Shown here: one piece after another, positions 1 through 64,000 of the stretch
Position numbering within the stretch: position 1 is the stretch's first letter
Layout of the letters: each line of letters starts with the position of its first letter
From: Escherichia phage vB_EcoM_SA35RD
Length of the DNA stretch: 64,000 nt
Strand: one strand, 5' to 3'
Sequence record: OL960577.1
Notes under the pieces: model-generated
Seen by the model: only the letters and a program-made list of their open reading frames with translations
Told to the model about the DNA's origin: nothing
Databases searched by the model: none
Position numbers and translations under genes: made by a program

Positions 1-935
1 AGCTTAGAAATAGGGCCGTCATATTTCAGTTTACCAACGTTCAATTCAAATTCTGAAATGTAATCCAGAGAATACGACGGTTGATTGGTAAAAGAGAATT
101 TTTTGTAAAGGTCAATGTAATCAAGAACAGAGATACCGAACAATGTAATGATTTCACGAGAACCATACATGTTTTCGATAACTTTAACACGAGTTTTACG
201 ATGTGGTGATAAACGTTTCGCAGTAGATTCGCCAAAAATATTCTTGATTCGGTTATACACATATGGAATATCAAATGACTCAACGTTCCATCCAGTCAAA
301 ATGACAGGAGTTTTCTGTTGCCAGAAGTTGAGATATTCCATCAACAATTCTTTTTCGTTATCAAACGGCATATAAATGATTTTATCGATAATTTCGGATG
401 GAACTTCATCACCACCTTGTTCTTGAAGCTTAGCCGCAATTTCGATAGACCATTCTTCTACATTACCGTATGGAGAATTCAATAGATCAAATACGTAGAA
501 CCTGTCGTCAATTGAGTCATAATGGGTGATAGCATCAATCGGATGTTTTGCTTGTGACGGCTCAGGGAACCCATCCGGAGATGTTACTTCGATGTCGAAG
601 TTAGCCACACGAATTTTTGTATGGTCGTATTTGATTTCATAGTTATAAGTGTCAGACAAATACGCCAATTTGAAATCGTCCATGCCAAGTGCTTCAAGTC
701 CGATATCTTCCATGCGTTTAATCCATTGGGAGGCATCACGCATATTAGCGAACAACTTACGAGTACACGGCTTACCATAGATATCGAAATATTTCGTAGC
801 CTGACTTTCCGGACAATGAGCAAACAGTGATGGTTTATATTCTACTTCACGAGTACGTTCACGGCCATTAGAATCGATGTAACGTTCAAAAATTGAATCA
901 CCAATCTGTTCAACCGTTAAGTAAAATTCTTTCAT
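1..935 (-). CDS. 43: DNA polymerase gp43, N-terminal part (partial; continues past window start)
   Basis: Reverse complement from ATG at 935 translates MKEFYLTVEQIGDSIFERYIDSNGRERTREVE; not in ORF track because no stop in window; matches my recollection of RB69/T4 gp43 N-terminus. Confidence 0.9.
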   Translation of the reverse strand, partial: MKEFYLTVEQIGDSIFERYIDSNGRERTREVEYKPSLFAHCPESQATKYFDIYGKPCTRKLFANMRDASQWIKRMEDIGLEALGMDDFKLAYLSDTYNYEIKYDHTKIRVANFDIEVTSPDGFPEPSQAKHPIDAITHYDSIDDRFYVFDLLNSPYGNVEEWSIEIAAKLQEQGGDEVPSEIIDKIIYMPFDNEKELLMEYLNFWQQKTPVILTGWNVESFDIPYVYNRIKNIFGESTAKRLSPHRKTRVKVIENMYGSREIITLFGISVLDYIDLYKKFSFTNQPSYSLDYISEFELNVGKLKYDGPISK

Positions 936-1016
936 TTAATTTCCTTTAGACGAGTTATTGTCTTTTGTTTGTTGATGAACTTATTATACTCCAAATGGGA
1001 CCGAAGTCCCATTGCT

Positions 1017-1385
1017 TTAATTACCAATTGTATATTTTGCTTTCAAAGTCCAGTCATCTTTCTGTTTAAAAGAGATAACACGGAAGTTATTAGTAAGGCC
1101 AAACAGATCTTCACGAGCAGAGTCTTCAATAACAATCAAGCCCCAGTCTTCAAGCAACTGAGCAATCGAATCACGTCGCTGATAGTCTTCACCGTCAATA
1201 TCAACCTGACGTCCATCCATACGCAGCATTTCTTTAAAGTGGACGATGTAGTATTTACCTTGCTTTTGGAGGATATGACAGGACTGATAAAGGACTTTAT
1301 CCTTGTTATTAGCGATGCCCATACGGGTCAAAGTCTCTTTGACTTTAAGAAAATCTTCAGGGTTCTTCAATTTAATTTCAATCAT
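1017..1385 (-). CDS. regA: RegA translational repressor
   Basis: Track ORF 1017..1394; MIEIKLKNPEDFLKVKETLTRMGIANNKDKVLYQSCHIL matches T4 RegA; start set to MIEI Met. Confidence 0.85.
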   Translation of the reverse strand: MIEIKLKNPEDFLKVKETLTRMGIANNKDKVLYQSCHILQKQGKYYIVHFKEMLRMDGRQVDIDGEDYQRRDSIAQLLEDWGLIVIEDSAREDLFGLTNNFRVISFKQKDDWTLKAKYTIGN

Positions 1386-1387
1386 TT

Positions 1388-1951
1388 TTACCATTCCAAT
1401 GCTAATTTTTTAAATTGTTTTTGTTCTTTCACATTTTTTGTAACTTCTTTGAGAAACTCATCAGTGACCATGGCCTTCAGTTCTTTAAGGACTATTGGCA
1501 GCTTGTTATTTTTTTCAAGGAGCCGCTTATACTCGGTAGCATCATTCATGTTGATTGTGTAATGTTTCATCAACAGTTTGATAACTAGTAACTCTGAAGT
1601 GTCTTCGACTAGTTTAGCCCATTTAGAGAATCGTCGGCCACGTGGAATTGCCGCCATCATATAGTTGAAGTGCGCTTCATCACTTAATTCAGAACCGACT
1701 AAGTTCATCATGTAAACGGCTGGCATACATTCTGGGAACTGGGATAATGAGTTCTCAACCATAAATTTTGAGTAGTCGACCTGAGCAATTGACATAGATT
1801 TCTTTTCATTAATAGCATTAATGATTTTAAAGAATTCATTCTCAGGTTTTTCTTTAAACATGTCAGCACATTTTTGAATCGCGTCAGCGTCGTTAGACTT
1901 CCATGCAATTTGGTGCTCGTTAAGTTGGACGTCATCATCAAATAAGTTCAT
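1388..1951 (-). CDS. 62: clamp loader small subunit gp62
   Basis: 187 aa ORF immediately upstream of regA and downstream of gp44, T4 gene order and size. Confidence 0.8.
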
Positions 1952-1952
1952 A

Positions 1953-2915
1953 TTATTTCCAAGTCAGTTCGCAGGTCAGTTGAAGAAGCATATACATAAC
2001 ATGTAATTCAATATTACTTGCTAATCCATGAAACTTATTATTTTCGCCTGCAATTTCATAAAGCGAAATAATACTTTTACCAGGTGCAACTTGGTCATAA
2101 CATTCTGAAACTAATTTATCGATGAACCATGAATAATCTGCGGCATATTTTGGAGCTAATGCACGAAGCTGTTTGATATCTTTGTTCTTCATTGCTTCGA
2201 TAACATCAGAGACTGTGCCACGGTCATTAGTTACGATAGACAAAATACCAGCATCAAGAACACCTTTAGACGAGTACTGGTCTAATTGACCAATTGTACG
2301 ACGAAAGTCCGGGAAGTTCTTTTTAACCAGAGCTGCAACAACTTTCATATCAGCGATTTCGATATTTTCATTCTTACAGATTTCAACCATACGATGAATC
2401 ATTTTCTTCATCATCGAGATTTTATCTTCTTCGGTTGGACGTCCGAATTCAATAACTCGACAACGACTACGTAATGGTTCAATAATTCCATCGATGTTGT
2501 TAGCAGTAATAACAATAGAGCAGTTACTAGAGAATTCTTCCATAAACGTACGAAGGTGACGTTGTGATTCGGCGAGACCACTACGGTCGAATTCATCAAT
2601 AACAATAACTTTAGGCTTGCCTTCCATTGAGACTGAACGAGCGAATGCAGTTAACGGACCACGCACAAAATCAATCTTACAATCAGAACCGTTGACGAAC
2701 ATCATTTCGGCATTGATATCATTACATAATGCTTTTGCTACGGTTGTTTTACCTGTACCAGGAGAAGGAGAGTGCAAAATAATATGAGGAAGTTTTCCTT
2801 TAGATACTAAAGACTTGAATGTTTCATGGTCATACGCAGGCAGAATACATTCGTCAATGGAAGAAGGACGATATTTCTGTTCTAGAATGTGTTCTTTGGA
2901 ATTGATAGTAATCAT
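1953..2915 (-). CDS. 44: clamp loader ATPase gp44 (AAA+)
   Basis: 320 aa; Walker [11 protein letters not shown], Walker B VIVIDEFD; position between 62 and 45. Confidence 0.9.
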
Positions 2916-2990
2916 GTAATTTTCCTCATTATCATTAAACTGGAGGATTTCTCCTCCATAATCGTATCACAATAAACGTAAAGCTTTGAC

Positions 2991-3677
2991 TTAGAAGTCG
3001 TGAGTAGAATCGGCTTCCATCGCAATAACATAACTTACTTGAGAGCTTTCAAACTTGGCTGCAACTTTATCACCGGCTCCCCACAACATTACTTTATAAT
3101 TACCTGGCTGGATTTTCATATTAGCCATATTGATTACGAAGTTAAAGTTGTTAGAACCATCATAATCGGTAAGAGTCAAAGAATACTTAGGACGAGTTAG
3201 TCCAGAATCTTCAACTTTATTATAGCCATTGATAACAATTTTACCATCTTTATTTGTAATAGCAATTGTATCAATCTGAAGACCACGTGAAACTCGAAGC
3301 AATTGTTGAAGGTCTTCAGCTTTAATTTCAGTAATCACAGAAGCCACTGGGAATTGAATTGGCTTATTAGGAAAAACAATGGTGCTCTTGTCAGCGGCAG
3401 GCCAATAAACCGTGGAGCGTGTGTCTGCAATTTTAATATTGCCATCAGTGTGCATTGAAATTTCAGCATCATCAGACACTAGACTCAAAATGCTTAAGAA
3501 GCTATTCAAATCATAAAGTGCTACGTCAAAATCAATTTCATCAGAGATATTTGCTTCCGCATAAGTGGTGCCATTAACTGCACGAGTCATAATAAATTTA
3601 CCTTGACTCAGCAGAATGCCGGAGTTAATAGAGGCAAAGTTTTTCAGAATAGCGATAGTATCTTTAGACAGTTTCAT
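2991..3677 (-). CDS. 45: sliding clamp gp45
   Basis: Track ORF 2991..3692; start set to MKLSKDT with AGGAAA RBS; 228 aa as T4 gp45. Confidence 0.9.
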   Translation of the reverse strand: MKLSKDTIAILKNFASINSGILLSQGKFIMTRAVNGTTYAEANISDEIDFDVALYDLNSFLSILSLVSDDAEISMHTDGNIKIADTRSTVYWPAADKSTIVFPNKPIQFPVASVITEIKAEDLQQLLRVSRGLQIDTIAITNKDGKIVINGYNKVEDSGLTRPKYSLTLTDYDGSNNFNFVINMANMKIQPGNYKVMLWGAGDKVAAKFESSQVSYVIAMEADSTHDF

Positions 3678-3719
3678 TTTATTTCCTTTCAAGACAATTC
3701 AAAGTTTATAACAAATTTA

Positions 3720-4136
3720 TTATGCAGCAACCATCTGCTTTTTAATAGCTTCAGGCAGTGATTCAATATATTCTGGAATTTTAGAGGCAACAATTTCGCC
3801 AGCTGCAATTAGTTGTTCGTCGGCATCAACACAGTAGAAATCTTCCAGACGCTCAGAACCGTCTTTATCAAGAACGATTTTTCCACCAGCTTCAATAGAA
3901 TCTTTATAGTGCTTACGCATCAGATGAATCCACATATCAGATACATCGTTATCAATAAAACCGTAAATCATAAAACGAGTTTCTTGTGGCAAAGATTGGA
4001 GTTTTTTAGCACTTGCGTCATCACAATGCAGGACCCATGCTTTACGAACACGATTATGGTTATGTGGGTTAGCGTCAGTACGGATAGAAGTAACTTTCAG
4101 ATCAGCAGCAGTGAAACCTTTAGCAGTAGTAAACAT
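3720..4136 (-). CDS. rpbA: RpbA-like RNA polymerase-binding protein (tentative)
   Basis: 138 aa ORF at the T4 rpbA position between 45 and 46; assignment by synteny and size only. Confidence 0.45.
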   Translation of the reverse strand: MFTTAKGFTAADLKVTSIRTDANPHNHNRVRKAWVLHCDDASAKKLQSLPQETRFMIYGFIDNDVSDMWIHLMRKHYKDSIEAGGKIVLDKDGSERLEDFYCVDADEQLIAAGEIVASKIPEYIESLPEAIKKQMVAA

Positions 4137-4148
4137 ATTATTTCTCTC

Positions 4149-4349
4149 TTATTCGTAGAAGTCGGTAACTGTCCATGCGGAATTGCGATTAGACATTATT
4201 TTATTATACTCATCTTTAAAAGCAGATTTGAGCATTTGTTCAGTAACAATATGTTCTTCACCTGAAAACGTATTGGTCAAAACATATTTTTTAATTTCAG
4301 GGACAACGAGAAGATGTTGGCCGGTTGAATACTCCATGTTGTTCTCCAT
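4149..4349 (-). CDS. hypothetical protein (66 aa)
   Basis: Track ORF, tightly packed between rpbA-like ORF and gp46. Confidence 0.4.
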   Translation of the reverse strand: MENNMEYSTGQHLLVVPEIKKYVLTNTFSGEEHIVTEQMLKSAFKDEYNKIMSNRNSAWTVTDFYE

Positions 4350-4391
4350 TTAATTTGATGTGGTCATTATAACCACATCGTGTTAAAGCGT

Positions 4392-6080
4392 TTATGAAAC
4401 AGTCATTACCGTAAATCGTCCAACTTTGCTCATTTGAAGATGTTGTCCATAAGCTTGTGGGTCATGGTCTCTGTGACTAATTATAAACACGTTTGCATCG
4501 GTTAGAGAGTTAAGAATTGTTGAAATAGCTTTAATACCTTCAGAATCAGTCGCGGAATCCATGACTTCGTCCATAATTAATGTATTGATTCTAACACCAG
4601 AGACCTTTTCAGCAATATCTCGCCATGTAAACAACAACGCGATATCGATACGCGCTTTTTCGCCTTGACTAAATGAAGCATAACTGAACTCTTCACGGCC
4701 ACGTGATTTTATAGATTCATTGAATTCTTCGTCAATAGAAAACACGTAATCGGCTTCCATGATTTTAAGATAATGGTTAATCTGCTTATTGAACAAAGGC
4801 ACGTATTTTTTAATGATAGCACCTTTAATACCAGAATCTTTTAACATATCTGTGATAATACCACGATGGTATTTTTCAAGAACGATATCTGATTTTGTTT
4901 TAATGATTTTATCAAGTTCTTTTTGAAGCAAAGCTATCTCATCGGCATGGTCGATAAATTCCGCTGAGGCTTGTTCTATTGCAGCTTTAACTTTCTTAGC
5001 TTTATCAATAGTGGCAATCATTGCTTGTTTCTTGGTACGAATATCAGATGCAAGGTCCTGTTTAGTCTTAACATTAGCTCTATATTCGTCCACTAGGACA
5101 CTCAGATTATCTCTGTGGCAGGTAAGTTGCTCGAATGAGTGATTACATTCATGAAGCTTATCGGTAATCTTAGAGACAATAGGGTCACCCTGGTGCAACT
5201 GTGATGCGCAAGTAGGACATGTACCGCCATCATGATACATCTTAATAACTTTGTTATATGAGTCAATTTTAGATTTAATCAAGAATGCTTCTTGTCCGAT
5301 CTTGTTGAATGCCTCAGTAGGGTCTTCGTCAAGAACGATATTAAGTAGACGCTCGTTAGCTTCTTCAATTTCTGCTTTTAATGAACGAGCTTCTTTGGCT
5401 AGGTCGTCATACATATTCTGTAGACGCGCTACATTATCGCCAGATAATTTCTTTTGACGTTCGATATTCTCGTTATAAATCTTAATTTGTTGGATAATAC
5501 CATCTTTCTTGGCATCGAGAACTTGTCCCTGGGAATTAAGTTCTCGAACTTGAGACTTATTGATTTTATCCATTTCGGCGAGTGTGCCGACTTCTAAAAG
5601 GTCTTCGACAAGTTTTCTACGAGCAGGGGTGCTAAGAGCCATGAAAGGGGTATACCCTGCCGTCCCAAGCACAACGATTTGTTTAAAAGACGCGTATGAC
5701 ATTCCGATGCTACGTTCAAATTCTTCTTGGAAGTCACGACTGCTGGCAGATTCATCAAGACGAACACCGTCAACGGAGATTTCGAAAATATTGGGCTTTT
5801 GGCCTCGTTTAATGAAGTATTTTTTACCATCGAATTCCATCCAAAGCTCAACTAAGAGCTCTTTCTTGTTCGTGCTATTAATGATTTGTCCTTTCTTAAC
5901 ATCACGAAATGGTTTACCGAAAAGTCCGAAAGTAATGGCTTCTAACATCGTAGATTTACCACCGCCATTTTTACCAGTGATTAATGTCTTTTGGACTTTA
6001 TCTAATTGGATATCAATAGGATTCCCACCTACCGACATGATGTTTTGATAACGAACACGATTTAATTTAAATGATTTCAT
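4392..6080 (-). CDS. 46: recombination endonuclease subunit gp46 (SbcC/Rad50-like ATPase)
   Basis: 562 aa; Walker A GKNGGGKST, ABC signature region FSQGEKAR, Walker B LIMDEV, long coiled-coil middle. Confidence 0.9.
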   Translation of the reverse strand: MKSFKLNRVRYQNIMSVGGNPIDIQLDKVQKTLITGKNGGGKSTMLEAITFGLFGKPFRDVKKGQIINSTNKKELLVELWMEFDGKKYFIKRGQKPNIFEISVDGVRLDESASSRDFQEEFERSIGMSYASFKQIVVLGTAGYTPFMALSTPARRKLVEDLLEVGTLAEMDKINKSQVRELNSQGQVLDAKKDGIIQQIKIYNENIERQKKLSGDNVARLQNMYDDLAKEARSLKAEIEEANERLLNIVLDEDPTEAFNKIGQEAFLIKSKIDSYNKVIKMYHDGGTCPTCASQLHQGDPIVSKITDKLHECNHSFEQLTCHRDNLSVLVDEYRANVKTKQDLASDIRTKKQAMIATIDKAKKVKAAIEQASAEFIDHADEIALLQKELDKIIKTKSDIVLEKYHRGIITDMLKDSGIKGAIIKKYVPLFNKQINHYLKIMEADYVFSIDEEFNESIKSRGREEFSYASFSQGEKARIDIALLFTWRDIAEKVSGVRINTLIMDEVMDSATDSEGIKAISTILNSLTDANVFIISHRDHDPQAYGQHLQMSKVGRFTVMTVS

Positions 6081-6325
6081 ATGTATTCTCTTCGAATGAA
6101 GTCCTCTACATATTTTAACATGTCATCTCTATCAGCAAAATATTCATCTAGTTCTGCATACATAACAACACCTGGGGCGTACTCACAGGTAACATACATT
6201 GTTCCAAAGAAACGAGGAGTTGATTCCTCGTAATTCTCAGTCCATTCAACGATACCAATATAACCGTCACCAATACTAAATTCGTGACGATGGATTTCAT
6301 AGTCAGTCTTCGTCATTATACGCAT
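6077..6325 (-). CDS. hypothetical protein (82 aa)
   Basis: Track ORF between 46 and 47, start overlaps neighbour stop. Confidence 0.5.
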   Translation of the reverse strand: MRIMTKTDYEIHRHEFSIGDGYIGIVEWTENYEESTPRFFGTMYVTCEYAPGVVMYAELDEYFADRDDMLKYVEDFIRREYI

Positions 6326-6560
6326 CCTCGATACATGCTTCAGCCATTTTAAGAATAGAGCCAGGAGTATCGTTGTCCATTATATTAAAGCTAAATTCAA
6401 TAGCCCAGTCAGTGCAGACATGAACTGCTTTAACTTCATTGCCTTCAACGCGTAATGGCTCAATCCAATACTTGATAGTGTTCTCGAATCCATCGTCATC
6501 TTTAACGTCCATTTCAACTTCAAGCCTGAGACCAGCATTGTTAAATTCATCTAAAGTCAT
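6303..6560 (-). CDS. hypothetical protein (85 aa)
   Basis: Track ORF between 46 and 47. Confidence 0.5.
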   Translation of the reverse strand: MTLDEFNNAGLRLEVEMDVKDDDGFENTIKYWIEPLRVEGNEVKAVHVCTDWAIEFSFNIMDNDTPGSILKMAEACIEDAYNDED

Positions 6561-7576
6561 TGTGTTGCCTCAATATAAAGTTCGTTGGAATATTTGACCA
6601 GCGCTTCTCTGTCTTCGTCTGAGATATCTGGAATCGCGTCAATATATTCTTTAATGATATCTTGAAGTGATTTAATCTCGATTTCCTGGTCGTCATCAGA
6701 TTCAACACTGTTATCAACTTTAGAAACCATACGAAGAGAGTGAACTACTTTTTCAAGTTCGGATTCAAACTTAGTCAACTCAGAATCAATTTCTGATACT
6801 ATAACACGTACGGCTAGATTAGTATAATCAGAATAATTGATTTTGCCTTTAAACGGATAAGTGATTCGTCGATGCCATGTTGTTTCATTAGGAATAAATT
6901 CCATACGTTCAACATCGGTGTCAAATACCCAGAATCCGCGCGGGTCGTTCTCATCACCTGCAGTAAGGGTCCATGGTGTCCCAATATATTTGACGTTAGC
7001 AGCTTCAGAGATTGTGTGGAAGTGGCCGGACCAGACTTGTTTATAAGTCTTTAAGAAATCAGGTTCAAGCCCATGAGACTTCATCCCTTTATAGAAATAA
7101 AAGCCATTCAGTTCCCAGTGCCCAACACAATACGCAGCAGAAGAAGTCTTGATGTGCTCTAAGATTTCACCTGTATTTTCTTCACACATCCATGGAACGA
7201 TATCAATCAGACATCCGTCAAAATCTACAGTAGTTGGATGCTCGTAAATAGTAAAGTTTTCAAATTGAGTTAACAATTCAGAAACAGTGTTAGGTGTTAT
7301 TGTATTCTTAAACGCCATGTCATGGTTTCCTATCGTGACATGAACGTGAATGCCTGCTTTAGAAATCATATCAACGATTTCACGATTGAATTCCATTGTA
7401 CGATGTGTTATTGCTTTACGGACGTCAAACCAATCACCGTACTGAATCCAAGTTTTAATCCCGTGTTTCTTAGAGTATTCAATTGCTTGACGAATACCAT
7501 CACGTTGAATATCTTGAACCCATGGGTCGTCTTGTTTGACTCCGATATGGAAGTCGCCTAAGTGCAAAATTTTCAT
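6557..7576 (-). CDS. 47: recombination endonuclease subunit gp47 (Mre11/SbcD-like phosphoesterase)
   Basis: 339 aa; MKILHLGDFHIG and GNHD metallophosphatase motifs. Confidence 0.9.
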   Translation of the reverse strand: MKILHLGDFHIGVKQDDPWVQDIQRDGIRQAIEYSKKHGIKTWIQYGDWFDVRKAITHRTMEFNREIVDMISKAGIHVHVTIGNHDMAFKNTITPNTVSELLTQFENFTIYEHPTTVDFDGCLIDIVPWMCEENTGEILEHIKTSSAAYCVGHWELNGFYFYKGMKSHGLEPDFLKTYKQVWSGHFHTISEAANVKYIGTPWTLTAGDENDPRGFWVFDTDVERMEFIPNETTWHRRITYPFKGKINYSDYTNLAVRVIVSEIDSELTKFESELEKVVHSLRMVSKVDNSVESDDDQEIEIKSLQDIIKEYIDAIPDISDEDREALVKYSNELYIEATQ

Positions 7577-7589
7577 ATTATTTCCTCAT

Positions 7590-7625
7590 TAGTTAATTCA
7601 TTCTATCATCCGTTTATAAAGCAAA
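7590..7625 (-). promoter_or_regulatory. possible MotA-type middle promoter upstream of gene 47
   Basis: Minus-strand TTGCTTTATAAA (MotA-box-like) followed about 13 nt later by TAGAAT, directly upstream of gp47 start. Confidence 0.35.
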
Positions 7626-7648
7626 AAAAGGAACTCCGAAGAGTTCCT
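7622..7648 (-). terminator. rho-independent terminator (minus strand)
   Basis: Perfect hairpin AGGAACTC-cgaa-GAGTTCCT; T-run follows on minus strand. Confidence 0.6.
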
Positions 7649-7650
7649 AT

Positions 7651-7821
7651 CCACATAGTACACCGTACAGAGGCTCATTTGAACTTTTAAATCGAATGGG
7701 CTTGTATGTAATAGTTCCTTCGGCTTTAGCTTTATCATAAGACTCTTTAAAACGTCTCATTCTTTCTGCTTTGCCTTTACGGATTTTATCGAAATTTTCA
7801 GAAGTCGGGATGTTCGTCATG
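7651..7821 (-). CDS. hypothetical small basic protein (about 56 aa)
   Basis: Hand-translated ORF MTNIPTSENFDKIRKGKAERMRRFKESYDK..., GAGAGG RBS; below track size cutoff. Confidence 0.3.
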
Positions 7822-7859
7822 CATAAGCACCTCTCAGAAAATGCCTAAATCAATTTCTC

Positions 7860-8081
7860 TCATCGTTTCCACCATTTCTTAACTTGAAATGAATCAACCC
7901 ACACGAGTTGTTTTGGGTCTGCCTTTACAATAGGCGGACAAATTTCTGTAATAGAACCGTCGTGATATTCCTTTTCAGAAATTTTAACACAAAGAGGACC
8001 TCCCAATTTAAGGGTGAACCCTGCGTTCAGCTTCAGACGTTTAAACTTTGTTTGAACTAGCGCCATTAATGATGTCCTCAA
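7860..8081 (-). CDS. hypothetical protein (73 aa)
   Basis: Track ORF; occupies the locus where T4 carries a-gt. Confidence 0.4.
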   Translation of the reverse strand: MRTSLMALVQTKFKRLKLNAGFTLKLGGPLCVKISEKEYHDGSITEICPPIVKADPKQLVWVDSFQVKKWWKR

Positions 8082-8364
8082 TAGCCTGACGAGTAGTAAC
8101 CCACTGGATTTTAATTAACTTGTCATTATATGGTTGTCGTAGAATATCCCGAGATTTCTTAATAGCATATTCGTAAGCTTCGAAGTTGTTTTGAATTGCT
8201 GCTTCTTGAGCATGAGCATAAAGACGGTTTAGTTCAAAACGATTCTTTTTAAGAATCTTTTCGGATTTTTTACGTGCTTCAGCTTCATTTTTCTTTTGGA
8301 TTTCTTGTAGCATTTTAGCTACTGCATCTTCTGCTTCTTTATTTTCAATAATCTCGGTAGTCAT
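8041..8364 (-). CDS. hypothetical protein (107 aa)
   Basis: Track ORF, charged helical sequence. Confidence 0.45.
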   Translation of the reverse strand: MTTEIIENKEAEDAVAKMLQEIQKKNEAEARKKSEKILKKNRFELNRLYAHAQEAAIQNNFEAYEYAIKKSRDILRQPYNDKLIKIQWVTTRQAIEDIINGASSNKV

Positions 8365-8365
8365 A

Positions 8366-8575
8366 TTATCTCATTAAATTAAAATAAAAACGTCCATCCT
8401 CTTCAATACAGAACTCATATTCAACTGGAGTCCCGTTTATCGAAAATGACACGTCATGTGGGTTCAAAGGGTCGATGTCAAAATTAATTTTAAATTCACG
8501 ACCCAACAGTTTTACCAAATAAGGGATTGCTTCGTCAAAAGGTTCTTCTAAGTAGTTAGAGATGTCAATTGTCAT
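8366..8575 (-). CDS. hypothetical protein (about 70 aa)
   Basis: Track ORF 8366..8659 trimmed to Met at 8575/8581 because upstream part overlaps gp55. Confidence 0.4.
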
Positions 8576-9140
8576 CCTCATATAAAAAATCCAAACTAGG
8601 CGAATCGCTAACAACTTCCTTCTTTTCAGCCCCAGGAGCTTTATAAGCGGATTCTTCATAATGCGTCATTTTATCGTAGATGTCTTGAATAAACGTTTCA
8701 TCTACCAACGCTACCATATCATCGTCATGGCTGTCGTAGACATTATGAACGAAGTAACTATATTTCTTTGCAACTTCCTTACGTTCTTTTTTGATACGTT
8801 GGACAAAAGCATTAAAACAAGCTCGAGTTATGTATGCATGTGGGTTATTGTACTTAGTTTCGTCGAAATTATGAAGTCCCTTAATAGAGGCTTCAATCCC
8901 ATCTGCAATCATCTCCTGCTTCCAAGACTGGGTATATCCTGAAAAGTTGAAACGTTTGGACAGGCCTTCGGCGATAAGCATAATTGCTAAACCGATGGTA
9001 TCATTCTGACGAATAATTTTGTTTGGGTCTTTATTATTTAAGAGCTCCTTTTTCCACTCGATTATAGCGGCGAGAAGCTCTTTATTATTCACATAGTTAT
9101 TTTTAGGTTTTTGTTCAGTCATAAGTACCTCTTGGCTCAA
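8565..9140 (-). CDS. 55: late-transcription sigma factor gp55
   Basis: [31 protein letters not shown]...[35 protein letters not shown] matches T4 gp55; start may be 9140 or 9122. Confidence 0.85.
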
Positions 9141-9194
9141 TTCATAGGTCTATTATATCATAATATTTAGAGACCTATCTTAAAGCACGAGATA

Positions 9195-9464
9195 CTATCG
9201 GAGCAAACAATAAGCCTGAAACACTTTTTCCATTAAACGTTTGAACTCATGGATATCGATATAAAGCTCAGTAAGACCGGCATTATAAAGAAAATCTAAA
9301 AAGTTCTCATGTGTTTCGTTATAGTCGCCTTCGTTTAATTGAGATACATGAGTTTCCCAAAAACCAACACCTTTAACGAATGGAAAATACGTGACTTTCA
9401 TGTATTCGTCAACATAAAATTCGCCCAGCTTTTCTTCAGTTATACTGATTCGAGTTAATTTCAT
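9195..9464 (-). CDS. hypothetical protein (89 aa)
   Basis: Track ORF. Confidence 0.45.
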   Translation of the reverse strand: MKLTRISITEEKLGEFYVDEYMKVTYFPFVKGVGFWETHVSQLNEGDYNETHENFLDFLYNAGLTELYIDIHEFKRLMEKVFQAYCLLR

Positions 9465-9688
9465 TCTAGTTCCTTTGCTGCTTCAAGAGCAGCATCCAGC
9501 GAATCAAATTGGTCAACGAAATCAATATTCAACGCATCGTCAACCGTAGCATATAACCACCATTGTTTGAATTCGTATTCTAGAATAAATCCAGGACCTT
9601 CAATCTGAGGAAGACCTAGACTATTTGTACCAACTTCGTAACCAGCTAGACGCAGGTCATTAATCAAAGTTTCTGTTAATACGCTCAT
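9461..9688 (-). CDS. hypothetical protein (75 aa)
   Basis: Track ORF, stop overlaps next start. Confidence 0.45.
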   Translation of the reverse strand: MSVLTETLINDLRLAGYEVGTNSLGLPQIEGPGFILEYEFKQWWLYATVDDALNIDFVDQFDSLDAALEAAKELE

Positions 9689-10017
9689 TTTACCGCCTTA
9701 ACAATTTTAAGGTCAACGAATTTTTTCTTACGTTGATTTTTCATACGACGGATAGTCTTTTCAGAGATTTCATGTTTCTGATAAGCTTTAGATTCAACAC
9801 CAAATGCAGCAACGTCAAATTCAGAAAGAATATATTGTACTAGAATTTCACGAATAGAATTACGTCCAATTTTCTGGTCGTGTTTTTGCATGATTTCATA
9901 AAGACGGAATTCCCACGCGTCAAGAACTTGAGGAGTAACAATATTGCCGGATTCCAGAAGAGCAACAACTTTATCGAAAGCGAAAGAATTAACTACGTTT
10001 TTGATTTTAGTAGACAT
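9685..10017 (-). CDS. hypothetical protein (about 110 aa)
   Basis: Track ORF 9685..10065; start moved to ATG at 10017 with GAGGAAAATAAT RBS, downstream of early promoter. Confidence 0.45.
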   Translation of the reverse strand: MSTKIKNVVNSFAFDKVVALLESGNIVTPQVLDAWEFRLYEIMQKHDQKIGRNSIREILVQYILSEFDVAAFGVESKAYQKHEISEKTIRRMKNQRKKKFVDLKIVKAVK

Positions 10018-10054
10018 ATTATTTTCCTCGGTTATTTTATTATCCAACGAGAGA

Positions 10055-10083
10055 ATTATACTCATCTCTCAAGAGTTTGTATA
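10055..10083 (-). promoter_or_regulatory. early promoter cassette (-35 TATACA, 17 nt, -10 TATAAT) with inverted repeat GAGAGA/TCTCTC around -10
   Basis: Read directly; near-identical copy at 40640..40668. Confidence 0.5.
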
Positions 10084-10323
10084 TTATTTTTTAAGCATGA
10101 AAAGTAAGTAATTTGTATCACGTGGAGTAATATCAACACCCATATCAAAGACGCCTTTATAGATTGGGTATTTGTTTTCGGTTGTATCGAAGCTGAAACT
10201 ATTTCCATCACAACTAACAGTAATAACATCTGTTAAAATGTCATACTCAATCCTAACAATTGAATCCCCAATTTTAACGTCGAGGTGTTTTTTGAATTTG
10301 ATAAAATCTAATTCTTGGGCCAT
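10084..10323 (-). CDS. hypothetical protein (79 aa)
   Basis: Track ORF. Confidence 0.45.
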   Translation of the reverse strand: MAQELDFIKFKKHLDVKIGDSIVRIEYDILTDVITVSCDGNSFSFDTTENKYPIYKGVFDMGVDITPRDTNYLLFMLKK

Positions 10324-10386
10324 GATATTTTACTCATTTTAAGACGATAGGAAGATAATAACATGTCTTCCTATCGTTGTACATTA

Positions 10387-10599
10387 TTAACCGAACTTTT
10401 TAGCGCCTTTCCAGCCTTCATACATAACTGCACAAGTCAATAGTACAGCGTGCTGGCATTCTTTGTATTTGTAAACCCAGAACCAGCGTAAGAAGTCTTC
10501 ATCCTCAACGCCGTTGAGTTTCATATTGGCAAAGAATTCTGCACGTTCTTCACGAAGCTTTTGCGATAACATAGATTCAGGATTCATTTTGTGTTCCAC
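10387..10599 (-). CDS. hypothetical protein (70 aa)
   Basis: Track ORF. Confidence 0.4.
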   Translation of the reverse strand: MEHKMNPESMLSQKLREERAEFFANMKLNGVEDEDFLRWFWVYKYKECQHAVLLTCAVMYEGWKGAKKFG

Positions 10600-10718
10600 G
10601 CCCCATTTTCATCGATGAACTTAATCCAGTCATTTACAGACCATTTAGTTGTATCACCCTTTGGATTAACATTTAAAGTGTATAATCCCTGCTTAAAAAG
10701 CATTCGTTTGATATTCAT
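10584..10718 (-). CDS. hypothetical small protein
   Basis: Track ORF 10584..10811 trimmed to internal Met to remove overlap with next ORF. Confidence 0.3.
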   Translation of the reverse strand: MNIKRMLFKQGLYTLNVNPKGDTTKWSVNDWIKFIDENGAWNTK

Positions 10719-10725
10719 AATTTCC

Positions 10726-11019
10726 TCAACTGTAACGATAACATTCGTTAGCTTTACGTTTGGCTTCAGTATGAGAAGTATTATAATCATAATCTTCTTT
10801 ACTGTAAACATCTTTTTTCAACTTACGAACTTCTTTGCGGAGTTGTCGATTCATTTCATTCTTGACTTCAGAATCAACGCCTTTCATACGTTTCCATTTA
10901 TCTGAGCGGAAGATGTTTTCAACCATGTCTTTGTGGCTAACACCATCAGGAGCTTTACGCTTACCAAAATAGTCATAATCACGAACTTTCAAATCTTTAC
11001 GACGATATGTTTTACCCAT
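10726..11019 (-). CDS. hypothetical basic protein (about 97 aa)
   Basis: Track ORF 10726..11046; Lys/Arg-rich; start trimmed to MGKTYRR. Confidence 0.4.
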   Translation of the reverse strand: MGKTYRRKDLKVRDYDYFGKRKAPDGVSHKDMVENIFRSDKWKRMKGVDSEVKNEMNRQLRKEVRKLKKDVYSKEDYDYNTSHTEAKRKANECYRYS

Positions 11020-11026
11020 AAGTACC

Positions 11027-11275
11027 TCAGAGGTTGATCGATACAACGCGTTTGATAAAATTCACTTCACTTACTGAAAGGTCTTTAAGACCGATTGATT
11101 CTAAACGCTGAGTAAGCGTCAACATCGGGATATAATCCCATTGAGTTTTATTTGCTTGATAAGTACGAACGCCATTAGCAATTTCAACATGCAAATCGGA
11201 AATGGTAATGAATACCGGATGCTCGTCATTAACTTTAAGGGTTAGAACAACCTTCTTTGAATCTAAACTAATCAT
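11027..11275 (-). CDS. hypothetical protein (82 aa)
   Basis: Track ORF. Confidence 0.45.
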   Translation of the reverse strand: MISLDSKKVVLTLKVNDEHPVFITISDLHVEIANGVRTYQANKTQWDYIPMLTLTQRLESIGLKDLSVSEVNFIKRVVSINL

Positions 11276-11616
11276 GGCTTAATTTCCTTCGCAATTGAAC
11301 AGAAGATACTACGGTCACAAAGCATTTCACCAATTTCTGGATATTTGATTGAACGGTACCAAACATCCAGGCTTGAAATTCTGGTTATCCGTACTGCATT
11401 ACCATTGACAGAATAATACCGGTCAACCTTAATTTCTTTATCTTCAATTGTCATTTTATTTTCCTCTATAGTAGATGGTTTAATCTTAACACATTTATTG
11501 AGGATGTAAACTGTTTTATGAAAATATTTTTTGATTTGAGAGGGGCACAAGGAGATAGTGAAGTGAAGATTCCAATGGATTATATTAGAAATGAGATAAA
11601 GAAGACCAGGCGGCAC
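11272..11616 (-). CDS. hypothetical protein (114 aa)
   Basis: Track ORF. Confidence 0.45.
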   Translation of the reverse strand: MPPGLLYLISNIIHWNLHFTISLCPSQIKKYFHKTVYILNKCVKIKPSTIEENKMTIEDKEIKVDRYYSVNGNAVRITRISSLDVWYRSIKYPEIGEMLCDRSIFCSIAKEIKP

Positions 11617-11620
11617 CTGG

Positions 11621-11944
11621 TCAATCTTCTATGATATCAGAGTCATATCCTAATGAAATCAAGGACTTTTTAAACTCTGCAATATTCTTTTGTTTCTTAT
11701 CATTTAAAAATATGACAGGATAACGAATATTAAGTGAAGTGAATCCTGCACGTTTAGCAAGAGATACAATTAAAGGACGGTCATATTCAATCTTACCATT
11801 ATTAGTGAGGACTTTATAAAATGTATAAGGAGCATTGAGCTCCTTTAAAAGTTTTGTAACAGTATAACATCCTGGACAACGTCCAACTTCTTCAGGGATG
11901 CCATAGATTTCAATCTTGTTCTTTAAGTTCGAGTTTTGTTCCAC
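11621..11944 (-). CDS. glutaredoxin/NrdH-like redoxin (CPGC active site)
   Basis: KIEIYGIPEEVGRCPGCYTVTKLL; no in-frame ATG near the domain start, GTG at 11944 with AAGGAA RBS proposed; track ORF 11621..12073 N-terminus looks out-of-frame. Confidence 0.55.
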   Translation of the reverse strand: MEQNSNLKNKIEIYGIPEEVGRCPGCYTVTKLLKELNAPYTFYKVLTNNGKIEYDRPLIVSLAKRAGFTSLNIRYPVIFLNDKKQKNIAEFKKSLISLGYDSDIIED

Positions 11945-12227
11945 GAGAAATAATTCCTTGGTAAGCCCAATAAGGAGGATTAACAGAATCCTCACCAGAG
12001 TTTTCTTCAGGAAAATAAACCTGGATAACAAATCCAGACTCATCAAAGGTAAAATAAACCGTAGGCAGTTCACCTAACAAATCGGCACGAGCGTTGATTT
12101 CTTCGAGGTCTTGTTCACGCCCAGCCCAAAAACTAGGATTTAGATTACATTCGTAAAAATAATAGTCATTACCGAACATATCAAACCCCTTCCAACTCTC
12201 TACCACATACCGCTCAAAACTAATCAT
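11910..12227 (-). CDS. hypothetical acidic protein (105 aa)
   Basis: Track ORF; composition typical of a real protein; stop overlaps redoxin start region. Confidence 0.5.
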   Translation of the reverse strand: MISFERYVVESWKGFDMFGNDYYFYECNLNPSFWAGREQDLEEINARADLLGELPTVYFTFDESGFVIQVYFPEENSGEDSVNPPYWAYQGIISRGTKLELKEQD

Positions 12228-12229
12228 AA

Positions 12230-12445
12230 TTAAGCCTTTTTATCAAGAACAGAATTCAGTTTATTAGTAATTTTGTCCAAACGTTCATTGAATTCGCTGG
12301 AGGATAAACCCTTTTCCGGAGAAATTAAACTAATCACGAAAAATACACCAGTAAAAGGAATAAGAAAAATAGCTCCAACTGCCATAAACAAAAAGAACGT
12401 TACAGTTGTAAGAAAATCAGCTAAACCTTTACGAAATTTGTACAT
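12230..12445 (-). CDS. hypothetical membrane protein (71 aa)
   Basis: Track ORF with one hydrophobic span. Confidence 0.45.
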   Translation of the reverse strand: MYKFRKGLADFLTTVTFFLFMAVGAIFLIPFTGVFFVISLISPEKGLSSSEFNERLDKITNKLNSVLDKKA

Positions 12446-12555
12446 ATTTACCCTTAATTAACTAAGCATTGATAATCATTAAACTATATTGCGAATAAAA
12501 TTCTGGACCAAAACGAAAAATCATATCATTTATAGTATCCATAATGTAATTCAAT

Positions 12556-13026
12556 TTAATCATGTTTCCACACCCCATCGGTATTTGACCAAAGTCGCTG
12601 ATTATCTGATCCTCGCCACAGCTTTTTGGTCGGAAGATTTTTCTCATACTTCCCATCAATAATAACATCAACATATTTAAGCATTTCTAGTTGTTTAATA
12701 TCTTCAAACTTATATCCTGTCCACAACCAAATGCTTTTACTGGGATAAAGATTTTTTACTGTTTGAACAATGCAATGAATAACATCTCGATTATCAGGAT
12801 AGAGAGGGTCTCCTCCAGTTATAGTTAATCCTTCTATATAATCATTATTCAAACATTCAATTAATTGTTCTAGTGTCTCTCCAGTGAATGGAACACCGTT
12901 TCTAGCATTCCATGTTGATTTATTATAACATCCTTCACATTTATGCAAACAACCTGTAACGAAAAGAACGACCCTGCAACCAGGGCCATTCACAAAATCG
13001 CAAGGATAAAATCTATCATAATTCAT
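12556..13026 (-). CDS. nrdG: anaerobic ribonucleotide reductase activating protein NrdG (radical SAM)
   Basis: 156 aa; CLHKCEGCYN radical-SAM cysteine motif. Confidence 0.9.
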   Translation of the reverse strand: MNYDRFYPCDFVNGPGCRVVLFVTGCLHKCEGCYNKSTWNARNGVPFTGETLEQLIECLNNDYIEGLTITGGDPLYPDNRDVIHCIVQTVKNLYPSKSIWLWTGYKFEDIKQLEMLKYVDVIIDGKYEKNLPTKKLWRGSDNQRLWSNTDGVWKHD

Positions 13027-14840
13027 TGGTGTTTAACCCTATGCATGATTTCTTTATTTTTGCCAAGATTAAATCCGCGTTCGTTCGGATTTCCCAAATA
13101 ACCACAAGTTCTTCTTATTGTGTTCATCTTTTTAGGGTCAGTTTCTCCGCAAACTGAACAAACAAATCCGTTTTCAGTAGGAGTCATTTCATGGGTACTT
13201 CCACATGTAAAACATTTATCTACTGGCATATTAACACCAAAATAATCTAAATGTTGTGCGGCATAATCCCATACAGCCTCAAGACCTTTTAAGTTATTTT
13301 TCATATCAGGAAGTTCAACATAAGAAATGTGTCCGCCAGTCGCAATGAAATGATATGGGGCTTCGCGAGAAATCTTTTCAAACGGAGTGATATTTTCTTC
13401 TACTGAAACATGGAAACTATTAGTGTACCAGCCTTTATCAGTAACATCCTTTACACTTCCATATTTTTCAGTATCAAGTTTACAGAAGCGATAACAAAGG
13501 TTTTCAGCAGGTGTAGAATACAAACTAAAAGCAAAACCGGTTCTTTCAGTCCACTGTTTAAGATGAGCATTCATTTTAGTTAAAATTTCTTGTCCAATAT
13601 CACGACCGACAAGAATATTCAATTCGTGAATACCAATGTATCCTAGGGACACTGAACTTCTACCGTTTTTAAATAACTCAATTATATCGTCATCAGGTTT
13701 AAGACGAACCCCGAATGCACCTTCTTGGTAAAGAATAGGAGCAACAGTCGCTTTAACTCCTTTTAAGGAACTAATTCTACACATCAAAGCTTCAAAACAC
13801 AAATCCATTCGTTCATTGAACAATTCGGCAAATTTCTGTTCATTGAATTGTGTTCCAATATAAGAATCTAACGCAATGCGAGGAAGATTCAGTGTTACAA
13901 CACCAAGATTATTGCGTCCATCAAGAATTTCATTACCAGTCGAATCTTTCCATACACTCAAGAAACTACGGCAACCCATTGGAGAAACTGGAACTGAAGA
14001 ACCAGTAATAGCTTTATTATTCTTAACCGAAATAATGTCAGGATACATTCTTTTGCTTGCACATTCTAACGCAAGTTGTTTAATATCATAGTTCGGATCA
14101 TCTTTATAAAGATTAACACCTTCTTCAACGAACATAACAAGCTTAGGGAAAATAGGAGTTATTCCATCACGACCAAGGCCTTTAATGCGGTTTTTAAGAA
14201 TTGCTTTCTGAATCATTCGTTCAGTCCAGTCGGTTCCTGTACCAAATGTAATTGTTACAAAAGGAGTCTGTCCGTTTGAACTAAAGAGAGTATTTACTTC
14301 ATATTCATAAGCTTGGAATGCATCGTATACGTCTTTTTCTGTTTTAGATTGAGCATAATTCAACGCATCAGCGATTTGCCATTTTTCTGCATCTTCAACA
14401 TGTTTAGCGTATGTACGTTTAACATAAGGAGAAAGAACTTTATCGACATTTGCAAATGTAGTTCCGCCATACTGATGTGAAGCAACTTGTGCAGTAATTT
14501 GTGCCATAATTGCAGTAGCAACACCAATCGATTTAGGCGTTTCAATTTGAGCATTGCCTAATTTAAATCCATTCTCAAGCATCCCCTTTAAATCGACTAA
14601 ACAGCAATTGGTAAACGGAAGAGCAGGAGAATAATCAATATCATGCATGTGGATAATTCCACTTTCATGCGCATTCATAATAAAAGACGGGACCGTATTT
14701 TTGGCAATGTGCTTAGACACAATACCAGCCATAAGGTCCCGTTGAGTTGGAAAAACACGAGAATCTTTATTAGCATTCTCGTTTAAAAGGTCTTTATTAG
14801 TTTTATGAATTAATCCTTCAATTTCTTTTTCAATTTTCAT
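13023..14840 (-). CDS. nrdD: anaerobic ribonucleoside-triphosphate reductase NrdD
   Basis: 605 aa; C-terminal Zn-ribbon CFTCGSTHEMTPTENGFVCSVCG and glycyl radical region RRTCGYLG; uninterrupted ORF. Confidence 0.9.
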   Translation of the reverse strand: MKIEKEIEGLIHKTNKDLLNENANKDSRVFPTQRDLMAGIVSKHIAKNTVPSFIMNAHESGIIHMHDIDYSPALPFTNCCLVDLKGMLENGFKLGNAQIETPKSIGVATAIMAQITAQVASHQYGGTTFANVDKVLSPYVKRTYAKHVEDAEKWQIADALNYAQSKTEKDVYDAFQAYEYEVNTLFSSNGQTPFVTITFGTGTDWTERMIQKAILKNRIKGLGRDGITPIFPKLVMFVEEGVNLYKDDPNYDIKQLALECASKRMYPDIISVKNNKAITGSSVPVSPMGCRSFLSVWKDSTGNEILDGRNNLGVVTLNLPRIALDSYIGTQFNEQKFAELFNERMDLCFEALMCRISSLKGVKATVAPILYQEGAFGVRLKPDDDIIELFKNGRSSVSLGYIGIHELNILVGRDIGQEILTKMNAHLKQWTERTGFAFSLYSTPAENLCYRFCKLDTEKYGSVKDVTDKGWYTNSFHVSVEENITPFEKISREAPYHFIATGGHISYVELPDMKNNLKGLEAVWDYAAQHLDYFGVNMPVDKCFTCGSTHEMTPTENGFVCSVCGETDPKKMNTIRRTCGYLGNPNERGFNLGKNKEIMHRVKHQ

Positions 14841-15310
14841 TTTAAACTCTTTCTAAGCTGCTTTTTGAATGAAGCTATTAATTGTGTTTTAGTATCAGAT
14901 TCATTATATTCAAATCCTCTTTGAAGCATCTCGGACATCATTTCCTCTTTACCTAGTCTTGAGAACTCTTTAGTTTTGTCTGGAACAAAATTAGGATGGA
15001 TATTATTATCAGAATAATCTTGTTTCAAATAAGCAAGAAGAGATTCAAGCCATTCGAGGTAGTCGACATCACGACCTTTAAGACCAGAACGGTTGAACTT
15101 ATGCTTCATTTGGCCTTCTGCTGCGTTGCACAGATTACAGAGTAACCCACGAACTCTACCTGCTTTTGGCCCGTTTAATTCGTGGTCGTGGTCAAGATGG
15201 TTACCTTGAACATCAGGGTCTAATTCACGGTGGCAAATAGGACACTTACCGTTCTGTGCATCATAAAATTTTTGTTTTTCTTCTTTGTATAATTTGCCAG
15301 ATAATAACAT
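14837..15310 (-). CDS. 49: endonuclease VII (Holliday junction resolvase) gp49
   Basis: 157 aa; KCPICHREL...HLDHDHELNGPKAGRVRGLLCNLCN zinc/H-N-H-like motif matches T4 endo VII. Confidence 0.85.
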   Translation of the reverse strand: MLLSGKLYKEEKQKFYDAQNGKCPICHRELDPDVQGNHLDHDHELNGPKAGRVRGLLCNLCNAAEGQMKHKFNRSGLKGRDVDYLEWLESLLAYLKQDYSDNNIHPNFVPDKTKEFSRLGKEEMMSEMLQRGFEYNESDTKTQLIASFKKQLRKSLK

Positions 15311-15339
15311 AATAAACCCTTACCATATATAGATAAGGG

Positions 15340-15347
15340 TATTTATA
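15340..15347 (-). promoter_or_regulatory. late promoter TATAAATA upstream of gene 49
   Basis: Forward tatttata = minus-strand TATAAATA, about 30 nt upstream of gp49 start. Confidence 0.6.
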
Positions 15348-15349
15348 AT

Positions 15350-15529
15350 TTAGTAAACGTTATAAAAGTCTCGATGAAAACGTTTATACTGTCGAATCAT
15401 TCTTTTAGTAGGACGTGTTACCGAAATGATTGAAGTCCTCATGTTCGGATTGTTTGGAGCCCCAATCATAATAAATTTCCAGGATTTTTGGCCGTTTGTT
15501 CTTTCGCCATAAAATAGTTCAGTTTTCAT
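15350..15529 (-). CDS. hypothetical small basic protein (59 aa), paralogue family VTRPTKR...KRxHRxFY
   Basis: Hand-translated MKTELFYGERTNGQKSWKFIMIGAPNNPNMRTSIISVTRPTKRMIRQYKRFHRDFYNVY; below track cutoff. Confidence 0.4.
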   Translation of the reverse strand: MKTELFYGERTNGQKSWKFIMIGAPNNPNMRTSIISVTRPTKRMIRQYKRFHRDFYNVY

Positions 15530-15538
15530 AATAAACCT

Positions 15539-15952
15539 TTAACTTAAACGTCTTTCTAAATATTCAATGTATTCCGCTGCGGCTTGCATCAGATTACCTT
15601 CATAACCGTCATTATTTTCTTGGGCGGCTAATTTAGCTAAAGCATAAGAAATACGTTCACCTTCGAATTCGCCAAGTCCACCATCACAAACTACTTGGTC
15701 AATTTCTTCGAGTTCATCTATTGAATGGGATTCCCAGAAGCACCAAAGAGAAGTATCACGGTCATAGATGCAAAGTTTCTCACCTGTGTTCAACATCACT
15801 TCAATAATGCCATGGTCGCCATAACCATCTTCGGTAGTAGTACCAATTACCTTGATGATCGTATCTTTCTTTAATTCAGGAAACTTGACTTGTAGTTCTT
15901 CATCTTCTTTAACAATCTTGAACCATTTACCGCGAGTTTCAGAAATATTCAT
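15539..15952 (-). CDS. hypothetical acidic protein (about 137 aa)
   Basis: Track ORF 15539..16090; N-terminal 46 codons look out-of-frame, start set to MNISETRGKWF. Confidence 0.45.
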   Translation of the reverse strand: MNISETRGKWFKIVKEDEELQVKFPELKKDTIIKVIGTTTEDGYGDHGIIEVMLNTGEKLCIYDRDTSLWCFWESHSIDELEEIDQVVCDGGLGEFEGERISYALAKLAAQENNDGYEGNLMQAAAEYIEYLERRLS

Positions 15953-15953
15953 A

Positions 15954-16124
15954 TCAATATTCTCTATAAAAGTTACGATGAGAACGTTTAGCTTTGCGAA
16001 GCTGACGTTTAGTAGGACGAACTGTAAATGGTTGTCCAGAGAAAAAATTCGGATCGGTTTTAATAAGCAAATACCAATCATGCTTGCCATTTTTTAATAA
16101 ACGGTACAATAATTTAACTTGCAT
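15954..16124 (-). CDS. hypothetical small basic protein (about 56 aa), paralogue of 15350..15529
   Basis: Track ORF 15954..16151; ...GQPFTVRPTKRQLRKAKRSHRNFYREY shares C-terminal motif. Confidence 0.4.
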   Translation of the reverse strand: MQVKLLYRLLKNGKHDWYLLIKTDPNFFSGQPFTVRPTKRQLRKAKRSHRNFYREY

Positions 16125-16252
16125 AATAATCTCTTCCCATCTCCATATCAATTAATTCATTTATTGAAGGTTCATCATAACACGTTTCTTCGTCGTTGTA
16201 AACTGTTTCGACGTCTGGCTCGACTGTCTCCCATCGAGCCGAATACCATGGC

Positions 16253-16609
16253 TTAACCCCGGAGTTTATTGAGCTCTTCATAATCAATCCAGGATTCTAG
16301 CCCTGACGGCAGGTCACATTCAATGTTCCACAGAAGCTCTTCAATGGCTTGCAGGCGATTATATTCTTCAACGGTAATGGTAACCATTGGTGCAACCGGT
16401 TCTGTCTTTTTAACCATCATGTCGTTCATCAGGACGTAAAGGTCATCACGAACGACAGTGTCGTTCCATCCCCATGATTTGGCTTCGTAAGCTAATGATG
16501 AAGGGAGCACATTTAAAACTTCAATAATAGTTGGAGCATCAGGACCAAGTTCATTGGCACAAACTTCGTATACATCTTGGAAATCTTTAAGATTTAATGA
16601 ATATGTCAT
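16253..16609 (-). CDS. hypothetical protein (118 aa)
   Basis: Track ORF. Confidence 0.5.
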   Translation of the reverse strand: MTYSLNLKDFQDVYEVCANELGPDAPTIIEVLNVLPSSLAYEAKSWGWNDTVVRDDLYVLMNDMMVKKTEPVAPMVTITVEEYNRLQAIEELLWNIECDLPSGLESWIDYEELNKLRG

Positions 16610-16869
16610 TTAAAATATTCTCGTAGTTGGTCAAAGCCACCGATCGAAGTTCCATCAGGAGCAAACACTTGAGGCATAGTCAATCCGACTTGTGATTCAC
16701 GTCCAAGCTTAACCAGAAGCTCAGCAATTTTTTCTTCATCGAATACACCTTTTTCTGGCATAACATTAATGAATTCGAACGGCTGTTTCTTAACAGTCAG
16801 CAATCGTTTCGCATTATCACAATAAATGCATTTATGAATAATAGAGTCATACCCGTACACTTTAAACAT
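16606..16869 (-). CDS. nrdC: thioredoxin NrdC
   Basis: MFKVYGYDSIIHKCIYCDNAKRLLTVKKQPFEFINVMPEKGVF matches T4 NrdC; CxxC active site. Confidence 0.85.
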   Translation of the reverse strand: MFKVYGYDSIIHKCIYCDNAKRLLTVKKQPFEFINVMPEKGVFDEEKIAELLVKLGRESQVGLTMPQVFAPDGTSIGGFDQLREYFK

Positions 16870-17275
16870 TATTTTTCCTTTCATCGATTAAATATGCAAT
16901 GCCAAATACAATACATGTAATAAAACCTGTTATACAGATAGAAACCAACAACACTGTACCAAAGAACCAAATCAAGTTATCTTTAGTAGTTTGTTTGATA
17001 TCCATCTCACGAATTTCTATAGCTATCGTATCACCTTTATTCAGAAGCGTATAAAACGAAGGTGATACACGCCTGTCAAAAACTCGTCCTTGCTCATCTT
17101 TATAGACTGCAATAAATTCTAATTTAGAATATTTTCCTGTAGATTGGCCTGAGATTAATTCCACTACCTCCACAGGAATTACTTTAGTTTCCATGTAAGT
17201 ATTCTGGCTGTTCCAAATGAATGGAATAATAGCAAAAACTAAAGCTGCGATAAAACAACGAAGGCTATATCTCAT
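16862..17275 (-). CDS. hypothetical membrane protein (137 aa)
   Basis: Track ORF; N- and C-terminal hydrophobic spans. Confidence 0.5.
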   Translation of the reverse strand: MRYSLRCFIAALVFAIIPFIWNSQNTYMETKVIPVEVVELISGQSTGKYSKLEFIAVYKDEQGRVFDRRVSPSFYTLLNKGDTIAIEIREMDIKQTTKDNLIWFFGTVLLVSICITGFITCIVFGIAYLIDERKNNV

Positions 17276-17580
17276 TATAATGTTCTCTCAAATTTGTGGA
17301 AGCATTTACGGCATTTCAATTTCAAGTTATCACTGGTCCAGTTAACCAGTTGGACTTGGATAGTTCCACATTCCGGACATGGATGTTTTGCTGCCGATTT
17401 GGCAGCATTTTCACGTCGTTCAACCATTTTCATTATTTCGTTCCATGCCGGAGGAACGAACTCTTCTTCACCATGAATTTTATCTCGCTGAACAAATTCA
17501 ATCTTTGAACTATCATCAATAAACTTAACTAAGCCATGATTAGTGCTCATATCAATATCCTCTAGAAGACGTAGGTTCAT
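17275..17580 (-). CDS. hypothetical Zn-ribbon protein (101 aa)
   Basis: CPECG...CRKCFHKF four-Cys motif. Confidence 0.5.
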   Translation of the reverse strand: MNLRLLEDIDMSTNHGLVKFIDDSSKIEFVQRDKIHGEEEFVPPAWNEIMKMVERRENAAKSAAKHPCPECGTIQVQLVNWTSDNLKLKCRKCFHKFERTL

Positions 17581-18527
17581 TATAACACCTCAATGGCATT
17601 TCGTAAACCATCCGCTTTCGCGTTCAGAGCTTTTAACGATTTAGTCTGTTCTTTAATCTGGGCTTCGACTTCTTTAAGACGAGATTTGAGATATTCACGT
17701 TCTTCGCTCAAGTTGTCAACTTTTTCTACTTTAGGTTCTTTAATAGTCTTAAGTTTATACTCGTTAGGGTTCTTCAACTTAATTTGAATGCGAGAACTGA
17801 ATAACATCGAACCGTTATCTTCGGTTTCGTCATACATTTCTACTACGTCCATGATTCTTAACATCATGCGAAGTTTATAAGACAGCGAACGAACGGTTTT
17901 ATTGTGCTTCTTAATTTCTTCAGCTTTCATGGTGCCGAGATTACGTGAGTAGTAATAAGGAACCTGGATATCAATTGACAATGATGCGTTACCATTACCT
18001 GTTGGTTTGAATACTGCAGTAACCCAATCTTTAACATGAACTTTATTTGTACGATCATCGCCACCAGTGAATAATTTACGAGAATGTTTAAAAAGCATAT
18101 TCACTTGGTTATTGAATTCACAAGCAAATTTATCAGCAAATTTAGTTTCAGGAATGGTAGATAACCAATCAGCCAAATGAGTCTTTTTAACATCATTAAC
18201 AATAGTGAATTCAACCAAATCGGTTTTAGATGTCACAGATTTAATAAAGCTCGGCTTCATAAAGTTTTTAATGTTATCGCGAGCTACAGTAGAAGATAAT
18301 AAACGAGAACGTTTGAACCATTGAAGCAGCGTCCCTAATGAATGAGAATATGCATTTTGAGTATCTTTACAGATATGATTTTCTTGGCCTGTGTATGTAA
18401 GAAAATCACGAAGAATACTATAAACCACACCTTTATGTGGAACATCAGTCCAAGCACCAGTAGCACGTTGAGCGTGAGCGTTAGCGATAAGACCGGCAAA
18501 GTATTCAATGTAATGTGAACGTGTCAT
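17580..18527 (-). CDS. hypothetical protein (315 aa)
   Basis: Track ORF; C-terminal coiled coil; own early promoter. Confidence 0.55.
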   Translation of the reverse strand: MTRSHYIEYFAGLIANAHAQRATGAWTDVPHKGVVYSILRDFLTYTGQENHICKDTQNAYSHSLGTLLQWFKRSRLLSSTVARDNIKNFMKPSFIKSVTSKTDLVEFTIVNDVKKTHLADWLSTIPETKFADKFACEFNNQVNMLFKHSRKLFTGGDDRTNKVHVKDWVTAVFKPTGNGNASLSIDIQVPYYYSRNLGTMKAEEIKKHNKTVRSLSYKLRMMLRIMDVVEMYDETEDNGSMLFSSRIQIKLKNPNEYKLKTIKEPKVEKVDNLSEEREYLKSRLKEVEAQIKEQTKSLKALNAKADGLRNAIEVL

Positions 18528-18545
18528 AATATTTTCCTCTCGTTA

Positions 18546-18575
18546 AGATAGGTTCATTATACTCCAACCATCCTT
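18546..18575 (-). promoter_or_regulatory. early promoter cassette (-35 GTTTAC, 17 nt, -10 TATAAT) with CAACCA-agga-TGGTTG hairpin in spacer
   Basis: Read directly. Confidence 0.55.
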
Positions 18576-18589
18576 GGTTGTAAACTGAT

Positions 18590-19549
18590 TTATGATTTTA
18601 ATGCATTCATTGCGTTAAAAAGTTTAGAGTACTGCAACTGGAGATTGGTCACCACCTGTTGAGCATCACGAAGCTTAGCTTGTGCTTTGTCAAGTTCAAC
18701 GGACAGTTGGTCTACAGTAGCCTTGATTTGGTTGTAATGATAATCTTCGGCCGGAAGAAGGTCATTAGAAACATTTAGTTTTACTGCCGACAGTTTGCAC
18801 ACATTTGGCAAACCTTTAAACATACCAGATTGTGCTGGAGAATATGCGCCTAGAACCTCTGCATTACCGACTGGTGTTGCTGTAATATTGCCTTCAAACA
18901 ATGCATTTTCCTTTTTAAGATTTTGATAGTATTCAGAGTCTTTGTGCCACCATGGCGCAGGAACCTTTTTACCAATAGATACACGAGCTTGGATAGCGAT
19001 ATGGCCCTTATTCTTGATAGGGTCGATAATATTAAGCTCACGAGAATAAATTGCTTTAATCTGGTGGATATTATCACCTAAAACTTCCAACGCTTGGTGA
19101 AATACACGAGCAACGTTATCATTCTTAGGTTTATACGTAAGAGTGAACTCATTCTCACTGATAACCATGATTTCCAACTTATCATAAGTATATTTCAAAT
19201 GTTTCATGTTAATTGCTTGAGGACGAATACGAGAAGCAATGGCCATCAGATTGTTAAGGTTATTCCGGAACTGCTTAGCGAAATATTGTCCTTCACCGCC
19301 AATACAAAAATTACGAAGTTTCTGTTTGGCCAATAAACGGCTGAACTCACCATTTTTAATGAACTCTTTAACGGGTGTGTTAGTAACACATTCAAATTGA
19401 GTAAACTTACGAGAATTAATCCCATAATACGAACAGATTTCCTCAATCTCTTCAGGAGTCTTTACAGGCATACGGATAGGATTAGGTCCTGGAGTATATG
19501 CGTTCGAGGTAAATTCTTTGATAAGTTCTCTACGTGTAATAAAAGCCAT
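18590..19549 (-). CDS. hypothetical protein (319 aa)
   Basis: Track ORF; C-terminal coiled coil. Confidence 0.55.
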   Translation of the reverse strand: MAFITRRELIKEFTSNAYTPGPNPIRMPVKTPEEIEEICSYYGINSRKFTQFECVTNTPVKEFIKNGEFSRLLAKQKLRNFCIGGEGQYFAKQFRNNLNNLMAIASRIRPQAINMKHLKYTYDKLEIMVISENEFTLTYKPKNDNVARVFHQALEVLGDNIHQIKAIYSRELNIIDPIKNKGHIAIQARVSIGKKVPAPWWHKDSEYYQNLKKENALFEGNITATPVGNAEVLGAYSPAQSGMFKGLPNVCKLSAVKLNVSNDLLPAEDYHYNQIKATVDQLSVELDKAQAKLRDAQQVVTNLQLQYSKLFNAMNALKS

Positions 19550-19575
19550 TTTATATTCCTCATGTTGAAAAATTT

Positions 19576-19604
19576 ATTATACTCCAACCATCCTTGGTTG
19601 TACA
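19576..19604 (-). promoter_or_regulatory. early promoter cassette (-35 TGTACA, 17 nt, -10 TATAAT), same spacer hairpin
   Basis: Near-identical 28-nt core to 18546..18575. Confidence 0.55.
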
Positions 19605-20600
19605 TCATTCCTTAAGAAGTTTTACTACCTGAATAAGATTAGCTCGTTCTGTTTTATTTTTACCATTTAAGCCTGCTAATCGTGAGATTTCATCGTCAGT
19701 CTGTTGAATAGTTACATTAAGTTCGTTAATCAAAGCTTCAAAGTATTTGATTTGCTCAGCATGTTTTGATTCAAATTTCTGAACCGGAATAACGTCTTGG
19801 TTTAGTTCATCAATAAGGTCTTTAAGAGCATCTTCTTGGTTGATATCATATTCAACTTCTTTTATTTCTTCAACGAGCTCGTCTTTATATCTAACGTCTT
19901 TTAGTCCTGGTGCTGGTCCTGAAATCTCTTCTTTAAGAGTACAAACATATCCAATACGGTATCCAATGCCGTCTCGCTTGATATCAACTTCGTCGATAAA
20001 TCCACAATGTTTAAGCCCGGAGCCGATTATGTCAAAATATCCTTGACGTCGTCCTTCAAACGTTACACGAACTACTAAGACAGTTTTACCTGCAACCTTT
20101 TGAAGCTCACATTTATAAAAGTCAGTTGAACCTGAATAACGTGGATGAGTTTTAAAGTTCATCTGACGATCTAGGCCCATTTGTAAGCGTGCTGTTACGG
20201 CCATAAAACGTGTTTGGTTCTCGTTAAGATGAGCAACAATCCATTTCAAAGGCATTTTACACTGTTCACGGCCGAACAAATCGGTACGTCCTAAATTACG
20301 CAGGATATTGTTAGAGTTAATCATCGACAGAACGTTAAGTTTATTCAGCGCGCTGAAGATTCCATCAGCCATTGATTTTCCATAACCTTTACACGCTTTA
20401 ATAAGTGCTCGCGGCAGATTAGTATAGATTTCAGACGGCATATGAAAATCAAATTTACTAACCAGTAATTGATGAACTTGGATAGCAATTTGTTCATAAT
20501 TAAGTGCTCTGCGATCGTTATGGTCTTTAAACCACACTTTAATCTGTGAAGCACATAAACCGTTAATTTCATGTTTTACCGCATCAGATGTAATGCTCAT
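19605..20600 (-). CDS. hypothetical protein (331 aa)
   Basis: Track ORF. Confidence 0.55.
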   Translation of the reverse strand: MSITSDAVKHEINGLCASQIKVWFKDHNDRRALNYEQIAIQVHQLLVSKFDFHMPSEIYTNLPRALIKACKGYGKSMADGIFSALNKLNVLSMINSNNILRNLGRTDLFGREQCKMPLKWIVAHLNENQTRFMAVTARLQMGLDRQMNFKTHPRYSGSTDFYKCELQKVAGKTVLVVRVTFEGRRQGYFDIIGSGLKHCGFIDEVDIKRDGIGYRIGYVCTLKEEISGPAPGLKDVRYKDELVEEIKEVEYDINQEDALKDLIDELNQDVIPVQKFESKHAEQIKYFEALINELNVTIQQTDDEISRLAGLNGKNKTERANLIQVVKLLKE

Positions 20601-20635
20601 AACTATTTCCTCAGATTGAATTGGAACTCAAAACC

Positions 20636-20664
20636 ATTATAACCCGTCCTTGGGTAAAGCGTTT
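20636..20664 (-). promoter_or_regulatory. probable early promoter (-10 TATAAT) with AACCC-aaggac-GGGTT hairpin
   Basis: Read directly; -35 weak. Confidence 0.4.
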
Positions 20665-21190
20665 ATGCGTGAACCGTCTTTAAACGTTCTTCAAATTTCC
20701 GAAGAGTACTAATACGTTCTGCTTTCTGTTTTGTATAGTTTGCAATACGTTCTGAAGTGAGAGCGTATCGTTCGTTTACTGTTTCTTTCATGAAGTCAGG
20801 GATTTCACGAGAAGCTTTAATTTCATCAAACTTATCGAGTACTGCCTGGTCTTCAGCGATTAAATTTTCGTACATCTCGATATCTTTCTTGATAAACTCG
20901 ATATCTTCCTGGGTTACTTTGGATAAACGAGATGCTTTATCCTTTTTGTACTGCTCGTTAGTTTCACGAGACCAGAATAATGTACGTTTTTTGTTGGTGT
21001 TTTTGTAGACTTCCACAATTCCAACTGAATCGATGATAACGATCCAATTCCAGCGAGATTTGAAAATCTGTCCTCCGTCCACGGTAATCTCGTTACCATA
21101 AGCAATGTCATTAAAGAACTTACTTTGTGCTTCAGATTTAAATTTACCGTCGTTATAATTTACCAGGTTGAAAATATCTTTAGCGTTCAT
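20663..21190 (-). CDS. hypothetical protein (175 aa)
   Basis: Track ORF; GGAGG RBS. Confidence 0.55.
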   Translation of the reverse strand: MNAKDIFNLVNYNDGKFKSEAQSKFFNDIAYGNEITVDGGQIFKSRWNWIVIIDSVGIVEVYKNTNKKRTLFWSRETNEQYKKDKASRLSKVTQEDIEFIKKDIEMYENLIAEDQAVLDKFDEIKASREIPDFMKETVNERYALTSERIANYTKQKAERISTLRKFEERLKTVHA

Positions 21191-21217
21191 GTTTTACCTC
21201 CAGTAGTTGATAGGTCT

Positions 21218-21246
21218 ATAATAACATAACTATAGACCTTGTAAAC
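21218..21246 (-). promoter_or_regulatory. early promoter cassette (-35 GTTTAC, 17 nt, -10 TATTAT) with AGGTCTATA/TATAGACCT inverted repeat
   Basis: Read directly. Confidence 0.5.
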
Positions 21247-21248
21247 AA

Positions 21249-21536
21249 CTAAAAGAAACTTTTTTCGGTATTTTTTCCACTGAACCAAACAGACTTCGGG
21301 ATTTTTTGTAATTTTTCAGATTTAAGTTTCTCTTCCTGTTCTTTCTTATATACACCCTTGTCGTACTGGAGCGTCTCTATGGCATTCTTTTGCAAACGAT
21401 CTAAGGTAATTAAGGCTTTAGTTTTTCCTTTCAAGGAAGAGTCCTGGCGAACCTCCTCACTATATTGCATCGTAGAACTAACCATACGATGAGCATACAG
21501 TTCGACTGCGGCTTTAATTTTTTGCATAAAATCCAT
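21249..21536 (-). CDS. hypothetical protein (95 aa)
   Basis: Track ORF. Confidence 0.45.
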   Translation of the reverse strand: MDFMQKIKAAVELYAHRMVSSTMQYSEEVRQDSSLKGKTKALITLDRLQKNAIETLQYDKGVYKKEQEEKLKSEKLQKIPKSVWFSGKNTEKSFF

Positions 21537-21673
21537 AACATATCCTCTTTGATTTGTACATCATTATTTTAAATATTTCTATGCCCTCAGTAGGTTCCTG
21601 GTGTCCTTCTTTGAGGTAAGCCATATGATTATTCATCTTTATGGCTTTTGTTACCTCAGAACTTCCTATAAGC

Positions 21674-22675
21674 TTATTTCAGTAAAGTTACTTCAGAGAT
21701 TTCCTCCCAACCATCTTTATCAGTTGAAATAAAATCTGCTACATAAAGAGCGGTACGTAATGATACATTGCGAAGACGAGATACATTAGCCTTCATCCAG
21801 GACAATGCTTTATACGTTTCTGCATCAGTCAGACCACGTTTCTGCATCATGTCAGTAGATAATATTACATCTTCAACTCGAACCATAATCTCTTCATTAG
21901 AGTGTACTCCAAGGTCGAGATACACTGAGCGAGATACTAAAGCTTGAAGGTGTGGAGCAAGTTTCGAACCGCGTTCTAACTCTTTATCGATATCAACGTT
22001 TGTAATGAAAACGATAGTACCTTCAAACTCAAATTCTTTATCAATACCCTTATCATCGAGATAAGATGACGCAGTGCTCCAACAAACTTTGCGTTTATCA
22101 CCGGTATCTAATGCTGCTTTAAGAAGGTTCAGGATGTCCATATCTGAGAATACGTCAACGTCATCGATTAAGAGAACGCTGTCTGCATCACGGTTGAGCC
22201 AAAGTTGTTCGTAAAGGCCAATACCAGAGATTTTACCATTAATGCTTTTGTATTTGATGAAACCATTATCATTAGCATTATTAAGTGCTTTATCCAGAGA
22301 ATACGTCTTACCAATACCGGCTGCACCTGAAATAATGAGTGAACGAATTTTGCCATCGATAATGCCATTCGTCATCATGTTCATTACTTTAAAGCGTTTG
22401 TTGATACGAGTTTTCATATCTTCAGTGCTTTCAACAACTGCAACTGGTGATGTCTCAACTCCTTCCATTACGATGTCTGATTTGAAGACCCATACTCCAC
22501 GTTCAGAACCATCAATCATAACGAAAATTTTACCGTCACCTAAGTGGGAACATTCAGGATTAAGCTTTGCTGGGAACCAGGTCTTTGTGGCAACATAAGA
22601 ACCAGAGATTTCGTTATTACGATAGATACCTTTTTTGATTTGAACGTTGAACATTTTATTCTCCAATTTACTCAT
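21674..22675 (-). CDS. P-loop ATPase (Walker A/B), function unknown
   Basis: 333 aa; Walker A SGAAGIGKT, Walker B LLIDDVD. Confidence 0.6.
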   Translation of the reverse strand: MSKLENKMFNVQIKKGIYRNNEISGSYVATKTWFPAKLNPECSHLGDGKIFVMIDGSERGVWVFKSDIVMEGVETSPVAVVESTEDMKTRINKRFKVMNMMTNGIIDGKIRSLIISGAAGIGKTYSLDKALNNANDNGFIKYKSINGKISGIGLYEQLWLNRDADSVLLIDDVDVFSDMDILNLLKAALDTGDKRKVCWSTASSYLDDKGIDKEFEFEGTIVFITNVDIDKELERGSKLAPHLQALVSRSVYLDLGVHSNEEIMVRVEDVILSTDMMQKRGLTDAETYKALSWMKANVSRLRNVSLRTALYVADFISTDKDGWEEISEVTLLK

Positions 22676-22692
22676 TTCGTTTCGATAGGTCT

Positions 22693-22721
22693 ATAATAAC
22701 ATATCCTAAAAGCATGTACAC
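22693..22721 (-). promoter_or_regulatory. early promoter cassette (-35 GTGTAC, 17 nt, -10 TATTAT)
   Basis: Shares ATGTTATTATAGACCTATC core with 21218..21246. Confidence 0.5.
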
Positions 22722-22751
22722 TACTTTTTAAAAATATTTTAACCCCCTAAA

Positions 22752-22767
22752 GGGACCCGAAGGTCCC
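22752..22767 (-). terminator. terminator-like hairpin GGGACC-cgaa-GGTCCC
   Basis: Perfect 6-bp stem, followed on minus strand by TTTAGGGGG. Confidence 0.4.
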
Positions 22768-22772
22768 CACAT

Positions 22773-23054
22773 TTACTTATCACACTTAGCAACATAATTA
22801 GGCATATCACAGAATACGGAGCGAGTAACTACTCGACCCTTTGACCATGCTTCAGTTGCTTGTCCGGCCGTGCTATTAATATAGCTTGATTTAATGTTCT
22901 CAATACCCTGAGAATGTGATGCATTTACCGAACCATTGGAAGGCCCAGAAGACTGGTTACCACCAGCTCCTGCACTACCGCTGGCTGCACCCGTGGTAGC
23001 ACCAACAGAGAATGCCATCATTACTGCGAATAAACCAATTGCTAATTTTTTCAT
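22773..23054 (-). CDS. small secreted/periplasmic protein (93 aa) with signal peptide and Gly/Ser-rich linker
   Basis: MKKLAIGLFAVMMAFSVGA signal-like N-terminus; two C-terminal Cys; late promoter upstream. Confidence 0.5.
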   Translation of the reverse strand: MKKLAIGLFAVMMAFSVGATTGAASGSAGAGGNQSSGPSNGSVNASHSQGIENIKSSYINSTAGQATEAWSKGRVVTRSVFCDMPNYVAKCDK

Positions 23055-23085
23055 ATTTACCTCAAGTTAAGGGTTATTTATCTAC

Positions 23086-24075
23086 TTATTTATAGTAAGA
23101 ATTATGATTTTCGAGATAGACTTGCTCAAGGAAATCATCCCAGAAACTCATATCTACTTTTTGTTGCATACCATTCTTGGCAGCTTGTTCTGACGCATGT
23201 TCAACTTGGTCAACGATATCTTCTAGGAATTCTTGTACAGTTTTAAACGTATGTTTACCAAGCTTAACATCGAGAATAAATGGAGCATCCTGAAGTGGGT
23301 AAACCAGGTCGCCGGTTTTGTAAATTTCCAATAATTGAAGTCCACCACGACACGCATGACTCAATGCTTTCCAGTCAATACCTTCGTTAGCTTCTGCCTT
23401 ACGAGCACGTTCACCATAGTTCTCTTCCAGTTTAACCAAGATGGCATTGAACTCTTTATTGGTTAACGTGTCTTGGAATTTACGGTCTAACAGATTATAG
23501 AATGTTTGCTTACCTGTTTTCTCGTTTTCGGTTTCAACCCACGAAGCAAATTCACCTATAGGCAGAACATTCTTCATATGTGATAAACGAATTACTGCAC
23601 CGTTATCAAAGTATTGTCCCCATTCATTAGAACGTTTAAGGGCTTGACGAAGAACAGCCAGTCGAGAACCCTTGACACCATATTTAGAAGCTTGCTTACG
23701 GACGTACCCTAAATAAGATTTCATGTTAGTGGTATAGAAACGAGACCTGTTATCTTGAATATACTTCCATACATCAGGCAAATCAGATTTAACTACTAAA
23801 CTTTGTGGAGTGTGAAGCATATCTAATGCGACAGTTTCACCGTCCGCAGCTAGTTTAAAGAAATATTTGAGACTATACAACTCATGGTCCACGTCGTCTT
23901 TTGTGTTCTTAGAAGATGTGTTATTCGTGTTCTTGCTCATATGTTCTTTAACGTTACCGGTCAAGATATCACGAGCATGAGGGACATAAATTTCTTTAAA
24001 ATCAACGTCAGATTCTGGGGTAGACGTTCCATAAAGGTGGCTACCAAAGTAGCCTTTCATAATTGTTTTCATCAT
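23086..24075 (-). CDS. putative nucleotidyltransferase-fold protein (329 aa)
   Basis: N-terminal GSHLYGTSTPESDVDF fits the Pol-beta-superfamily G-S-x(9-13)-D-x-D motif; otherwise uncharacterised. Confidence 0.45.
   Translation of the reverse strand: MMKTIMKGYFGSHLYGTSTPESDVDFKEIYVPHARDILTGNVKEHMSKNTNNTSSKNTKDDVDHELYSLKYFFKLAADGETVALDMLHTPQSLVVKSDLPDVWKYIQDNRSRFYTTNMKSYLGYVRKQASKYGVKGSRLAVLRQALKRSNEWGQYFDNGAVIRLSHMKNVLPIGEFASWVETENEKTGKQTFYNLLDRKFQDTLTNKEFNAILVKLEENYGERARKAEANEGIDWKALSHACRGGLQLLEIYKTGDLVYPLQDAPFILDVKLGKHTFKTVQEFLEDIVDQVEHASEQAAKNGMQQKVDMSFWDDFLEQVYLENHNSYYK
23087..23094 (-). promoter_or_regulatory. late promoter TATAAATA upstream of secreted small protein
   Basis: Forward tatttata, about 33 nt upstream of start at 23054. 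Confidence 0.5.
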
Positions 24076-24545
24076 TTAGCCTTATATTCAAGAGTAGGAC
24101 AGACTTTTTCTTTACGAGCTTTAAGGTATTCACCTATTAATGATTTCTTACGTTCAATAGGCTCAAGTCCATTTTTAATTCGTTCTTGGTTTTGCGCAAT
24201 GAGCTCAATTTCTTTATAATATTTTCTGTCGTTATATTTGTCTAACAACCAAGACGGACCAATTACCAACCCGGTAGCAATAAAAGCCATGACTGCTACC
24301 ATTAAAATGCCTACACCAATTGAAGCCGGAACTAATGTCCATAGACTGCTAAAAACAAAGAATTTAGTTAAAATTTCCTGGCCAATGATTGTGACTGCTG
24401 CTAAAATCGCAAATCCAATAATTGAAACAGCCAATACCGGGATTAACGTTTTCCAAAAATAAGCACACAACGTTTTCGGACGATTCCATGTACTATTGAA
24501 CGCGGCATAAAGTTTAAAGTGCCAAGAGTTTTCATTGATAATCAT
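24072..24545 (-). CDS. hypothetical membrane protein (157 aa)
   Basis: Three or four hydrophobic spans; stop overlaps next start. Confidence 0.5.
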   Translation of the reverse strand: MIINENSWHFKLYAAFNSTWNRPKTLCAYFWKTLIPVLAVSIIGFAILAAVTIIGQEILTKFFVFSSLWTLVPASIGVGILMVAVMAFIATGLVIGPSWLLDKYNDRKYYKEIELIAQNQERIKNGLEPIERKKSLIGEYLKARKEKVCPTLEYKAK

Positions 24546-24554
24546 AATAATTCC

Positions 24555-25085
24555 TTATTTCAAAGTTGGGATAATAGAATCGAGATAAGCTTTAAGAGCA
24601 ACTGCTTCATCTTTGTCTAATGTAATGATATGTTGACGAAGGTCATCAATTTGACGAATAACTACGACATCACCATCTTCATAAGAAGGATTAACGCCTA
24701 GGACTGTTGTATAGTCAGGGCGGTCCTGATTTGTAATAAAAGCATTACGGCATTTAGCCCATTGAAGTTTGGCCTTTTTAGCTGTTTCAGATTCCACGAA
24801 TTCTTTCACCTTAGTGACGAATGTTTTCCAATTATTAATAGAAAAACATTCGTCTTCAGTTTCGATATTAACCCCACTATAAAGTCCATGATAAAAACGA
24901 ACTTGAAGGTCTTCGTCAATGTTAATTACAGATGCATGGCCCGGTGGATTGAGTTTCAAAATCTTGTCCAGTTCCATAGGAAGAATAGTAGCAGCATCAT
25001 CTTCTTGTGTCAGAACATACACATAACCACGTTTTTCGATACATAAATCACCAAACAACTCGGTTGTTTCAATTACAGTTTTCAT
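24555..25085 (-). CDS. hypothetical protein (176 aa)
   Basis: Track ORF. Confidence 0.5.
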   Translation of the reverse strand: MKTVIETTELFGDLCIEKRGYVYVLTQEDDAATILPMELDKILKLNPPGHASVINIDEDLQVRFYHGLYSGVNIETEDECFSINNWKTFVTKVKEFVESETAKKAKLQWAKCRNAFITNQDRPDYTTVLGVNPSYEDGDVVVIRQIDDLRQHIITLDKDEAVALKAYLDSIIPTLK

Positions 25086-25255
25086 TTATTCACCAATTAA
25101 AGTTTCAACAAAATTCACCAAAGCATTCTGGCAAGCATCAACCTGATTTTCGTAAAAGTCTCCGCTATCATTTACCGCATGATAAGCTACATCATTCAAA
25201 TCTGAATCGGCTTCACGTAAGTCACGGATAAGGTCCATCAATTTATTAGCTTGTT

Positions 25256-25372
25256 CACGGGTCATTTTACCATACTCGTTTCAATAAGATTCACTATGCC
25301 GTTTACCATGTTATAAGTAAACATCGGATAATTGTATTGTACTACAACATAAGCGATAAGCAAAAGTTTCAT
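25256..25372 (-). CDS. possible small hydrophobic peptide (38 aa)
   Basis: Hand-translated MKLLLIAYVVVQYNYPMFTYNMVNGIVNLIETSMVK after promoter cassette and GGAG RBS. Confidence 0.25.
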
Positions 25373-25400
25373 TTTGTTCTCCATTTGTTTTGGTAGGATT

Positions 25401-25430
25401 ACTATATCATAGTCCTACCAAGACGTAAAC
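25401..25430 (-). promoter_or_regulatory. early promoter cassette (-35 GTTTAC, -10 TATAGT)
   Basis: Read directly; leader CAAAACAAATGGAG. Confidence 0.45.
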
Positions 25431-25645
25431 TACCGATTGTGTTTTAAATGTTGATAAAGCTCTTCAACTTGTTTAGGGTCCAGGTAAATAACATCATCAT
25501 CTTGCTCAATGGAAATTCCGCCAGTATTACCTTCAACGAAATTACATTCGCATACTTCAACGGTGCGATATACATCACCAACTGGATGCCCAGGCTCCAG
25601 AACAATCACACCATCTTCAGAACAACCGCTTGGGTCATATAACAT
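25430..25645 (-). CDS. hypothetical protein, MLYDxxGxSEDGV family
   Basis: Track ORF 25430..25720 trimmed to MLYDPSGCSEDGVIVLEP. Confidence 0.4.
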   Translation of the reverse strand: MLYDPSGCSEDGVIVLEPGHPVGDVYRTVEVCECNFVEGNTGGISIEQDDDVIYLDPKQVEELYQHLKHNR

Positions 25646-25736
25646 TACAGTTTCCTCGCTAACCATGAAAAGAATAAACCAATTAAAACAGGTCCTACAG
25701 TCATTGTTAACCAAGCCCAAGGTTCAAGATAATAAA

Positions 25737-25901
25737 TCATCTCATGCTCCTGTGCCAACAGTTTCTTGGTTCACGTTTAAAAATTTCATCATGCATTGAT
25801 TGACAACCAACACAATATATCACCACCATATCATCTTCAGCGCTTTCAGGTAAAAGTTCAAGTACACCGTCTTCAGATTTTCCAGTATAATCGTAAAGCA
25901 T
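25737..25901 (-). CDS. hypothetical protein, MLYDxxGxSEDGV family paralogue
   Basis: Track ORF 25737..25928 trimmed to MLYDYTGKSEDGVLELLP. Confidence 0.4.
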   Translation of the reverse strand: MLYDYTGKSEDGVLELLPESAEDDMVVIYCVGCQSMHDEIFKREPRNCWHRSMR

Positions 25902-25908
25902 AATATCC

Positions 25909-26089
25909 TCACATAATCTCGTTAACATACATTTGCAATTCGGTGTGGGCTTCGGCCATCTTTTTCATAGCTCTGTTAATGTCGATGTCTCCATCTTCGC
26001 AACCATGAGCATTTTCCCAATCAGATACCGCATTAGCGTACTCTTCAATCAAAAACATTAACTTAGAAATTTTTTCTTTACGTGTCATA
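25909..26089 (-). CDS. hypothetical protein (about 59 aa)
   Basis: Track ORF 25909..26157; start set to MTRKEK downstream of promoter. Confidence 0.4.
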
Positions 26090-26115
26090 ATGTTCTCCTC
26101 TAGTAAGTAAGGACT

Positions 26116-26144
26116 ACTATAACACAACCTGAGGAGAAGTAAAC
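26116..26144 (-). promoter_or_regulatory. early promoter cassette (-35 GTTTAC, 17 nt, -10 TATAGT)
   Basis: Read directly. Confidence 0.5.
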
Positions 26145-26155
26145 TGATAGATGCC

Positions 26156-26185
26156 AAAAAGCCCCAACCATAAGGAAGGGGCTAG
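26156..26185 (-). terminator. rho-independent terminator, copy 1 of a repeated hairpin element
   Basis: Minus strand GCCCC-TTCCTTATGGTT-GGGGC followed by TTTT. Confidence 0.55.
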
Positions 26186-26189
26186 TAAA

Positions 26190-26492
26190 TTAGATAGATG
26201 TAGGCTCTAATTTTATTTTCATGAACTCGGCAAATTGTCTGGCAGTTTTTATGCCTTGTTCATGGCATTCAAATGCATCATCACAGGGGCTATTTTTGTA
26301 ATGCTTTGCCATATACTTATAGAATTTTTCAGAATTCTCGACATTTTGAATTTCAAACAAAGTATATACGTTTTTAATCCCTGATTCCATAAAGTTATCA
26401 AAATATGGGTCGGTGTACGCAGTACCAACGATAGGAGTTGTTGCTGCAAAAAACCCCAGCATCGCCATGACAGCTATCGCTCTTAAGGCCAT
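26190..26492 (-). CDS. rI: lysis-inhibition protein rI-like
   Basis: 100 aa; hydrophobic N-terminus; resembles T4 RI as I recall it; position next to tk. Confidence 0.6.
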   Translation of the reverse strand: MALRAIAVMAMLGFFAATTPIVGTAYTDPYFDNFMESGIKNVYTLFEIQNVENSEKFYKYMAKHYKNSPCDDAFECHEQGIKTARQFAEFMKIKLEPTSI

Positions 26493-26504
26493 ATAGGCCT
26501 CCTG

Positions 26505-26717
26505 TTAATTTTGACCAGTATTTATTTTTCGCCTTTGGACGGCCTTAACATCTGTGAGGTATTTTTCCAGCTTGCGCTTGCGTGTATAATCAGCTTTAGA
26601 ACCAGTTTGACGGATATCCTCGTTTAAATGAGAAATAGAATGTCCTAATTCTCTTCGGATTTCATCCAATTGGGTTACAGTAAGATTACGAAGTTGTCTT
26701 TCGTTTAATTGCTGCAT
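26505..26717 (-). CDS. hypothetical protein (70 aa)
   Basis: Track ORF; late promoter immediately upstream. Confidence 0.45.
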
Positions 26718-26741
26718 ATATACCTCTTGGTTAGATATTAG

Positions 26742-26749
26742 TATTTATA
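26742..26749 (-). promoter_or_regulatory. late promoter TATAAATA
   Basis: Forward tatttata, about 25 nt upstream of ORF start at 26717. Confidence 0.5.
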
Positions 26750-27326
26750 ACAACCCTGTCAAATCATTCCAATGCTTCCGGCATAATGACACGTATCTAT
26801 CGGTATCACCAATTTCAATTTGACTGCCATCTGTAATTGGAAGTCCGTCTTCCGTGACTCTAGCTACCATTGTGGCCTTTTTACCACAATGACAGACACC
26901 TTTAAGTTCAACAAGCTTATCGGCAATAGCCATTAATGCTTGAGAACCTTCAAATAGATTACCTTTAAAATCTGTTCGTAGTCCATATGCCATTACCGGC
27001 ACATTGTATACGTCAACAATACGACTAAGTTGATACACCTTTTCAGTAGTTAAGAACTGAGCTTCGTCAACAAATACACAATGAATATCCTTTTGTGCTG
27101 CAGCCCATTTATAGAATTCAAAGATATCCATGTCTTTTGTAATTATATTGGCATCCTGACGAATACCAATACGAGAGACTATTTCACCTTTTGAATCGCG
27201 AGTATCAATAGCCGGTTTAAGAACTAATACACCCATGCCACGTTCTTTATAGTTGTGTGCGGCAGTAAGTAATGAAGCAGACTTACCAGCGTTCATAGCG
27301 GCATATGTAAAAATTAAACTAGCCAT
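26745..27326 (-). CDS. tk: thymidine kinase
   Basis: 193 aa; P-loop YAAMNAGKSASLL and C-terminal Zn-binding CHCGKKATM...CRKHW. Confidence 0.9.
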   Translation of the reverse strand: MASLIFTYAAMNAGKSASLLTAAHNYKERGMGVLVLKPAIDTRDSKGEIVSRIGIRQDANIITKDMDIFEFYKWAAAQKDIHCVFVDEAQFLTTEKVYQLSRIVDVYNVPVMAYGLRTDFKGNLFEGSQALMAIADKLVELKGVCHCGKKATMVARVTEDGLPITDGSQIEIGDTDRYVSLCRKHWNDLTGLL

Positions 27327-27335
27327 AAGAGTCCC

Positions 27336-27518
27336 TTATAGTGAATTCACGTAGTCAATGAGTTCTTGTTCTTTCCTGTCAAATGATTCCATCAATGCGT
27401 GATATTCTTCATCTGTTAAAGGAGCATATTCATCGTACGCATTGGTGGCTGCTTGTTCATCCAATAGGTCATGGATAAGTTCGAACAGTTTAGCTTTCTC
27501 TTCTTTAGTTAATTTCAT
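27336..27518 (-). CDS. hypothetical acidic protein (60 aa)
   Basis: Track ORF. Confidence 0.4.
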   Translation of the reverse strand: MKLTKEEKAKLFELIHDLLDEQAATNAYDEYAPLTDEEYHALMESFDRKEQELIDYVNSL

Positions 27519-27742
27519 TTAGGTTCACCTTCTTTAACGAAATCTGGGTAAGGGTAAAATCCTGAGTAAAACCCTTCACCTTTATGATTGCTACAACCTT
27601 TGTTCGAACAGTAACACCAATAATCAAAATCACAAGCCATTTCGTCATTGCATAAAGCAAAAACTACAGGCCATTCGCATTTTTCGCATTTAGCACCTGT
27701 AAGAATTTTTGTTTGACTCATAGCCATGTCACCTTTAAGCAA
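27515..27742 (-). CDS. hypothetical Cys-rich protein (75 aa)
   Basis: Multiple Cys/CxxC pairs. Confidence 0.4.
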   Translation of the reverse strand: MLKGDMAMSQTKILTGAKCEKCEWPVVFALCNDEMACDFDYWCYCSNKGCSNHKGEGFYSGFYPYPDFVKEGEPK

Positions 27743-27945
27743 TATTCTTCTACATGTTGTTTACGGCCTTTCTTATCAATAAAGGTATATTCAACGAATG
27801 TTCCGATGTAGTCTTTATCTACATCATGTGGACTATTAATTGGGCATTTGGTACGACAAATGCGTTCCCATTGACGAATAATTACTGCCTTATTCTTTGG
27901 GTCATATGGATGTGGATAATGTATATTCATAATAACGGTTCCCAA
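27718..27945 (-). CDS. hypothetical protein (75 aa)
   Basis: Track ORF. Confidence 0.4.
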   Translation of the reverse strand: MGTVIMNIHYPHPYDPKNKAVIIRQWERICRTKCPINSPHDVDKDYIGTFVEYTFIDKKGRKQHVEEYCLKVTWL

Positions 27946-28424
27946 TCAACAATCACAATTTCTAGTTTAGTAGAATACGTATCTAAAATCTCTTCGATGA
28001 CATCCCAGTTTCCACCACCAATACCTGCACCAATTCTTGGCATATAAATTACAGGCTTTATTATCTTATTCTTTCCGAATTCATTTAATTCTATTATACA
28101 ATTCATTAAAGCATAGTACTCAAAATTAGGTCCCGGCTCAAACTGTGTATAAAGATTAAAGCAATAAGCTTTATGGGTCTTAAAATATTTTTCATAAACC
28201 GAATAAGTCCCGAGTTTAGACTCGTCTCCGAATTCGGTTTGAAGTTTATCGGCTTCCAGAATTTTTGGATAAGCCTTTGCTAATTGTCCTGCCACACCGG
28301 CGCCCATTGTATGAAAACAATTACACCCATGAGCAATATTATTACCTTTAGAAAACAGGGCGACAATATCGCCCTTGATGTAGTTTTTAATCACTTGCTG
28401 CAAGTCCTCTATTATAAGAGTCAA
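27927..28424 (-). CDS. hypothetical protein (165 aa), possibly macro-domain-like
   Basis: NIAHGCNCFHTMGAGVAGQL loosely resembles macro-domain N-x-A...G-G-V motif; weak. Confidence 0.35.
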   Translation of the reverse strand: MTLIIEDLQQVIKNYIKGDIVALFSKGNNIAHGCNCFHTMGAGVAGQLAKAYPKILEADKLQTEFGDESKLGTYSVYEKYFKTHKAYCFNLYTQFEPGPNFEYYALMNCIIELNEFGKNKIIKPVIYMPRIGAGIGGGNWDVIEEILDTYSTKLEIVIVDWEPLL

Positions 28425-28734
28425 CTAGACGGTCCACCATAGAATTGCATGCTGCCTTATCTTTAGGTTCCGCCACCGAGCATTCTAATATTTGCCATTT
28501 TTTATAGTATCTTTTAATTAAGGTAGACGCCTTGAACCTACTAGACGCCCCATCTTTTTCTCCGTCTTTATACGCGTATAACAATTTTTGTGAAAAATCT
28601 ACTTTACACTCTTGACTTTTACCACAATAATCAGACGCCGTTCTGTTTGTATACTCCGTTACATCAGTATATGTAGTATTAGCAAGAGCGTTAAATGAAA
28701 CCAAGCTAACTATTAAAGCCAACATTTTGGTCAT
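28387..28734 (-). CDS. secreted/periplasmic protein (115 aa)
   Basis: Signal-peptide-like MTKMLALIVSLVSFNALA; four Cys. Confidence 0.5.
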   Translation of the reverse strand: MTKMLALIVSLVSFNALANTTYTDVTEYTNRTASDYCGKSQECKVDFSQKLLYAYKDGEKDGASSRFKASTLIKRYYKKWQILECSVAEPKDKAACNSMVDRLVDSYNRGLAASD

Positions 28735-29273
28735 TCTTTTATTTCCAGTAGTTTATTTGATTTAAGGTAATTAGCCTTTTCTAGGACTTCAGAAGCATAT
28801 TTACTTCCAGCACTTGTCTTCCATCCCGCATTATATGAGGATATAGCTTTTCTTATATCCCCGTTATGTATATTTAACCAATAAGAAAATTCGATATAAG
28901 CCCATCTGGCTGAATTAGACCGCTTAGATAGCATTTTCTTAATTTGGGCATCAGTCATATTATAACCAAGCTGGTTAATTCTTGCCCTCATTGTTGGTAG
29001 ATAATTTTGGAACATTCCATACGCATGGTGACCTTTCTTATCTTTAAGATTAATACCGGCAGATGATTCTTGCCATAGTATTGCGGCCATTATGTATCCA
29101 AGTCCTTTCTTATGCATATTTTCATGCGTTTTAAATTTTCCGTCCTTAGAAAACTGTTCCCCAAACTGATAAGCATAATTCAAGTTATCGAGTTGGACAT
29201 TACTAAAAGTATGCTCGGAGCTATGTGCTGATAATGAAAGAGCAAATAGACCAGCGAGTAGTGCTTTTCTCAT
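28731..29273 (-). CDS. secreted lytic-transglycosylase-like protein (180 aa)
   Basis: Signal peptide; WQESSAG...YGMFQ resembles SLT-domain ES...GLMQ catalytic motif. Confidence 0.5.
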   Translation of the reverse strand: MRKALLAGLFALSLSAHSSEHTFSNVQLDNLNYAYQFGEQFSKDGKFKTHENMHKKGLGYIMAAILWQESSAGINLKDKKGHHAYGMFQNYLPTMRARINQLGYNMTDAQIKKMLSKRSNSARWAYIEFSYWLNIHNGDIRKAISSYNAGWKTSAGSKYASEVLEKANYLKSNKLLEIKE

Positions 29274-29281
29274 GTTTACCT

Positions 29282-29740
29282 CTAGATTTTAATCACTGCT
29301 TTAGAAGCTTTTCCTGGTAGTCGTTTACTGTTAATAATAGCCATTCTACATTGAAGAGTCTTCATTTTGAATGTCGGATTTTCGCGACAAACTGTAAGTC
29401 CTAACCAAAGATTTCCGTCAGTTATTTCTAAACGGCCTGGACGATACTCGACACCTTCGACAAAATCTTCATCAACATCTGGACGTGCCGGCATTGATAA
29501 AAATTCTGCAACTTCTTTAACGTGATTTTTTACTTTATGAAATAATTCAAAAACGTAATTCTCATCTATTTCTCTCTGGATGGCACGATCTAAGAGATGT
29601 TGAGAATACTTGATATGAAAGCCTGGTAGTCCAAGAGACTTTGCAGCATCTTTTATACCGGCATTTATTTTGCGGAACTCCGTTTCAAAGATTCGACGGA
29701 GTTTATTACGACGGATAAAAACGTCTGAATTGATAGTCAT
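29282..29740 (-). CDS. regB: RegB endoribonuclease
   Basis: 152 aa; MTINSDVFIRRNKLRR...YSQHLLDRAIQREIDE...RLPGKASKAVIK matches T4 RegB. Confidence 0.85.
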   Translation of the reverse strand: MTINSDVFIRRNKLRRIFETEFRKINAGIKDAAKSLGLPGFHIKYSQHLLDRAIQREIDENYVFELFHKVKNHVKEVAEFLSMPARPDVDEDFVEGVEYRPGRLEITDGNLWLGLTVCRENPTFKMKTLQCRMAIINSKRLPGKASKAVIKI

Positions 29741-29768
29741 TTTGATTTCTCCTCTAGTTGACAGGTCT

Positions 29769-29797
29769 ATAGTAACACAACTAGAGGAGAAGTAAAC
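29769..29797 (-). promoter_or_regulatory. early promoter cassette (-35 GTTTAC, 17 nt, -10 TACTAT) upstream of regB
   Basis: Read directly. Confidence 0.5.
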
Positions 29798-29801
29798 TAC
29801 T

Positions 29802-30017
29802 TTATTGATAAAATGGAGTTAAAGCCCAAGATTCTTTAGATACTATATTGGCGAAATGCCTCATCTCTTCGATTTGGCGACGACGTTGGTCAGCATAGTC
29901 TTCTTCGCCTTCTTCCTTACAATCTTCAAGGTCTTCTTCAAGATACTTTAAGTATTCACTACAAATTTTGTTGACCTTTTCTTGGAAGTCCAATAACCCA
30001 GTAATAGTAGAAGCCAT
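29802..30017 (-). CDS. hypothetical acidic protein (about 71 aa)
   Basis: Track ORF 29802..30059 trimmed. Confidence 0.4.
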   Translation of the reverse strand: MASTITGLLDFQEKVNKICSEYLKYLEEDLEDCKEEGEEDYADQRRRQIEEMRHFANIVSKESWALTPFYQ

Positions 30018-30283
30018 TAGTATTTTTCCTCGGGTCGAAATACTGCACGACATGCCCACATGCTGGCTTCTTTTAGATGTTGCTTAGCATACTTAAGAGC
30101 CTGCACTGCATCCATATCTTCTTTGGTTTGTTGCTCTGTTTCATTTTCTTTCAAGATATATGCTTCTTCAATCAGAGCATCAAACATCAATCCAAGACGG
30201 ACTTCTGCATCTTTAATAGCGTTCACTTTACTGATTTTATCATCGGTATGCGGTTTGTAGCCTTTGATGTCTTCAATCGACAT
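30017..30283 (-). CDS. hypothetical protein (about 88 aa)
   Basis: Track ORF 30017..30451 trimmed to MSIEDIKGYK. Confidence 0.4.
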   Translation of the reverse strand: MSIEDIKGYKPHTDDKISKVNAIKDAEVRLGLMFDALIEEAYILKENETEQQTKEDMDAVQALKYAKQHLKEASMWACRAVFRPEEKY

Positions 30284-30497
30284 AAGGAATTTCCTCATCG
30301 GTGGCAAGGTCATATTCGACCAATTGGATAGGCTCATTAATACCATATCCACGTACAGTGATATCAGTTGTCGGATAGTTTCCAGTAATATCACCCATTC
30401 TAAATGCTTCAGTGAATGATTGCTCGCCTGAGCAACTAAACCAGGCGGCAAAACATTTTAAAACATCTTCAGACCCGTCTATAATCAATTTAGCCAT
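30273..30497 (-). CDS. hypothetical protein (74 aa)
   Basis: Track ORF. Confidence 0.45.
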   Translation of the reverse strand: MAKLIIDGSEDVLKCFAAWFSCSGEQSFTEAFRMGDITGNYPTTDITVRGYGINEPIQLVEYDLATDEEIPYVD

Positions 30498-30859
30498 TAT
30501 AGACTCTCAGTAAAGGTACGAGCGATAACGTCGCGCTGCTGTTCTGGAGTCAGAGAGTTAAAGCGAACTGCATAACCGGATACACGAATGGTCAGCTGAG
30601 GATATTTTTCCGGATGCTTAACTGCATCTTCCAGAGTTTCACGACGCAGAACGTTAACGTTCAGGTGTTGACCACCTTCAATTTTAACTTTAGGTTGATG
30701 TTCAATTTCAATTTCACGGGCGTTAAGACCGTAGAAAATTTCCGGGTCTACAATAGCGTCTTCTTTAAAAGTCTTAGAGACAATAATCCGGGCTTGAGTA
30801 CAGTCTTCAAAATAAATAGTGCCTTTGTGTGTGCCTTCAAGAATTTGATATGCTTTCAT
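30497..30859 (-). CDS. autonomous glycyl-radical cofactor (GrcA/YfiD-like)
   Basis: C-terminal [60 protein letters not shown] is the PFL-type glycyl radical domain. Confidence 0.8.
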
Positions 30860-30865
30860 ATAACC

Positions 30866-31174
30866 TCAATTAGAAAATAAATTTATCCAAGTTTTTTCTT
30901 TAATCAAAAATGGGTCGGAATTAAACGCCATTAAACTTTGAGTGATTAATCCCTTAAATGGCCCATCAATAAATTCCATTTTGAAATGCGGAATACTAGT
31001 CATCAACCGTGCATTAGGAGCAGTACAAAGAACCTGCTGCCCTGCGAACGGACCTTTAGTCAAACGATATCGTTTAGGTTTAAAATGGTAAATCTCGTAA
31101 TTTTCTACAAGGGCCCTTTTATTGCATACTGGACTGTTATAACAATACTCAAAAACTTCAATAGTGGTCATCAT
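30866..31174 (-). CDS. hypothetical protein (102 aa)
   Basis: Track ORF; stop overlaps upstream gene start. Confidence 0.45.
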   Translation of the reverse strand: MMTTIEVFEYCYNSPVCNKRALVENYEIYHFKPKRYRLTKGPFAGQQVLCTAPNARLMTSIPHFKMEFIDGPFKGLITQSLMAFNSDPFLIKEKTWINLFSN

Positions 31175-31710
31175 TGCATTCCAATCACAAAAAATTGAGG
31201 ACGAGCATTACTGCCGATGCAATATTTGCTTTTGCAGCAGTGCTGTACTGTTTTAATGTGGACATTGTAAATCTTATCCATATCAGGAGCTTTAATAGGC
31301 TCGTCAATTATATACAGAATACGAGAAAGCGTTAATCCACGGAATTTAGAACCTTCATTGCCAATAAAACTACGAACAGAATCAGTAAATAAACGGAATC
31401 GAATATCGTCGCTAGAATAACGAGAAAATTCTTTTTCAATGTTGCCAGCAGAAATTTTAGCATAAGCTGAAGTATTAGAAAGAACAATAACCGTTCCACC
31501 ATCATACAGCCAATTAGCAGCAAAGTTAGTCACAGCAATTGATTTACCTGATTGTCGGCCGCCGTCTAAACGAAGTGTACAGTACTGCTTGAGTACGTCT
31601 TCAAATGGTGGGGCATAACCGTTCTTACAAATTTCTTCTACTCTAGCATCAGAATGGTGTGTAAAAGCATTCATCAGGGATAGATAAGGTCCAGTTAAAA
31701 ATGTTCTCAT
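31171..31710 (-). CDS. small P-loop NTPase-like protein (179 aa)
   Basis: Walker A DGGRQSGKS, Walker B-like ILYIIDEP. Confidence 0.5.
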   Translation of the reverse strand: MRTFLTGPYLSLMNAFTHHSDARVEEICKNGYAPPFEDVLKQYCTLRLDGGRQSGKSIAVTNFAANWLYDGGTVIVLSNTSAYAKISAGNIEKEFSRYSSDDIRFRLFTDSVRSFIGNEGSKFRGLTLSRILYIIDEPIKAPDMDKIYNVHIKTVQHCCKSKYCIGSNARPQFFVIGMQ

Positions 31711-31823
31711 TTAGTTTCTCTTTTAGGTTGGGCCATTCCGTGGCGCATGAATTGTCCATTTCTGTATTTACCCCTCCAAGTAATTATGAATATACTATCA
31801 CAATTCTAGGAGAAAGTAAACTG

Positions 31824-32126
31824 TTATTTACCTTTAATTACTTTAGCTGCTTCGATAGCCGCTTGCTGAAGGTCATCCATAGACATACCGAATTTAGAAG
31901 CAAAGTTATCAATTTTCTTTTCGACAGCATTCAAAGGCTTGGCCTGTTTACCTTCATTAGCGCCAGGAAGAGCGAGAATACGCTCTTTGTCAATATAAAG
32001 GCTTACAAGTTTCTTACGGTCTTTATCGGACAAATCATGAAATGAATGGGCCTTTTTATTTATAGCGGCTTCTAATTTACCTGCACTCACTCGAGCTTCA
32101 GTAATAAATTCTTGATATGTTTTCAT
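31824..32126 (-). CDS. internal (capsid-targeted) protein, IPII-like
   Basis: N-terminal capsid targeting sequence MKTYQEFITE; 100 aa. Confidence 0.65.
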   Translation of the reverse strand: MKTYQEFITEARVSAGKLEAAINKKAHSFHDLSDKDRKKLVSLYIDKERILALPGANEGKQAKPLNAVEKKIDNFASKFGMSMDDLQQAAIEAAKVIKGK

Positions 32127-32151
32127 TTTGTTCCTATTGTTTTAATTTATG

Positions 32152-32466
32152 TTATTCTTTAGGGAAGTTTTTAGAGTATGCATCATAAAGTTTATTACCA
32201 ATACGGCGGAAGACTTTAGCTGCAAAACGGTTTTCAGGGTTTTTAATCATGATTTGCATCATGTAAGTTCCTGCATCCGAAAGAGCTTCTTCATAGTACC
32301 CATTAATTTCTTTAAGAGTCCTACGTTTACCACCAGGACCATCAACAGTAATTTTCCATTTACCTGTAGAAGTGCGGCTCGGTGGCTCAACTTGTTCAAT
32401 CCAAATATAACCACCTTCAACGCGTTGGTTGGCGGATTCTGCAATAAATTCTTTATACGTTTTCAT
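32152..32466 (-). CDS. internal (capsid-targeted) protein
   Basis: N-terminal MKTYKEFIAE; 104 aa. Confidence 0.6.
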   Translation of the reverse strand: MKTYKEFIAESANQRVEGGYIWIEQVEPPSRTSTGKWKITVDGPGGKRRTLKEINGYYEEALSDAGTYMMQIMIKNPENRFAAKVFRRIGNKLYDAYSKNFPKE

Positions 32467-32529
32467 TTTTGTTTCCTTGTTTGTTTTGATAGAGTAATTA
32501 TACCATATTAATACTTAAGCGTAAACAAT

Positions 32530-32790
32530 TTAAGCTTTACCGCCAGAAATAATTCCGAAGTTGTTAAAATCGTATCCAATATCGTCAACATCTACTTTAG
32601 GACTTGCTGCAACATAAGCAATTTCACTACGTTTTGCATAGGTGTTGATTTCTTTACCATCGCCACCTAAGAAAGAATACCCATTACGTTTTAATGAGCC
32701 AAAGTCTTCCGCATCACCAATGAAAGCTTTAACTTTAAATTTGGGGTCTTTGGCATCTGATTCAGCGATAAATTCTTGATACATTTTCAT
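32530..32790 (-). CDS. internal (capsid-targeted) protein
   Basis: N-terminal MKMYQEFIAE; 86 aa. Confidence 0.6.
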   Translation of the reverse strand: MKMYQEFIAESDAKDPKFKVKAFIGDAEDFGSLKRNGYSFLGGDGKEINTYAKRSEIAYVAASPKVDVDDIGYDFNNFGIISGGKA

Positions 32791-32796
32791 TTTTCC

Positions 32797-33210
32797 TTAG
32801 TAAATTGATTTACCATAGTATTTGTACCAAGTCGGACGTTGAGCAATTTTTTCATCTAAGCGTGCTTGACTTATCGCAATGGACGCTTCGGACGGGTCAT
32901 AATTATTACGAAATTCGGCAGGGATGTCGGAAATATCCTGGACTGTCGTGTCCTTGATTTTGAAACCACGTTTCAAGCATTCAGCGATTAGCTCGATTTG
33001 ACGTAAACGTAAAAATTCGAGTTTGTCGTAAAAGAATGTTACGTGACCTGTGCCTAAGATAAATGTTGGAGAGATTTTAAAATCCTTTACACGTTTACCG
33101 TTTTGAACATGTTTACGGACTGCACCAAATACGCGTGGTAATTCACGATACTCAGCCATAAGATGTTGGTCGGACAGTTCAGAAACAAGTGTTAAATTGA
33201 TACGAGTCAT
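32797..33210 (-). CDS. denV: endonuclease V (pyrimidine-dimer DNA glycosylase)
   Basis: [35 protein letters not shown] matches T4 DenV; start set to MTRIN. Confidence 0.9.
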
Positions 33211-33237
33211 AATTTCCTCCAAGTAGTTGATGAATGT

Positions 33238-33267
33238 ATAGTATCAAAACCCTTGGAGGAAGTAAAC
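33238..33267 (-). promoter_or_regulatory. early promoter cassette (-35 GTTTAC, -10 TACTAT) upstream of denV
   Basis: Read directly. Confidence 0.45.
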
Positions 33268-33268
33268 A

Positions 33269-33541
33269 CTATTTTTCTGAAGCGCCTGAAATATATTTTT
33301 CAAGACGTTGTTTCATCAGCGAGCCGTTCTTAGCGATTTCTTCTGGTTTATCGCACATACGCAACAAGGCTTCAAGCTTAGCGATATCGCTGGTACGTTC
33401 AAATTTGCGAGTATCTATCTTACTAGCAAGTTCAGAAATACGTGCTAATAGACTTTCAGCTTCAACCAAAGCTGCACCTAGCTTAGTTGCAAATGTGTCA
33501 GTAGCTTCGTTAAGAATAGATTCTGATAAAAATTCACTATA
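33269..33541 (-). CDS. internal (capsid-targeted) protein
   Basis: Track ORF 33269..33565; start set to [10 protein letters not shown]. Confidence 0.6.
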   Translation of the reverse strand, partial: YSEFLSESILNEATDTFATKLGAALVEAESLLARISELASKIDTRKFERTSDIAKLEALLRMCDKPEEIAKNGSLMKQRLEKYISGASEK

Positions 33542-33546
33542 TGTTT

Positions 33547-34035
33547 TCATATATACGCTTTCCAAGTTCCTGTTTTAAATGTTGAGATTACGCGTTTCGC
33601 GCGATTAGGTGTCTGACGATACCATTTAGATTGAGCTAGATTTACTGCCGCTTCATCCCAACGTTTCTGTTTAAGCATACGAAGAGAATTAGTAAAACCG
33701 GCGACTCCTGCTACACCCATTTGGAAGACCATATTGACCAATGCACACCGACGAACTGCATCTAAAGAATCATATACCGGTTTAAGTTTAGCATTACCCA
33801 AGATTCCGCGAACGGCTTTATCAACGTCTTCATTAAATAGCTTTTCAGCCTCATCAAGGGTAATTGTACCGTTGCATTTACGACCGATCATTCTGTCAAG
33901 TTCAGCTTTAGCTACGGCTAAAGACGGGTTCTTTGTTACCAAGTGGCCTATGCCAATCGTCCAAAAGCCTTCAGTGTCTTTGTATAAAGTCAGTCTAAGA
34001 CCTTCGTCATTACGAAGCATTTCAAATATATTCAT
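33547..34035 (-). CDS. e: lysozyme (endolysin) e
   Basis: [32 protein letters not shown] matches T4 lysozyme; catalytic Glu/Asp region present. Confidence 0.9.
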
Positions 34036-34069
34036 AATACCTCCCACGTTTATAGGAGATATTTATTAC

Positions 34070-34528
34070 TTATAGGATAGTAGTGAGCACCTTATATAAT
34101 GATTTGCCCATCACATATTCCCATTGAGAAGGTTTAATTAAAGCGAACGCATCAAATTCAGGAATCTGTCGTCCGTCTGGGAATGTATGATAGGAATTAC
34201 AAGCACTGTTTCTGAATTGCTCGTGCTCTACAGGGATGGTATATAGGAACAGATGAATATTCTTATTGTCTGAGTAATGATGTTCACCTAGGTCTTTCAG
34301 GAAGGCAGGGTCATATTGTGTAAACCCAGTTTCTTCTTCGCATTCGCGAATAGCGGCTTCAATAGGAGATTCACCGGGCTCGACACGTCCTTTAGGAATA
34401 TCCCAGCGATGAGCTAAAGAACCTTTAGGACGAGAACCAGTTACACGCCCCATGAATAATTCTTTATCTTCGGTAAGGAAAATAATACCGGCTGATAGTT
34501 CTTTCACTTTATTTTTCTTACTCATCAT
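34070..34528 (-). CDS. nudE: Nudix hydrolase
   Basis: Nudix box GRVEPGESPIEAAIRECEEETG. Confidence 0.8.
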   Translation of the reverse strand: MMSKKNKVKELSAGIIFLTEDKELFMGRVTGSRPKGSLAHRWDIPKGRVEPGESPIEAAIRECEEETGFTQYDPAFLKDLGEHHYSDNKNIHLFLYTIPVEHEQFRNSACNSYHTFPDGRQIPEFDAFALIKPSQWEYVMGKSLYKVLTTIL

Positions 34529-34769
34529 CTCGGTCCCATGATTTGGCCATTAATTCGGACATAAATTCTTCAATGCGCGTTTCTTTAGATGGACTTTCAC
34601 TATTAGAGACCGCAAGTTTGTAATCTGCAATAGGACAGAACATATCAAGATCCGTATTAAGGTCGTCTTTGATTTTTTCTTCTGACACATCTTTATCGTA
34701 TGTGTACAGATAACTATCACATGATTCTGATTTAATGTAAATTGCTATACTCATCTCAAATTCCTGCAT
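34518..34769 (-). CDS. hypothetical acidic protein (83 aa)
   Basis: Track ORF. Confidence 0.45.
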   Translation of the reverse strand: MQEFEMSIAIYIKSESCDSYLYTYDKDVSEEKIKDDLNTDLDMFCPIADYKLAVSNSESPSKETRIEEFMSELMAKSWDRDDE

Positions 34770-35242
34770 TCAGTAATAAAACATTCAACTTCGTTATTCT
34801 TGGCCTTTATCTTGTCTTTACGTTCCTGTAAACTACTTTTAACAAGATTAATAATGATGCCTACAGTACCTCCACCAATTATACCGCCAATTATACTTAC
34901 GATAGCAGATGCTAATAAGATAGCAATAATATCAACAAAACCGAAAGAACTCACCTTAGTACTAAAAAACCATACCGACGGTACAAATATAATCCATCCT
35001 GTTATCCATTGGCACTTATTGAAAAACTTTTCAAGATCAGCTTGAGTTGTTCGTATTACTTCATCGATAGGTTGATATCCATTAATGTATCTGTTCACGA
35101 TAATACCTGCTGGTTTGTCGATTTTAAATTCTTGGCAAATACGTTTCACTAAGTAGGATGGACATCCTGTCCAATCCACTGAATAGTACGAAATACCTTC
35201 ATTGCCGTCGTCAATATTAGACCAATATGTTTTGTTAATCAT
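34751..35242 (-). CDS. hypothetical membrane protein (163 aa), C-terminal ECFITECR tail
   Basis: Hydrophobic spans with GGIIGGG motif. Confidence 0.5.
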   Translation of the reverse strand: MINKTYWSNIDDGNEGISYYSVDWTGCPSYLVKRICQEFKIDKPAGIIVNRYINGYQPIDEVIRTTQADLEKFFNKCQWITGWIIFVPSVWFFSTKVSSFGFVDIIAILLASAIVSIIGGIIGGGTVGIIINLVKSSLQERKDKIKAKNNEVECFITECRNLR

Positions 35243-35928
35243 TACCAGCCTTCCATAGGGAATTCCAGATAAACTTGGGCATTGACGCGAATTTCATTGG
35301 TAATCTTTTTAACTCGGTCTGTATTACGAGATACACGTCCGAACCAACGCCATCCATTACTAATTGCACGAGAACCAGTGTGCCATGTTTGCCAATCAAA
35401 CTGAAGAAGAGTACGGTCTGGAGCTTCCCATTTCTCTAGTTCGCCTTTTTCGATTTTTTCGAGGACTTCTTTGTGCCACTGGCGATAGATAAGTTCGCCA
35501 TCAGGAATCTGACTGAACTCTGCAGTTCCTGTTGCAAAATGAGTAGGACACACATCAGCGTTAACAAGACCAAGAATATGTTCAGACAAATAGCGAGGAT
35601 TGTCATAGTCAGGTTGTCCTGCAGTAATAAAATGTTGACCAACCGGAATATCCGGGCGTGGTACGTCATCATGGTGATAACCTGGGATAGCAGGATACCA
35701 ACCAGGCATCAGCATGTGGACTCGTGAATCAAATACAACCTGGTCGGTGTTCCAATCATCTGGCAAGTTCATAATGAAAGAGCGAGTAATAGGACCGCCG
35801 TTATTATAAGCAAATTCTAAACTACAGTTGAAGAACATAGGCTCGTTCTTGATTTTATCATTAGAAATACCGCCGGCAAAACCACCTACTGCACGAGCTT
35901 GACTATTAAACACTTTAGAACTATTCAT
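35242..35928 (-). CDS. hypothetical protein (228 aa)
   Basis: Track ORF; Trp/His-rich. Confidence 0.5.
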   Translation of the reverse strand: MNSSKVFNSQARAVGGFAGGISNDKIKNEPMFFNCSLEFAYNNGGPITRSFIMNLPDDWNTDQVVFDSRVHMLMPGWYPAIPGYHHDDVPRPDIPVGQHFITAGQPDYDNPRYLSEHILGLVNADVCPTHFATGTAEFSQIPDGELIYRQWHKEVLEKIEKGELEKWEAPDRTLLQFDWQTWHTGSRAISNGWRWFGRVSRNTDRVKKITNEIRVNAQVYLEFPMEGW

Positions 35929-35929
35929 A

Positions 35930-36235
35930 TTATTTTCCTCGACATTCTTTAATGAAATTTTCTAGATTGGTAGATTCAATAGCTTTTTTACGAGCTTCTG
36001 CGTGTTCTTCTTCGGACAATTTACGTTTATAATTGACCCAGACATTATGGTCGAAACCAGTCGTGGCATATAATAACAATGCTCCAACGAATAGCAAAAA
36101 CGGCGATAAGAATACAAAACCAGGAACACCATCCATATCGTAAGCCTTTTGTAATACTGCAACAGAAAGAGTTGCGTAAAAAGGTGATGCAAGTATTGTT
36201 AAAAGACCAATTCGATTGGTTTCTGTTAATTTCAT
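35930..36235 (-). CDS. hypothetical membrane protein (101 aa), C-terminal ENFIKECR tail
   Basis: Two hydrophobic spans. Confidence 0.5.
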   Translation of the reverse strand: MKLTETNRIGLLTILASPFYATLSVAVLQKAYDMDGVPGFVFLSPFLLFVGALLLYATTGFDHNVWVNYKRKLSEEEHAEARKKAIESTNLENFIKECRGK

Positions 36236-36266
36236 AATATTCTCCTCATGTTTTAATAGGACTACT

Positions 36267-36296
36267 ACTATAACATAGTCCTATCAGTTTGTACAC
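36267..36296 (-). promoter_or_regulatory. early promoter cassette (-35 GTGTAC, -10 TATAGT) with TAGGACTA inverted repeat
   Basis: Read directly. Confidence 0.5.
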
Positions 36297-36497
36297 TTAT
36301 TTTGACATTTCTTCGATGTCACGACGATACCCATCACGAACTTCACGAAGAGCTTCAAGGCCACACATAGGCTCGATACCAGTAATGTGAACTTGATTAA
36401 TCTGATACTCTACATCTTCTAACTGAGCGAAAACATAACGACGTTCTGCTGCACAACCAGGTTTAGCTTTACCGAAACGTTTATTCAAAGTAGTCAT
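36297..36497 (-). CDS. hypothetical protein (about 66 aa)
   Basis: Track ORF 36297..36515 uses GTG; ATG at 36497 follows GGAGAT RBS. Confidence 0.45.
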   Translation of the reverse strand: MTTLNKRFGKAKPGCAAERRYVFAQLEDVEYQINQVHITGIEPMCGLEALREVRDGYRRDIEEMSK

Positions 36498-36535
36498 TTT
36501 TATATCTCCATTCACTCATTTGTTTTGATAGGTCT

Positions 36536-36565
36536 ATAGTATCAACAACTACAGACCTTGTAAAC
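36536..36565 (-). promoter_or_regulatory. early promoter cassette (-35 GTTTAC, -10 TACTAT)
   Basis: Read directly. Confidence 0.5.
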
Positions 36566-36577
36566 TGTTTTGTGAAA

Positions 36578-37534
36578 TTATTTGAAAGGTTTTACCATAT
36601 GAAAGTTTTGTTTGAAACGCTTGACGTAATCGTCGTGTCCTAAGCTTTGGTACATACTTACTACTTTGCTATAATTTTCCCAAGCGAACTCACGGAACCA
36701 TCCTGATGTGATTGATGTACAGACCTTTTCAAGGGCCATCATAAAACTATCACGTGGATGGATTTTAAAGTCGTTAGGAATCTGAGAACGTTCTAATGCT
36801 AGTACACATGATTCTTCATATACACCGGCCAATTTGACCATTTCTGGTAATGATTCGAACTTCTCGCGTGAGGTCATGACTTCAGAACCATCTTTCATGT
36901 AAAATGTATAAGCCGGACGGTCTGTTAGTGCAATAGCTTCGTGAATAGTATCATGGTCATATGTATAGATGTCATCTTTAAAGAACGCACTTTTAGAAGT
37001 GTCAAGAACAGGGTGAGCATAGTTCAAGGTTTCTTTCTGGCGTTTCAGCATAATTTCAGTAAGTTCATCGTTCAGTTTAACACCTTTACCACGAAGATAC
37101 TGAATATGGTTCATAGTCTTTAAAAAGAATGGATTATTTTTCTTGAAACGATGAGACATCTTAATTGCAAGACATATCTCAGGAGTTGCCCAGTAAAACC
37201 CGTTCAAACGGTCTTTAGTCAAATTTTTCTTGGCGTATTTTAAAAGGTCATAAGAAGACGTGAAATCTTCAGGAGTGAGTTCACCGACTAATTCACGGAC
37301 ACTAGTGATTGCCGGAACAATATATGCTTCAAAATGAGTTTCGCGTCCATTATGGAAGCATTTGAAAACTTGGACATCAGGGTTATCTTGGTGAACATAT
37401 ACACCCATCATTTGATTTTTGAATGCATTCCAAGAACCTTGGTCCGCAATAAAGTCCCAATCACTATTTTTAATAGCGCTAGAATCAATAAGACCGTGAT
37501 AGTGAAGTGCACGAGAACCAATAACTAACATCAT
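36578..37534 (-). CDS. hypothetical protein (318 aa), possible nucleotidyltransferase-like N-terminus
   Basis: VIGSRALHYHGLIDSSAIKNSDWDF loosely fits GS...D-x-D; weak. Confidence 0.45.
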   Translation of the reverse strand: MMLVIGSRALHYHGLIDSSAIKNSDWDFIADQGSWNAFKNQMMGVYVHQDNPDVQVFKCFHNGRETHFEAYIVPAITSVRELVGELTPEDFTSSYDLLKYAKKNLTKDRLNGFYWATPEICLAIKMSHRFKKNNPFFLKTMNHIQYLRGKGVKLNDELTEIMLKRQKETLNYAHPVLDTSKSAFFKDDIYTYDHDTIHEAIALTDRPAYTFYMKDGSEVMTSREKFESLPEMVKLAGVYEESCVLALERSQIPNDFKIHPRDSFMMALEKVCTSITSGWFREFAWENYSKVVSMYQSLGHDDYVKRFKQNFHMVKPFK

Positions 37535-37562
37535 AATATTTTCCTCGGATTAATTCATTAAC

Positions 37563-37814
37563 TTAAATTTCACGACATGCGATATTATATTCATCCCAGA
37601 GGTCATCATGTGAAGCCTCTACCAATGGAACGATTGTACCGTTTATGTCTTCATTATAAGGGCAAATTGTACAGTGCGCATCTTCGAATCGGATGCCTTT
37701 GTGTTCAGATTTTTTATAACGCATATCGAATATCTTTGCAAACTTTTCACGAGTAATGGTTTTACCAACCACTTTGGTTCCGATACTTTCGTAATAAATC
37801 ATTGTGGACTCCAT
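37563..37814 (-). CDS. hypothetical Cys/His-containing protein (about 80 aa)
   Basis: HCTICPYNED motif; start 37814 or 37802. Confidence 0.45.
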   Translation of the reverse strand: MESTMIYYESIGTKVVGKTITREKFAKIFDMRYKKSEHKGIRFEDAHCTICPYNEDINGTIVPLVEASHDDLWDEYNIACREI

Positions 37815-37830
37815 TTGTTTTGATAGGACT

Positions 37831-37860
37831 ACTATAACATAGCCCTATCTTGTTGTAAAC
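37831..37860 (-). promoter_or_regulatory. early promoter cassette (-35 GTTTAC, -10 TATAGT)
   Basis: Read directly. Confidence 0.5.
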
Positions 37861-37864
37861 TGTT

Positions 37865-38062
37865 TTAGCAAGAATAACTAGATGATACCCAGCCTTGAAC
37901 AGTGATACTATTGTGGGATAATGAGATCGCGTCCTGGAGATTCAGACCTGCGTTATCTTCAATCCATAATGTAACTTCTTCGCGTTCTTCTGTTGCAATT
38001 TGGAACAGGTTTTCCAGAGCAGCTACTGCCGTACGTACAGCACAATCTAATTCACGAGACAT
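37865..38062 (-). CDS. hypothetical protein (65 aa), GWVSSSxxC-tail family
   Basis: Ends QGWVSSSYSC. Confidence 0.45.
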   Translation of the reverse strand: MSRELDCAVRTAVAALENLFQIATEEREEVTLWIEDNAGLNLQDAISLSHNSITVQGWVSSSYSC

Positions 38063-38071
38063 ATTGTTTCC

Positions 38072-38344
38072 TTAGCAAGTGTGAGAAGATGCGACCCAAC
38101 CACCAGTTTCGAGGCTCAGGTTGTAGTCGTATTGGTAAACGTCAGCCCATTCAGCATAGCCATTTTTTGTACAACGTTCAAGATCGGCTTTAAGATGTCC
38201 GGGTGAATGATAGGTTCCACCCATACCGTAAGCTGGATACAAGTCGAATGTTGTGTTTTGTTTATCAGCAATTTCTTTGGCAGCCTCAATAGCTGCATAG
38301 ATTTTTGCTACAGCTTCAGCCAGTTCGGTTTGTTCTTTAGACAT
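38072..38344 (-). CDS. hypothetical protein (90 aa), GWVSSSxxC-tail family
   Basis: Ends GGWVASSHTC. Confidence 0.45.
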   Translation of the reverse strand: MSKEQTELAEAVAKIYAAIEAAKEIADKQNTTFDLYPAYGMGGTYHSPGHLKADLERCTKNGYAEWADVYQYDYNLSLETGGWVASSHTC

Positions 38345-38353
38345 AATGATTCC

Positions 38354-38659
38354 TTAGCACAACGCAGAAGACGAAACCCAAGCACCTTCAGTAATAACGT
38401 AACCATTACCTTCACGCTTAACATCGCCACCATTATTTTCAATTTCATCTTTCATCCACTGGGATACGATTTCACCCTTAGGATAATAAGTACGACCGCT
38501 ACCATAATCACCTACAGAAAATGATACGGCATATTGGTCTGCGATCTTTGTTGCTTCTTCTTCGATACGTTCAGCTTGATTCAGAAGTTTATAAATTGCA
38601 TCTGAAGCGGATTTGGCATTATTAAACTCTGGTACTTTAATTTCAATAATCTTACTCAT
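38354..38659 (-). CDS. hypothetical protein (101 aa), GWVSSSxxC-tail family
   Basis: Ends EGAWVSSSALC. Confidence 0.45.
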   Translation of the reverse strand: MSKIIEIKVPEFNNAKSASDAIYKLLNQAERIEEEATKIADQYAVSFSVGDYGSGRTYYPKGEIVSQWMKDEIENNGGDVKREGNGYVITEGAWVSSSALC

Positions 38660-39015
38660 TTTCTACATTCCTTAATAAAGTTTTCGATTGTTTCATTTTC
38701 ACGTCTAGCTAGGAGTTCATTATAACTAATCATTTGAGAAGCGTAAACCTTTTTATTTTTCTTGTTATGGTTTATAAAATCGTAGTAAAAATAGACTACA
38801 GTACAAAATGATGCGATGGATGCAAAGGCTTGGGTATACCGTAAGTCCTGCCATTGGTCTGTGAATCCACCAGTGTTCCCTATAAATCCTAACACAACGC
38901 CGTCAATAAGAAATCCAACTAATCCAAAGGCAAATCCCATGCCAATACTCATAATAAAAATTAGAATGTTCTCACCAAGAGAAGGCCATACGGTTAAGAG
39001 TTGAGGCTTTTGCAT
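38656..39015 (-). CDS. hypothetical membrane protein (119 aa), C-terminal ENFIKECRK tail
   Basis: Two or three hydrophobic spans. Confidence 0.5.
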   Translation of the reverse strand: MQKPQLLTVWPSLGENILIFIMSIGMGFAFGLVGFLIDGVVLGFIGNTGGFTDQWQDLRYTQAFASIASFCTVVYFYYDFINHNKKNKKVYASQMISYNELLARRENETIENFIKECRK

Positions 39016-39419
39016 CTTATTTCCTTAACGAATTCCATAGCTTCTTCATATTCATACTTTTTAATAGCTTCATCATACTGAGCTTGGGCTTTTGCGCACT
39101 GAACTTTCCATTCTCTTAATCGGGCTCTGTGATGACGGCCTTGGTGCCAATATCCCACCCAATTAATAGGCATTAATAAAAACGGTACAATAAGTGGTGC
39201 GACGAACATTAATGAAAATGCTGCATCAGACGATATAACTTCACTAGAATCTAAAACAGCTCCTATAATCATAAAGATTAAAAATGCTAAAGCTAAAATA
39301 GGGCCAAATAGTACTTCATTTGGGATTAATTTACGCTTGTATTCATACGCCCAGGGCTTACTTGGCATGTATAGGGTTGGCTTTGACATATTCTCTACAT
39401 TCCATAATAAATTGCTCAA
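38994..39419 (-). CDS. hypothetical membrane protein (about 131-141 aa), C-terminal EFVKEIRCK tail
   Basis: Hydrophobic spans; start ambiguous (39419 or 39389). Confidence 0.45.
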   Translation of the reverse strand: MSNLLWNVENMSKPTLYMPSKPWAYEYKRKLIPNEVLFGPILALAFLIFMIIGAVLDSSEVISSDAAFSLMFVAPLIVPFLLMPINWVGYWHQGRHHRARLREWKVQCAKAQAQYDEAIKKYEYEEAMEFVKEIRCKSLNS

Positions 39420-39975
39420 GGATTAAATTGTTAGTGAAATTAGGACTAACAACCATAGTTTCATAAAGCGCATCAATAGCACTTAAAGCATCAACTCTTT
39501 TAAGCAAAGGCTTGCCTTCATACATAGTTTCAGAATCGACGATTAAAGTGAAGTAGTATTTTTTATTATTGGCCAGAACTTCTGTATCAATATAAAACAT
39601 GTTAGACCTTAAAAGCTTGTCTCTAAAGCCTACGTAATCATCTGAACGTTCACTGATATATTCCCATTCGGTGTTTAAACAACAAACAGACCACGTAGGA
39701 GCAACGAAATCAGTGAATCTAATATCATGGTCTGCAACTAGTTTAGCAATAGCTCCGATATCATGAATCATAATACCTGGGGCTAATAAAGATTTTCGGT
39801 TATTTGCATATTCAGTTGTCTCATAAGAAGACGACCAGTACCATTTACGTCCAGTTGCAACATATCGTAATGAATCAACTAAAGACGTAGGTGGATTTAC
39901 CTTATCTCGGAACTCTTCGAACATTGAGTCAATATCATTATTTTGGTTTCGCATGTTAACTCCTTTATTATCCAA
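39358..39975 (-). CDS. hypothetical protein (205 aa), C-terminal EQFIMECR motif
   Basis: Track ORF. Confidence 0.5.
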   Translation of the reverse strand: MDNKGVNMRNQNNDIDSMFEEFRDKVNPPTSLVDSLRYVATGRKWYWSSSYETTEYANNRKSLLAPGIMIHDIGAIAKLVADHDIRFTDFVAPTWSVCCLNTEWEYISERSDDYVGFRDKLLRSNMFYIDTEVLANNKKYYFTLIVDSETMYEGKPLLKRVDALSAIDALYETMVVSPNFTNNLILEQFIMECREYVKANPIHAK

Positions 39976-39996
39976 AAGGAGGACCGGGGTCCTCCG
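39973..39996 (-). terminator. terminator hairpin GGAGGACC-gg-GGTCCTCC
   Basis: Perfect 8-bp stem; T-run follows on minus strand. Confidence 0.5.
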
Positions 39997-40003
39997 TATT
40001 ATT

Positions 40004-40597
40004 TTATTTCAAAGAGTTAATATATTCTTGTACATCAGCAGAAGTGGTTTCGACACCTGCTGGAGTGCCATTGAACGTTTCAACCCGAGTCAGAGTGTCT
40101 TCGATATCAACCTTAGTCAGTGCAGCGATTTCAATTACATCATCGGCCGTAGAGATACCAAGGGCATTAGCTGCTCGAGTTTCACGAATGTATTCGAGTT
40201 TGATTGCCAGATTCTGACGAGCATCATCAAGTTCAACCACCTTACGAGCAATTTCAATTCGCATAGCGGCATACCCGTCAGCTTTTGTATTAAGTTGTTC
40301 GGCAGTTCGACGATACAGAAGACCAAGCTTAGCATGCATGGTAACATCTTGTCCTTCAGCCAGGAGCTTACGAATTTCACGTTCCTTAGAAGCGGCTTGC
40401 TTGTTCTTTTCAATAACAAGTTCGCGAATACGTTTTTCTTCATTAATAGATTTAACAGAAGCCGTTTTTAGTTCTTTGATTTGGGTAATCAACTTATCTG
40501 CAGCTGCGTTATACTGTTCTTCGACAGTCAGATTTTTAGCCATAGCAGTACCCAGTTTAGTGCGAATGAATTCAACAAGTTTCTTCAGTGTGTTCAT
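40004..40597 (-). CDS. hypothetical coiled-coil protein (about 197 aa)
   Basis: Track ORF 40004..40612 uses TTG; ATG at 40597 follows AGGT RBS; architecture vaguely PspA-like. Confidence 0.5.
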
Positions 40598-40639
40598 ATT
40601 ATTACCTTTCAATTGGTGGTTTATTATCCAACGAGAGCA

Positions 40640-40668
40640 TTATACTCTGCTCTCAAGAGTTTGTACAC
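40640..40668 (-). promoter_or_regulatory. early promoter cassette (-35 TGTACA, 17 nt, -10 TATAAT) with GAGAGC/GCTCTC inverted repeat
   Basis: Near-duplicate of 10055..10083 with compensatory A:T to C:G change. Confidence 0.5.
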
Positions 40669-40919
40669 TTATTTGTACGAATTAATAATCTCTTCCATTT
40701 TATCCAGAACATGGATATCGATTATACGAGGAAGTGCCGAAAGATTAGAACCGTCGAAAGATTTAAGGTCTTCCAAAATAATATTTTCAATGGCCTTTAA
40801 AGCTTCCGCAGATTCTGATGCAGAATTAAATTCAGGAATTTCTCCAAAAAGACGTAAGAATGAACCAAAGTATTCTGCGGCGATTTCTTTAGCTTGTTCG
40901 ATATCAGACTTAAACATTT
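40669..40919 (-). CDS. hypothetical acidic protein (about 83 aa)
   Basis: Track ORF 40669..40950; start set to MFKSD after GAGGAAA RBS. Confidence 0.45.
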
Positions 40920-40945
40920 TGTTTTCCTCATTTGTTGGTGGAGTA

Positions 40946-40974
40946 ATCATATCACCATCCTTGGCGTTTGTACA
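40946..40974 (-). promoter_or_regulatory. early promoter cassette (-35 TGTACA, 17 nt, -10 TATGAT) with CACCA-agga-TGG hairpin
   Basis: Read directly. Confidence 0.45.
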
Positions 40975-41202
40975 TTATTTTTTAATCAAGTTGACATAAA
41001 ATTCTGCATCTTCAGGGTGCATGCCTTCGCAGTATTCTTCAACCATGAACTTCTTAACAGCTTCATAAGGACCACTCAGATTAAGCTCAGTTGTCCAGAA
41101 CTTGGAATCTTGGACTGAATCGATATGAACTTCAGGGTGTCGGTTGCGAATAACTTCTTCGGTGTATTCATAATCAACGACATCAATACTAACTTTAGCC
41201 AT
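40975..41202 (-). CDS. hypothetical protein (75 aa)
   Basis: Track ORF. Confidence 0.45.
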   Translation of the reverse strand: MAKVSIDVVDYEYTEEVIRNRHPEVHIDSVQDSKFWTTELNLSGPYEAVKKFMVEEYCEGMHPEDAEFYVNLIKK

Positions 41203-41443
41203 TTTATTTTCCTCTTGATTTGATGTGATTACTATAACATAAACTTACTTAGATGTAAATTATTTCAACGTCACCTTTAGCTGCTTTATAACCTTCAGCC
41301 CAAGATACAACAGAGTTTTTATCCGAGGATTCAAATTCAGGCATTGGACTTTCACCAATATTCACACAGTATGTTTCTTCATTTTCATCGAACCAAATAA
41401 TTAAAGTAGTCATTTTGTTTACTCCTCTGTAGTTGATAAGTCT

Positions 41444-41472
41444 ATAGTATCACCATCCTTGGTGCTTGTACA
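41444..41472 (-). promoter_or_regulatory. early promoter cassette (-35 TGTACA, 17 nt, -10 TACTAT) with CACCA-agga-TGGTG hairpin
   Basis: Read directly; a short ORF (about 40-50 codons, roughly 41290..41413) follows. Confidence 0.45.
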
Positions 41473-41480
41473 TCATTATT

Positions 41481-41786
41481 TTATTTTTTCCAACTCAACA
41501 ACTTGTAATGTCCTTCATTCGTACGTGGTTTATCCCAAGAAATACTAATATATGATTCGCTGTCAATAGAAGTCGCCGGGTTTTTCTCTACCGTAAGACC
41601 TTCACTTTCCAGCCATTCAATAGTATTTGCGCATAAATCGGAAGAACACCTCATCGGGAACCGGCAAGATTTTTCACCTTTAGATGCTGCATCGTACATC
41701 TTTTCCAAAATACGCTTTTGCACGTTTTTAAAAATAGTTTCAGCAGATTCTTCAGATTTTTTATTCAGTTCAGTGTAAAGACTCAT
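41481..41786 (-). CDS. hypothetical protein (101 aa)
   Basis: Track ORF. Confidence 0.45.
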   Translation of the reverse strand: MSLYTELNKKSEESAETIFKNVQKRILEKMYDAASKGEKSCRFPMRCSSDLCANTIEWLESEGLTVEKNPATSIDSESYISISWDKPRTNEGHYKLLSWKK

Positions 41787-41814
41787 AACATTTTCCTCTA
41801 TGGTTGATAAGTCT

Positions 41815-41843
41815 ATAGTATCATGTCCTTAGAAGAAGTAAAC
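41815..41843 (-). promoter_or_regulatory. early promoter cassette (-35 GTTTAC, 17 nt, -10 TACTAT)
   Basis: Read directly. Confidence 0.5.
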
Positions 41844-41875
41844 ATCTTTATGAAATATTTTTATGCCCTAGATAC

Positions 41876-41905
41876 CAAAAGGCCCCAACCATAAGGAAGG
41901 GGCAT
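41876..41905 (-). terminator. rho-independent terminator, copy 2 of repeated hairpin element
   Basis: Same GCCCC...GGGGC hairpin plus T-run as 26156..26185. Confidence 0.55.
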
Positions 41906-41909
41906 TCTA

Positions 41910-42374
41910 TTATTTAATTTGTTTAGCAGACCAGATACGGTCTTTAATAAGTTTTTGGATATCTTCAACATACTCAAGGCTATGAGCGTGAGGATTATCT
42001 TTGAAGCTATGTGCTCGTGCCAGTTTCTGGCCTTCTGTTTTGATTACTAAAAGCTCTTTAAGAATTGCTTCATACTTAGAAATAATTCCTTTGGCGATAT
42101 TTTTTTCTTGAGCTGCTTTAGGGTCTGTTTTTGGCGCAGGTGCTTTACCTGTAGCTTTCTGGAACAATTCACCTGATGCAGCTAGGCTTTTAAAAACTCG
42201 GCTAACAGTATTAGCATTAGTAAAACCTTCGGCTTTAAAATCTCTAATAAAACGGAAACGTTCTTCATCAGAGGCGTCTTTGTAAGAATATTTACCTGCT
42301 TGAATTGCTGCAATCGCAGCGGCTTTTACATCTGAACTAGATTGTTCAGTCAAAAATTCAGCGTATGATTTCAT
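41910..42374 (-). CDS. internal (capsid-targeted) protein (154 aa)
   Basis: N-terminal MKSYAEFLTE capsid-targeting-like leader. Confidence 0.55.
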   Translation of the reverse strand: MKSYAEFLTEQSSSDVKAAAIAAIQAGKYSYKDASDEERFRFIRDFKAEGFTNANTVSRVFKSLAASGELFQKATGKAPAPKTDPKAAQEKNIAKGIISKYEAILKELLVIKTEGQKLARAHSFKDNPHAHSLEYVEDIQKLIKDRIWSAKQIK

Positions 42375-42420
42375 GTTGCTTTTCCTAAGTTAATTAACTT
42401 ATCTATTTATTATTATGCCA

Positions 42421-42450
42421 AAAAGCCCCGACCTTTCGGAAGGGGCTAAG
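42421..42450 (-). terminator. rho-independent terminator, copy 3 (variant loop)
   Basis: Minus strand AGCCCC-TTCCGAAAGGTC-GGGGCT then TTTT. Confidence 0.55.
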
Positions 42451-42454
42451 CCTT

Positions 42455-42745
42455 GCGGCAACCTTGTCGGGGTTTCCACCTACTAAGGCAAGTGTTTGTA
42501 CGAAACGCCGGGATTCGAACCCGGTTATCAAGTAGTTGACGCTACTCAATATTTTTAAAAGGCCATATCTCGACCATATCCGAACGTTCCGTCAAAAACG
42601 CTACTCGGCTTACGGCAAAGATATTTCCTCGAATCGATAATTCGGTGCGCCGTTTCTGCTGTGATGTAAGGGGATATTAACAAATCGTAAAGATTTATTA
42701 AGACCAGTCCTTACTCAGGGAACATCAGTCCGACGACTTACCGGT
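42455..42745 (-). ncRNA. non-coding region with tRNA-like 3' end (stable RNA or degenerate tRNA)
   Basis: About 300 nt with no ORF; minus strand carries CCGGG-TTCGAAT-CCCGG T-arm plus 7-bp acceptor pairing at 42497..42523, but I could not fold a full cloverleaf. Confidence 0.3.
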
Positions 42746-42759
42746 AGCGACCCGGCTTC

Positions 42760-43104
42760 TTATTTTGGCATATCATCAATTTGCTCTCGACGCCGACGCC
42801 ATAGATTAATCGCTTCATTAACACATTCGGCGTTTGGTATATGACGGCAATAATATAATGATTCGCGTTTCTGGAACCGATGTTGCAATGGAATTTCGTT
42901 TAAAAGGTCTTTACGGTCAAAGTATTCAAAACTAGTTAACCCAGAACGATTTTTAATGAACTTCCAATGTCCAAATTCATTTTGAACATAGATGTAATCG
43001 GCATGCTGATACAGCAAATTAATCAATCGATGAGAAATAACTGTATCATATTCGTTAAAATAAAACGTTAAATCATGAACTACCAGATAAATATTGCCTT
43101 TCAT
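42760..43104 (-). CDS. hypothetical protein (about 114 aa)
   Basis: Track ORF 42760..43152 trimmed to MKGNIYLVVHDL to clear the tRNA. Confidence 0.45.
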   Translation of the reverse strand: MKGNIYLVVHDLTFYFNEYDTVISHRLINLLYQHADYIYVQNEFGHWKFIKNRSGLTSFEYFDRKDLLNEIPLQHRFQKRESLYYCRHIPNAECVNEAINLWRRRREQIDDMPK

Positions 43105-43122
43105 ATTTTCCTCACTTGAAGT

Positions 43123-43199
<77 letters not shown>

Positions 43200-43205
43200 A
43201 ATATA

Positions 43206-43279
43206 TGACCCAGACCAGATTCGAACTGGTAACCTTTCCCTTATGAGGGGACTGCTGCTAACCATTGAGCTACAGGGCC
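43206..43279 (-). tRNA. tRNA with CAU anticodon (Ile2/AUA-decoding or Met)
   Basis: Acceptor GGCCCTG/CTGGGTC (one U-U mismatch), anticodon loop CTCATAA, T-arm ACCAG-TTCGAAT-CTGGT; 3-bp D-stem. Confidence 0.6.
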
Positions 43280-43358
43280 TAAATAACTTTCTATTATGAA
43301 AGGCACTTTAGAGCACCTTTGGTAATAGAGGGTATGAATTAATAATATCACATTATTC

Positions 43359-43874
43359 TTAAAGCAAATCAATCATTTTAACAGTCGGCAAAACGATTTC
43401 TTCTTCAATATAAGCGAATTCAACACGTTCAACTACACGCAAGAAATCATAGTCGTAGTATTCAGAAGCATAGCCAAGAATATCAATAAGGCCTTTGGAT
43501 ACCTCATCACCTTTCACAAAGAACAGGTCGAATACACGGGCTTCGTCTTCTTCAGATTTATCGCCAAGGTCAACTTCAATACCAAAGACCTTTTTAATGA
43601 ATTCCGGCTGGAGCTGGTCAGAGAACAGTCCTTCAACCAGATATTCGTAGATAATAAGCGAGCAACGACCGAATGGCGTATTACCACAGTAACGTTCGGC
43701 TTTAGTGCTGGAATGACGACTCTTAAATTTCTTCAAGAGATATTTAAACTGTTGGAGCTCATGCTCTTCTACACCAAATAATGTTTTGGTTTTATAGTTG
43801 TCACCGTCATTTTCCCAAGTAGTGACATCAATTACGTAACCCTTAGGAATTGTACTGCCTAAACAAATATTCAT
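43359..43874 (-). CDS. hypothetical protein (171 aa)
   Basis: Track ORF. Confidence 0.5.
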   Translation of the reverse strand: MNICLGSTIPKGYVIDVTTWENDGDNYKTKTLFGVEEHELQQFKYLLKKFKSRHSSTKAERYCGNTPFGRCSLIIYEYLVEGLFSDQLQPEFIKKVFGIEVDLGDKSEEDEARVFDLFFVKGDEVSKGLIDILGYASEYYDYDFLRVVERVEFAYIEEEIVLPTVKMIDLL

Positions 43875-43878
43875 TTAC

Positions 43879-44169
43879 TCACCTTACCATATTAATGTAA
43901 TTATATTCAATGCAACGCAATTTCAAAGGATTCTTGAAAATATCATATTCAAGAGGGCCTTTTTCTGTTTCAATAAAGAAATCAAAGTTAACTGTGTTAA
44001 ATTTATCATCTTCACATAGTAATTTAACCTGTGAAGATGAACGGTCGATATAAACCTTTTCAACCTCAAAGTTAGTCAGAATACCGTAGTCATCGACTAG
44101 TGCTTTAGCTGCACGTTGATCGCTTTCATATCCATTCTCAATGGACGATACTTTAGCATAAAGAATCAT
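43879..44169 (-). CDS. hypothetical protein (96 aa)
   Basis: Track ORF. Confidence 0.45.
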   Translation of the reverse strand: MILYAKVSSIENGYESDQRAAKALVDDYGILTNFEVEKVYIDRSSSQVKLLCEDDKFNTVNFDFFIETEKGPLEYDIFKNPLKLRCIEYNYINMVR

Positions 44170-44561
44170 GAATGTTCCACCACTTCAAAAGTATGTGCAC
44201 TGACAATCTGGTACCAGTCAAAATTTTCTTCAGCATTTTTGTAGATTTCACGAAGAGCTTCAACAGTTTTTCCTGTAGCAACAAGGTCGTCAATACCACC
44301 AAGAGGATAACAGTCATAACCAGCAAACAGAAGGAAATTAATAGTTTCTGTAGGTTCTTGATGCAGTGTACCATTGTCATCGACTACTTCAAAGAACATA
44401 TAACCAGGCGATTTAGATTTAATCCAAGCCCATGCTTGAGCTGCTGAATCAAATGGTTTGCGTATCAAACGACAATCAGGATCTTTAGAAGGATTTGCTT
44501 CAAAATCCGCATATACGTGATATTTCATTTTACTCACCTTTTGCAATTTTATCCATAACAA
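44166..44561 (-). CDS. hypothetical protein (131 aa)
   Basis: Track ORF. Confidence 0.5.
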   Translation of the reverse strand: MLWIKLQKVSKMKYHVYADFEANPSKDPDCRLIRKPFDSAAQAWAWIKSKSPGYMFFEVVDDNGTLHQEPTETINFLLFAGYDCYPLGGIDDLVATGKTVEALREIYKNAEENFDWYQIVSAHTFEVVEHS

Positions 44562-44736
44562 TAGCGATTAAACCGATTAGAAATGCTACTACCAATGAGA
44601 TAGAATTTTCGGTTGTTGTCAGTAGTCCGCAAATGAATCCTACAAACATCGAAAAACTAAAAGCCATTGAAGCAATTACTACAGCAACATTACGAATCAG
44701 TTCAGCGCGTTTCATTTTATTTCTCCATTTACTCAT
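44530..44736 (-). CDS. hypothetical small membrane protein (about 61-68 aa)
   Basis: Two hydrophobic spans; start 44736 or 44715. Confidence 0.45.
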   Translation of the reverse strand: MSKWRNKMKRAELIRNVAVVIASMAFSFSMFVGFICGLLTTTENSISLVVAFLIGLIAIVMDKIAKGE

Positions 44737-44753
44737 TTTGTTTTGATAGGACT

Positions 44754-44783
44754 ACTATAACATAGTCCTATCGTGTTGTAAAC
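44754..44783 (-). promoter_or_regulatory. early promoter cassette (-35 GTTTAC, -10 TATAGT) with TAGGACTA inverted repeat
   Basis: Read directly. Confidence 0.5.
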
Positions 44784-44786
44784 TAC

Positions 44787-45074
44787 TTACAGAAGAGTTT
44801 TTGCAATAATTTTAAGCTGAGCTACAGAAATGTGCTTAGTTTTAAACAGTGCAGTCTCTTCAGCCGGAGAGATAACAATAGTAGCGCCATCTTTCTTAGC
44901 AGACCATCCATCCCCTAAGTAAACAGTACCTTTTACTTCTTCGCCGTCAACCAGACTAATCATTGGTTTACCCTCACGTCCTTTATTTGCTTTAATAACT
45001 TCGGAAGTAAGGGTTGCTTCGGTTAGAGTAGAAACGTTAGCATCAGGTGATATAAATTCTTTATAGGTTTTCAT
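44787..45074 (-). CDS. ipI: internal protein I (IPI-like)
   Basis: 95 aa; MKTYKEFIS leader; position next to 57B as in T4; body resembles IPI as I recall it. Confidence 0.7.
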   Translation of the reverse strand: MKTYKEFISPDANVSTLTEATLTSEVIKANKGREGKPMISLVDGEEVKGTVYLGDGWSAKKDGATIVISPAEETALFKTKHISVAQLKIIAKTLL

Positions 45075-45108
45075 TTTATTTCCTTGAGGTCGTTTATTTG
45101 ATAGGATG

Positions 45109-45138
45109 ATAGTAACACGTCATCATCCTTATGTAAAC
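45109..45138 (-). promoter_or_regulatory. early promoter cassette (-35 GTTTAC, -10 TACTAT) upstream of ipI
   Basis: Read directly. Confidence 0.5.
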
Positions 45139-45151
45139 TGTTTTGTGAAAA

Positions 45152-45837
<686 letters not shown>

Positions 45838-45841
45838 TTTA

Positions 45842-46576
45842 TTACCTTAAGATTGTTTCAATTTTAGAATAAAGCTCTTCTAAAGAGCCGTCGTTTGTAA
45901 TAACTAAATCGCCTTCTTCAATAGGCAACCCAGCTTCTGTAATATGTTTATCGGTGGATTCCGTACCAGAGCGAACCACATGAATAACTGTAGCACCCAT
46001 CGCTCTAGCGGTTTCCATTTCATGGACTTGGCGTGTATCGGTTACAACATAGTAATCGAAATCACTTCCAATATAATCCATATAATTTAATGCAAAAAGT
46101 TTAACCCAATACATACGGTCAAATAAATTAACGACAACATCCGTACCGAGGGCTTGCATAAGACGGCGGATTGACCATGTGTCGTTGATATTATTTATAG
46201 CTTCACGCAGGGCTTCATATGGTTTAATATCTAGATATGAATATCCACCTTCTAAGGATGATAATACTTTAACATTATTAATTGGTAAATATTGACTTTG
46301 TAAATAAATTAGCGCTTCTTCCATTAATTCAATAACATCCAACTTATTGATATTTAATGGCGTTTCACGGTCGTATCCAACACCTTCAAAGTATTCATAT
46401 TTCAACTCAGTGAATACATCAGGGTTTTCAGCATGTTTACGTCCCCAGGCTATTGCTAGAGCGTCTTTAATCGGATATGCCAATTGGTATTTTACGGATT
46501 TAAAGTTTGAATTGATGTAATCAGCAGTAGTGTCTTTACCACTACGTTTGATGCCACTTAAAAAGATTAGCTCCAT
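45842..46576 (-). CDS. 1: deoxynucleoside monophosphate kinase gp1
   Basis: 244 aa; P-loop FLSGIKRSGKDTTADYI. Confidence 0.85.
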   Translation of the reverse strand: MELIFLSGIKRSGKDTTADYINSNFKSVKYQLAYPIKDALAIAWGRKHAENPDVFTELKYEYFEGVGYDRETPLNINKLDVIELMEEALIYLQSQYLPINNVKVLSSLEGGYSYLDIKPYEALREAINNINDTWSIRRLMQALGTDVVVNLFDRMYWVKLFALNYMDYIGSDFDYYVVTDTRQVHEMETARAMGATVIHVVRSGTESTDKHITEAGLPIEEGDLVITNDGSLEELYSKIETILR

Positions 46577-46629
46577 AGGTTTTCCTCATATAATTTATGA
46601 GTGATTATAACATACGGAGCTAGAAGCGA

Positions 46630-47214
46630 TTAACGCAAGGAAGGGTGTCTAGAAATGGATTTAGATTCGGCTGCCTGACGTGGTTGTTGAGATACAATGA
46701 CTTCACCATCTTTTTCTATCGTCATATACGCATAGTGAATAGTTGCTACGCACGTAACAGCAGGGTCAGAGTCTTCAGTGTAACTAAATTCAATTTCACT
46801 CAAATCAGAAATCCATGGTTTATAGAAATTTGCCGTCAAAACGACTTCAGTCTTATTGTTGTTTAAAATGTGCAAAGTAACAAACTCAGGACCATCGGAG
46901 TGGGCCGTATTATGTCCGGTTATATAGTTATTAGTGCTGAGCATCCATTTATACATGTTCATCCAGGACGTCATGTCTTCATCAACTATAAATCGTACAA
47001 CAAAAGGGTCATATTCAAATGTGGTGCCTGCACGCATTGCACGTCCTAACCCCATTGTGCCTGTCACAGTTTCAACAACAGGAATTCTCACACCTGGCAA
47101 TGGAGCCGTTTGGGCATTGAGCACAAAACCCGAAGTTCGTGTACTATCTGGGATATCCACAACAAAGTTTGTTATATTTGTTTGGTTAAAAATCTGTCTC
47201 GCTGGACGAGTCAT
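46630..47214 (-). CDS. 3: tail completion/sheath stabiliser gp3
   Basis: Track ORF 46630..47220; MTRPARQIFNQTNITNFVVDIP N-terminus; synteny. Confidence 0.7.
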   Translation of the reverse strand: MTRPARQIFNQTNITNFVVDIPDSTRTSGFVLNAQTAPLPGVRIPVVETVTGTMGLGRAMRAGTTFEYDPFVVRFIVDEDMTSWMNMYKWMLSTNNYITGHNTAHSDGPEFVTLHILNNNKTEVVLTANFYKPWISDLSEIEFSYTEDSDPAVTCVATIHYAYMTIEKDGEVIVSQQPRQAAESKSISRHPSLR

Positions 47215-47316
47215 AAGCACCTCAAAAACGCTTTAATAAAAATGCAGTATAATGGTTTTAGGTCTCTTCCATTAATCCGGTTCAACAGAATATCGGAAGA
47301 ACGGAAGAGAATAGAA

Positions 47317-48138
47317 TTAAGATTTCCAAACAGTATTCGCAGAGAAACGTTTTCCTTTTGACATAAACTGCTGAGTAGGTAACATGATTATGTTAGCCCA
47401 GTCTTTAGGAGCTATTTCTGTTATTGTTCCTCTAATGTGGCCTGGCAGGTATGCTTTAATCATTTTGTCAGCACCTTGAAATCCTTTCACCTTGCTCCAG
47501 TCTATCTTCAACTTTGTGTTATTAGTAATAGTAGTTGTGCTAGCATATTGCTTCAGCAATTCTTCAAGAAACTGTTGTCGTGCTTTAGGTGGGATATAGT
47601 GCAAGTTTAACCCATACATCAAATTATGTTTACCTAATCCTAAATAAATAATCAAAGGATATCTGTCCCAATATGGCAGAGTATCTTTATGTTTAGCATC
47701 ATACACGTAAGTATAAATTTTGCCTGGCGTAGGCTTGACTACTTTATGACCTTTTACACTTTTCTTAATTGTTTCAACAAACCACTTAGATGATTTGTTG
47801 TTTACTGCTGCGCCTTCATTTCTAATCTTTTCTCGTATTGAACTGCGAAACGAGTTTATCATCAGAAGTTGACGTTCTTGCTTATTGAGTTTATTTTTAG
47901 GTTTAGATTCAAGCGTTTCAATTTTCTGTGCAGTCTTAATAGATGATGCATATCTAGACATTGCAGATGTAAACGACGAGTATTTTATTCCTTTTGATTC
48001 TGCAAATGCTTTTGCAGTGATTCCTTTCTCTTTAGCTTTCTTGTATTCTAATCCTATCTCAATCCATTTTCTTTCATTCATAGACTGAGCAATCTTAGGG
48101 GCTTGTACGCCTTCAGATATAATTTGGAATATGCTCAT
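47317..48138 (-). CDS. 2: DNA end protector gp2
   Basis: 273 aa basic protein at T4 gene 2 position. Confidence 0.75.
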
Positions 48139-48140
48139 AA

Positions 48141-48593
48141 TTACCCCTTGTATCCGAGTTTTCTAAGACCATCTTCGGTTAGAACTCGAAATTTTATATT
48201 TCTCTTTTCAGCAACAGCTGAGGCAGCTTTCCATTTGTCACAGTTCACAGACCATGTGTAGATTTCATTCATATAACGTTTCTTAGCCGCAGTTGTAAGA
48301 TTCACCGGTTTAATAGGTGGCTGAGTTTCTTTCTTTGGTTTTATTTCTACAAAAAACTCTTGACCTGATGCATCTTTCATCCATATGTCCATATAGTATC
48401 GACGTTTTTTACCTTCAGCATTACAAAAATATGGAATTACTGCTGTTTCACTACCCCATGCAATAATTTCTGGATTTTTATCCAACCATTCGAAAAAGAA
48501 TTTTTCCCAGTTTGAACGATACGTTATTTTGGTATGGTCTCCACGGTATTTTTTTAAATTTTTTGGGACCCATTTACCAGAGTAGGCCATGTT
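48141..48593 (-). CDS. 4: head completion protein gp4
   Basis: Track ORF 48141..48734 trimmed to [19 protein letters not shown] (150 aa). Confidence 0.75.
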
Positions 48594-48601
48594 GTCCTCC
48601 T

Positions 48602-48609
48602 TATAAATA
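48602..48609 (+). promoter_or_regulatory. late promoter TATAAATA for gene 53
   Basis: Exact motif about 43 nt upstream of gp53 start. Confidence 0.7.
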
Positions 48610-48616
48610 GTATTAT

Positions 48617-48624
48617 TATTTATA
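48617..48624 (-). promoter_or_regulatory. late promoter TATAAATA for gene 4 (divergent)
   Basis: Forward tatttata about 24 nt upstream of gp4 start. Confidence 0.6.
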
Positions 48625-48651
48625 CCAATTTCATATTGGAAGGAGACTATC

Positions 48652-49227
48652 TTGTTATTTACATTCTTCGACCCAATAGGATATAGTGCTAAAACAGTTG
48701 ATAAGAATGCACCTACTATTCCTATGACAGACATATTTCGTAACTATAAAGAGTACTTTAAGCGTGTTGCTGCCAATTATAGATTACGTTCTTATTATAT
48801 TAAAGGCTCTCCGCGTCCTGAAGAACTAGCGAATATCATTTATGGCAACCCTCAATTATACTGGGTCATTTTGATGTGTAATGACAACTATGATCCGTAT
48901 TATGGTTGGATTACATCTCAGGAAGCCGCGTATCAAGCTTCCATTCAGAAATATGCTAATGCAGGCGGCGACCAAGTTCTTTATCATATTAATGAAAATC
49001 GTGAGAAATTTTACAATTTGGTTTCATATCCGGACGAGCCTTTAGTGTGGTACGATAAAGGTGATGAAGCTCGTAAGTATCCGCAATATAAAGGACCTTT
49101 AGCTGCAGTAGATACTTATGAAGCGGCAGTATTAGATAATGAAAAACTTCGTAAAATAAAAATTGTTGCAAAAGAAGATATAAACTCGTTTATCACAGAT
49201 TTGATTCGTGAGATGGAGATTGCATAA
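48652..49227 (+). CDS. 53: baseplate wedge protein gp53
   Basis: 191 aa, MLFTFFDPIGYSAKTV..., TTG start after GGAAGGAG RBS. Confidence 0.85.
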   Translation: MLFTFFDPIGYSAKTVDKNAPTIPMTDIFRNYKEYFKRVAANYRLRSYYIKGSPRPEELANIIYGNPQLYWVILMCNDNYDPYYGWITSQEAAYQASIQKYANAGGDQVLYHINENREKFYNLVSYPDEPLVWYDKGDEARKYPQYKGPLAAVDTYEAAVLDNEKLRKIKIVAKEDINSFITDLIREMEIA

Positions 49228-50960
49228 TGGAAATGATTAGCAGTAGCCTTAATTGGTTCGTGGGTGTTGTCGAGGACAGAATGGACCCGTTAAAACAAGG
49301 GCGAGTTCGAGTTCGAGTCGTTGGTCTTCATCCGGCCCAGAGAGCACAAGGTGACGTACAAGGTATTCCTACAGAAAAACTTCCATGGATGACTGTTATT
49401 CAACCTATTACGTCTGCATCAATGTCAGGTATTGGCGGTTCTGTTACAGGTCCTGTTGAAGGAACTCGAGTATATGGTCATTTCTTAGACAAATGGAAAA
49501 CAAACGGGATTGTACTTGGTACATACGGCGGAATCGTACGTGAAAAGCCTAATAGACTTGAAGGTTTTTCAGACCCGACGGGCCAGTATCCGCGACGTTT
49601 AGGTAATGATACGAACGTATTAAACCAAGGTGGTGAAGCTGGTTATTATTCGAACTCTAACGTAATTCAAGATAACAACTTAGATTATGGTATAAACCCA
49701 GACGATACAGATTTAGCAAATATTCCAGAAGATGACGACCCTAATTTTACAATAACAGAAATGTTACGTCGTGACGAAGGTCTTCGTGATAAAGTGTATT
49801 GGGACCATCTCGGGTATCCTACAGTAGGTATTGGACACCTTATCGTAATGGAAAAGACCCGAGATATGTCTCGAATTAATAAATTGTTATCTGATCAAGT
49901 AGGGCGTGAAGTAACAGGAAATCCGGGAACTATTACATTAGAAGAAGCAACAGCGTTATTTGAGAAGGACCTTGCTAAGATGCAGAAAGACATTCGTTCT
50001 AATTCTAAAGTAGGTCCTGTTTATGCTAAAATGAACAGATCTCGCCAAATGGCATTAGAAAACATGTGCTTCCAAATGGGCGTTGGTGGTGTAGCAAAAT
50101 TCAATACTATGCTTAAAGCAATGGCCGAAGGTGATTGGAAAACTGCATACAAATCTGGGCGCGATTCATTATGGTTCCAACAGACTAAAGGACGCGCTTC
50201 ACGTGTAACAACAATTATTTTAACCGGTAACATGGAATCATACGGTGTTCCTGTTAAAACACCGCCTTCACCAGGAGTTGGTGCCGATTTAGTTACTAGA
50301 AATACCGATCCAGAAGACCCGGCTGGTCCTCCTGTTCCATTAGATTCACGCATCCTTTTTAAAGAACCTGAATCAAGTTATCGTGGTGAGTATCCATATG
50401 TTCATGCTATGGAAACAGAAAGCGGTCATATCCAAGAATTTGACGATACTCCAGGTAATGAACGTTATCGCTTAGTTCATCCAACAGGGTCATATGAGGA
50501 AGTTTCTCCTTCTGGGCGTCGTACTCGTAAAACTGTAGAAGACCTTTTTGACATCACTAATGGCGATGGGAACTTTTTGATTTCTGGCGATAAGCTTGTT
50601 AACGTTGGTGCTAATGAAATATATTATAACATGGCAGACCGCCTCCATCAAATAGACGGCAATGACACAATCTTTATTCGTGGTAACCAATCTAAAACTG
50701 TTGAAGGCGATGGAACTCTTTACGTTAAGGGTGATATCAAAATAGTTGTTGACGGAAATGCAGATATTCTTGTTAAAGGTGATGCTAAAACTCAGGTCGA
50801 AGGGAATCATGATTACACCGTCAACGGAAACGTTAAATGGACTGTTAATGGTAATGTTGATATGACTGTTGCCGGGGATTGGGCAGAAACAATGTCTACA
50901 ATGAGCTCAGTAGCTTCAGGACAATACACTGTTGACGGATCTCGTATTGATATTGGGTAA
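49227..50960 (+). CDS. 5: baseplate hub/tail lysozyme gp5
   Basis: 577 aa; N-terminal OB domain, central T4-lysozyme-like domain, C-terminal VxGxxxxx beta-helix repeats. Confidence 0.9.
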   Translation: MEMISSSLNWFVGVVEDRMDPLKQGRVRVRVVGLHPAQRAQGDVQGIPTEKLPWMTVIQPITSASMSGIGGSVTGPVEGTRVYGHFLDKWKTNGIVLGTYGGIVREKPNRLEGFSDPTGQYPRRLGNDTNVLNQGGEAGYYSNSNVIQDNNLDYGINPDDTDLANIPEDDDPNFTITEMLRRDEGLRDKVYWDHLGYPTVGIGHLIVMEKTRDMSRINKLLSDQVGREVTGNPGTITLEEATALFEKDLAKMQKDIRSNSKVGPVYAKMNRSRQMALENMCFQMGVGGVAKFNTMLKAMAEGDWKTAYKSGRDSLWFQQTKGRASRVTTIILTGNMESYGVPVKTPPSPGVGADLVTRNTDPEDPAGPPVPLDSRILFKEPESSYRGEYPYVHAMETESGHIQEFDDTPGNERYRLVHPTGSYEEVSPSGRRTRKTVEDLFDITNGDGNFLISGDKLVNVGANEIYYNMADRLHQIDGNDTIFIRGNQSKTVEGDGTLYVKGDIKIVVDGNADILVKGDAKTQVEGNHDYTVNGNVKWTVNGNVDMTVAGDWAETMSTMSSVASGQYTVDGSRIDIG

Positions 50961-50963
50961 TAT

Positions 50964-51479
50964 ATGGCACAAATACTTCCTTTAAATACCGACTTAGGAG
51001 AAGACATGGAAGGGGCGTCTATTGAGGTCCTTTTTACTCCACAGTTAGAAACAACCGAAACTTTAGTGTCAATAAATATAACAGATTATGAACCGACACA
51101 AGGCATTACGGTAGATGGTAATCGTTTATATGGAACATATGAAAGTGTGTTTAGCTTTTCTTCGGATGCATTGAAATACCGATTAAATGATGATTTTGAA
51201 ACCGCATCTTCATGGGATGATTTACCAAAAGATGAATCCACACAGTTATATTTGTGGAGAGCTCCTCAGAATCTTCGTAAAGTGTTTAGTTATACGGTTG
51301 AAATGATTTATAACCACCAAGAAGAAAGTTCATCAGGCGGTTCTAGAAGTGACTCTGGTACAGAACCTCCACCGGCTCCAGTACAAAAAACTCTTACTAA
51401 GGTTTATACAAAAACTATAGTAGGAAATTGGAGCAAATGGGCTCATCAATTACGAAACTATGTTTATGTGAGGCCGTGA
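50964..51479 (+). CDS. gp5.1-like protein (171 aa)
   Basis: Track ORF between 5 and 5.4. Confidence 0.55.
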
Positions 51480-51481
51480 AA

Positions 51482-51775
51482 ATGTCTGGCTTAAGTTACG
51501 ACAAGTGCGTTACAGCAGGTCATGAAGCATGGCCTCCTACTGTAATAAATGCTTCTCAATCTAAAGTGTTCACCGGCGGTATTCCTGTTCTTGTGGCAGG
51601 AGACCAAATAACACCTCATACAGAAATTAAAAAACCATACGAGACTCATGGAGGTGTTACTGAACCTCGTACATCTAAAGTATACGTCACCGGTAAAAAG
51701 GCCGTTCAAATGGCTGACCCAATTTCATGCGGGGATACTGTTTCTCAGGCCTCGTCAAAAGTCTTTATCAAATAG
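51482..51775 (+). CDS. 5.4: PAAR spike-tip protein gp5.4
   Basis: Track ORF 51428..51775 trimmed to [20 protein letters not shown] (97 aa). Confidence 0.8.
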
Positions 51776-51783
51776 GAATTAAA

Positions 51784-53757
51784 ATGGCAAACACTCCTGT
51801 AAATTATCAATTAACCCGAACAGCGAATGCTATTCCCGAGATTTTTATCGGGGGCACATTTGCCGAAATCAAACAGAATATTATCGAATGGCTTAATGGG
51901 CAGAATGAATTTCTTGATTATGATTTTGAAGGTTCACGCTTAAACGTATTGTGCGACCTTTTAGCATATAACACTCTTTACATCCAACAGTTTAGTAATA
52001 GTGCAGTGTATGAAAGTTTTATGCGTACTGCAAACTTGCGTAGTTCTGTTGTACAAGCGGCTCAAGATAACGGATATCTGCCTTCATCTAAATCAGCAGC
52101 ACAAACAGAAATTATGCTCACATGTACGGATGCATTAAATAGAAACTATATCACCATTCCACGTGGCACTCGTTTCTTAGCATACGCTAAAGATACTTCT
52201 GTTAACCCGTATAACTTTGTTTCTACTGAAGATGTCATTGTAGTTAAAGACAAAAATAACCAATATTTTCCACGTCTTCGATTAGCTCAAGGACGTATTG
52301 TTCGCACTGAATTAACATTTGATAAATTAAAACCTATCATTATTCGTGATAAGAATATTGACCGTAATTTGGTTAAGTTGTATGTTGACGGAGCAGAATG
52401 GATTAACTGGACTCGTAAGTCGATGGTTCACGCTGGTTCTACGTCAACAATCTATTATATGCGTGAAACAGTTGACGGGAACACCGAATTTTATTTTGGT
52501 GAGGGCGAAATCTCTATTAACACATCAGAAGGTGCGTTAACATCTAACTATATTGGTGGCCTTAAACCTGTTCAGGGTTCTAAAATCGTAATTGAGTATA
52601 TTTCTACTAATGGTGCAGATGCTAACGGAGCTGTAGGATTTTCTTATGCTGATACATTAGCTAATATCACGGTAATCGATATTAACGAGAACCCTAGCAA
52701 TAACCCAGACTTTGTTGGGGCCGACGGTGGTGGTGACCCTGAAGATATTGAACGTATCCGCGAATTAGGCACAATTAAACGCGAAACTCAACAACGTTGT
52801 GTAACCGCTTCCGACTATGACACATTCGTCTCTGAGCGGTTTGGTTCTATTATTCAAGCGGTTCAAACATTCACAGATTCATCTAAACCCGGGTACGCAT
52901 ATATTGCTGCTAAGCCTAAATCTGGATTGTATTTGACTTCTGTCCAACGTGATGATATCAAAAACTATTTGAATGATTATAACTTAGGGACTATTACACC
53001 TGTTGTTATTTCGCCTGATTATTTGTTTATCAAAATGAATATCAAAGTTACATATGCTTTGAATAAGCTTCAAGAATCAGAGCAATACCTTGAAGGGCAG
53101 ATTATTAATAAAATAGACCGTTATTATATTGAAGATGTAGAAATTTTTAACTCATCGTTTGCAAAATCTAAAATGCTAACTTATGTCGATGATGCAGATA
53201 TTTCTATTATTGGTTCTTCAGCTACTATTCAAATGGTTCGCGAAGTACAAAACTTCTATAAAACGCCTGAGGCCGGTATTAAATACAATAATCAGATTAA
53301 AGATAGATCGATGGAATCTAATATATTCTCGTTTGATTCACACAGACCTAATCCAGAAAATGCAAATGAAACTATTAAATACGGTGTTCGCATAGTATCT
53401 TCTGACCGTAATGACCGTGGCATAGGTCAAGTTATTATTGGACCATTTGCAGACGGTGATGTTGTTGAAAACGAAAATATACAACCTTATACAGGTAATG
53501 ATTTTAATAAACTTACTGTTACTGACGGACGAAACAAATACTATTCAATTGGTGAAGTGAATTATCCTGCCGATTCGATTTATTGGAACATTGCTAAAAT
53601 TGACCTCACTTCGGATCGTTTTGAAGTTCAAACAATTGAACTTTATTCCGACCCTGCAGATGATATTATTTTTACAAAGGATGGTTCTTTAATCGTATTC
53701 GAAAATGACTTACGTCCTCAGTACTTAACTATAGATTTGGAGCCTATTTCACAATGA
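51784..53757 (+). CDS. 6: baseplate wedge protein gp6
   Basis: Track ORF 51727..53757 trimmed to MANTPVNYQ; size as T4 gp6. Confidence 0.85.
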   Translation: MANTPVNYQLTRTANAIPEIFIGGTFAEIKQNIIEWLNGQNEFLDYDFEGSRLNVLCDLLAYNTLYIQQFSNSAVYESFMRTANLRSSVVQAAQDNGYLPSSKSAAQTEIMLTCTDALNRNYITIPRGTRFLAYAKDTSVNPYNFVSTEDVIVVKDKNNQYFPRLRLAQGRIVRTELTFDKLKPIIIRDKNIDRNLVKLYVDGAEWINWTRKSMVHAGSTSTIYYMRETVDGNTEFYFGEGEISINTSEGALTSNYIGGLKPVQGSKIVIEYISTNGADANGAVGFSYADTLANITVIDINENPSNNPDFVGADGGGDPEDIERIRELGTIKRETQQRCVTASDYDTFVSERFGSIIQAVQTFTDSSKPGYAYIAAKPKSGLYLTSVQRDDIKNYLNDYNLGTITPVVISPDYLFIKMNIKVTYALNKLQESEQYLEGQIINKIDRYYIEDVEIFNSSFAKSKMLTYVDDADISIIGSSATIQMVREVQNFYKTPEAGIKYNNQIKDRSMESNIFSFDSHRPNPENANETIKYGVRIVSSDRNDRGIGQVIIGPFADGDVVENENIQPYTGNDFNKLTVTDGRNKYYSIGEVNYPADSIYWNIAKIDLTSDRFEVQTIELYSDPADDIIFTKDGSLIVFENDLRPQYLTIDLEPISQ

Positions 53758-56700
53758 CAGTAAAAGCGCCAGCAGTCACAAGTCTCAGAATATCCAAGTT
53801 GTCCGCTAACCAAGTTCAAATACGCTGGGATGACGTTGGTGCTAATTTCTACTATTTCGTAGAAATCGCTGAGACTAAAACGGCAGACGGGGAAATAATT
53901 CCCCCTGCCAGCTACAGATGGATAAATTTAGGATATACTCCTGATAGCAACTGGTTCGAAAGTAGCTTAGACCCATTAACTTCTTATATTATTCGTGTAT
54001 CAACTGCCGCTGAAGGCTTTGAGAGATCTGATTGGGTATATACCGAAATATTTGAATCATTTCAGACTAACGCGTATACATTTCAACATATGATTGAAAT
54101 GCAATTGGCTAACACTTTTATTAGAGAAAAATTTACAAATAACAACATGGCTTATGTCGATTTTAATAACGACACTATAATGGCAGCTCTAATGAATGAA
54201 TCGTTCCAATTTAGCCCTGCTTATGCGGATATTTCATCTATTAAAAATTTCATTATTGGCGAAAATGAGTATCATGAAATTCAAGGTTCGATTCAACAGG
54301 TGTGTCATGATATAAACCGTGTTTATTTGATGGAATCCGAAGGAATTCTTTATTTGTTTGAACGGTATCAGCCTGTGGTTAAAGTCTCTAATGATAAGGG
54401 ACAAACCTGGAAATCGGTTAAATTGTTTAATGACCGTGTAGGGTACCCTGTATCAAGAACAGTGTATTACCAGACAGGTTATACCACGTATGTTCTTGGG
54501 TATGATAAATTATTTTACGGCCGTAAATCAACTGACGTTCGTTGGTCTGCTGATGATGTGAGATTTAGTTCTCAAGATATAACATTTGCTAAAATTGGTG
54601 ACCAGTTAAATTTAGGATTTGATGTAGAAATATTTGGTAACTATGCATCATTACCTGCTAACGTATCACGTATTGCAGAAGCTATCGTTTGCAATGACGA
54701 TTATGTATACGTTGCTGCTCGAGATAAAGTTCGTTTTATTAAAACTAGTAATGCCCCTATTGATTCAGACCCGTTATCTCCGACATATTCCGAACGTTTG
54801 TTTGAACAAGAAACATTTAACATCACAGGTAACCCTAAGGCAGTTTGCTATAAAATGGATTCTGTCGGTGGTAAAATATTTGCACTGATTATTGGTGAAG
54901 TTGTTAATCTTAATGACGACCCGAGGACCACTCCTATTGTCGATTCTGCTGATAAGGGTGTTTACGTTCTAGACCATGATGCTGGCACATTTAAACGTGT
55001 GTTTGGTAATACTGAAGAAGAACGCCGTCGTATTGAACCTGGGTACACCAGTATGTCTACTGATGGTGTTGAGTTATCTATTTCATCTAGTAATTTTAAA
55101 TTTCTAGAATCGGATATTGTTGATGACCCGAAAACACAAATCAAGTACGGTTTAATCGGTGCTGTTAAATATGAGTATCCTCGCGAATGGTTGGCTGATA
55201 AACATTATCATATGATGGCATTTATTTCAACTGAAGACTCTCAATGGGAATCGTTCACTCCTCAACCGATGGAATACTATGCTGAGCCATTCTTTAGTTA
55301 TTCTAGAAAGTCTGGTACTCGATGTTGGATTAATAACTCAGACAAGGCCGTTGTAATTTATTCTGATTTACTTTACACTAAGGTTATTGAGAATCATCCA
55401 CTTAGTTCTTCAGACCGTGAAGTTCATGAATATTGGAAGGACGGCGACTGTACAATAGTGATGCCTAACGTAGATTTCACCGGATTTAAAAAATATGCAT
55501 CTGGCATGATTTTCTATAAAGCATCAGGTGAGATTATTTCTTATTATGATTTTAGTTACCGTGTTAGAGATAATGTTTCTATAATTTGGAAGCCTACTAA
55601 TATATTCTTAACAGCATCGTTACAAAACCAAGAAAAAGATACCACATGGACTCCTGTAGAAGAGAACGGTATTGCAGACCCAGATTTACGACCATTGCTC
55701 ACTACAATGATGCCAGAGTCTTATCTTTTAGATAATACAAACTTCGAAGCATTCTGCGAGGCTTATATTCAGTATCTTTCTGACGGTTATGGGACCCATT
55801 ATAACAACCTTTTGAATCTTATTAAAAATCAGTATCCGCGCGAAGAACATGCGTGGGAATATTTATGGTCTGAGATTTATAAACGAAACATTTACTTAAA
55901 CGCCGAAAAACGCGATTTAGTGTCTCGTTTCTTTGAATCAAGAAGTTATGACTTCTATTCAACTAAAGGAACTGAAGCATCGTATAAATTCTTGTTTAAA
56001 GTGCTTTATAACGAAGATGTTGAAATTGAAATTGAATCTAGTTCCGGGACCGAATATGATATCATCATTGAATCTGATTCGTTGACAGAAGATTTGGTCG
56101 GACAAACCATATACACCGCGACAGGACGTTGTAATGTGACGTATATCGAGAGAAGTTACTCTAAAGGTAAATTACAATGGACTGTAACAATTCACAACCT
56201 CTTAGGTCGTTTAATCCAAGGACAGGAAGTTAAAGCTGAAAGACTCCCTGGTTTTGAAGGTGAAATTGTTCGTGGTATTAAAGGTAAAGAGCTTTCTCAG
56301 AACAACATCGATTACATAAATCGTGGTAGAGCATACTACGTAATGAAGATTAAATCTAAACTTCCATCATCTCGTTGGAAATCAGACGTATTACGTTTTG
56401 TTCATCCGGTTGGATTTGGATTTATCGCAATTACCCTTCTCACAATGTTTATTAACACCGGATTAACACTTAAACATGTTGAAACCATTATTAATAAATA
56501 CAAAAACTATAAGTGGGATTCTGGATTACCGACTAAATATGCAGACCGAGTGGCTAAATTAGACCCACAAGGAAATGTTGAGTTTGACCCTATTACAGGT
56601 AAAGCGATATATGAAATAGGCCCTATGGCTGGTCAAGATTATCCATTGCCTGAAGATTATAATGCTGAAAACAATAACTCCATATTTCAAGGTCAACTTC

Positions 56701-56852
56701 CATCGGAACGACGTAAACTGATGAGCCCATTATTTGATGCGTCCGGAACAACATTCTCTAGATTTAGAGATTTGGTTGAACAACGGTTAATCGATAATGT
56801 AGGAAATCCAAGAGACCCCGTGAATCCACCACAGGTTAAATTAGATGAATGA
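53754..56852 (+). CDS. 7: baseplate wedge protein gp7
   Basis: 1032 aa, identical length to T4 gp7; synteny. Confidence 0.9.
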   Translation: MTVKAPAVTSLRISKLSANQVQIRWDDVGANFYYFVEIAETKTADGEIIPPASYRWINLGYTPDSNWFESSLDPLTSYIIRVSTAAEGFERSDWVYTEIFESFQTNAYTFQHMIEMQLANTFIREKFTNNNMAYVDFNNDTIMAALMNESFQFSPAYADISSIKNFIIGENEYHEIQGSIQQVCHDINRVYLMESEGILYLFERYQPVVKVSNDKGQTWKSVKLFNDRVGYPVSRTVYYQTGYTTYVLGYDKLFYGRKSTDVRWSADDVRFSSQDITFAKIGDQLNLGFDVEIFGNYASLPANVSRIAEAIVCNDDYVYVAARDKVRFIKTSNAPIDSDPLSPTYSERLFEQETFNITGNPKAVCYKMDSVGGKIFALIIGEVVNLNDDPRTTPIVDSADKGVYVLDHDAGTFKRVFGNTEEERRRIEPGYTSMSTDGVELSISSSNFKFLESDIVDDPKTQIKYGLIGAVKYEYPREWLADKHYHMMAFISTEDSQWESFTPQPMEYYAEPFFSYSRKSGTRCWINNSDKAVVIYSDLLYTKVIENHPLSSSDREVHEYWKDGDCTIVMPNVDFTGFKKYASGMIFYKASGEIISYYDFSYRVRDNVSIIWKPTNIFLTASLQNQEKDTTWTPVEENGIADPDLRPLLTTMMPESYLLDNTNFEAFCEAYIQYLSDGYGTHYNNLLNLIKNQYPREEHAWEYLWSEIYKRNIYLNAEKRDLVSRFFESRSYDFYSTKGTEASYKFLFKVLYNEDVEIEIESSSGTEYDIIIESDSLTEDLVGQTIYTATGRCNVTYIERSYSKGKLQWTVTIHNLLGRLIQGQEVKAERLPGFEGEIVRGIKGKELSQNNIDYINRGRAYYVMKIKSKLPSSRWKSDVLRFVHPVGFGFIAITLLTMFINTGLTLKHVETIINKYKNYKWDSGLPTKYADRVAKLDPQGNVEFDPITGKAIYEIGPMAGQDYPLPEDYNAENNNSIFQGQLPSERRKLMSPLFDASGTTFSRFRDLVEQRLIDNVGNPRDPVNPPQVKLDE

Positions 56853-57849
56853 TTCAAGTGTTATCTATCGTGCAATAGTTACATCAAAATTTAGAACAGA
56901 GAAAATGCTGAATTTTTATAATTCAGTTGGGGATGGAGATGATAAGAACTCCATTTATATTACGTTTGGACGTTCAGAGCCTTGGGCGTCAAATGAAAAT
57001 GAGGTGGGCTTCGCCCCACCTTATCCTACAGATTCTGTTCTTGGTGTTACCGATATGTGGACCCATATGATGGGTACCGTTAAAGTTTTACCTTCAATGT
57101 TAGATTCTGTTATTCCTAGACGTGATTGGGGAGATGTACGATATCCAGACCCTTACACGTTTAGAATTAACGATATAGTCGCATGTAATACTGCTCCGTA
57201 CAACGCGACAGAAGTTGGAGCCGGTTGGTTAATTTACCGTTGTTTAGATGTCCCTGACGTAGGGCTCTGTTCAATAGAATCTTTAGATAATAAAGATGAA
57301 TGTCTTAAATTAGGTGGTAAATGGACTCCGTCTGTTCGTTCTATGTCTCCTCCTGAAGGCAGAGGCGATGCTAATGGGGTTATCGAAACCGGTGATGGAT
57401 ATATTTGGGAATATCTTTATGAGATTCCTGCCGATGTGTCAATTAACCGTTGCACTAATGAATATCTTGTAGTTCCATGGCCGGAAGAAATTAAAGAAGA
57501 CCCCACCCGTTGGGGATATGAAAATAACTTAACTTGGCAACAAGACGACTACGGCTTGATTTATCGTGTTAAAGCTAATACAATGCGGTTTAAAGCATAT
57601 TTTGATTCTGTTTATTTCCCTGAGGCAGCTTTGCCAGGTAACAAGGGTTTTAGACAGATATCAATTATCGCAAACCCATTAGAAGCTAAGAAAAATCCAA
57701 ATGACCCTAATGTTAAAGCAGAAAAGGATTATTACGACCCTAGAGACCTGCAACGTCATTCTGGTGAAATGATTTATATGGAAAACCGACCACCTGTTAT
57801 TATGGCAATGGACCAAACAGAAGAAATTAACATTTTGTTTATGTTTTAA
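56845..57849 (+). CDS. 8: baseplate wedge protein gp8
   Basis: 334 aa as T4 gp8; synteny. Confidence 0.9.
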   Translation: MNDSSVIYRAIVTSKFRTEKMLNFYNSVGDGDDKNSIYITFGRSEPWASNENEVGFAPPYPTDSVLGVTDMWTHMMGTVKVLPSMLDSVIPRRDWGDVRYPDPYTFRINDIVACNTAPYNATEVGAGWLIYRCLDVPDVGLCSIESLDNKDECLKLGGKWTPSVRSMSPPEGRGDANGVIETGDGYIWEYLYEIPADVSINRCTNEYLVVPWPEEIKEDPTRWGYENNLTWQQDDYGLIYRVKANTMRFKAYFDSVYFPEAALPGNKGFRQISIIANPLEAKKNPNDPNVKAEKDYYDPRDLQRHSGEMIYMENRPPVIMAMDQTEEINILFMF

Positions 57850-57852
57850 TTA

Positions 57853-57876
57853 GGGAGCCTTCGGGCTCCCATTTTT
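57853..57876 (+). terminator. rho-independent terminator after gene 8
   Basis: GGGAGCC-ttcg-GGCTCCC followed by ATTTTT. Confidence 0.65.
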
Positions 57877-57882
57877 GTATCT

Positions 57883-57890
57883 ATAAATAG
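57883..57890 (+). promoter_or_regulatory. late promoter TATAAATA for gene 9
   Basis: Exact motif about 32 nt upstream of gp9 start. Confidence 0.7.
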
Positions 57891-57921
57891 AATATAATAT
57901 CGGACAACAAAAGGCAGAATT

Positions 57922-58794
57922 ATGGCATTTTTTAAGCAAACTCCTAAACAATTAATCGATACCGGCGAAATTGGTAATGCCTCAACAGGTGATATCTTAT
58001 TCGACGGTGGTAATAAAATAAATGACGATATCAACGCTATTTACAATGCATTTGGCGATCAACGTAAAATGGCTGTAGCAGATGGAACCGGACCTACAGG
58101 TCAAACTATTCATGCCACAGGTTATTATCAAAAAGGAAAGGCGGCCGATTATCAAACTCCTATTAAACCAGGCACCATGCATGATATTGATGCTTCTGAT
58201 GGTGGTGTGATTGTTATTATTGACCGTCCTGAATTAGGTGACTCTGTAGAATTCATAAACTCTAATGGGTCTATTTCTGTTAACAATCCTTTAAGTATCC
58301 AAGTAACCGATGGTTCGATTAAAGGTGTTCTTAATAATCTTGTTATTTCCACCCCTTATACCCATGTTGTTCTTCGTTGTGTTGAACTTAATGGGCCAAC
58401 TTCAGTATGGAATTATTCTACTGATAGCATGTTTGGGCAGAAAGAATCTCCTGTTGATGGGACTTGGAGTCTTACAGGAAACACAGTTTCTATTCCTCTG
58501 TTTTATCGCACAGATTATAACATGGCTAAATTGCTTGTTACATGTCAATCCGCCGACGGTAGAAAAATAAAAACATGCGAAATAAATATTCTAATAGATA
58601 CAATTAACTCAGAAGTTCTTTCTACCGAATTTGCAGTAATGCGAGTTGGTAATGTAGATGAAACCGACGAGATTGCTAATATTAGCTTTAGTATTATTAA
58701 CAACTTTGCTACTATGACGATTACATCCGATATTATTGGATTACGTTCGGCAGTTAAAATTATCTCAACTCAGAAAATTGGGGTCGCTCAATAA
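57922..58794 (+). CDS. 9: baseplate wedge/long tail fibre socket gp9
   Basis: 290 aa; ...KQLIDTGEIGNASTGDILFDGGNKIN resembles T4 gp9. Confidence 0.9.
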   Translation: MAFFKQTPKQLIDTGEIGNASTGDILFDGGNKINDDINAIYNAFGDQRKMAVADGTGPTGQTIHATGYYQKGKAADYQTPIKPGTMHDIDASDGGVIVIIDRPELGDSVEFINSNGSISVNNPLSIQVTDGSIKGVLNNLVISTPYTHVVLRCVELNGPTSVWNYSTDSMFGQKESPVDGTWSLTGNTVSIPLFYRTDYNMAKLLVTCQSADGRKIKTCEINILIDTINSEVLSTEFAVMRVGNVDETDEIANISFSIINNFATMTITSDIIGLRSAVKIISTQKIGVAQ

Positions 58795-60599
58795 TGAAAC
58801 AAAATATTAAAATTGGTAACGTCGTTGATGACGGACAAGGCGATTACCTTCGTCGAGGTGGTGAAAAAATAAATGAGAACTTTGACGAAATCTATTATGA
58901 ATTAGGTGATGGTGAAGTTCCTTATGCAGCTGGTGCATGGAAGACTTATGATGCGGCTGATGGTCTTAATCTTAAGGCTGCTTGGGGTAAATCTTATGCA
59001 ATTAATACTACTTCTGGGCGAGTTTCGGTAAATCTTCCTAAAGGGACAATTGCAGACTATAATAAAGTTATTCGTGCTCGTGACGTATTTGCAACTTGGA
59101 ACATTAACCCTGTTACTTTAATTCCGGCAAACGGAGATACGATTAAAGGTTCTTCATCTCCGGTAGAAATTAACGTTCAGTTCTCTGATTTAGAATTAGT
59201 TTATTGTGCTCCTGGACGTTGGGAATACATCAAGAACAAACAAATTGATAAAATAGTTAGCTCTGACATTAGTAATGTTGCTCGTAGAGAATATCTGGTT
59301 GAAACCCAAGGTCAGACCGATTTCATGGATGTTTTTAACGGTACCTCTTATAACATTAACAACATTCGCGTAAAACATCGTGGCAACGAATTGTATTATG
59401 GTGATGTATTCAGTGATAATAGTGATTTTGGTTCTCCAGGCGCTAATCCTGGTGAACTGGTTGCACTCGATGGATTTAATATTAGATTACGCCAACCATG
59501 TAATGTTGGGGACACTGTACAAATTGAGACATTCCTAGACGGTGTTTCTCAGTGGCGTAGTTCATATACTCGTCGCCAAGTTCGCATTTTAGATAGTAAA
59601 TTGACTGCTAAAAAGTCTATTGACGGAAGTATTTACGTCACTGATTTGAGTACATTCAGGTCTATTCCATTTACAGCATTTGGTATTAATCCTACAGAAC
59701 CACCTAACCCGAATTCATTAGAAGTTCGCTTCAATGGTATTCTCCAAGAATTAGCGGGTACTGTTGGAACTCCTATTTTCCGTTGTGAAGGTGTGGATGC
59801 TGATTCTGAAGAGTCATGCGCTAATCTCGGTGGGACATGGACTCAATCGTATACAGATTATGCGATTGAATATACTGATAATATCCCTAGCGCAATTCTG
59901 TTTGACCGTCAATTTGAAGACCAAGACATTATTACCATCACATGGTTTAATAACGATTTAGGAACTCTTCTTGAAATGGAAGAAATCCTTGATGCCACTG
60001 ACGAGAAATATGTTTCTCAAGGGTCTAACATTGAAATTACTGGCGATGTTGCATTAACCGATTTTGATAAAATCGGCTGGCCTAATGTAGAACCTGTTCC
60101 TACATATGAACGTGAATTCTCGACTATTTCAGCAATATTTGACACAATTTATCCTGTTGGGACTATTTACGAAAATGCTGTTAACCCTAATAATCCGGCC
60201 ACTTATTTAGGTTTTGGTTCGTGGAAAATTTGGGGACAAGGCAAAGTATTAGCAGGTTGGAATGACGACGCATCCGATCCTAATTTTGCATTAAATAATA
60301 ATGACCTTGACGTCAATGGTAACCCTACTCATACCGCGGGTGGTACCGTTGGTGTAACAACCATCACATTAGAAAATGCTGATTTACCGGCTACACAAAC
60401 CGATGAAAAGGTTCTTATTTCTGATGATAATGGTACAGTAATTATAGGCGGTTGCCAATATGACCCGGATGAAGAAGGTCCTATTTACACTAAATATCGT
60501 GAAGACCATGCAAAGACTAATGGATCTCATGTTCCAGCGCGTTCTATAACTAATATTCAGCCATCTATAACTGTATACCGTTGGGTAAGGATTGCATAA
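58794..60599 (+). CDS. 10: baseplate wedge protein gp10
   Basis: 601 aa; synteny. Confidence 0.9.
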
Positions 60600-61258
60600 T
60601 GACTGTACTTAATACAAAGGCGGGAGTTATTTCCCGTCATGCTGATTTTTTGAATTACAGAAAAAATCCAGATCAAATTGATGTTTTAAACAACCAAGCT
60701 GTAGGTTCCGTGACTATTTCTCAGTTAGCTCGCGGTTTTTATGATGCTAACGTAGAATCTGCAATAAATGATGTCCATAATATGGCACGAGCTGATATTG
60801 GTACTGTTGTCACAAACACTTCAGGCGTATCGCCTGAAGGTACAGCACAAGTTGATTATTGGACTTTTTCTGGTGATGTTCTCGACGATACTTTGGCCCC
60901 TGGAACGCCGGTCGTTATTAACGTATTTGGACTTGCGGTTAAAGCAACAATCGGTATGACTGATAACGAATTAACGGCACAAGTTCGTATAGCTTTACAA
61001 GAAGCCATTGCTAATCAAATCGCTATTTCTTCTTATAAAGACCATCCGTCAGAAGGTAATAAACTTCAGGTGACATATTTAGATAACCAACGTCATGTGT
61101 TGCCAACATATGCTTCGTTTGGTGTAACAATTTCGCAAGAAATTTTGTCTGAAGCAAAATCCGGATACGGAACATGGAATTTACTGGGTGCCCAAACGGT
61201 TACTCTTGATAACCATAATACTCCTACCGTTTTCTACCACTTTGTGAGAGCCTCATGA
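60599..61258 (+). CDS. 11: baseplate wedge protein gp11
   Basis: Track ORF 60581..61258 trimmed to [12 protein letters not shown] (219 aa); local coordinates may be off by 1. Confidence 0.85.
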
Positions 61259-62838
61259 GTAATAACAATACATACCAACACGTTTCAAACGAATCCATTT
61301 ACGTTGAATTCGACCCTACGGGGTCGAATTTTCCAGATACAGTCACTAATGTCCAAGCCGCATTAGCTGCTATTTCTCCTTCAGGTGTTAATGGTGTACC
61401 GGAAGCGACAACTACTACATCAGGAATTATTCAAATAGCTACTCCACAAGAAGTTATTGATGGATTAGATAATAGTAAAGCTGTTACTCCGGCATCACTG
61501 AATGCTCGTCTACAATATCCTAATGCAACTGAAACTCAATATGGCTTAACTCGTTATGCTACTGAAGATGAAGCAGTAACAGGAACTATTGACGATGCAT
61601 CAATTACTCCGCTTAAATTGAATCAAAAAATAGACAATGTATTTCAGACAAAAGTGTCAACAGAAGCAACAAATGGTGTAATTAAAATTTCAACTTCTGC
61701 TGCGGCATTAGCTGGCTCTGACGATACAACGGCAATGACCCCGTTAAAAACGCAACAATTAGCAATTAAACTTATTTCGCAAATTGCTCCAAATAATAGT
61801 GACGCCACCGAATCTATTACCGGTGTTGTTCGTTTGGCTACAGTTGCTCAAGCACAACAAGGCACCCTGCGTGAAGGCTATGCAATTTCACCTTATACCT
61901 TTATGAATTCAGTAGCATCAGAAACTAATAAAGGTGTCGTTAAACTAGGGACACAGACTGAAGTAAATAGTAACAACTCTTCAGCTGTAGTGACCGGCGC
62001 AACATTAAACGGACGTGGTGCTACAACTTCTTTACGTGGAGTTGTTCGTTTAACTACACAAGCGGGTAGTCAATCAGGTGGTGATGGTTCTTCTGCCCTT
62101 GCTTGGAATGCTGATGTTATCCACCAACGAGGTGGACAAACTATTAATGGCACGCTTCGCATTAATAATACGTTGACGGTTGGTTCTGGTGGTGCTAATA
62201 TAACGGGTAATGTCAATATGACCGGCGGTTATATTCAAGGCAATCGTATTGTGACTCAAAATGAATTAGACCGAATTCTTCCAGTTGGCGCTATTACAAT
62301 GTGGGCTGCAGATAGTTTACCGAGTTCTGATTGGCGCTTCTGTCACGGTGGGACCGTTTCTGCTTCAGAATGTCCGGTATATGCTTCCAGAATTGGGACA
62401 CGATATGGTGGTAGTTCTTCTAACCCAGGCTTGCCTGATATGCGTGGATTATTTGTTCGTGGCTCAGGTCGTGGCTCTCACTTAACAAATCCAAATGTTA
62501 ATGGTAATGACCAGTTTGGTAAGCCTAGATTAGGTGTAGGTTGTACTGGTGGATATGTTGGTGAAGTACAGAAACAACAGATGTCTTATCATAAACACGC
62601 TGGCGGATTTGGTGAGCATGATGATTCTGGAGCATTCGGTAATACCCGTAGATCAAATTTCGTTGGTACACGTAAAGGACTTGACTGGGATAACCGTTCA
62701 TACTTCACCAATGACGGATATGAAATCGACCCGGCATCACAACGAAATTCCAAATATACATTAAATCGTCCTGAATTAATTGGAAATGAAACACGTCCAT
62801 GGAACATTTCTTTAAACTATATCATTAAGGTAAAATAA
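61255..62838 (+). CDS. 12: short tail fibre gp12
   Basis: 527 aa; [27 protein letters not shown]...; C-terminal HxH receptor-binding region. Confidence 0.9.
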
Positions 62839-64000
62839 TGGCTGATATAACTCTGGTAGATTTACCATATGTTGACGGCCCGCCAGACGCGGGTCAGAGT
62901 CGTATTGAATGGATTAAAAACGATGAAGAAATAACAGGTGCTGACACAAAATACGGTTCTGAAGGTGTAATGAACCGTCCTATTGTTGAAGTTCAACGTA
63001 ACGTAGAAGCGTTAGATGTTAATATTAAAACTATAGCATCTTCTTTGAATACGGCCAATGAAGATATAAAAGTTATTCAAGGTATTTTAGATGTTTCTGG
63101 GGATGTTGATGCTCTTGCACAGATAGGCCAGAACACCCAAGATATTGATGTCATTAAAGTCACAGTTCAAACCCATGCTAGTGAATTGAATGATTTGAAT
63201 GAACGTATTGATGCGAATACTGATGATATTGGTGTTTATAATCAGGAAACAGATTCAGTTTATAGAACGGTTCGTAACGACCTGCTTTGGATTAAAAATG
63301 AATTAGGACAATATACTGGTCAAGATATTAATGGGGTTCCTACTCCAGGAAATGATAGCACTGGTATGAAACGCCGTATTATGACTAATAGCTCCGTAAT
63401 TGTTGACCATGGCGTTCGATTAACTGATTTAGAAACTAAATTTGCTGATTCTGACGTCGGCTCTTTAACTATTGAAGTCGAACACTTGCGCGAAGAAATG
63501 GGACCTCGCACTTCTTTCACTACTCCAGTGTTTAGTCGTCTTTCCGGTATTGATTTAACTTTGTCGCGTCAAAATGCTGACTTGGATGGCATTAAACAGT
63601 CTATTGGGTATCCTAATACGACTTCTATTATTACTACAACTAATGCGAATAGTTCAGCAATAAACGACATTAATCTTGAGCTCAATAAATCAGGTGGTAT
63701 TAAACCTCGTTTGACTACAGTAGAAACTGTCATTGGCGCTGATGATTTGCCTACTACAATCCAAGGACGTATTAAACTCAATACTGATGCTATCGGAGCA
63801 TTGAACACTGTTGTCGGCTCTGATTCTTCGTCAGGATTGCGTTTTAATGTGTCATGGTTAAATAACGTAGTCGGTGTTGACGCTTCAGGTGGGAAACCGG
63901 AACCAGCCGGCTCTTTGCTTTATCGTACTCGAGAGCTTGAAGGAACTATCAGTGGGATGAGTAATGACATTCAGAACATTCAAACTGATGTTGGGACTAA
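62838..64000 (+). CDS. wac: fibritin (whisker) wac, N-terminal part (partial)
   Basis: ATG at 62838 opens [31 protein letters not shown]..., heptad-repeat sequence open to window end. Confidence 0.85.
   Translation, partial: MADITLVDLPYVDGPPDAGQSRIEWIKNDEEITGADTKYGSEGVMNRPIVEVQRNVEALDVNIKTIASSLNTANEDIKVIQGILDVSGDVDALAQIGQNTQDIDVIKVTVQTHASELNDLNERIDANTDDIGVYNQETDSVYRTVRNDLLWIKNELGQYTGQDINGVPTPGNDSTGMKRRIMTNSSVIVDHGVRLTDLETKFADSDVGSLTIEVEHLREEMGPRTSFTTPVFSRLSGIDLTLSRQNADLDGIKQSIGYPNTTSIITTTNANSSAINDINLELNKSGGIKPRLTTVETVIGADDLPTTIQGRIKLNTDAIGALNTVVGSDSSSGLRFNVSWLNNVVGVDASGGKPEPAGSLLYRTRELEGTISGMSNDIQNIQTDVGT

What the first reader, a model, noticed from the sequence alone, without database searches (positions are those of the whole stretch)
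42455..42745. About 300 nt non-coding stretch with a tRNA-like 3' end next to the two tRNA genes
Between the terminator at 42421-42450 and ORF 42760-43104 there is no ORF on either strand. The minus strand carries a canonical T-arm (CCGGG-TTCGAAT-CCCGG) followed by a 7-nt segment that pairs with CGGAACG about 85 nt upstream, but the intervening sequence (containing a direct repeat GATATGG...GATATGG and an AGTAG-cgtcaa-CTACT hairpin) does not fold into a standard cloverleaf by hand. T4 encodes two stable RNAs of unknown function in its tRNA region, so this may be their counterpart, or a decaying type II tRNA.
Basis: partly seen in the sequence, partly recalled or inferred. Interest (0 to 1): 0.45.

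Follow-up and report, generated by a model that had tools for sequence, protein, structure and literature searches.

The report
T4-type stable RNAs rnaC and rnaD
The non-coding stretch holds this phage's copies of two small stable RNAs (rnaD, then rnaC) that have been annotated in phage T4 for decades and whose job is still unknown; rnaC is a conserved tRNA-shaped RNA, not a decaying tRNA gene.

Summary
The 300-nt gap is real, structured and non-coding. It is the direct orthologue of T4 rnaD (species 2 RNA; window 42763-42644, minus strand) and rnaC (species 1 RNA; 42637-42499). These are followed by a 51-nt trailer and an intrinsic terminator (42447-42420). The region is 92% identical to T4 70825-71173, where both RNAs are annotated; rnaC alone matches at 137/139.

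The alternative (decaying type II tRNA) is not, and neither is the proposed acceptor pairing. Covariation in 35 distinct homologues from seven Tevenvirinae-type genera shows that the 3' CGUUUCG pairs with the 5' end of rnaC (CGAUUCG). CGGAACG belongs to a local hairpin instead.

rnaC is a four-way junction: acceptor-like stem, canonical T arm, a 10-bp hairpin and a 70-nt arm. The apical loops of the last two (UUGACG and CGUCAA) form a 6-bp kissing interaction, paired in 35/35 sequences with two compensatory changes. It has no free anticodon loop.

Function remains unknown in the papers I could read (2010-2025). My best inference is a tRNA-shaped RNA cut out by tRNA-processing enzymes and acting as a protein-binding mimic; this is untested. 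Already known; modest interest.

The parts
43206..43279 (-). tRNA-Met (CAU); first gene of the reduced tRNA cluster (context)
   Evidence: ARAGORN; Rfam tRNA 54 bits
43123..43199 (-). tRNA-Arg (UCU) (context). In T4 this tRNA directly abuts rnaD.
   Evidence: ARAGORN; Rfam tRNA 71.1 bits; T4 map
42760..43104 (-). ORF of 114 aa, function unknown (phrog_3355), lying between tRNA-Arg and rnaD. Its UAA stop (42762-42760) overlaps the first nucleotides of rnaD as annotated in T4.
42644..42763 (-). rnaD (species 2 RNA) orthologue. Boundaries are transferred from the T4/RB27 annotation; the true 5' end in this phage is unknown.
   Evidence: 106/121 identical to T4 rnaD; structure 95% paired, 8/29 pairs with compensatory change
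42740..42756 (-). rnaD 5' hairpin GCCGG-GUCGCUA-CCGGU (5 bp, 7-nt loop)
   Evidence: closing pair covaries A-U / G-C / G.U; coordinates
42731..42737 (-). rnaD long-range helix, 5' strand GUCGUCG. It pairs with CGGCG(C)AC at 42652-42645.
   Evidence: RNAalifold. All 7 pairs are invariant, so covariation neither supports nor contradicts this helix.
42645..42652 (-). rnaD long-range helix, 3' strand
42671..42709 (-). rnaD apical hairpin. This module is variable and is replaced by unrelated hairpins in other phages.
42638..42643 (-). 6-nt spacer GAAUUA between rnaD and rnaC
42499..42637 (-). rnaC (species 1 RNA) orthologue, 139 nt
   Evidence: 137/139 identical to T4 rnaC; single hit of model R1 in the window, 160.9 bits
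42630..42636 (-). rnaC P1 5' strand CGAUUCG (acceptor-like stem; two internal U.U)
   Evidence: covaries with 42507-42501: A-U/G-C in 15/20 sequences, fully Watson-Crick in the Tegunavirus clade
42501..42507 (-). rnaC P1 3' strand CGUUUCG
42560..42629 (-). rnaC long arm P2-P6. P2 is AGG/CCU. It is followed by an internal loop carrying an invariant A and UGG, then P3, P4, P5 and P6.
   Evidence: helices 91-100% paired; 14 of the 17 pairs in P3-P6 have compensatory changes; P2 is invariant
42590..42595 (-). P6 apical loop UUGACG, one partner of the kissing interaction
   Evidence: pairs with 42541-42536 in 35/35 sequences; A-U to G-C and C-G to U-A double changes
42552..42559 (-). conserved single-stranded junction UUUAAAAA (AAAAU invariant)
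42526..42551 (-). rnaC P7, a 10-bp hairpin with loop CGUCAA (42541-42536).
   Evidence: 8 of 10 pairs with compensatory changes
42508..42524 (-). rnaC T arm CCGGG-UUCGAAU-CCCGG
   Evidence: 100% paired, 2 covarying pairs; the exact T-loop motif occurs once in the window
42448..42498 (-). 3' trailer of the primary transcript. It starts with the conserved CAA(A/U) and is conserved with T4.
   Evidence: trailer plus terminator 75/84 identical to T4
42420..42447 (-). intrinsic terminator AGCCCC-UU-CC-GAAA-GG-UC-GGGGCU-UUUU
   Evidence: conserved in T4 and RB27

Best explanation
SHOWN. The stretch encodes, on the minus strand, the orthologues of phage T4 rnaD (species 2 RNA) and rnaC (species 1 RNA), in a Mosigvirus-type T4 relative. 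They lie at the 3' end of a reduced tRNA operon: tRNA-Met, tRNA-Arg, a 114-aa ORF, rnaD, a 6-nt spacer, rnaC, a trailer and a terminator.

rnaC folds into a four-way junction.
- Its 5' and 3' ends form a 7-bp acceptor-like stem (P1). P1 adjoins a canonical T arm with no intervening nucleotide; as in tRNA, the two are inferred to stack on each other.
- A 3-bp stem (P2) stands where a D stem would be. Its loop keeps an A and a GG, and has been expanded by a 60-nt arm (P3-P6).
- A 10-bp hairpin (P7) stands where an anticodon or variable arm would be.
- The P6 and P7 apical loops pair with each other (UUGACG with CGUCAA). The molecule is therefore closed on itself and has no free anticodon-like loop.

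rnaD is a separate structured RNA: a 5' hairpin, a long-range helix, and an exchangeable apical hairpin.

INFERRED.
- The acceptor/T-arm half makes rnaC a substrate for the host tRNA maturation enzymes (RNase P at the 5' side, 3' trimming). This would excise it from the polycistronic transcript and, together with the compact fold, let it accumulate as a stable RNA.
- It cannot decode. Its most likely role is as a tRNA-shape mimic that binds or titrates a tRNA-recognising protein of host or phage (roughly 25-30% for this specific role). The invariant junction and loop sequences would supply the specificity.
- rnaD's role is unknown.
For: Identity:
- 92.3% identity over 349 nt to T4 70825-71173, annotated rnaD, rnaC and tRNA-Arg. 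94.8% to RB27, with the same annotation.
- rnaC 137/139 and rnaD 106/121 identical to T4.
- Nearest genomes are Mosigvirus (a20, 98.6%).

Structure of rnaC:
- RNAalifold on 19 sequences, then a model-based alignment of 35 distinct sequences, give 94.3% of cells paired. 28 of 48 pairs have changes on both sides. 0/500 shuffles reach the observed values on four of the five measures (1/500 on the fifth). Slid controls give 37-48% paired.
- P1: 6-141 switches A-U/G-C, and the tandem U.U becomes U-A/C-G in the Tegunavirus clade.
- Kissing loop: paired in 35/35 sequences, with two independent double changes.
- The single-sequence MFE of the 139-nt RNA gives the same helices.
- The ends annotated for T4 rnaC lie 1 nt before and 2 nt after P1.

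Processing context:
- In Karamvirus and Moonvirus, rnaC sits between tRNA genes with 2-7-nt spacers on each side (e.g. L008: tRNA-Trp 623-696, rnaC about 702-841, tRNA-Gly from 848).
- In T4 the cluster is described as one ~1.75-kb precursor of eight tRNAs plus species I and II RNAs, terminating after species I (PMC2330249).

Expression:
- RNAC and RNAD are detected by RNA-seq, and validated by a Northern assay (riboprobe against RNAC), as late-accumulating RNAs in T4 infection (PMC9697503).

Selection:
- rnaC is at least 95% identical in 682/750 records, whereas rnaD and the flanks are about 88%.

rnaD structure:
- 95% paired, 8/29 pairs with double changes.
Against: - There are no transcript data for this phage. 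The boundaries are transferred from T4.
- Rfam has no family for either RNA. The only covariance model that hits was built here from the homologues themselves, so it is circular as evidence.
- P2 of rnaC and the long-range helix of rnaD never vary, so they rest on thermodynamics alone.
- The kissing loop rests on two evolutionary events.
- The D-loop-like GG / T-loop contact rests on a single clade.
- The functional part is inference only. The papers I could read call the function unknown (PMC3014915, PMC9697503, PMC12685909).
- Some natural phages have lost rnaC (LQ5) or both RNAs (AV115), so neither is essential.
- The genomic 3' end is UACAAA rather than NCCA, so recognition by CCA-dependent factors is uncertain.
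Confidence: 0.88

Rival explanations
1. The 3' 90-95 nt are a decaying, or unusual but real, type II tRNA. In this reading the acceptor is ACGGAACG/CGUUUCGU, the anticodon lies in CUUUUAAAAAU, and AGUAG/CUACU is the variable arm.
For: - The complementarity exists in this sequence.
- Rfam tRNA-Sec gives a weak alignment of this kind (16.8 bits, E = 2.8).
- ARAGORN calls a 94-nt tRNA-Lys(UUU) in G4507 and a 96-nt tRNA-Phe(GAA) in Pet-CM3-4 at the same place.
Against: - ARAGORN and the Rfam tRNA model find nothing here in the window.
- The proposed acceptor has no compensatory change, and one pair is broken in 13/19 sequences.
- Its 5' strand and the supposed D arm are used by P4-P6. There, 12 of 13 pairs covary with partners that lie outside the supposed tRNA.
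- The 'anticodon' differs between lineages, and the ARAGORN stems contain mismatches.
- Near-invariance across about 680 genomes is the opposite of decay.
Confidence: 0.03
2. The stretch is a passive 3' UTR or spacer before the terminator, or it encodes the small proteins (48 and 42 aa, TTG starts) that some genome records annotate.
For: - TTG ORFs exist.
- a20_250 and a20_251 are annotated as hypothetical proteins over the same DNA.
- The stretch lies downstream of an ORF and upstream of a terminator.
Against: - The T4 and RB27 reference annotations list RNAs here, not CDSs.
- Discrete stable transcripts are documented in T4 (PMC9697503).
- Substitutions come in base-paired doublets, and homologues differ by 1-2-nt indels that would shift any reading frame.
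- In other genera the same RNA sits between tRNA genes, with no upstream ORF.
Confidence: 0.03
3. rnaC has no function in trans. It would be a cis-acting, tRNA-shaped processing or stability module ('tRNA punctuation'). It would direct RNase P cleavage to free neighbouring RNAs and protect the operon's 3' end from exonucleases. rnaD would be likewise a by-product.
For: - It is always embedded in, or at the end of, tRNA operons. In Tequatro-/Mosigvirus it is the last structured element before the terminator.
- It can be lost naturally.
- No phenotype is known.
Against: - A punctuation role needs only the acceptor/T-arm half. It does not explain the near-invariant junction AAAAU, the invariant P2, or the conserved loop-loop pairing in a 70-nt extra arm across seven genera.
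- In Karamvirus the flanking tRNAs are themselves RNase P substrates, so no extra handle is needed there.
- Convergent mutation of rnaD during adaptation to a semi-permissive host hints at a trans effect (PMC12685909).
Confidence: 0.2
4. rnaC is charged with an amino acid and acts on the ribosome, like a tmRNA tRNA-like domain or a non-decoding tRNA.
For: Acceptor stem, T arm and a GG element are all present, as in the tmRNA tRNA-like domain.
Against: - No CCA is encoded (UACAAA), and the T4-annotated mature end is ...CGUA.
- There is no G3.U70 alanine identity pair, because pair 3-70 is A-U or G-C.
- ARAGORN finds no tmRNA, and there is no tag reading frame.
- There is no accessible anticodon-like loop.
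Confidence: 0.04

Closest known systems
Phage T4 rnaC (species 1 RNA, T4s001)
   Same: 137/139 identical. Same order rnaD, spacer, rnaC, trailer, terminator. Same predicted fold.
   Different: Two substitutions only. The upstream context differs: T4 has eight tRNAs plus segB, this phage has two tRNAs plus an ORF.
Phage T4 rnaD (species 2 RNA, T4s002)
   Same: 106/121 identical. The 5' hairpin, the long-range helix and the 3' end GCGCACC are conserved.
   Different: In T4, rnaD starts 1 nt after tRNA-Arg. Here it follows directly on the stop codon of a 114-aa ORF, so its 5' end must be made in another way. T4 has CCA after GCGCA where this phage has CCG. The apical hairpin differs at several positions.
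Canonical or type II tRNA (Rfam RF00005)
   Same: 7-bp terminal stem, 5-bp T stem with loop UUCGAAU, a four-helix junction, location in a tRNA operon.
   Different: - 139 nt long.
- No 5-bp/7-nt anticodon arm.
- The D-loop position carries a 60-nt arm.
- 0/10/1-nt connectors instead of 2/1/4-5.
- Tandem U.U in the acceptor stem.
- No CCA.
- No tRNA model hit.
tRNA-like domain of tmRNA
   Same: The RNA termini form an acceptor stem next to a T arm. The D-stem region is reduced. The anticodon arm is replaced by other structure.
   Different: No mRNA-like reading frame, no pseudoknot ring, no G3.U70, no encoded CCA, and not detected by ARAGORN. The resemblance is architectural only.
YrlA / bacterial Y RNA-like tRNA mimics (RF02553)
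   Same: A non-coding RNA with a tRNA-like module. From my own knowledge, some are encoded near tRNA genes in phages.
   Different: In YrlA the termini form the Ro-binding stem and the tRNA-like part is internal; here the termini form the acceptor stem. There is no Rfam hit in rnaC (the only sub-threshold YrlA hit lies over the true tRNAs). From my own knowledge, E. coli K-12 lacks the Ro orthologue; I did not test this.

Membership tests
T4 rnaC (species 1 RNA) | Sequence homology to the annotated T4 gene over its full length | tested here: met
   137/139 identical, end to end
T4 rnaC (species 1 RNA) | Position at the distal end of the phage tRNA gene cluster, same strand, followed by the cluster terminator | tested here: met
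T4 rnaC (species 1 RNA) | Accumulates as a discrete, stable ~140-nt RNA during infection | not testable with these tools
   Shown for T4 by Northern and RNA-seq (PMC9697503); no data for this phage
T4 rnaD (species 2 RNA) | Sequence homology to the annotated T4 gene, immediately upstream of rnaC | tested here: met
   106/121 identical; 6-nt spacer to rnaC as in T4 and RB27
T4 rnaD (species 2 RNA) | 5' end adjoining the 3' end of tRNA-Arg (dimeric/multimeric tRNA precursor) | tested here: not met
   A 345-nt ORF separates tRNA-Arg from rnaD here. This is a difference in context, not in the RNA itself.
tRNA (RF00005 / ARAGORN) | Scores as a tRNA with covariance-model or heuristic detectors | tested here: not met
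   No ARAGORN call and no RF00005 hit at E<=10; tRNA-Sec 16.8 bits against a gathering score of 47
tRNA (RF00005 / ARAGORN) | Anticodon arm: 5-bp stem with a free 7-nt loop | tested here: not met
   The only candidate (P7) is 10 bp with a 6-nt loop that is fully paired to the P6 loop
tRNA (RF00005 / ARAGORN) | 7-bp acceptor stem formed by the RNA termini, adjoining a 5-bp T stem with a UUCRANY loop | tested here: met
   P1 (with two U.U) and the T arm, both with covariation
tRNA (RF00005 / ARAGORN) | D arm whose loop GG contacts the T loop | tested here: inconclusive
   A 3-bp invariant stem with an A and a GG in the right places. One clade changes GG to CG together with T-loop U55 to G. This is a single event.
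tRNA (RF00005 / ARAGORN) | 3' NCCA end and aminoacylation | not testable with these tools
   The genome encodes U-A-CAAA, and the T4 annotation ends at ...CGUA. Post-transcriptional addition cannot be tested here.
tmRNA | tRNA-like domain plus a tag-peptide reading frame; G3.U70 | tested here: not met
   ARAGORN finds no tmRNA; pair 3-70 is A-U/G-C

The most novel reading that the evidence does not exclude
rnaC is a dedicated tRNA-shape decoy. Its acceptor/T-arm elbow would be presented to a host tRNA-recognising factor, for example a tRNA-targeting defence nuclease or toxin, or a tRNA-processing or modifying enzyme. Its anticodon-like arm is locked in an intramolecular kissing complex, so it cannot enter decoding. 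It would thereby protect or reprogramme the tRNA pool late in infection. rnaD would be a second host-range modifier, as hinted by its convergent mutation on a semi-permissive host (PMC12685909). This would give a function to RNAs that have had none since the 1970s.
Probability: 0.15. Interest if true: 0.7.

Novelty: already known. Interest (0 to 1): 0.3.

Why it matters
As a genome feature this is ordinary: a nearly unchanged copy of two RNAs annotated in the T4 reference genome.

Three practical points follow.
- Many public T4-like genomes mis-annotate this DNA as hypothetical proteins or as odd tRNAs (tRNA-Lys, tRNA-Phe, a chimeric tRNA-Asn). There is no Rfam family to prevent that.
- The comparative model built here is, as far as the sources I could read show, not in current databases. 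It comprises the terminal acceptor stem, the T arm, the expanded D-like arm and a covarying loop-loop interaction. It gives concrete handles for testing the function of species 1 RNA, an old open question in T4 biology: loop swaps, the U.U pairs, and the A-rich junction.
- rnaC is an autonomous module found in at least seven genera, whereas rnaD is confined to the T4/RB69-type phages.

Tried and rejected
- Rfam at gathering and at permissive thresholds: no family for either RNA, only a sub-threshold tRNA-Sec alignment.
- ARAGORN on the window: only the two true tRNAs.
- ARAGORN pseudo-tRNAs in G4507 and Pet-CM3-4: examined and rejected.
- Coding potential of the TTG ORFs: rejected.
- Similarity of rnaC to individual T4, RB27 or window tRNAs: nothing beyond the shared T loop.
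- A homologue in 5,426 complete E. coli genomes: none.
- Pattern scans of IMG/VR and of the metagenome collection for more distant relatives: only Tevenvirinae-type phages, plus two GC-rich chance matches.
- A nearby T4-type late promoter TATAAATA: none within 3 kb upstream.
- Pfam for the three neighbouring ORFs: no hit; PHROGs gives only families of unknown function.
- Literature searches for a demonstrated function (rnaC/rnaD, species I/II RNA, p2Sp1, band C/D): nothing beyond 'unknown function'. The 2003 T4 genome review is not held.
- A possible alternative conformer (the CGGAACG segment swapping partners between GCGUUUU and GGCGUUUCG): noted, but unsupported by covariation.

Full report
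**What is in the sequence**

Genes in this part of the window run on the minus strand. Reading that strand gives, in order:
- tRNA-Met, 43279-43206, and tRNA-Arg, 43199-43123 (ARAGORN and Rfam)
- an ATG ORF of 114 aa, 43104-42760
- about 310 nt without an ATG ORF
- an intrinsic terminator, 42447-42420
- the next ORF, 42374-41910

The stretch is more structured than chance. Its MFE is -122.8 kcal/mol, against -97.3 +/- 5.4 for shuffles (z = -4.7). The exact T-loop motif GGTTCGAATCC occurs only here in 64 kb.

'No ORF on either strand' is true only for ATG starts. TTG ORFs of 48, 42 and 34 aa exist.

**What it is**

A 351-nt query finds 802 phage records. Among them is T4 NC_000866.4 70825-71173 at 92.3% identity, where the features under the match are rnaC, rnaD and tRNA-Arg. 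RB27 matches at 94.8% with rnaC and rnaD annotated.

The T4 record lists rnaD ('small, stable RNA; species 2 RNA', 71053-71171) and rnaC ('species 1 RNA', 70908-71046), directly after tRNA-Arg. RB27 has the same layout.

Aligning the three and transferring the coordinates gives:

| Element | Window coordinates | Identity to T4 |
|---|---|---|
| rnaD | 42763-42644 | 106/121 |
| spacer GAAUUA | 42643-42638 | - |
| rnaC | 42637-42499 | 137/139 |
| trailer and terminator | 42498-42420 | 75/84 |

The closest genomes are Mosigvirus (RB69-type), e.g. phage a20 at 98.6%.

**State of knowledge**

The papers I could read describe RNAC and RNAD as follows.
- They are late-accumulating RNAs 'of yet unknown functions' in RNA-seq, validated by a Northern assay; the riboprobe described targets RNAC (PMC9697503, 2022).
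- They are the site (rnaD) of a SNP that arose convergently in all lines of a T4-like phage adapting to a semi-permissive host (PMC12685909, 2025).

From memory, and unverified here: both RNAs were sequenced at the RNA level in the 1970s, and T4 deletions removing them are viable.

Rfam 15 has no family for either RNA.

**Structure of rnaC**

rnaC is far more widely conserved than rnaD. It is at least 95% identical in 682 of 750 records. It is also found, at 70-87% identity, in Moonvirus, Karamvirus, Kanagawavirus, Tegunavirus and Marfavirus-type Klebsiella phages.

With IMG/VR and metagenome pattern scans I collected 35 distinct sequences. RNAalifold on 19 of them, then a covariance-model alignment of all 35, give one consistent fold. 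In window coordinates:

| Element | Coordinates | Note |
|---|---|---|
| P1 | 42636-42630 with 42507-42501 | acceptor-like stem |
| P2 | AGG 42629-42627 with CCU 42562-42560 | invariant |
| P3-P6 | within 42623-42566 | long arm |
| junction | 42559-42552 | single-stranded UUUAAAAA |
| P7 | 42551-42542 with 42535-42526 | 10-bp hairpin |
| linker | 42525 | one A |
| T arm | 42524-42508 | canonical T loop |

Support for this fold:
- 94.3% of cells are paired.
- 28 of 48 pairs change on both sides.
- 0/500 shuffles reach the observed values on four of the five measures, and 1/500 on the fifth.
- Slid controls give 37-48% paired.

The 139-nt sequence alone folds into the same helices. The ends of the T4-annotated mature RNA lie 1 nt before and 2 nt after P1. 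This independently fits a terminal stem.

The pairing of ACGGAACG with CGUUUCGU shows no compensatory change, and pair 51-141 is broken in 13 of 19 sequences.

The true partner is the 5' end. Pair 6-141 switches between A-U (15 sequences) and G-C (20). The two internal U.U oppositions become U-A and C-G in the Tegunavirus clade.

The CGGAACG segment forms the 3' strand of P6, where all five pairs covary.

These calls have mismatched stems and different anticodons, so they are false positives.

**A loop-loop interaction**

The P6 loop UUGACG (42595-42590) is the exact complement of the P7 loop CGUCAA (42541-42536). All six pairs form in 35/35 sequences.

There are two independent double substitutions:
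- UUGAUG/CAUCAA in the Tegunavirus clade
- UUGGCG/CGCCAA in the Marfavirus-type clade

The only hairpin that could stand for an anticodon or variable arm is therefore sequestered.

The internal loop above P2 keeps an invariant A and a GG, at the places of tRNA A14 and G18-G19. In the IME523 clade, GG to CG coincides with a T-loop change that would turn G.U into C-G. This hints at a tRNA-like elbow, but it is a single event.

**Structure of rnaD**

Sixteen distinct sequences support the following (95% paired, 8/29 pairs with double changes):
- a 5' hairpin (42756-42740; the closing pair covaries)
- a long-range helix (42737-42731 with 42652-42645; invariant, hence untested)
- a central stem
- an apical hairpin that is replaced by unrelated hairpins in other lineages

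I see no tRNA-like feature in rnaD. It is absent from the genera in which rnaC lies between tRNA genes.

**How it most likely works**

Shown:
- the identity of both RNAs
- the fold
- the autonomy of rnaC as a module. In different phages it follows rnaD, a tRNA, an ORF stop codon or a hairpin. In Karamvirus and Moonvirus it is flanked by tRNAs at 2-7 nt.

Inferred:
- The acceptor/T-arm half is the part of a tRNA that RNase P and the 3'-end enzymes recognise (established tRNA biology). rnaC is therefore probably excised like a tRNA, and it persists because it is compact.
- It cannot decode, and it has no encoded CCA (U-N-CAA trailer in all 35 sequences).
- The extra conservation (invariant P2, the AAAAU junction, the loop sequences) goes beyond what a processing handle needs. 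I therefore favour a trans-acting tRNA mimic that binds a tRNA-recognising protein (about 25-30%).
- A purely cis processing or stability role is the main rival (about 20%).
- In this phage, rnaD's 5' end abuts an ORF stop codon instead of tRNA-Arg. It must be produced by a different cleavage than in T4.

**Verdict**

The interpretation as the T4 rnaC/rnaD counterpart is right. The decaying-tRNA reading and the hand fold are wrong. The feature is already known. What this analysis adds is the comparative structure, including the kissing loop, and a list of annotation errors in public genomes.

Noticed in passing
window 42760-43104 (-): A 114-aa ORF of unknown function (phrog_3355, no Pfam hit) sits between tRNA-Arg and rnaD. 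Its stop codon overlaps the T4-annotated start of rnaD. T4 and RB27 lack it, and G4507/L010-type phages carry a different ORF at the same junction. This looks like a hotspot for gene insertion.
   Followed up: partly
L051 (phage a20) 2524-2670 and 2676-2804; equivalent to window 42403-42549 and 42555-42683: A public Mosigvirus record annotates two TTG-initiated 'hypothetical proteins' over rnaC, rnaD and the terminator. These are very likely spurious calls over RNA genes.
   Followed up: partly
L053 (G4507) 540-633; L008 (Pet-CM3-4) 747-842: ARAGORN and record annotations call a 94-nt tRNA-Lys(UUU) and a 96-nt tRNA-Phe(GAA) inside rnaC. They have mismatched stems and lineage-specific 'anticodons', and they are incompatible with the covarying helices.
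   Followed up: yes
L052 (phage AV115) 651-727: The annotated 'tRNA-Asn' is a chimera: the 5' part of a tRNA-Asn joined, within the shared GGTTCGAATCC T-loop sequence, to the 3' end of rnaC. tRNA-Arg, the ORF, rnaD and most of rnaC are deleted. The new acceptor strands no longer pair.
   Followed up: partly
L024 (phage LQ5) 901-1040: rnaD is present but is followed directly by the post-rnaC trailer (…GCGCACCGAA|CACUUGCC…). rnaC is cleanly absent, so it is dispensable in at least one natural phage.
   Followed up: partly
L020 636-700, L021, L025-L027, L049 (Marfavirus-type Klebsiella phages): A conserved ~55-nt hairpin element (GGGGUGG…CCCACYCC) lies between tRNA-Met and rnaC, in the place that rnaD occupies in T4-type phages. 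It may be another small RNA.
   Followed up: partly
L022, L028, L035 (IME523 clade), rnaC T loop and P2/P3 internal loop: The T loop UUCGAAU is replaced by UGCAUGC, and the nearby GG becomes CG. This would convert a G.U contact into C-G. It is a possible trace of a D-loop/T-loop-like tertiary contact, but it is a single event.
   Followed up: partly
window 42495-42500 and all 35 homologues: The 3' trailer after the rnaC acceptor stem is U-N-CAA(A/U) everywhere. N is A in most sequences, U in Tegunavirus and C in Marfavirus-type phages, where it reads UCCA. Whether this is a degenerate CCA or a processing signal is unexplained.
   Followed up: no
window 42630-42636 / 42501-42507: Two adjacent U.U oppositions in the middle of the rnaC acceptor-like stem are conserved in 32 of 35 sequences rather than drifting to Watson-Crick pairs. 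They may be a recognition feature.
   Followed up: no
window 42300-46200 (-): There is no T4-type late promoter motif (TATAAATA) within about 3 kb upstream of rnaD/rnaC, although the T4 RNAs are classed as late-accumulating. Accumulation may reflect stability rather than late transcription.
   Followed up: no
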